34,382 nucleotides of DNA from Pelomyxa schiedti (taxonomy: Eukaryota; Protista; Evosea), in the NCBI GenBank assembly GCA_020536535.1, contig JAHLWZ010000311.1, forward strand, positions 1 to 34,382. Reading direction: 5' to 3'. A model generated the notes under the pieces. That model did not search any database. It was not told where the DNA came from and saw only the letters and a list, made by a program, of their open reading frames with translations. A program made the translations under genes and the position numbers. How positions within the stretch are numbered: the first letter of the stretch is position 1; each line of letters begins with the position of its first letter. This document shows, in pieces, positions 1 through 34,382 of the stretch.

Positions 1-669
1 TTGGTTGTTGGAAAACCACCGCCAAGGAAGCGAGGGAGGCCAAGAAAGTATTTTGATAGCTTGGATGAAGTACCTGCACAACCAACGAAGTCAGTATCAC
101 AGCAAGGAGCAAAGACACAACTGGCAATTGCAAAGAGTGCTGCTCCAAGTCAGGCAACATTGCAAGAAGCAACACCATCGGTTCAACTAGCTGTAACACC
201 TGAACCACAGCCAATAGTATTACCACCAGACTTCTTTGGTCCGGATGTACCCATTGAGTTGCCAATAGAACCAGAGATACCCGCTGTGACACCTGTAGAG
301 ACAGTCAGGAGCAATGACAAGGGAAGTCAAGAAGTACCAGAAGAGCCCAAGAAGCATCATAAATCAGTCAAGGACACATCTCTGCCCTGGCCTGGCTCTA
401 AGTCGAAAGCCAAAGAGGCCGAGAAACCACGTCAAGGCAGGCCAGTAAATATATTGCCATCGAAACCTGTGGGGAGCACAGTTGGACAATCGCCGAGCAA
501 GAGTCAAGGCGTATCCATACCAGAAAGTGTTCCCCCAAGGAAGTTCACCAAGCATCACGAGTCAATAAAGACTGTTGTGACATCACCACAACACCCACCA
601 CCTGTGGGTGTGGTGAGGAAGGTGAAGAGTCATACAGTGGAAATAACATACAAGCGACCTCACGCGTGA
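1..669 (+). CDS. 5'-truncated Pro/Ser/Lys-rich ORF with an AT-hook, possibly the tail of a retroelement ORF
   Basis: Open frame from the window edge to TGA 667-669. AT-hook RKRGRPRK near the start; no introns, unlike host genes; followed by a PPT-like tract. Confidence 0.45.
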   Translation: MVVGKPPPRKRGRPRKYFDSLDEVPAQPTKSVSQQGAKTQLAIAKSAAPSQATLQEATPSVQLAVTPEPQPIVLPPDFFGPDVPIELPIEPEIPAVTPVETVRSNDKGSQEVPEEPKKHHKSVKDTSLPWPGSKSKAKEAEKPRQGRPVNILPSKPVGSTVGQSPSKSQGVSIPESVPPRKFTKHHESIKTVVTSPQHPPPVGVVRKVKSHTVEITYKRPHA

Positions 670-813
670 GGACTCACTTGAGGCAAGGCCAAAGTCGTAC
701 GCGCGGACATCAGATCATCAACGCAACTAGTGATACCACCTGTCCAAGGCCCTGTAACTAGCACTACAACCACCACTGCCACGAGTCAACGCGTCGTCGA
801 GGGCGACTCCGCT

Positions 814-1523
814 AAGAACGGGGGAGGTTTGACGCAACGCCACAGGACTCACACTTTTAATTTTTTGGGTCTTTGGATCTTTCCATGTGATGCTCCTCAG
901 AAGCTGGAAAGACCACGAAATGGAATGTGTCTGGTACAAGTTCGGGGAAAGGGGCCTTCTGAGCCGTGTGTATCATCGACCAGGACATCAACCAAACCCG
1001 CGTCCCTGTGCGCTGTACAAGATCCCTCATTTCGCATTTTATTGTTCACCCGTGTAACTCTCTCAGCACACCCTGCACCCTGGTGTTGTGGCAAAGATTT
1101 TTGAGGCGAATGGGATTGGGTGCCAACTTTTCTTGGAAACTGATGGCTCACGTGGTTGACAACCTCTCCTCATTTCTTCGAGGCAAGTCTCGTTGATGAG
1201 CATACCGCGACACCACTGGACAAAACAAATTTGTTTTTTGAGGCCGACGATGCGCCGACGTGCTGATGTGTAGATGTGCGAAGACACTGCTGCACTGATG
1301 CGCCGACGCGCAACGCGCCGACGAGCCCAAAAAGCAAACCGAGTGGGATGCAGCGGGATGTTGTTGGGGGCTCAAGCCCCAAAATGGTTTTGTGGTCTTC
1401 TAAAGTGCCGTGGTTATTCACTCACACCCTCATAAACACGAACAAAAATACACCACACACAATGGTGTAACTACTACTACTGCTACTAAGGATTAAACTA
1501 TTAAGTAGTTCTGTTGCGTATAC
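814..1523 (+). mobile_element. Possible polypurine tract plus 3' LTR-like region of an LTR retrotransposon
   Basis: Purine tract AAGAACGGGGGAGG (814-827) is followed by TG at 830. TGACGCAAC has an imperfect inverted match GTTGCGTA at ~1513-1520, and GCGCCGACG recurs at ~1245-1325. No partner LTR is in the window. Confidence 0.3.
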
Positions 1524-1764
1524 AGGATCCTTTGTCAGTGTTCCCACCTATGATTCGTCACACGCAACAGCTAATAAATTACAGAACACTGTCAGACAAC
1601 ACCAGAGCCCACAAGACCGGAACCCCAGCACAACAACTGTGTGTATTACACCCCTTCCACCCTTCTCAATACCAAACCTATTCCTCCTTCCTAATTAATA
1701 AACTACCACACACTCCTTCTCTCCAATCTAATGGAATGAAATACAGCAATTAGAAAGCCAAGCT

Positions 1765-2947
1765 ATGGCTTTGGCACAGGCACAGTTGCAGCCAAGAAGA
1801 AGGCCAGGAAGGCCAAGAGGCTCAACCAATAAAGAAGTAGGTATATATCAAACATTACATCTTACTTACACATTATGTAGATACCACCCCTATGTTCACG
1901 CAGTTTGCACCAAGATCTGCATCTATTGGGAATTCCTTGTGCTTCTTCCTCAACGTGACTTCATGTCCAAACTCTAATGTGAAATCTGGTGTTGCCACAG
2001 CTTCTGGGGCTATGACTGCTGCTCTGTCCTCATCCACTGTGCCCTTGATTTGAACAAGCAAACAGAACGATGCCCCAGAAAGTTGGATGACCTTCTGCCA
2101 GTTGCCAGGTAATTGTGTACTCTCGTTTATGAATGCTGATGCCATTGCAGTGCAATCACTTTGCATGGATCAGAACTGTGTAGAATTGATGAAAATCGGT
2201 CCAGAATAAGTGCGTGAGTATTCAGGTACTTGCTGTCAGTGCACCAATGATAGTTCTAGTGCCAAATGCAGGTTACAGTTGAATTGTGCTGTAATTGGTT
2301 GGAATTTGCATGAGGGCCGTATTTACAGTGAATTGGTGTGACGTTGGAATGTTGATGTTTAAATTAATTGAATGCAGGGTGTGGGAACTGATGCTTGAGT
2401 TTACTGCTCTGCACCATGATGTGGGTTTTGCTTTGATGAATGCACTAGATGATGCATTTGCACGCTATGGAATGAACTGTGGGATGTGAAGAAGTGCTCT
2501 TGCCTCCACTTTGGGTGTGTATTCCTATCACAGATCTCTCAGTGTCTAACTGTTTATTCAGAAAGGACTTGTGAGCTTGTGGGCTTCTTTGGGACTTCAG
2601 TGCAATCGGACCTTGAAGTGTGCAGCTTGTTATTGCCCGCGTTGCCTAGCATTGTTGCCAGAGATAAAGAACGCATGGCTGTACTGCAGTACCGATATTC
2701 TGCATTGGAGATCAGTCCTCGAATTGCAACAGCGTTTGCTGTGCTTCAAATTTGCTTGCCAGAGTTCCTCCACCCTTTCCAGGTTTCCTTTCCTGGTTGA
2801 TATCATAACTTATTCCATTGCAGGAGCTTCGAAACAATGTGAAAATGCCTTTGAGAATAGTGCCAATTCCTCCAGTGTCAGGTAAGAATAATTTCTTGAT
2901 CTCCACCTAATAAATGACCAGAAATCCGCCAAAGAGAGAATACCTGA
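1765..2947 (+). pseudogene. Decayed intron-containing multicopy gene or transposon with an N-terminal AT-hook and a Cys-rich segment
   Basis: ATG 1765 with RRRPGRPRGSTNK. In-frame stops and frameshifts follow, with short GT-AG intron-like segments at ~2783-2823 and ~2882-2921. A second copy lies at 33196-33498. Confidence 0.45.
2389..2947 (+). repeat. Dispersed repeat, copy 1 (copy 2 at 33196-33498)
   Basis: Near-identical from TGATGCTTGAGTTTACTGCTCTGCACC to AGAGAGAATACCTGA. Copy 2 lacks 2526-2780. Confidence 0.95.
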
Positions 2948-3047
2948 NNNNNNNNNNNNNNNNNNNNNNNNNNNNNNNNNNNNNNNNNNNNNNNNNNNNN
3001 NNNNNNNNNNNNNNNNNNNNNNNNNNNNNNNNNNNNNNNNNNNNNNN
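2948..3047. other. Assembly gap (100 N)
   Basis: Run of 100 N. Sequence on either side may not be truly contiguous. Confidence 1.
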
Positions 3048-3056
3048 CCTCCCATA

Positions 3057-6000
3057 ATGTCACTGTCATCTCCATCACCTTCTTCGTACCAGTATGTTGT
3101 CGGTGTCGATGTTGCTGAGCAGACCGTATCCGAGGTCAGGTTCCTGGCCTCCCTACCCACTCCCTCGCAGCCCGCATCAGTGGCCAGCAACGCAACCAGC
3201 AGTAATTGTGGGACAGGCGAGGGCAACGTAAACGTCGAGGGGTGGCGACGAGTGGCACAATGGCAGTGCCCGACGTCGCTGTGCGCCTGCGCGCCCTCCC
3301 ATAATTGCACAGCCGCCGCGAACGGCACCGGTGGGAGCGCAGCCGCGAACTGTAGCAATGGAGGCTGCGCAGCCGGAATTGTGGGATATTACGCTTGGGG
3401 AGGGACTGGTTATTGGGACGGGGACCAACCGGGGAATGAAACTTCTGCTTTAGAGAGGTATGAAACTTTGGTTTTTTTCTTTGTTTAATTGTTAAATATG
3501 TTTTGGTGTTGTTTTAGATTGTTACCAATTATTATGTTGATTGAGGGTTCTTAGAAGAAGATGCTTGTGTAAAGCTGAGTGTACTATGAATGTGGGTGCA
3601 GAAGTTGTTTATGAATTCCTTCAGGAATACAACAATATGCCGCTATATGACTGCACCATAAGTGAGGCAAGGAGCGCATCTAAATATTTCTTTGCTTCTG
3701 ACCTGTGCTAAGATGGACGTCACGGAGCAATATGACTATCTAAATTCTCTTTTACTCATAGAGCTGGCAACTCCCTTTTCCATGCAATTGTTTGACTCCA
3801 AGCCCAAAAGCTCCACTGTATTCCTTCGCTGTTGTCACATCAATTCACCAACCAGCACTTATGTTGTTGGTTTTCGATCAGTTTGCAGTAACCAAGTACA
3901 TAAACTTATGGTGGAAATTGAACTTACATAGCTCTAGGAAGAAACTCCCCCTTTCATTGTGGCCCCTTCTGGATGGGTGAGCGATTTTTTTCTTAGTTAT
4001 TTTTATTCACGCTAATACTGGTACAGGTTGTCCAGAGTTGTAACACAGGCTGTAAACTTACATTAATAACACATGTATATATTCTGGATCCAAAGTTTTC
4101 TCAAGATGTAAGTAGCCTAAATATTCAACAATTCCTAATTATCCGCATACAAAAAACGAAAAATAGATAGTCTTGAAGAGCAGCCTGTTAAGTAGAAGGA
4201 TATTTGAGTGCCTTTACTTTTACCTCGCAGCTTCAGTTGATCTATTTATCCTTGCAGTCGACATTTAACCTGTTCACAGAAGACTCTCCCACATTATTCA
4301 TTCATACGAGATTCTGTTCTCATAGAGAGAGAAGTTTACAGTTCCCTACTATCCACAGCAGTTGAGTCTGACTGGCAAGTTGCTTATTCCGATCATGGTA
4401 CGAGTCCTTTTGAAAGACCTGGCTAACTCCCCCTTTTTCCAAAGGTGTTGAAATTTTATTTACGGCTCAAGGTGATCAACCACTAGTAGCTTTCAAGGGT
4501 GGATTTCGGTGCAACGCTAGTGCCGACTCTGTATTAGATTTTATTATGACAGTGTGCCTTCACGTTTTTATGTCAGTGCTGATTACAAATTCACAGCAAC
4601 AAGCGAAATGGGATATGCTGTCATCCAAAATTGAGATGGTTGACAAGTTTGACAATATAGTTGTATTCAGTAAGCAATCTGTTTCTGTTGGTCCATGTAT
4701 GCTCCTTTCTACTGAAAAATCAGCTTCATGACATGGGTTTTTTTTAAGTCTCTTCTAGCGATTCTGTGACTTTTTGGGTTACAAAGAGAGAACCAGATGG
4801 AGTGTGTTCCAATTGTCTAGCCAATTTGAATTCACACTTTTTTTTGAAATCCAGGTTGGACTGATATTTTTTAAAACCCTCGCAGATAGCTCACCAAGTG
4901 CTCTTCAATTTCTTCCTTCAGGCATAGGTCTACTAGGTTGTTGTGCCTGAATAATGTTCGTTAGGTGCCTTTGTTTACCCCCTTGGCCCCAGTTGCTGTT
5001 ATTTGAAGTACGTTTCAATAGTGCAACATTCTTCTGTCCCACTTGACATTGAGGAATTCAAGCCATTTTGTTCCATTCTATCTGCTGTTATCTTGGGAAT
5101 GCAGAATATCATCTCGGTTAGCACGCCCTCTAAGAGGGCATATTTGTGAATAACCATCTCTTCAGATGCCATCCAATACAGCAATGATTACTGATACCTC
5201 TACATTACACAACCAAGTGATGCAAAACTGGTTTTCCGGGATTCAATCAGCTATCAATGACAAGTAGCTATATCTTTTTTCTTAACTCGTATAACTCTTT
5301 CAGTAATATAAGCACTGCACTTGGGAAGAGGCCAAACACCTTGAATCTGAATTCACCCGTTCTGTTGTATGTCGTTGACAACAATTCAGTTTCTGAGCAG
5401 GTTGTACATTACGGAGTGAAAAAAATACTTACGCCAATTCCAGATGTTTGCCCAATACCCATCATTACTTAATTCATTCCGAGGGATGCCAAATATTCCC
5501 CACAGACTCTTTTTGTTCTTGATGCGAAGTGCACCAATTACCCCTCCTGCCCCAAAGAGACGATTCATCCAAAATTCAACCCCAAGTCTGAACCAACTTG
5601 ACAGCATTTCAGCGGCCACTCCCAGATTTTCTGAGAGGGATCAGATAAATTCCTTGGCCTTTTCCGGCCCGGCATCAAAACTCTCCAGCCCACCAGTATC
5701 CTCACCTACTGTTACACAACCTTCGCATGAGCAGTTGCTCTTTCCTCTCCCCGATTCACAATTGCCCTTGGCTGCTCCAGATTCACTATTGCTCTCATCT
5801 CTCTCAGATTCTCTATTGCTCAGGATACTTGTGTACCTTCCTCTGCAAAGTTTAGTCAATATTTCTAGGGTACACTTCCTCACTTTCCTTTCTTCACTTA
5901 ATGATTCCAAGGTTTGCAGACGTCTTCTAACTTTGACCCACGATCAGCTGATTTGGAAGAACTTGTACAGCCAAACTTTTTCATACATGCCGTCGTATTC

Positions 6001-7420
6001 TCTTGTTGCTATGGCTTGTTCGTCAGTGGACAACACGGGCGGTACTGAAATCAATCAGAGAAAGTTATATTGCATTTCTCACACAACATGGCAGAACTGG
6101 AAAGCCCAACGGTGTCAGGTAGGCAATTTCCTTCAATATCCCAGGAGCAAATTTGTTCATCTTACAAAGGTAACTGTTGCACAGCATGGACACACCACGA
6201 CAATTAAGTGCCTTCAGTACATTCCGCAGAGAAGAATGCTGTTAACTGGTTCCTCAGATCGGTTGGTTCCAACCCTTCATTGTTTCCTTCTCACCCGCCA
6301 TCCAGCAAGGTCAAAGTGTGGCTGTCACCTTCCGGCATTTCGTATGCATGTCAATCTACTTTAAGTGGGCCTAATGCTGGTAAGCTTGTCTTTCTTCCCA
6401 GCTTCCTCACTTTTTTCAGGTGTAGTTGGCATTGACTGCACCGGCTCAGTTATCAGGGCAGGGTTCAGAAATGGATCAGTCTGGGCATGGGACGCCCACA
6501 AACTGGACCTTTCTTGGCGTCAACAATTTGCTCCCGTTGCTGAGGGGTTCCTTTTCATCTTTCCAAATGTAGAATTATTCCTCTTCACCCTTTTGTGATC
6601 GGCACGAAGGTTATTCTTTGGGAGGATACTGTCCAACTATGGGATGAACACAGTGCCACTTTGCTGCAAAATTTTTCTGCTCATACAAAAAAGGTTTTTT
6701 CTTTACAGTCATAATATTTCTTACTGGAACTAGGTAACGTCCGTGAAGCTCATTAATTCCGTTGTAATTTCCGCATCCCTGGATAAAACTCTAATGTGAG
6801 TCTCCACCATTAGGAAACTTAAAATCAACTACCAAATAGGCTCCATGATATTAACTCCCCGCCTTCCGTGCTATCAACTCTGAAAGGACACAGTGCAGGG
6901 ATTAATTGTGTTGAAGTGCTGGACGATTTTACTATCTTGAGTGCCGGAAATGACCGGACTTTAAAGGTACTGAGAAGAAGCTCCTGTTGTGCCCTTCTTA
7001 ATCTCGAGTCAAAGGTATGGGACCTCAGGAATATCGGTGCCGGAGCATTACAAAGTCTCTCTGGCCATGTTAGTCCAATCAGGTAACCCAATTAACATGT
7101 GATTTCCATATTGATGGCAGTACCAAACTCAAACAAACACAGGTGCATCAAGCCGGCATTTGGTAGAGTACTTACAGGGTCCGATGATCATTCGATGCGG
7201 TTATGGGAGACAGCCGCCGGAAAGCTCAATTTTGTTCAGGTATACACAAACAAACAAGCGACTATCAATTCACGAATCACTTACCTCATTTACCATTACT
7301 AATGCAACACAGAGGTATGAGGAACAAGTGTCACCAGTCACCTGTATGGATTTTGATGAACGGCTTCTGTTTAGTGGTGCAAGTGATGGAAACCTCAAAA
7401 TCCTTGATTTTCTACCGTGA
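3057..7420 (+). CDS. Multi-exon START-like domain(s) + F-box + WD40 protein (architecture resembling Dictyostelium FbxA)
   Basis: START-like exons: CKAECTMNVGAEVVYEFL..YD, TYVVGFRSV, APSGW|VVQSCNTGCKLTLITH, and a second AFKGGFRCNASADSVLDFIMT|QQAKWD. F-box LSSLSDSLLLRILVYLPLQSLVNISR|VCRRL..LIWK. WD40 repeats GHTTTIKCLQY..LLTGSSDR, GHSAGINCVEV..SAGNDRTLK|VWDLR, GHVSPIR|CIK..TGSDDHSMRLWE. Stop TGA 7418-7420. The F-box/WD40 half is secure; joining it to the START half is inferred. Confidence 0.75.
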
Positions 7421-7719
7421 CCCAAGGAAACCCCCCTTCCACTCTCTCACAGATAACACCACACCCACTACCAAGCACAGAGGCAATTAATTTCTGACCC
7501 TCTATGGTGAACAAAAATCAAAAACTTCACTTTTTACAAATACGAACAACATGGTGGAATAGGGACAGTACAGTATGTCACATCAGGCTACAGTAGGACA
7601 TGCAGCTTAGAGAGCGAACACTATCCGCAATTACCAAGTCAGATGACGGAGTGATTAAAGCCATGTCAAGAACTACGTCCTGGTCATCATCTTGAATTTC
7701 CGGTTAGTGTTGAATTACA

Positions 7720-9254
7720 TTAGTAATTGCAGTCAGTACCTTGGGATTGTGTTGCGGGATTGCCGGAAGTTTGTTGGTGGTATCCGTGGGCAGAGGCAGG
7801 AAGGAGGGGCAGTTCCTCCCACAGTTCTTCTCCAGTTTGGGTTTGCACTGAGGTAATCTGTTGCGGCTCCGGGGCATCACTAATATCCAGCTCGGGCACA
7901 TTCTCCTGCTGATCCAGTAGACCCGTGTTTACTTGTATGACAATCGCGTCCTTCTCAGAGAAAACCGGTTCGGTCTGCGTAAAGTCGAGTACATCCGCGT
8001 TGGAGATTGGCACTTCACCAGCTGGTTCCTCTTGCTTCGACTCCGGATTCACATTCTCTTCTGTGTGTCCCTCAGTAGCCGGTGGGGAGTGATTGAGCGT
8101 GGGTACATAAGCAGCTTCCGTGGTGAGTACCACGCTGTCTGAGGGTAATTCCAGGGTGTCATCGAGATGTTGTGGTGGTTGTGGTGTATCGGCGGCGGTT
8201 ACTACTACCTCAGGGATGAGTGTGCCCACTCCGCTTGCAGAGTTCTCTCTTGTATCTGTCTGATTTCTGTGCCTATTCCTATGCCTGTGGCGGTGGCTGT
8301 GCTTGTGGGGCTCCTCTGTTTCTTCTTCTCCCGGGTCAACGCGACTGGTGTTGCTAAGACTCAAAGAGGCTCCCAAGGCAGAAGAGCCTACTGTGTTCAT
8401 CAATGAAGTTGATCCAGTCAGGGGGTAATCACCACTCTCACTTTCGCATCGTATGGTGTTGCTACTGCTACTGCTACTACTACTACCACTTCTAGTTGTA
8501 CAGCTATTAGCATTGCTACTACTACTACACAGTGATGTTGTGGAGGCCGTCCCCACAAGCAGCCGTCGAACATCCTCCTCCCCCTCAATCATCCCACAAT
8601 CCCCTCCTCCTCCTCCTCCTCCTCCTCCTGCTCCAGCCCCAGCTCCCATGAATTGCGCTTCTACTACTCCTAACCCCCCAGCACCTGTGCTGCCAGTCAA
8701 TTCAACCGCCCCCCGCCACGATGATAATGATGATGGCGACGGTGACCCCACCAATTTCCGCTGGCCGCCCTGGTCGTAGTTGGCGTCGGCGTCGGCGGCA
8801 GCACGAGCACAAGCACTACTACTACTATCGTCGGCACGCACCACCACCAACTCATCATCGTGATGGATCGTCGTCGTCGTCGCCGTCGTATGCTCGTCCG
8901 ATTTCTCATCAGCAGCAGCAGTGGTGGCAGCGGTGCCATAACAATCACTGCGGTGGCTTCCTCCTCCTCCTCCGCCGCCGCTGCTGGTGACGGTGGTGGC
9001 TGCACATGGCGATGGGTCGCCGACAGGCGCGGCGACGGCGAGGCGGCTGTGGTGGGAGCGGGGAGGGCCGCGCCCGTGGTGGCTGTGGTGACGGTGGCCG
9101 TGGAGCACCTTGGACACAAGCGCCTTGATTGTGTTCTTGTGCTTATGGAGCTGCTGTGATGGTTTGTCGTTGTTTGTTCCTGGGGCGGTATCCGCGGTTG
9201 TTGGTGTTGGTGTTGGTGGTTGGTGGGGGTGGTGCTCATGCTGTCTGAGTTCAT
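7720..9254 (-). CDS. Intronless low-complexity (His/Gly/Ser/Thr/Glu-rich), probably disordered protein; needs a frameshift near its start
   Basis: The frame is open from 9387 to 7720 but has no ATG until ~8650. ATGs at 9254/9239 are in another frame; one extra C in the C5 run (9225-9229) joins them. Confidence 0.6.
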
Positions 9255-9374
9255 CGGTCGGTCGACTCTGCGTCCGGAAATAGTTGCTTGCCTTTTTGAA
9301 GGCGCAAGAAAATTTTGTTGCGACTGGGCCGTCGAGATTGATAATAGGTTCTGGTGAGGGTGTCTGTATATCTG

Positions 9375-10682
9375 TTATAGTAGTTTCTCAGAGTTCAGCT
9401 CCAGGGCCATTGCAATGACTGGTACCAGTGCCTGTGGGCCACTGGCCATGTCAAAGAATGGGTGTGTCAGCATGGTTGCTGATGATGGCCTGGTCTCTGC
9501 TGGCCTGAAACAAAGGCTGAGGAATGACTCGAGGTTACAGGACCACTGGTGTTCTGTGTTATTGAGTGGAGGAATCCCTCTTGTGCTGATAATAAAGAGT
9601 GCACGGAGTGGTGGATGAGCAATGTAAGGTGGTTCACCTTCAGCCATTTCCATGCACATAATCCCAGTGCTCCAAACATCAGTGTTTGTGGTTGCAGTTT
9701 GGCCACTTTATTTTTGTGAAATAAATAGAAGTGGGAATTGGGGAGAAGGAACCGGATTATTTCAGGGCTCATCCAGTATCTTATTGAAGGAAAGTTAGGT
9801 GATGTTACATGAGGGAGGCATTTGAAACACACGGAGTTCCTACTACAGTATCACGGGGCCATGGTTTAAAACAGCTTGAATAACCTCAAGTAAGGCTGTA
9901 TTTACTGCTTATGGAAAAAAATATGAGTATTCTTACCTTTGTCTGTTAGTTTCACTGTCCCATCCAAGGAAAAAACAATATCATCACTCATTACATGTCT
10001 TTGTACAGTATTATCACTCTATTGGTTTTGAACTAGTACCTATGGATGTGGCCAAAATTGTGTATGTATGCAAGAGCTTTCATTGTACAGAGAATAACCT
10101 GTTGTTAAAAATAGTTACCATGTAGTAGAAGATGCTGGGGCTACATATGCAATTTGATGTTCTGTCAGACTTACCTGGGGAAACGGCACCAGAATATCTG
10201 ATAGACATCCACCAGACATAAACTAGACATTGTTCATTGTATGATACAACGGCAAAGTAAAAACAAGAAGCACACTTCTGTCACCATCCAGAAACTATTA
10301 TCCAAAGCATAACACTCAATGAGTTCTACAATATTTGGGTGTCTCACAGCCATTGCTACCACAATTTCCGTTCTAATCAGTTCTGTGTATGCTGGTGGGA
10401 TTTTATGAACAACAACGGTCCTGCCGGTTTCCTTGTGGAAACACAGAACTGGTTTGATGTGTGGACGTTGATTTAATTGCTTTAATTGTTGGTAAACCTG
10501 CAGTTACAGGTTAATATGAAATGACGATCAAAACCACACAAAGCCCACTTCAAGATGGTCCCCTCTTATCACTGGAAGATCATGTTCTTGCAGACTCAAT
10601 ATAACTTCCCACATAGATACAAATTACAATCTGCATGGCACGTTATTAATAATACCATGAATGCCGAAGGGAGTTCGTTCAT
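9375..10682 (-). CDS. PAK/STE20-family pseudokinase, multi-exon; 5' end uncertain
   Basis: HPNIVELIECY, VVGTP|YWMSPEII, DVWSTGIMCMEMAEGEPPY..PPLRALFII are PAK-like. Catalytic motifs are degenerate (VVVH, HRHVMSDD, DKG). Stop TAA 9375-9377. Confidence 0.85.
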
Positions 10683-10908
10683 TGCGTTCAAACGGTTTTC
10701 TGAAGAGTGCAAGAAAAATTTGATGAACTGTTCTAATCGCTCGGTGAACGGGTACGGCAGGGCACGGGCATAATGTATTTATTTATTTATTTACCATGAA
10801 TAAGAACCCTCAGGTCATGGTCGGTCGAAGATTGGGTCCAGTTCAAATCAGAAGAAACGAAAATCGTTTGAAACTTTTTTGTGTACCGTTGCGACAAAGT
10901 ACCGGGGA

Positions 10909-13900
10909 ATGGCGTCAGACGGCAACAACTTGGATGGGGCGTCGTTGGATTTTGACATGTCGGTGCTCGACTCGTTGACTACGGTACGTTCTCGTGCAGT
11001 TGCGTTGTTTTTGTTTGTTCTTACGTCATCCCCAAACAGTTCAACTTTGGTGAAGAGCTCGAAGAAGAGGTACTGTACGAAAACCGATTGAGGAACAATA
11101 GACCTAATGCAAAGTTTTGTTTTTATTTTTACCTGTATTTTTTTTTTTTTTGGTTCTATAGGCAAAAAAACTTGAACCGACCGTGAAAAAACAATCAGGA
11201 CCTGTGTATGATGAAAGGGGATTCAGGCTGCCAACTCCAGGACTGGAAGCTTTCCCTGTAAAGTAGGCAATCCAAATTATCAACAAAACCTCACCGATGT
11301 CAGGGTTCAGACACTTGATGGTCAAGCTCAAGATGTAACTGTAACACATGACTGGGTTATCCGAGTGTGTTACCTAACATTTTCTGTGGCAAAGTACTAA
11401 CTCGGAAATTATAATAGGACATCCGCAAAATTATCGCTGACAGGCTGGGTCTTGATGAAACAATGTTTTTCATGCAAGAAATGCCACCTTCAAACTTGTC
11501 CACATGCAGTGTTACTGTTTCTCTTTCTTGGGCAAGGTTCTCTATTCCGCTGTTAGCCTATCTTTATTCACCTTTGAAAAGATGGCTACAACTTGATTCC
11601 ACAATGACCGATCTTGGAATCACCTCAGGCTCCAGGATGCTTCTCAGAATGAGATGGATTTTAGTCCCGCGCATGCTCCATACTAATAAACCCTTACTTA
11701 CCCAGTTTTTCCATCACGTACACTCTCTGCTCATTTTCAACTTGTATTAACCAATGCAAAGCTTCGACACTTTTTTGTTGTTGAGAGCGCCCCTGTTGAG
11801 AAGCGAGTTGCAATCCGCCTTGCTGGAATTCATTTCCAATTTACACAGGGAAACTATGACTCCACACGGCATCTTACTGGCTTTGTTTCGTAAATGGCTT
11901 CTTTTTTCATCTGTGTACTTACACCACTCAGGAAAAACATAAGAGATTACCTCAGTGAGCTAGTAATTGGGGCCAAGGCATTGGATGTTTTAGAAGGCGC
12001 CGTTGTCTCCTCTTGGGCGCACAATAAAGGCATGACGGCCGAACAGGCAATGATGGAATACATCAAGACAGCACTGAGGGAGGCCGTTTGCTTTGGAGCT
12101 CAAATGTATGACGTAAAGGGTGCTGTATGTATACATTCAGAGCCATCTTTCGTTAGACTAAGCTCTATGTTTTAAGGGACACAGCAGTCGTCGATTGGCA
12201 ATTATGGAAGATGGACTGGCCTTCTATTTTGGGCGTGTGGATGATGTACGAACACTGCCTCCAACCAGAAAGCAACTCATCTTTATCTAACACAGTTTAC
12301 TTTCCTGACGTATAAAGAAATCCGGGGAATTGGTCTCTCCCAAGATGATGATGGTTCTGCATATTTATCCATAAACCATACTGTAGCTTTCACCATTGTA
12401 AGTTGCATTGCTGACACCAGAAAAAAAAAGGGTCCTGATCCACGGGTCTTGGAGAACATCAAAGTTTATACTGCCCATCCAGATATTCTTTTAATTGCTG
12501 TTTGTGGGTATGTTTCTTTTTTCATTTCAATGTTGGTTGAAGGAAACCAAGGTACTGCCACCTCCTTTCAGACCTTGTTCCAGTTCCTTCCAGCATTCCT
12601 CCTATCAACGACTTGCCCAATAAAGCTATGTTCTTGCATCGAAACAGACCGGATATAAGCAGATATCGTACCAGATTGGAGTTGATCAAAAGGAACTTGA
12701 AAAAACAGTATTTCTACCACTTAAATGTAAATACGTACAAACCGATTGCCAAGATTCAAGGCCACGCAAAGGGCAGTTCCCACAAAAATTGTTTCTCAAA
12801 TGAATGCGGCATTGGAAGAGAATAAACCGTGGGAAGCCCTGGTATTTTCTTGCGTCGGATAATTTATCTTTCCTTAATATATCAGGAACTGGCCAACTGT
12901 GATCTGGATGAGAAAAGTATGCAGCTGATTGCCACAGCATTCGATACTGCCTTTAAATTCAAGTTTCCTCATATGTCCCCAAGTAACTCTCATGTTTTTA
13001 AGGTCAAAAATACCTCTTGTGGAGAACGTTTGCATCCAATCAATCGATTTGTCCGGGAATCCCCTGAGAGATGGCATCCCAACCTACGGAGCTCTGTGAG
13101 CGCGATTAATTAACCCACAAAATCCTCGTAACTCGTTTTCAGGAAGACAATTCTTGCTTGTCCCATCCAGACAAAAACTATTGTCCTACGCAGGATTGAC
13201 ATTTCCCAAGGTATTTGTTTTGGAGAGAAAAACTTATACCTTATTCGCTCCAGGGGGAGGTGCATTGTCCGATGCCCTTAAAGCTGCAAGGAATCTAGAA
13301 TCTATTGACGTGAGTTACAATCCTGCAATGGCAGGCACCAAAGGCCTCAGTGAACTCATACGTGGTCTCAGGGTAAGTATCAACCCACCCAGATTTCATC
13401 ATCAATGCTATTTCAGACCGCAAAAGCTCTTCATACCATGCTGTTTGCAAATACCGGAATTGCTGAAATGAACGCCAATGACTTATATGAGCTTATTCAC
13501 AGACACATGGAATCCCTCGTTACTTTGGATCTCCAATTGGCAAATGTGCTCTTCCTTTATTTCTATGTACAAAGTAACAAAGAAACAGTTCATTGGTGAT
13601 GCTTCTATGACTGCTCTTTGCCCTGCATTGAAATTATGCACAAAGTAATCACCCCAAAAAGTAATTATACTGACCAAACGTCAAGACTTGAATCCCTGAA
13701 CCTGGGAAAATGTCAAATAGATGTAAGAAGTGCAATGAATTTATTGGAGGCTATCTCCGACCTGCCTGCACTAAAACAGTAACCATTATCAAGAAACGGA
13801 CCCCTACTGATGCCCTTTTCTCAGTTTATTCTTGGGAGATAATAGGGTTGGACCAAAATTCTGTGAGACGCTCGCCAAACACTATCTTTCTGGAAAATGT

Positions 13901-14983
13901 CCCTCCTTATTGTTTTTGGATGTGTCTCTTAACGAACTTCAAAGTGACAGTCTTGAAGTGGTATGAAGAGAGCCATGGTTTTCTACCTGTTCACCTGCAA
14001 CAATAGTTGCTGAAAGCTCTACCAAAGGGAATACCACTTCAAGAGCTTCTCATTGGAGGAAACATTCTCTCAAGCAGCGGTAAGCCACTACCCACCTAGC
14101 ATGCCCCTAAGAAAATGTTAGGTATCGAGTCTTGTATACATAACATGGTTATACCAACAAGAAAGCTCTCTGTTCTGGGGGTCAGATCTAGTGATCTCAC
14201 TAAAGTATTCTTATTCTTCTGCTCTGAAATCTCTAAACCGGAAAAAGGGCTCTATTCTAGCTGTTTGTGAAGCAATCAAGCAAGGAATAATGACCCGAGT
14301 TGATCTGGCCTTCAATGAATTTAATGTTTCTTCGATTCCGAAAAACCAATCTCATAACGAAAACAGGACAAATGTACCAATAAACTGGTTGAAGCTGTGA
14401 CAGTTTCTCGCTTGGAGACATTGAACCTTGCTGGTTGTGGGTTCACCAACAAGGAAGCCATCAAGCTCTTTGATGCCTTAGCAAACCTTCGGACACTAAA
14501 GAGGTTTCATTGCCACCGCACCTCTTCAATCCCACTCATTTTTCCCAGTATCCGACTTGATGTAAGCAAAATCAGTGGCCCTGGACTCATGAAGGTTCCT
14601 TTACCTCACCCTTCCTTCGCTTCACCCTTTCGTTCATACTCGCACCTTCCGCACACGATTCCCACAACCACTCTTATTCCCGCATTTGATTGTTCCACCA
14701 TACCACGAATATATATATATGTGTATATATATATGTGTATATATCCCACAAACCAACAACACTGACATGCACACAGCTTGCAGCCACCCTCAGGGTCAAC
14801 CAGTCCATCAACACCATAGGAATGTGTGAAATAGAAGCCACAACCAAGGAAATACAGGACTTCTTGGCAGCCATTCCCGAGACCACATCACTGACATCAC
14901 TCGACCTACGCAACAACAAGCTCATGCCCGTCCACATCAAGGAACACACAACTCACCTCTCAAAGGTGGACGTGCTAATTTGA
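10909..14983 (+). CDS. FERM-domain + RNI-like leucine-rich-repeat protein, many exons
   Basis: FERM-like WAHNKGMTAEQAMMEYIKTALREAVCFGAQMYDVK. LRRs LESIDVSYN, LETLNLAGCGF, LTSLDLRNNKL. ATG 10909, TGA 14981-14983. Confidence 0.8.
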
Positions 14984-15117
14984 TAGGGAAAAGAGGTCTA
15001 TTACCCCTTCCAATTTGATAGGGAAAAAAAAATTTATTGACACAGAATAGTCCTGTGCAAGTCATTCTTTATGTTCCTTGGTGTTTGTTTATGTTGCCGT
15101 GTTGTGAGGTTATGTTC

Positions 15118-16582
15118 TCAGTCAAACCAATCGATGTAAACAACAATGCACGTTACATTATCCGTTGTTCCTAGTAAGTTGCGTTAAGTGGGAAGGAAAA
15201 GGAAAAAGTGAATCTCACCTGCATCAAGTGAAGCTTGGACTAAACTCCTGGCGTTTGCAGTTGGATCCATGCCTGCCTCTTTGTTTTTTGCACACAGTGC
15301 TACGGCAGTGTCATAGTTCATCTTTGGGGTTTGTAAGTTTCAACGCAAAAGACAAACTACAACAGACCTTTTCCCAAAGACCATCACAGGCAATTATGAT
15401 GAATTTTACATCTCGATTAAGGGGAATCTAAAGGTTGGAAATAAGTTTTTGTAATCTAAACCGAGATACCTCAGTGATATCAGGTATAGGTGAGACAAAA
15501 TGATCTCTGGATCTAGCGAAGTTTTAACCTCAATAGTTGCACACGCAGAAGCACACCTGTTGTATGGCAGCTTGAATTCAAGATCGCCAAAAGCTCTGCT
15601 TACTGCCAAAGTTCCTAGAACTCGTCCAAACATTACGTGTCCTCCTGCTGCCTCAATCCTAGAATTGTGTGAGAAAGTAAAGTATTGGAAAATGTTTGCC
15701 TTTGTCTTTCACTGAGGATTGTTGGTCGGTGCAGAACACTGATATTCTTCCCGGTGGTTGGTGTCACTTGTATGACGGCTTCAGCATCACCAAGATTTGC
15801 AACCCACATTCTGTTTAGAATGAACATAAAAACAACCAACTTGCATCTCATACCTGTCGTCAACAATTAGAATTGATATAGCAGTGGCTCCACTGCTCCA
15901 CATTGGGGACTGTGCAGCTTTGCGGATTTCCTCTTCCATGGTGCCGAAGCTCGCCTTTAGGGCATCGGCATACCTTCCCTAGTATTTGCGAAATTATGTA
16001 TCAATCAATTTGGAAGTGAATATGTGTACCTCTTGGAATTCAGGGCAAGAGGATAGGATGAGATGCAATCTTTGCTCCGCCAGCTCAGCGGTGTCAATTC
16101 CTCCGTGGCCGTCGTACACAGCATAATACGCCCGGATCCCTGACGACTCTACAAGGGCATTGAGGCAAACATGTGTGTCCTCCATTGTTGGGCGCCTTCC
16201 TGTCATAGTGATGAGAAGGTAGGGCTTCACGAAAACAGTGCATACCGATTACGGATTCGAAGCCGGAGGAAAGCTTGAATTTTGGAGGCGCTGGCGTCGT
16301 TGCTGCGCAAGAAGAAGCTGTGGAGGTAGTAGCGGTTGTGGGTGTGGAAGTAGTAGCCGCCGTGTCGATTGGAGCGGGAGTTGCCGCTGTGGAGGCCTGC
16401 GGTGTCACTGTTGTAGACTCAACAACAGGCGTGGCAGCTACTGCTGGTGTGGTAGCAGGCTCCGACGCGGGTGTAGCTGTTACTGGAGTGGTTGTCTCCG
16501 GTGGAGTTAGTGTTAAAACTTGTGGACTGTCAACGGAAATAACAGGGGTCGTTATAACTGGCGGTGTGACTGGATCTGACAT
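15118..16582 (-). CDS. Protein phosphatase 2C (PPM family) with Thr/Pro/Ala-rich N-terminus
   Basis: GRRPTMED, AVYDGHGG, WVANLGDAEAV, RIEAAGG..GTLAVSRAFGD, IIIACDGLWE, DNVTCIVV; TGA 15118-15120. Confidence 0.93.
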
Positions 16583-17002
16583 GGCCTACAAAGGAGAGAA
16601 AACCAGCAACAACAAGTCCGTACGTTAGATTATGGAGCGCGACATAAAACGAAAATAAAAAGACCCACGGTGTCGTTTTATGTCGGTAATCCGGAGCCCG
16701 GTTGAGGTGCGTTGCCTGCCTATGTCGCACTTGTTTTTTTTTTGTTCTTTTTGTTTATTTGGTGTTTTTTCGTGTTCCCCGAAATCTTCTTGTTGGTTTT
16801 CGTTTGTCTTTCCGTTCGACCCTCCCTCATTCGCAATGGCATTAGAACTCATCTTGGAACCGAGATTGAGAGCCTGATCGTGCAGACTGGAGGATGATCA
16901 TCAGTCTTGTGGGTGACACTTCAACTTGGGTGAACAAAAGAAAAGGAAAAAAAAGGAATTTTTTGATTGTGTCGTTAAGTTTGCGAGTGCTGGTATTACC
17001 GA

Positions 17003-20000
17003 ATGAGCGACAAACAAGGTAAGGATTTATTGTCCCTCTGTACGCCGCGCCGCGTGGAAGATCTTCCGCCTAGATCTTCTCTCGTTGTTTTTTCGCATGT
17101 GGATCTTTCTTTACTTGTGCAGGTGCTACTGGCCGCGCGCCACCTCAAGTTGGGGAGTTGTGGGGAGATTATGTGTTGCGCAGACTTGTGGGAAGCGGTG
17201 CTTTTGGGAGTGTATGGGAAGCCACGTGCACAAAGTCCTCGGTGGCGAGCCCTGTTGCTGTGAAGTTTGTTAATCGCGCAGTGATGGATGCCATGACTAA
17301 AAAGGTACACTTGCTTTTCGTGATAGAGTACCGGTGCTCATTATTGTTTCTTGGACAGTACTTGGATCAGGAAATAAGAGTGCTGGAGATGGTTGATCAC
17401 CCAAATATAATCAAACTTTACGAGACAAAGGTTTTTATGAAAGCGTTGTGCCTCTTTCTCATAATGTATAAGATAATAGGTGATTACCATATCATCGCCA
17501 CTGAATTTTGCAGTGGAGGATCCCTGAAAGATTACTTATCTAATTTTGGTGCAATTCCTGAAGAGAAAATGAGAACCTGGGCCTCCCAATTAGGTTTGAT
17601 CTACTTTGTTTTGTTTTTGAAAAATCAAAACCAAGTAATTCCCTAGTCAGTGCTGTGTGTTATTTGAGAAAAAGGCAAATCTCTCATCGTGATATAAAAC
17701 CAGCAAATGTTTACCTCTACAATGTTCTTCCTTCTTTTTCAACCTAGAATAGATTCTTCTTGCCTCAAGAGACCCAAATGCACCTGTGAAATGTACAACA
17801 CTTTCCTTTTACAAATCCTTTGTTTAATATCAACGTAGTTTGCGATTTCGTAAGTGACAGTTTCACTTGTGGAAGTTTGTTTCTTTATAATAGATTTCTA
17901 GGGTTTTGCTCGCAGTTATTGCCAGACTGCTCCAATGCAATCGGCACTTGGTTGTTCCCTTAATTCTGTTCTTCTTTCTAATGTTTTTAGGCACACCACT
18001 TTATCGGGCACCTGAAATTCCTTTCCAGCAATATGGTCCGTCTGTTGATTTGTGGAGCCTCGGACTAGTGCTTCATGAGGCAAGCAATTCTTACATACTG
18101 AAGAACTTGTTTTAACAAATCAACAACAGATGTTGACTGGACGACCAGCTATTCCTGCAACCACCCTTCAGCAACTGGAGGACATTCTTAGCGATCCGTC
18201 GGAAATAGAGCTCCCACCCTGTTCTCAACCTTGTGCTGATCTCCTTTCAGGATTACTGAAAAAGTTTGTTATCCAGTTATCCACACTTTGTCTGACTTTA
18301 TGTAGGAATCCTGACCAAAGAATATCATATGAGCAGTTAATGCGCCACCCTTTTGTGAAAATTGCCACAGCAATTGTTGTTCTACCTTGGATGTCACCTA
18401 ATCGCCCTCCGCAGTTTATTTCAGTCCAAATAACACCCGATTTATTGTCCAAGTGCTCTACAATAGGAGACCTTTTAGTATTTATCCCCGTTTTAGGAAT
18501 AATCTAATTTGCAAACCAGGCCGAAATCGTGAAGAAAGCAGGAGCAACTGGTGTTCCACATCAGGCGTTTATCCTTAACAGTGGGGACTCAGATTTCCTG
18601 GATTCGAATGAGTCTATTAGTGATCAGACATCTAAGGTAGACAACTTGTGCCTGAAATCAGTCTTACTTCATTAGCTTCTACGCAACGATTTATTGGTGT
18701 TTCCCGTCTGTTTGAGTGACTGCACTTTCCCTGAAAATGTAGCAACTGGACAACCGGATAATTCTATTGGTACCCTGCACGCCAGTTTATTTTCCCTGTT
18801 GACGATTGTTAAAAAGTTGTTTCTCCATGCAGTCCCGGCCTGCCTAAGGAAATAGCTCAAATAGAGTTACAATTCCTTGGAAAGAAAGGGTTAGTTCAGG
18901 TATGATCTCATATAAGCTTTTACGTGGACCAACAAAACAAAAGAGTAGAGCATCCCTTGCAGTTAACGAGTACTACAATGCAATTTCCTTTCACGAACCC
19001 CAGCAGCTTATTTTGAAGGGAATTGTTTGTTTGTGGTCCTTTCTCCGAAATGCAATGAAGTTGCCCCTCTTTGAAAGACCTCTCTTACTCTTTCCAGGCA
19101 ATTGAATGAATCATTCTATCGTCAGGTGGACTCTAATAGGGTTACATTTAATCAGACAATATCCAAATGCACCCAAATTTTAGATGAGGTTTGCATCTAC
19201 CGGTGCAATAGTTTAATTCATTTTGCACAAGGCACAAACTATGCCACTACCAGTAGAGATCCGTAACCTGCGTACTTACCGCACTGCTATTGATTTGATA
19301 CTTATGAATAGTATTCCTCTTGACCTGGAAAAATTTCCTTTGCTATCTGGTAAAAGCCACCTTTAACAACGTAAACCAACTTGTTACTTTGTAGAAGAGA
19401 GTGTTCGGGCATACAACACCGCACGTCAACAATTTCAGTTGACGTACAAGAAATGTGAGAATGCCACCCCAACGACTAGCGTCAGTACTACAACTAGCAA
19501 TGCTACCATGAAAAATATTACGGAGCAGTCTATATTAGATGTTGAAGAGTGCCACGGCGTTATTATGCAGATGGGCGCCACCTCGACCAATATAAACCGC
19601 GAGTTTGTTTCATGCATGCAAAGTAGACGTCCACTCCTGTTTCATTTTTTTAATCTCTCAAAGAAAGCCTGGAGTTTGATGACTTTCTTCGCCGAGTCAA
19701 ATCTCGCCAACCATTCAGGACTGAGGATGCAGTAGCCATGTTGAGTGCACTTGATCAATCTGTTGGCATCATTTCTAGCTGTGCAAGTGAAATTAGCAAG
19801 TCTCTGAAGCTGTCCTTCAAAACTTGTGTATGCATTACTTAACTGCGCATTAACTTACAGAAATTTTAGGTCCAATTGTGGAAGCGCTTTGTCAGCCTCA
19901 CCCAACTACTTTTGGCATATCACAATTGGCACAAGTCTGTCCATGAAAGTTGATAATTTCTCGCACTACTTTCAACTAACCCCTCTTGAGTTGTGGATAC

Positions 20001-20634
20001 TCAAAACAGGATGCTGAAGGATGCAGAATACAATCTCACCGTTGCATCTAACGTGCGAAACTTGATAGAATGGACTTCACCGTGTGTAAAGCACAGCCAA
20101 ACTCCGCACTAACAGCAACTTTATAGCCAATACTTCCAGAAAATGTTGTCAAAGCTTGCAGACGAGTTTATACACAATGTTGATCTAAGAGCCTCGGAAA
20201 TCCCGAAGTAAGACAACTCCTTTCCCTTCCACACCTTCAGCCAGCTCAACTAAATCCCCTGCAGAACCCTCGCACTGCTGAACCTGCAGGAGGACACCCT
20301 TGCCATCCAACACCACCACTTTGCCCCGGACACAGTGCGGTCCGCTTTCCTTTCCGTTCTTCCACCCTCCCAAACCACACCCGCAACACCACAAAACACC
20401 CCCGCAACATCACAACAACAGCCAACCACGCCGTCAACAGCAAAGCGCAGCGAGCCGCAGCCATCCCCTACAGCAACAGCAGCAGCAACAGCCACGGCCG
20501 CGGCACCAGTCCCACCCACCTCCGGCTTTGCCAATTTCTTTGGTAAGAACTCCCCTGCCCCCCCATTTCACTTCCTCTCATTATCTCGTTTCTAACACCG
20601 GCATACACTGACACAAGGTCTAAGGTGGGGATGA
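17003..20634 (+). CDS. ATG1/ULK-like Ser/Thr kinase with a long C-terminal extension
   Basis: GSGAFGSVW, VAVK, HPNIIKLYE, HRDIKPAN, CDF|GFAR, GTPLYRAPE, VDLWSLG, NPDQRISYEQLMRHPF. Followed by multi-exon helical-looking regions and a Pro/Thr-rich tail ending SGFANFFG|LRWG*. Confidence 0.85.
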
Positions 20635-20794
20635 CGACTGGGTTTCCATACTTCCCTCCACATCTTCATCATAGCCCCTTGCCTTACTACCTCTTTTTTG
20701 TTTTGTACCATACACATGAACCCTAAGAAAAAAAAAACCATTTTTTTTTTCCCACTCCCACCTCTTTGCTTGGCCGAGAGGGTGGTACATAAGA

Positions 20795-20865
20795 GCGGGT
20801 GTAGTTTAGAGGTAGAACTTCAGATTGTGGCTCTGAAAACCCTGGTTCGATTCCAGGCACCCGCA
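20795..20865 (+). tRNA. tRNA-His (GTG)
   Basis: Acceptor GCGGGTG/CACCCGC+A; D-arm GTTT..GAAC; anticodon arm TCAGA-TTGTGGC-TCTGA; T-arm CCTGG-TTCGATT-CCAGG. No encoded CCA or G-1. Confidence 0.96.
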
Positions 20866-20869
20866 TATC

Positions 20870-20874
20870 TTTTT
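20870..20874 (+). terminator. Pol III oligo-T terminator for tRNA-His
   Basis: TTTTT 5 nt downstream of the discriminator base. Confidence 0.75.
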
Positions 20875-20961
20875 CTTATGTTTGTTGTGGAATGTGATAC
20901 TAGTCACTCCATCACTGTAAACTCCTTTATTTATTTGCTGGTGTTGCAGACAGAAGTATAA

Positions 20962-21996
20962 TCAGTGGTCGCCGAAAGAGTCCCATCCAGATTCTGTCTG
21001 AATCTGCGAACTGTAAGCTAAACTGTGCTTTTAAGGAAAGGAAATACCGGTGCAGAAAGGTTGTTGCTCAGTGGTGCAAGATCAAGGGATGAGGGGTCTG
21101 TGAGCATGAGTCTTTTTGAATGCTGAACTGCCTGTTTTGGTGGGATTATGACATGCTGTGGAGTTATCACTTTCGGTTCCATTGAAGAAAAGAAATCCTC
21201 ATCTTCTTCCGGTTTCTGAGTTGGTGTCGGCTGCGCGGGCAATTGTGGCTGTGCCGGCTTGTTTATTTGATAATCTGATGTAATGAGGATAAACCATAGA
21301 GAGGGAGGGGACAGATATAGAAATATGGTGATCATAAATAAACGCCCAAGTAGATGGCATACCTTTTGCGGTGAGTACCGCCTGTGGTGCATCCAGCGGC
21401 TTCTCCACTTTCTTAGCCGGGCCCTCATCACCCTTGTGCTTGACAATCTCAGCCGGCTTCCTGCCCTCCTCGTCCTCATTCACATTCTGGTGGTGGTGAA
21501 GATGACCCACACTCGCACTCTCTCCATCGTCTTGGTCTCCTATCTTCCTTTGTTGTTGTTGTTGTTGTTGTTGCTGTTGTTGTTGGTGTCGAATCTGATG
21601 CTGGGGCACAACAGACACCCACGTGTCGTCGGAAGCACCAAAATCGCCAAAGTCATCGCCGCCATTGTCCATCGGCGTCGGTGTGCTATTTACAGCTCCA
21701 GCCGTGGCCGATTTGGCTGCGATGGTTGATGTCGATGTCGATGTTGTTGATGGTGGTGGTGGTTGTAGTGGTCTGTTTTGTTGGTCGCCGTGGACCGCGA
21801 TTGTGATAGCGTTGGCCATCGCGGCGTGGTGGTCCGACTCGGGCGGGTGGGCGGTTGGGGAGTTATGGGACGACGAGGACACCATGGACATGGACGGGGA
21901 CTCGTAGTCGTCGTTGTTGTTGTTGTTGGCCGACGACGCGGTCTGGGTGGTGGTGCCCCACGACCACGGCATACACCCCGTTAGCCAGTTGCCCAT
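20962..21996 (-). CDS. Low-complexity poly-Q protein with an EBAG9/RCAS1-like C-terminal motif and possible N-myristoylation (MG start)
   Basis: MGNWLTGC start; Asn and Gln runs. Exon 2 EEDEDFFSSMEPKVITPQHVII..SKRL; last exon ESGWDSFGDH*. Family assignment is by motif memory only. Confidence 0.6.
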
Positions 21997-22287
21997 TGCG
22001 GTAACTCAATTGTTGGGACGCCGCCTCTACCCTGACTTGCGCAGTCGTGCGAACAACCAATAATTGTCTGTGTGGTTTCTTCCACAAGTAACAACTCGCT
22101 AGCCCCTTCGTCGCTACCACCACGAAACGAATACGTAGTGCAAGGTTTTCTCTCGATTCTGGCAGAGGCAAGCCCTGCCAAAGGGATACAGTTGTTGTGT
22201 GTTTCTGCCAATTTTCTGAGCTGGGGAACAGTGACATTCCCAGAGCTCTCATCATTTTTTTTTTCCTTGGAGGGTGTGATACAAGAC

Positions 22288-24706
22288 ATGAGCGGGTACG
22301 GATACGGGTACCCCCTACGGCTACTACCTCCCGTCGCAGCAACAACCAGATCCCTATGGCGGGCGGCGCCAGCAGCCGCGGCAGCCGGCCCAGCGCCCCC
22401 AGCAGCAGCAGCCCCCTCCCTCTCGCCTCCCACCACCACGCGTGGTGTTCTCCTCCACCCCAGCCCCTCCTCCTCCTCCTCCTTCTTCTACCTCCACCGC
22501 GTACCCAAGAACATCTACAATCACGACCACGCCACGGTCCCCGGTGTCGCCCTCGCCCTCGCCGTCGCCCCGGCCCGTAGCCACCCGTGCCGCCACCACC
22601 GCGGCCTCGCCCGCCCTGGTGGCCTCCCCCCGCTGTTCCCCGCCCCCGCCTCGCTTGATGCCTCTCTCTCTGTCTCCCCAGCCCACGCCCTCGCCCACGC
22701 CCTCGGCCACGGCCACGGCCACGGCGCCGCCCTCTACCTCGACCTCCGCGACCACCAGCACGAGCACCAGCACCAGCACGAGCACGAGCACGAGGACGCC
22801 GGGCACGCCCACGTCGTTGGCCCCGACGGTTTGTTTTTCTTTATCTTATTATATATGAAATCGAGATTGTTATGTGTGTGGTTTACTACATGCATGCCAG
22901 CGTTGTAATATTATCTCGTAAAACTTATTAACAAACTTGTTTGTTTTGTGTTTTGTAGGCCTCCTCGAAGCCTTGGCAAGGAGTTTGTTCATTTCCTGGA
23001 TGCACGGAATTGGCTTATGTGGACCCTGATACTTACATTGTGTCCAAATATTGTTCTAAATCGCATGCTGATGCTGCAGCTCTGTACTCTGATGGGTGTG
23101 TGATCACCACCTTTGATGAAGAAAATTGGTCTAAATGCTCCTTCCTTGTATTATACTCTCACCCTGAACACTTTTTGTTTTAGTAATAATAAGCCTTCGG
23201 GAACGTGCATGTTTGGAACTTGCCAAGAGCCGGTTTGGATAGACGCCAATGGTGAACCATCGCAATTCTGCTCCAGAAGACACAGGGATAGCTTTACCAA
23301 GTAATTACCATTTCCTTCATTCCCTTGTAACCTTGCAAAGAGTCCGAGAGAAGACTCCTTCCAGAGGTAAATAAATTACATTCATCTCCCAACAAGATAA
23401 TAGTTTCTTATATAGCGTCAATGCACTGTATTTTCCCTGGTTGTTCAAATCGCTGCTGGGTAGACCCAATTTCAATGGTTCCTTCACAGTTTTGCTCTCG
23501 ACGCCACCGTGATGAGTACAAGGAAGACTATTGCTCTGATGAAGACGAGGACGACACTCCGGGAAATTCTTTCACAACAGGTAATCAAATCCAAAGTCGG
23601 CAGACCAGTGTAACCAAATCTCCCAAGATCGTGTGTGCAGATTCCCCAATTGCCCTAAGCACTGTTACGTTGACCCTTGTGGAATAGTTTCTGATTTTTG
23701 TTCTCGTTCACACAGAGATGCAATGCAAGTGCGATTTAAAATCTTACAGTGCTTGTAATCACAGTCATATAGGAAACCGGGCGTGTTGAATTCCTCGCAC
23801 CAACATCGGCGGAGTACAAAAGTGTCATTGCACAGTTCGCACTGAAATGGGAAAAAGAAGGGCAACCACTGCATGTCATTTCCATATCTAAAGTATATCC
23901 TCCAAGGTATACACAAGGAAACAATAAGACTACTTCAGTGATCTCTGTTTCTTTTCTTTTTGTTTTAGTTGGATCTTTTCGCGTTACATGTCATACCGTG
24001 ACAGGATCATTCCTCTTGGCTCGTGGGAGACTCCCGGAAATGAGAAGGTAGAATATAAACTCTTTGAAATCTCACTTTTAATAGAGGAGGTTTCATGGAA
24101 CTTGCATTTTATGTGATCTTGGTATCAAGAAGAGCAACTCAACACCGTGTGCCCAGCCAGCATGTTCTATCTGCGGAATTATCCGAAATGGTACGGCAGA
24201 CTCTTCTTCTCAGATGTCTAACTTTGCCTGCTTTCAGGCTTCAAAGTAGGCATGACTCCTCCCGAGGCTCGTGCCTTCCAGAGATTTGGCATGGGACTGT
24301 ACTTTACAAGCACCTCAGGAAAAGCAAACGATTACAGTTCTCCCTCAGAAAGGCGAACACAATCCGGAGGGTATGCTTCTTCCTTTTTCCATTCCGGAAA
24401 TCTCACAGTTCACAAAAACAAACCACAGACTGAGGCGAGCAATGCTACTCTGCAAAGTTATTGTTGGAAATCCCCATCTCACCAAAGTAAATGCACCCGC
24501 ACTCGCTGGCCCTCCTCCCGGCTGTCACTCTGGTGTGTGCAGTAGCCTTTTCTCTACCCGATTCTAACAAGTACACATAAACAGTTGTGGGACAAACCGG
24601 CGTTGACCTGAACTATGATGAAGTAGTTATCTACGACGAACGAGCAGCCATCCCAGCCTACCTTCTATGGTACACGATTCCACCCGATGACCAACAAGAC
24701 AGCTAG
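22288..24706 (+). CDS. PARP-fold ADP-ribosyltransferase with a Pro/Thr-rich N-terminus and three C-C-C-H putative zinc fingers
   Basis: GNEKRRFHGT, RFGMGLYFTSTSGKANDY, AMLLCKVIVG, LNYDEVVIYDERAAIPAYLLWY give an H-Y-E triad. TAG 24704-24706. A frameshift at C5 (22311-22315) is needed to use ATG 22288. Confidence 0.85.
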
Positions 24707-24800
24707 AACTCTGATTCCTTCCTCAATCAACCAGCCACCATACTTTTTAATCAGCACCATCACAAATCAGACTTACACGAAACACCCAACACAAACCACA

Positions 24801-26033
24801 ATGAAGGTAGTACACACATTGTAAATACCCCAACACAAACCACAATTTTTGCCTTGTCTACAATTCCATTTCATATTGAGTTGGTTTAAACTGTCTTGTT
24901 GACAACATATACAGTACTGCACACAGAGTGAGGCAACATATGTTGACGAGACATTCTTCAACAGTCTTGGGTATACATTGGACCAATTGATGGAATTGGC
25001 GGGCCTCGCCGTGGCCACTGTGGTACACATGGAATTCCCGCCGTCGACACACCCTAGGGTCCTCGTCATTTCCGGCCCTGGAAGTATGCTTCTTGCCAAC
25101 ATGCATGATGATGCTGTATTATATAGGCTTTTTTTTTTGTTGGATGATCAGTATACTACTATGTTTAATTTATTTTATGTCATCATGGACTAGAATGGGG
25201 ATAGATAATATGTGATAATTTGGGCTGTAATAGATAATGGAGGTGATGGTCTTGTGTGTGCACGGCATTTGCAGTACTTTGGATACGCTCCTGCTGTTTG
25301 GTATCTCTTTCTAATTTTAAATGTATTCCCGCCTTTACTTTTCTTTCAGGTATCCCAAGCCCGGCAATGCTCCAACTTTGCAGGTTAGTTTCTCTCAGAG
25401 CAACAACGAATTTAACAAAACAAAACTAACAACGCACATAAGAACCTTGTCAAGCAACTTGGGAATCATCACATCCCCGTAATGGCTGAACAACCTGGTC
25501 CCTTGACTTCATTTGACTTGATTGTGGACGCAATTTTCGGGTACAGTTTCAATCCTCCAGTCCGCGGTATTTTTGCCCAAATCATTCAGGTACGATATGT
25601 ATCTAAATGCCTTTTTTTCTGAATCATTCAGGAAGTGAATTCCAGCAGCTTACCCATCCTGAGTGTTGATGTACCTTCAGGCTGGAATATAGACACAGGT
25701 AGCACACAAATCTCGAAACAAGAACTAACAATTCCAGGGGAGCATCAAACTGGGATACGAGCCCCTACTGCTGTGATTTCGTTGTCATGTCCAAAGAAGT
25801 GCATGGAGGGATACACAGGAATACATTACCTTGGCGGCAGATTTGTACCAAAGTGTGTAGAAATGCTTTGTTCTTTTCTGTGTTGTGTTGTGTTTGGTTT
25901 GATGCGTGCGTTGTTGAATGGCGAAATATTTGTATTATAGAACTTATTTTCTGAATACAGAGTTCTTTCTGATGAAATGGGCCTAGACCTGCCGCAGTAT
26001 CCTGGACATAGCCAAGTTGTGAAATTACAGTAG
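24801..26033 (+). CDS. NAXE: NAD(P)HX epimerase (YjeF_N domain, eukaryotic NAXE/AIBP type)
   Basis: [15 protein letters not shown]|[57 protein letters not shown]. 6-nt first coding exon (ATGAAG); TAG 26031-26033. Confidence 0.95.
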
Positions 26034-26118
26034 GATGAACTTGTAGTGATTCCCCGAATAAGACAATACAATAAGCAAAGATTCTTTGTTGCCAGTCTCA
26101 TCAGGGCCAAAACGGGTT

Positions 26119-27697
26119 TCATACTTTAGATGCCGGCAATTGACGCAATAGGTTGTCTATTGCACTGGTAGCAGTAGCCATGCGTTCTTCATGTGAACCT
26201 CTTACAAGTATCCATGTTCTGCCGGTATTTGTGAGCTCCTCAATCAGTGCTTTTTGCATCCAGTGCCGCTCCACATTATCATCATCCCTGGTTCCATCCT
26301 GCACAAAAGGAATATCATCTGAGGTCAGTAGGTATAAATCAGGACGCCTCCTTGTTTGTGCAATGTGGTCCACACGAGCACAGCGGCGTCTCTCCATGTA
26401 TCTCATGTGCCAAACACATGTGGCCAGTGCATCTGTGTCACAGATAAGTACGCCATTCCTTGCTGTGCGGGCAAGCTCATCTTCCCTCCTGGACTGTTCT
26501 TGTGCAATGTGAACAAACTCCCGGGAAGACCAGGAATCAGAGTATTCCACAAGCATTCTTTTTGGTAGTAGTGGGTCCCCAGTTGTTGTAGAACTCTGTG
26601 TGGCTGCGGCAGCTGCTGCAGACCACTTAATGTTGCAGTACTCCCGGCCGTACTCCTCAACACAATGTGTGTCATAGTGAGCCGCCAAGGCGCGGGCCAA
26701 AGTGGATGAACCGGTGCTGCCGGCCCCAAGAACTACAACTCTCTTCACGTAGAAGGCTCTCATAACGGGGTGCATCATGTGCATGTATTGTAGTGGGTTA
26801 CTACGTACAAGGGTTCCGGAGCATGGAACATTGTAGCGGCATTTGTCAACAAGTACATGGGTAGTATTTGGTCCTATATATGCAGCATACTGGTCCCCAT
26901 AAGACTCGGAGGTAAATACCGCACTAGGTTGAAATCCAAGTACCTGCAATGAAAAAGAAACTTTAATATTACTCGAAAGCGTTTTAAAGAAAAAGTCCAC
27001 ATGGAAGTTTGCTGTACAAAGATAAGCAACCTAAAACAAAAGCCAAAATACATAATAAAAAGAATAACCCATGAGAATAACATTAAGACCAACATACAAC
27101 AACTAATCCAAATAAATAAATGACAAATATTTATTTATTTGGTTGTTGTCACCCATAATAGTAAATACACAGCAGCAACAAGTGGTTAAGTACCTGCACT
27201 GTCCTGGTGGCCCAGGCACGTGACTCGTTTGGGATGTCGTCGGGGACCACGAGCACGGCGGCGGCGGGGTGGGCCTCGCGCATGCACGCGGCGCGGACGG
27301 CGGCGGGCACGAGGGCCTCCTGCGAGGGGTGCACGCACACCAGCACGTACACGCGGTCGCACAGCGACGTGGCCACGTCCACCAGGAAGTGGTGGCCCAT
27401 GTGGGGCGGCAGGAACTTGCCGACCACGACGCCGCTGGGGTAGCGCCGCAGGGGCCGCTGCCCCAGGGGCGGGCCCTCCTCCCCGTCCCACTCCAGGCTG
27501 CGCTGCGGGAGGAGCTGCGGGGGGGGTGGCACCGCCGGGAGGGCGTGGGCCTGCGGGCGCGGCGGCGGGGGGTCCGCCTGGACTGGGGGGTGCTGCGGCT
27601 GCGGGTACGTGGCTGGGCTACACAGCAGTAAGGGGCTCTTCTCGGCGCTGTGCCCATCGGCAGGTCGTACGTCGTGTCCTTCAGCACAACGAGCCAT
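26119..27697 (-). CDS. nadR: Bacterial-type NadR-like protein (HIGH-family nucleotidyltransferase + P-loop ribosylnicotinamide-kinase-like domain, no HTH); two exons, 27697-27194 and 26943-26119
   Basis: VVGKFLPPHMGH (HxGH), VFTSESYG, VPCSGTLVR, KRVVVLGAGSTGSSTLARALA, EYGREY, LICDTDA, DIPFVQDGTR. 250-nt GT-AG intron at 27193-26944. Confidence 0.88.
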
Positions 27698-27899
27698 CAA
27701 AGGTCTTTCTTTGAAAAAAGCCAGAAAGTGTCCACTAAAACTCACATTATTGTTGTGTGTGTTAAGAAGTGTAATAGAGAACATGGAAGAGGAAGTAGAA
27801 AGATAAAACCATGTTCTCTATTACACTTCCTAACACAACAATAGAGTTTCAATTAACATCCAAGGATCACAAGAATAAGCTTAAACTACCTGCATTAGT

Positions 27900-30425
27900 A
27901 CTAAAGAACATCAATGTACCCCAGTGGTTGATGCACTGTTCTCTGAAGTGGTTTCTTCACACAGCTTCCACTCAGCTTCCCAGTGATGTGTGTGATCAGA
28001 GTGTTCTCCATCACAGCTATTCTTTCGTCTATCTGGTGGTTCACAATCTGTAGTAGACTTGATTCCTCAGCTCCTCCTTGTGTGCTTATAGTTTTGTTCC
28101 CACCCAGTGTCTCTGTCAGCTCTTTTTGTTGTGTTGTGCCAAGAAGATATCTCTTTGCATCCCCATGCATAATCCTCTCATTGCCGTTGCCCCTAACGGC
28201 AACGAAAAGTGGACGTTTTTTGGCTACCGGGGATGATTTTTGTTGCCGTTACCCCGATCGGCTCACCCCAAGTTACCCCAGCCACCAAGATAATACCGGC
28301 CTGTTTCTTTTTTAACTCTTTTTTTTTGTTTGGTTTTGTACTTGTGGGTTTCTTGGTGGTTATTCCTCTTTGGATGCTTCCTGTTTCTGCTGTAAGAGTG
28401 TGTGTGCCCCATCTTTTGGCTCTCATTGGTCGCTGGATACTTTCCTGGAATCCATACCTGTACTGTATACGTACTTAATAATGTTGAAAAAGCAATGAAT
28501 AAAAACCTGCCGGTAGTGTGTGAAGCTGAAACCAGGCACTGCAGCGGGTTCCACGATAGCAACTTGCTTTGAGTGGCTATAAAGGCGTGGGACAAAAGGG
28601 GAGGGTGTCCACTCAGTATCCCTTTCATCATCAGATGCAACAACAATGGGGGCTGTGTGTTTTCTGGTAAACATTAAGTAAACACGAAAAGCAGAATGTG
28701 TAATACCAGTGTCGATTTCTGGGTTGGAAAAGTAATTCTGGTGGCAATTGTTGTTGCAGCTGCGATTGTGGTTGTGATTTCAGTTGTGGTTGCGACTGTA
28801 AATGGGGCTGTGGCAGCGGTGGCAGCTGTGACTGTGGCGGTAGCTGCGCTGCGACTGCGACTGCGACTGTGGTGGCGCTGCCCCTTTTGGCTTCCCATCT
28901 TCTTCAGCATTCCGTCGTCTCTGTCGTCACTTGTCAGTTCACTGCCTGAGCTGGGGACCCCCCAGAGTGCGTTTCCTCGCCACTCGCCCCCCATCCCGCC
29001 TGCGGGTCAGCTGGGGCTTTGCGCCCAAGCCTTGCGCCATCGTTCCCTACCGGTGATGCTGCCCCTTTTGGCTTCCCATCTTCTTCAGCATTCCGGTTTG
29101 CATTGACAGGAACCCTTCTAAATCTATTGTCGACCTCGTGATTCTCCCCCTTGCTTGTATGCAACATTAACCATTTTTTTACCCTTTTTAATGGAAATTT
29201 AAAAAAGCAAAAACTGCTGTTGGCATTTTGTGGCCAATAAAGGCCAAGAGTCATTGAGACACTGAGAGAACGCCATAGATGTGGGCTTACATCTGTACAA
29301 TGCAATGTTCGTTGCAACCATATTGGGGGGTTTCCCGATGTTACCACGGAGCAGAACCCATTTCTGTATCGATTTTTTTACTGGCCCAAACTTGTGGGAT
29401 AAGAAAATTATTTGGCAGTGGCAGCGAAGCACAAGAGCCGTGCGCTGTATTGTATTCAAAATGGGTATCTGGGAAGGCACCAAAGTGTCTATGTGGTATA
29501 CATTGCCCTTATTGTGGAGCACCACAAAATGGGCAGAGCAGAAACTAGGAAGTAAATTGGTCTTATAATACAACAGTGGGGGATGTACAAAGATGACATA
29601 GTGTGAGTGGGGGGTAACGTTAATAACTGATGGTTGGCCTCTTTTGAGCTGCCCAGCGGACTTGCCAATAATAATAATAAAAGAGATACCGAAAGTGCAC
29701 TCCACAGTATCTCAAAGTCAGAGACTGTGGAGTATGCATCTACATGCCAATTACATCACCGGACAGAGTAAATTAGACATACAAACACTGTGCCTGCATA
29801 GAAGCTGGCGCACCCTTATTAAATCGGCGGTTTCTGGATCAGATCGGGTTTGCTTGTCATACATTGGAAAGTGAATGAGTTCCAAGTCCCGAGCTTTGGC
29901 TCCTGGATATTTAGTAGGGGAATCTGTGACCATTTTTCGTGCTCTCTCCAAGTACCTTGAAAAGTGGGGAAATGAACGTAAACGCAAACCCCCTCCCACA
30001 AGGGAATATACATTCCCCCTGATCTCGTCATTTCGTCCTCCTGTACCTTTTAGGTTAATAAGGCACAACAATAAGCAAACAGCAAAGCACACACACTCAA
30101 GCACGCACTCACGCACGCACCAGGCAGACAAACACAGTCACGCCCGAGGCGAGGGCCGCAGCCAGTGTCTCGGCGCGCGGGAACGCCCCCACAAGCACGC
30201 GCCCCTGGCACCCCCCCCAGTTAGTGTACCGGCTCGGGGTTGGTAACGGTGGTGGGCCGCCGCGGCGGCAGTGGCGGTGGCGGGCGGCGGCGTCGCTGCG
30301 CAGGTGGTCGCCGTTGTGGCCTACGCGCGCGCGGCCGGCGCTTTGGTGGTAGTCGTGGAGGGCGGGGTGCTGGCGCCGCGGCGTGACGAGGAGCCTCGCC
30401 CCCCTCTGGGTGGCGGCTTCTTCAT
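27900..30425 (-). pseudogene. Disrupted multi-exon gene of unknown function
   Basis: ATG 30425, GC-rich first exon with in-frame TAG (30321-30323) and continuing Ala/Thr-rich frame. Later exon-like blocks have frameshifts in a Gln/Pro-rich region and further stops. 3' boundary approximate. Confidence 0.5.
28877..29095. repeat. 38-bp perfect direct repeat (28877-28914 and 29058-29095)
   Basis: GCTGCCCCTTTTGGCTTCCCATCTTCTTCAGCATTCCG twice, period 181 bp. Confidence 0.95.
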
Positions 30426-30527
30426 GAGACGATGATGCGGGGAGTGATGTGGAAAAAAAAAAACTGCCGGCTGGCCCATCTCATACCGTGACAACCAAAA
30501 GACCCCAAACAAACAATCAAAAAAAAA

Positions 30528-31020
30528 TATTTGGGCTAGATAGTACCGTGTGGGCACTTGCCTTTGGAATTGTACTCAGTAATACAATGGGAGTGAACCT
30601 TCCAGAATTCTTGCAATTAGTGTCCACAAAGGCAGACTTCGTAAAGGTATACCCCTTCAATTGACAAGTAAGTAATTTTAGACAAATCATTATTTTCAAA
30701 TTCAAATTGTAATCAGTGTGGACTTGTTCAATCGCTTATTAAACTTGGCTTACCTGGTAATATCCCCCTTCCTATTTTTTTCTCATAAATAAAAAGGAAT
30801 CGTTGTTAGTTAGCCTGTAACTATTGCAGTTATAGTCTTTACTTGATTCATCTCCCGGATCCCGATTTTCCGTTCTGTTACTCCACAGCTGGGGATGTGT
30901 ATGTCCTGTGGTTTGGTCCCAGATGTAAAACTTCACATAGTCAAATATTGTAGGAGTAGCTGTGTGTGGCAGACCCAGAGAGATACTTCATTGGGGTGAC
31001 AGCGGCAACAGCAGCACTAA
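30528..31020 (+). pseudogene. Fragment of a YeiH/UPF0324 (putative sulfate exporter)-like membrane transporter with introns and stops
   Basis: VWALAFGIVLSNT..ADFVK| ..IKLGLPG|IVVS*PVTIAVIVFT*FIS..LGMCMSCG|VAVCG. Two stops fall where Trp is plausible; no start or full length visible. Confidence 0.55.
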
Positions 31021-31139
31021 AAAAAATTGACACACAAAATGCAAATAATTAGTTGTGGTTGATGGTAACTGGGCTTCATGTGGTTTATCCCCCAATCACC
31101 TGGTATGTATTCCCTGCATTCCCAGGTGCCTTGTGATTG

Positions 31140-32700
31140 ATGTTGTTGTTACCAGATAAAAATAGCACGAAATAGAATCTCTTTTCTGATCTTTCTGATA
31201 ATGTTTCAATGGATAGTCCTCATCAATGCAAGAACATGGCAACTTCCATGCCAATTCTGGGGATGGTTTGGCTCCACCCAGACAAACTGATGATGAAATC
31301 CAATTCAGGGTCCGCTCTCTGTAAGTCGTACATGTAGTCTTACAGGCAGTGTGACATCTACTGCAACAGTAAACCAGCCTGGGATAGTAGTATCTTGCTA
31401 TGGAACAATACACTTGTTTCCGCTCTTCACCAGTAACTAACTTCTTCCAATTTTACCACCTGCAAGAATTACAGGAGTGTGAAATATCTCCTTTGTAATG
31501 GGAGATAAGTATCATATTCTTCAGTCCTCTAGTGACTGTGAATGTTACTGGGTGTATTGCCTTGTCGATTTCTACTCATAGGTCAATTCTTCCCCATAAT
31601 GAGACTAATGTATCATTTATAGCCTTGGCTTTCACCAAACTGTACGTCTCTGTTACCTCCACGTTTGGTGCAATTTGCTTGAGTGCATCTTCACTGATGT
31701 AATCCCTTGCCCTCAGGTTCCCTCATACTGTGCATTGTGCACCACCACTCTTACTTGATGTAGTACTATTTGATTCACCAGTCCATTGGGACTTCCAGTG
31801 GTCCTTGTGGTACTACCACACCCCTTAGTCTTCATCATAATAATATTTGGGTTATTCTCGTAATTAGTACGCTGCCTCTGCTGGTACCAGAGCCTTGAAT
31901 CTGTGGGATAGTTGATTGTGATCTTCCACTTCTTGAAGCTTTTGCACTAGGCTGGTTATATTTGTATCTGGTGCATTCAGTGCAGCTCCATAAGAGCATG
32001 GCTGCGATCCACCACTGAATAGCTTGTGAATCACCAGAAATGCCACATCCCTCTGGAAATAGTCTGTGCAAGTTATTATGGATTCATTGCTTTGTCTAAT
32101 TCCCAATAGAATCAGTTATCTATCTGGTACAAGAAGACAAGATGAGATGGAGTCTCTTTTCCAATCCTGCTGACAATGTTTCAAGAGGTAATCCTCATCA
32201 ATGAAATGCCAAGGTAATTCCCACAGTGCGGCATCTTGGGCACTATCAGTTCTAGCAACTGTTTTCCTTTGAAAAATCCTGGGCTTGGGCACTTCAAATA
32301 GAGCTGACTGTGCACGTATTCTTTGCATTTCTCCACTGGGAGTAGCTCTCTGAAATGTACTACTAGTCCTACTACCAACATGACATCCACAGCATTAGAC
32401 TGTATCTTTGGGAAAGATATTAATGGTGCAACGTTGTTCCTGCTCTTAGCAAGTAGGCTCCATTTTTTTGCCATCTGAAAGTATTACAAATAAATGTGAT
32501 CACATCCAATAAATAGCCATATTTGTCAGTTCTAGTGACTGTGAATGCTACTGGGTGAATTGCCTTGCCAATTTCTACTCACAGGTCAATTCATGTATCA
32601 TTTATGGCATCAGCTTTCATCAAACTGGACGTCTCTGTTACCTCTGCATTTGGTGCAATATGCTCAAGTGCATCTTCACTGAGGTTGTGCAGGGTACATA
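31140..32700 (-). mobile_element. Two diverged tandem remnants of a retroelement aspartic-protease-like region (~31140-31710 and ~32130-32700)
   Basis: DYISEDALKQIAPNVEVTETYSLVKAKAINDTLVSLWGRIDL*VEIDKAIHPVTFTVTRGLKNMILI resembles retropepsin downstream of DSG. The second copy reads SEDALEHIAPNAEVTETSSLMKADAINDT. Both share an IDEDY.LKH block and have many stops. Confidence 0.6.
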
Positions 32701-33195
32701 GATCCCCACTGCCACACACCATCATAGTTTTGGGTGTCTGTTCAGGACCCACCAGTATTTTGGGTTCAGATTGCATGTGCTGTGATGTGCCTGTCCTCTG
32801 GAGTGCGTTTCAGTGATTGCAAGAATATGTATGCTGATTGCATTGGTTGTGCCATTGATTTGTTTGAGTTTGGGTTGGGGCTGTAGCAATTGAGCGTTGT
32901 AGGTCAATGAAGGTTTGTTTAGGGATTGGTGAGTCATGGAAGGATTGGGAATGTGACAGCAGAAAGTGGTGGGGGTTGAATTTTTCTGATTGGAAACCTT
33001 GCGGTGGGTGTAGCAACTAGCGGACGGACCAACAGGCAACTTGAACCCTGATACCCAATCCAAACAGCGCAAGTAAAACACTCCCCATCAAGGAACAAAC
33101 AGCAATCATCTGGGTCAAAAAAGATGCAATTCTGATCACAGACATTTCTGCTGGGGACCCTGTTATTGTGGGAGTACATGGGGTTGTTTATGCCA

Positions 33196-33498
33196 TGATG
33201 CTTGAGTTTACTGCTCTGCACCATGATGTGGGTTTTGCTTTGATGAATGCACTATATGATGCATTTGCACGCTAGGAATGAACTGTGGGATGTGAAGAAG
33301 TGCTCTTGCCTCCACTTTGGGTGTGTATTCCAGGTTTCCTTTCCTGGTTGATATCATAACTTATTCCATTGCAGGATCTTCGAAACAATGTGAAAATGCC
33401 TTTGAGAATAGTGCCAATTCCTCCAGTGTCAGGTAAGAATAATTTCTTGATCTCCACCTAATAAATGACCAGAAATCCGCCAAAGAGAGAATACCTGA
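33196..33498 (+). repeat. Dispersed repeat, copy 2 (internally deleted); the element probably continues towards ~34300
   Basis: Matches 2389-2525 joined to 2781-2947. Confidence 0.95.
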
Positions 33499-34323
33499 GT
33501 GCTGAAATGATTGGATGCCTTCCAATGGTGTGGACCTCTCAACAGAATTGCCAGATTATCATGCCAGCTTTGGTTTGCAGCAAACTGTAATGGTGGCTGG
33601 AATAGAGTTGCTTGGAGATCGCGGACGCTCTCGAATAGGTCTGCATTCTCATTACTTGTGCAGCTTACTAACGAAAAATAAGATTGCTTTGAAGCTGCAA
33701 AACGATGTAGGACTTGAATACAATGAGATCAGGGTGAAATTTGTTTGCCACTCCATAAAAATAATGCAGATAACAAGCAAGTGCCCTTGGGAGCTACTGC
33801 AAGGATAGCTGTGTGGCCACTTTCTTTTATTCCCAAAATAACGTCTTGCAGGGCAAAATAACGTCCAGGTGGTCAAAAACGATTTTCCAGGTGTGATGGG
33901 ACGGCAATATGCAATGCTGAGGTCCGTCATGGGGCCACGCCATCGCTCCTGTGTTCTCATGATCCACCCATTATTAAAACAAAAATTCCCAAGTCATGGG
34001 TGCACACAGAGCACAAATAGAATTCCAGGTGAGAGTTCCTCACTCAATCCACAATCTTTATATATCTTTAGAGTGAAATTCCATGAACAAAATAGCGCTA
34101 AATAGCATTTGCAACGCAATTGAAAGCTAATGATAAATGAAATGAATAAACTAATTGTAAATTGAAGTGAAAATAATATTCTCATGTGATGTAGCTTTGG
34201 ATTAGATCCAGTGATTTCCTGAGCTTCCCATGCGAGTGTCTAGCATTAGAACACTTGCCGGGTATTGCATGTACAATTCTCACGATTTCTGCGCTAATGT
34301 CATTGTAGAGTGCATGCTGGCGG

Positions 34324-34382
34324 TGCCGGAAATGACCGCTTCTATGCCGGAAATATCCGCTTCTCTGCCGTAAAAATGTCCG
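34324..34382 (+). repeat. ~21-bp imperfect tandem repeat running off the window end
   Basis: TGCCGGAAATGACCGCTTCTA / TGCCGGAAATATCCGCTTCTC / TGCCGTAAAAATGTCCG. Confidence 0.8.

Follow-up and report, generated by a model that had tools for sequence, protein, structure and literature searches.

The bacterial NadR proteins of known structure (Haemophilus influenzae, 1LW7; Lactococcus lactis, 6GYE) consist of a HIGH-type NMNAT domain followed by an AAA_28 kinase domain, and are described systems close to the NadR-like gene analysed here. Phage NARP3 is formed by a PnuC-like transporter and the NadR-like enzyme Bas30_86, and NAD+ is rebuilt after immune depletion (PMC13464706). In yeast, POF1 provides a cytidylyltransferase-like NMNAT type in a eukaryote, beside canonical NMNATs (PMC13191266, PMC7072712). 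The refolded Mycobacterium tuberculosis homologue NadRh (Rv0212c), which is HTH-less and without a PnuC partner, showed neither kinase nor NMNAT activity (PMC3944813). The two genes that adjoin the NadR-like gene also have described counterparts: the NAXE/AIBP–NAXD repair system, with its stand-alone YjeF_N protein and GPGNNGGDG motif (mouse AIBP, 2DG2; yeast YNL200C, 1JZT), and the tankyrases (PARP5a/5b), in which an H-Y-E triad is present and the PARP1-type helical regulatory domain is absent.

Within the window, a 34,382-nt stretch of the Pelomyxa schiedti (Archamoebae) genome, positions 22288–27697 contain three intron-bearing genes: a PARP-family ADP-ribosyltransferase (ART) of 12 exons on the + strand (22288–24706; ATG 22288, TAG 24704–24706), an 8-exon NAXE gene on the same strand (24801–26033; ATG 24801, TAG 26031–26033; 678 nt, 225 codons) and a NadR-like gene of two exons and one intron on the − strand (27697–26119; ATG 27697). 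The ART stop and the NAXE start are 94 bp apart (24707–24800). NAXE and the NadR-like gene are convergent, with 85 bp between their stop codons (26034–26118), and cannot be co-transcribed. Exon models agree with the original prediction in the positions of the genes and in both gaps, and the three identities that it assigned are recovered as PF00644, PF03853, and CTP_transf_like plus AAA_28 with TIGR01526.

All three are real, expressed genes, each of which appears single-copy in a genome search, and RNA contigs show that the same single cells express all three. Twelve introns, seven in ART and five in NAXE, are confirmed by spliced contigs of two single-cell RNA runs; NAXE introns 1 and 2, ART introns 1–4 and the NadR-like intron lie outside the RNA contigs. 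In two cells, unstranded contigs bridge the 85-bp gap without interruption, joining spliced NAXE exons to NadR-like exon 2, which they cover contiguously up to 26883/26899. The adjacency of the three genes is supported by DNA contigs of two runs, and haplotig C2257 (1811 bp, 96% identical to 24672–26504) provides separate support for physical linkage.

The ART gene is assembled from exons 22288–22828, 22959–23095, 23184–23300, 23341–23366, 23416–23580, 23628–23728, 23773–23906, 23969–24047, 24085–24190, 24238–24370, 24429–24532 and 24585–24706 (+ strand), with GT..AG at every junction; joints are visible in RNA contigs for the introns from 23581 onward (23580/23628 being the first). Exon 1 (22288–22828, 541 nt) is GC-rich and encodes a low-complexity N-terminus rich in Pro, Ser, Thr and Gln. 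A three-frame reading shows that, in the assembly, its frame is shifted by one base relative to exons 2–12 (1224 nt in total), near a C-run at 22311–22315; in a low-depth DNA contig, 22310 is followed by two additional C, with which ATG 22288 would be in frame. The public protein for this gene (KAH3764115.1, 555 aa) agrees with exons 3–12 and matches PARP PF00644 at 40 bits. Exons 2, 3, 5 and 6 encode four Cys-rich modules of the form C-x4-C-x15-17-C-x3-H (22959–23728, + strand), a region that includes a 26-nt micro-exon. Alignment of exon translations indicates that the module is also present in the relatives P0123, P0125 and P0127; against Pfam, the modules matched no family and gave just insignificant hints to the EsV-1-7 motif.

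The ART catalytic domain (23773–24706, + strand) retains the H-Y-E triad that is invariant in our alignments, its His, Tyr and Glu being encoded by exons 9, 10 and 12, respectively, and has a 4-Cys insert immediately 3' of the HGT motif. Its AlphaFold model (pLDDT 80, pTM 0.82) is most similar in Foldseek to the catalytic domains of tankyrases 1 and 2 (E 5e-15, TM 0.70–0.75). As in tankyrase, the helical regulatory domain of PARP1 is absent; in contrast to tankyrase, ART has no ankyrin or SAM domains and carries the 4-Cys insert and the four N-terminal Cys modules. A word search returned only seven relatives, one of them a sponge protein, and no close paralogue was detected in the P. schiedti genome. 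The PARP subfamily to which ART belongs is eukaryotic and sparse, and is characterized by the H-Y-E triad, a tankyrase-like fold, the 4-Cys insert and the N-terminal Cys modules. ART is the sole member detected in P. schiedti and probably ADP-ribosylates some target. The 3' untranslated end spans 24707–24821 (+ strand), with the RNA contigs of run X3 ending at 24821 and those of run X4 at 24815, so that the ART transcript extends beyond the NAXE start codon and the first NAXE splice donor.

NAXE is encoded by exons 24801–24806, 24915–25083, 25234–25300, 25350–25383, 25443–25589, 25632–25698, 25738–25852 and 25961–26033 (+ strand), and its GPGNNGGDG motif is assembled across the exon 2/3 junction. 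The protein matches YjeF_N (PF03853) at 71.6 bits, and mouse and yeast NAXE are its best solved matches, exon 2 matching mouse AIBP (E 6.7e-10) and also yeast YNL200C. Nothing in the protein is unusual compared with the eukaryotic system; it has no organellar presequence, and NAXD is encoded on another contig (C365). It appears to be an ordinary, vertically inherited eukaryotic NAD(P)HX epimerase whose dehydratase partner is encoded elsewhere.

The NadR-like gene begins with exon 1 (27697–27194, − strand), in which a proline-rich N-terminal extension of ~85 aa, with no HTH, precedes the NMNAT motif GKFLPPHMGHH (CTP_transf_like, 26 bits; TIGR00125; TIGR01526). Its only intron (27193–26944, − strand; 250 nt, GT..AG) is flanked by an 11-bp direct repeat, AAGTACCTGCA (26938–26948 and 27188–27198), and no second copy of the intron was found elsewhere in the genome. 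The exon junction is collinear with the bacterial homologues, with zero codons lost. Exon 2 (26943–26119, − strand) encodes the C-terminal part of the NMNAT domain and an AAA_28 domain of the ribosylnicotinamide-kinase type, and contains a low-complexity insert of ~20 aa. The protein matches AAA_28 at 109 bits, TIGR01526 at 134 bits and solved NadR structures. The best solved match is 9X6F (E 6e-24), which carries only the deposit title nicotinamide-nucleotide adenylyltransferase and may or may not be Bas30_86. A 29-nt inverted repeat (27758–27837; 97% complementary, 22-nt loop) lies just upstream of the start codon.

Clade-conserved residues are retained at 67 of 72 positions, including all 14 conserved columns of the exon 1 part. 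The P-loop reads GAGSTGSST, compared with GxESSGK[ST] in solved NadR proteins and GAESTGTTT in most of the HTH-less clade, and is without the Walker lysine and one clade-conserved Glu. Together with the in vitro inactivity of NadRh, these losses mean that the assumed enzymology is not secure. NadRh resembles the P. schiedti protein as an HTH-less homologue and may or may not belong to the same clade; relatives of the P. schiedti gene are, unlike NadRh, almost all pnuC-linked. Across NAXE and the NadR-like gene, two haplotypes differ by 13 synonymous and 5 non-synonymous changes, where 25% synonymous would be expected (binomial P = 3e-5), and they diverge by 4.1% in introns versus 1.6–1.8% in coding sequence. 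This pattern indicates that the NadR-like gene is maintained under purifying selection.

The nearest relatives of the NadR-like protein are bacterial proteins of 52–59% identity that form an HTH-less clade (Armatimonadota, Patescibacteria, Acidobacteriota and others). The best 120 matches are all at most 54% identical, and every match with an organism name is bacterial; the two best nameless matches sit behind pnuC in bacterial operons. In a tree, the protein nests among bacteria on a long branch, nearest to Armatimonadota, and its Atlas neighbours are bacterial. No viral relative exceeds 41% identity, which is below the bacterial values, and homologue searches found no eukaryotic orthologue. 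In the bacterial clade, pnuC is directly upstream of nadR in 73/80 loci, and NrtR, NadV, NadE, PncA, PncB and ADP-ribosylglycohydrolase genes also occur nearby; one Mycobacteriales locus is among the relatives recovered. Homologues, tree and pnuC loci clearly show capture from bacteria, in keeping with the earlier suggestion that the cluster was assembled partly by gene transfer.

The original prediction went further and proposed a co-selected NAD module. Our analysis instead favours, with moderate confidence, three separately transcribed nuclear genes that share a cofactor and were most likely joined by chance in a compact genome; their adjacency probably has no function, and their enzyme activities are likewise predicted. 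Other NAD genes lie on separate contigs (NMNAT-like genes on C133, C310 and C215; NAD synthase on C187), as does NAXD, the partner that NAXE requires for repairing hydrates. Neither a YjeF_N nor an ART gene occurs beside NadR in 160 bacterial or metagenomic NadR loci, and neither NAXE nor NadR was found near ART relatives at the four loci examined. Absence of linkage in relatives, and a PARP family large enough to make adjacency expected, had been named as evidence against a module: the distant relatives covered here indeed lack the linkage and the family is large (at least ~30 genomic places), but it is too small to make the adjacency expected. Family size alone does not explain the adjacency, because all three genes appear single-copy and no close paralogue of ART was detected.

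A permutation test, as had been proposed, makes the triple nominally unlikely under random order, at about 2e-5 to 3e-3. When 19,876 genes were shuffled, two NAD synthesis/repair genes were adjacent in 0.4–3%, such a pair was flanked by a PARP gene in 2e-5 to 3e-4, and any three consecutive genes came from the combined set in 1.4e-4 to 3e-3; these probabilities are post hoc, since the cluster was first picked from ~250,000 windows, and which genes count as 'NAD-related' can be drawn more or less widely. In a co-selected island, the PARP-type enzyme would drain NAD+ in stress or defence, NAXE would clear NAD(P)H hydrates and the NadR-like enzyme would rebuild NAD+ from nicotinamide riboside or NMN, the genes being kept together by, for example, a chromatin domain or overlapping transcripts. 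Single-copy genes expressed in the same cells, together with short gaps and overlapping transcript ends that could couple regulation, are consistent with this model, and clustering of NAD and ADP-ribose genes has precedent: bacterial operons of the donor type combine NadR-like genes, PnuC, PncA, NrtR and ADP-ribosylglycohydrolase, and ART relatives adjoin NADAR genes. The phage enzymes that restore NAD+ after immune depletion (PMC13464706) offer a functional parallel. No link between ADP-ribosylation and the housekeeping gene NAXE is known, however, and canonical NMNAT-like genes are present elsewhere; with the lack of linkage and of a eukaryotic NadR orthologue, we regard the island as rather unlikely.

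Coupling of NAXE and the NadR-like gene alone, with transcription of one modulating the other through overlapping 3' ends and ART an unrelated neighbour, is a more doubtful proposal still. Both proteins act on the pyridine-nucleotide pool and RNA contigs join them, but unstranded contigs may reflect a short 3'-UTR overlap, common in compact genomes; same-pathway neighbours arise by chance at the shuffled pair frequency, and far oftener across all pathways, and the 160 NadR loci reveal no conservation of the pair. Bacterial contamination, or a chimeric join formed during single-cell amplification, is scarcely credible: the assembled DNA was indeed amplified from single cells, the amoeba harbours abundant prokaryotic symbionts (PMC8887013, PMC10579272) and the nearest relatives are bacterial, but the NadR-like gene has a GT..AG intron exactly between codons contiguous in bacteria and eukaryote-style low-complexity additions, has no recovered bacterial match above 59% identity, sits together with intron-rich amoeba genes on contigs of two DNA runs and on an independent haplotig, and is joined by RNA contigs to spliced NAXE exons.

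We propose that the NadR-like gene descends from the nadR of a bacterial operon, pnuC-nadR, that serves nicotinamide-riboside salvage and from which nadR alone would have been captured; pnuC was not detected in the P. schiedti genome. After capture it would have gained a spliceosomal intron, flanked by the 11-bp duplication, along with the proline-rich N-terminus and the low-complexity insert, features that, with its nuclear location, distinguish it from bacterial NadR. Like the phage enzyme, it represents a NadR-type protein relocated from a bacterial context into another genome; NARP3 is a two-gene transporter–enzyme pair that counters bacterial immunity, whereas the P. schiedti gene has neither a transporter nor a shown link to NAD-depleting defence. 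The resemblance to POF1 is that of a eukaryotic NadR-type NMNAT acting beside canonical ones. POF1 is not known to contain any domain beyond the adenylyltransferase; the P. schiedti protein differs in keeping the fused AAA_28 kinase and is far closer to bacterial sequences. No NAMPT/NAPRT-family gene was found in P. schiedti. The NadR-like enzyme would produce NAD+ in the cytosol, with NMN and perhaps also nicotinamide riboside as its substrate, working beside the canonical eukaryotic NMNAT-like genes in a nucleotide-scavenging organism.

The trio comprises a gene for a PARP-family ADP-ribosyltransferase (ART; 12 exons, 22288–24706, plus strand), a gene for a YjeF_N epimerase (NAXE; 8 exons, 24801–26033, plus strand) and a NadR-like gene (2 exons, 27697–27194 and 26943–26119, minus strand). 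All three are described by GT..AG exon models derived from the sequence, and the gaps of 94 and 85 bp that separate them, like the gene positions, agree with the original prediction. Pfam matches among the 20 flanking ORFs are confined to F-box/WD40 and protein kinase families. The window spans an entire 34,382-bp scaffold of Pelomyxa schiedti, an anaerobic amoeba of the Archamoebae, whose published assembly contains 52.4 Mb in 5337 scaffolds, with 19,876 predicted proteins (PMC8887013). Spliced genes were searched exon by exon, and the public full-length protein KAH3764115.1 was used for the ART searches.

Spliced contigs from two single-cell RNA runs of one study contain seven ART introns (23580/23628 to 24532/24585) and five NAXE introns as exact GT..AG joints. 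Both runs contain all three genes, as assembled, unstranded contigs; neither has a contig over NadR exon 1 or the NadR intron. The ART RNA contig ends at 24815–24821, 110–115 nt 3′ of the stop codon, and the ART 3′ end (24707–24821) therefore extends past both the start codon and the first splice donor of NAXE. The promoter and 5′ end of NAXE must accordingly sit within the ART 3′ end. At the other junction, one contig per run continues from the spliced NAXE exons through the 85-bp gap into NadR exon 2, as far as 26883 or 26899. Because all three genes are covered for ~800–1000 nt from their 3′ ends, as expected for this library type, we read these contigs as overlapping convergent transcripts; the contigs being unstranded, a long NAXE 3′ UTR is a possible alternative.

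Contigs from two DNA runs bridge both the ART-to-NAXE and the NAXE-to-NadR junctions. In addition, a short contig of the genome assembly (C2257, 1811 bp) is 96% identical to 24672–26504 and represents a second haplotype of the same place. Two of its alleles, at 25817 and 25991, occur in an RNA contig of one run (X4), which indicates that both haplotypes are expressed. As a haplotig, C2257 is rejected as a second NAXE–NadR cluster and provides no independent evidence of linkage. Together, the RNA contigs, the DNA contigs and the second haplotype establish that the adjacency of the trio is not an assembly artefact and exclude contamination as the source of the bacterial-looking NadR gene.

The NadR-like gene is predicted from its sequence to encode an NMN adenylyltransferase joined to a nicotinamide-riboside kinase. 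Exon 1 matches the cytidylyltransferase-like family PF01467 (26 bits) as well as TIGR00125 and the NadR model TIGR01526, which is also matched by exon 2; the latter covers the full AAA_28 profile (PF13521, 109 bits). The HIGH-type nucleotidyltransferase motif (GxFxPxHxGH) is present in exon 1 as GKFLPPHMGHH, and the second NMNAT motif, (I/C)SxTxxR, is present in exon 2 as CSGTLVR. The only sequence matches in the PDB are solved NadR structures, to which the AAA_28 domain aligns. Fusion of the NMNAT and kinase domains in one polypeptide relies on splicing of a 250-nt intron, and the resulting junction is exactly collinear with the bacterial proteins. There is no match to an HTH family that would indicate a repressor domain, and the first ~85 residues are proline-rich; the nearest bacterial clade, whose proteins are 320–335 residues long, likewise lacks the HTH.

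The kinase domain departs from the Walker A consensus GxxxxGK[ST], reading GAGSTGSST, with Gly in place of a Glu that is conserved in the clade. The Walker lysine position is also unusual in the bacterial relatives (80 loci, L002–L081; for example, L026:5004–6720), where it is occupied by Thr in most (GAESTGTTT), by Lys in ~10 and by Ser in 3, and this non-canonical P-loop occurs together with conserved transporter linkage in the same HTH-less clade. Of the clade-conserved columns, exon 1 retains 14 of 14 and exon 2 retains 53 of 58; among the five that have changed are the P-loop Glu and two positions in the RDGE stretch. NadR carries 5 synonymous and 2 non-synonymous differences between the haplotypes and NAXE carries 8 and 3, respectively (NAXE codons were indexed across exon borders), and introns differ 2.5 times more. 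This pattern indicates that both genes are under constraint.

A bacterial origin of the NadR-like gene is supported by its relatives and by its placement in a tree, in line with the original prediction that the trio was assembled partly by gene transfer. In a BLASTP search of 5.8 billion proteins, the best 120 matches, of 320–350 residues, are all at most 54% identical, and every one of these with a named organism is bacterial. Alignment identity to bacterial relatives is 52–59%, and relatives in species genomes come from Armatimonadota, Patescibacteria, Acidobacteriota, Verrucomicrobiota, Chloroflexota and others. No eukaryotic orthologue was found in protein, genome and metagenome searches, and the metagenome search returned no relative above 49% identity. 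In the tree, the amoeba sequence is nested among bacteria on a long branch. Armatimonadota, the nearest lineage, are a candidate donor phylum rather than a resolved one, since no sister grouping has branch support. A viral donor is rejected, because viral relatives are at most 41% identical, as compared with 52–59% for bacteria. We found no paper describing a bifunctional bacterial NadR-type salvage enzyme in this eukaryotic nucleus.

The genomic context of the bacterial relatives is informative about the donor family. The gene for the PnuC nicotinamide-riboside transporter lies directly upstream of nadR in 73 of the 80 bacterial loci, and genes for NrtR, NadV, NadE, PncA, PncB and ADP-ribosylglycohydrolase recur nearby; one top match lies in an operon with the order NadE–NrtR–ADP-ribosylglycohydrolase–PncA–PnuC–NadR. 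The pnuC linkage and the NAD-gene neighbours identify the donor family as the enzymatic partner of a transporter in nicotinamide-riboside salvage, and genome context is an argument that nicotinamide riboside is indeed salvaged by the pnuC-linked clade as a whole. A refolded mycobacterial NadR homologue was without activity in vitro (PMC3944813). An apparent ‘TIR response regulator’ family near the bacterial loci proved to be a generic receiver-domain cluster. Transfer of NAXE or ART along with NadR as an operon is rejected, since exon-wise tblastn searches of the DNA flanking NadR loci, 80 from genomes and 80 from metagenomes, were empty; NAXE is, in addition, of eukaryotic type.

In the bacterial homologues, the two codons on either side of the NadR intron directly follow one another. 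The intron is flanked by an 11-bp direct repeat, AAGTACCTGCA (26938–27198), which provides both splice sites. No second copy was found in the P. schiedti genome, and a repeated introner element is therefore rejected; the intron looks like a recent gain with target-site duplication in the transferred gene. The amoeba copy also has its proline-rich N-terminus and an insert of ~20 low-complexity residues. Just upstream of the start codon is an inverted repeat (27758–27837; 29 nt, 97% complementary, 22-nt loop), within which an in-frame ATG falls at 27784. We conclude that the NadR-like gene is a domesticated bacterial NadR in the amoeba nucleus.

NAXE encodes a YjeF_N protein (PF03853, 71.6 bits) of the ordinary stand-alone type found in eukaryotes, with neither a presequence nor a fused YjeF_C domain. 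Its GPGNNGGDG nucleotide-binding loop is intact and is built across the exon 2/3 splice junction; among solved structures, the protein is best matched by mouse AIBP and yeast YNL200C. Other genes of NAD metabolism are found on separate contigs of the assembly: the Carb_kinase-family NAD(P)HX dehydratase NAXD on C365, NMNAT-like genes with the GSFNP...H signature on C133, C310 and C215, and one NAD synthase exon on C187. The NadR-like protein is thus rejected as the only NMNAT, and its gene provides a route to NAD+ in addition to others. Six-frame, exon-by-exon searches of the 52-Mb assembly gave no match to PnuC (PF04973) or to the NAPRTase family (NAMPT/NAPRT), which is weak evidence of absence in an assembly that is 82% complete. 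A published metabolic reconstruction finds no de novo nucleotide synthesis in P. schiedti, which scavenges nucleotides (PMC10579272), and this fits a salvage role for the NadR-like enzyme.

Exon-wise Pfam and PDB searches with ART gave almost no matches. The public protein, found by a one-exon search, has 555 residues and is annotated as ‘C2H2 zinc finger protein [Pelomyxa schiedti]’. It scores 40–44 bits against the PARP family (PF00644; gathering cut-off 26.7), and the nearest structures to its AlphaFold model (pLDDT 80) are tankyrase catalytic domains (E 5e-15, TM 0.70–0.75). In an alignment of seven members, the H-Y-E triad is invariant, with His in HGT, Tyr in GxYF and Glu in NYDEVV, and four invariant cysteines are inserted right after the HGT motif. 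ART is accordingly classed as a PARP-family member and a predicted ADP-ribosyltransferase. Upstream of the catalytic domain are four Cys modules that belong to no Pfam family and a low-complexity N-terminus. Exon 1 in the assembly is offset by one base from the frame of the other exons, and the public model follows a shifted frame there and leaves out the first Cys module (22288–23095). The length of the C-run near 22311–22315 appears to be wrong in the assembly: two additional C follow position 22310 in a low-depth DNA contig and would bring exon 1 back in frame.

A word search found only seven ART relatives, and no paralogue in the P. schiedti genome is similar enough to give a match to exon 9 or exon 10. 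At two of four loci of these relatives, on unrelated eukaryote-like contigs (L090:1426–3887 and L171:1237–11629), the Zn-insert H-Y-E PARP adjoins genes for NADAR, an ADP-ribosyl hydrolase. In P. schiedti itself, a PARP match and a weak NADAR match are 1.4 kb apart (C571:17182–19286). The role of eukaryotic NADARs has been called unclear (PMC11125620); these neighbours may represent a writer/eraser pairing. Beside the NADAR genes of L171 are two weak matches to the ART Cys module (5777–5869, E 0.03; 8874–8975, E 7e-4), a hint that writer and eraser may share this module.

The original prediction proposed that the three genes form a co-selected NAD module; their adjacency is confirmed and the NadR transfer supported, and the module itself is unproven. 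We shuffled 19,876 genes, including 31–80 of PARP type and 10–25 for NAD synthesis or repair, ignoring contig breaks. A NAD synthesis or repair pair flanked by a PARP gene arose in 2e-5 to 3e-4 of shuffles, and any consecutive triple from the union of the two categories in 1.4e-4 to 3e-3. The PARP family is large, with ~30 or more other places in the genome, but its size does not make such adjacency commonplace: the triple occurs in only 2e-5 to 3e-3 of shuffles. This excess over chance is nominal, being post hoc, uncorrected and picked from ~250,000 windows with an elastic gene category.

Chance adjacency of three independently useful genes is probably the correct explanation. We favor it because the comparative linkage tests were all negative or empty, because the partners required biochemically (NAXD for repair, a transporter for salvage) are missing from the cluster, and because the statistic is post hoc. 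The cluster does not bring together the interdependent steps of the pathway: NAXD, the NMNAT-like genes and NAD synthase are on other contigs, and PnuC and NAPRTase were not found. Co-selection of ART, NAXE and NadR as a module, for which the low random-order probability speaks, is rather unlikely given how that probability was obtained and that neither NAXE nor NadR lies beside the distant ART relatives at any of the four loci; for NadR, the searches found no eukaryotic orthologue with which linkage could be compared. A NAD-homeostasis island, in which the captured NadR was kept beside a PARP-type consumer and NAXE because the three are co-regulated, is doubtful; such an island would restore locally the NAD+ that ADP-ribosylation consumes under stress or in conflicts with viruses or symbionts. 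Coupling of NAXE and NadR alone is improbable; an adjacent pair of NAD synthesis or repair genes arose in 0.4–3% of shuffles.

If the cluster is functional, for which the statistical support is nominal only, it would represent a type uncommon in eukaryotes, a metabolic island around a transferred gene. It would then parallel, in a eukaryote, the NrtR-regulated salvage operons of bacteria and the NAD-reconstitution pathways of phages. Apart from the question of the cluster, the NadR-like gene is a clean example of bacteria-to-eukaryote transfer, with an intron that looks freshly gained in the eukaryotic nucleus. The donor clade is nearly always linked to pnuC and mostly lacks the Walker lysine, which suggests that the unusual P-loop is compatible with nicotinamide-riboside salvage. 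The transfer is relevant to the NAD+ supply of an amoeba that is anaerobic, scavenges nucleotides and coexists with prokaryotic symbionts.
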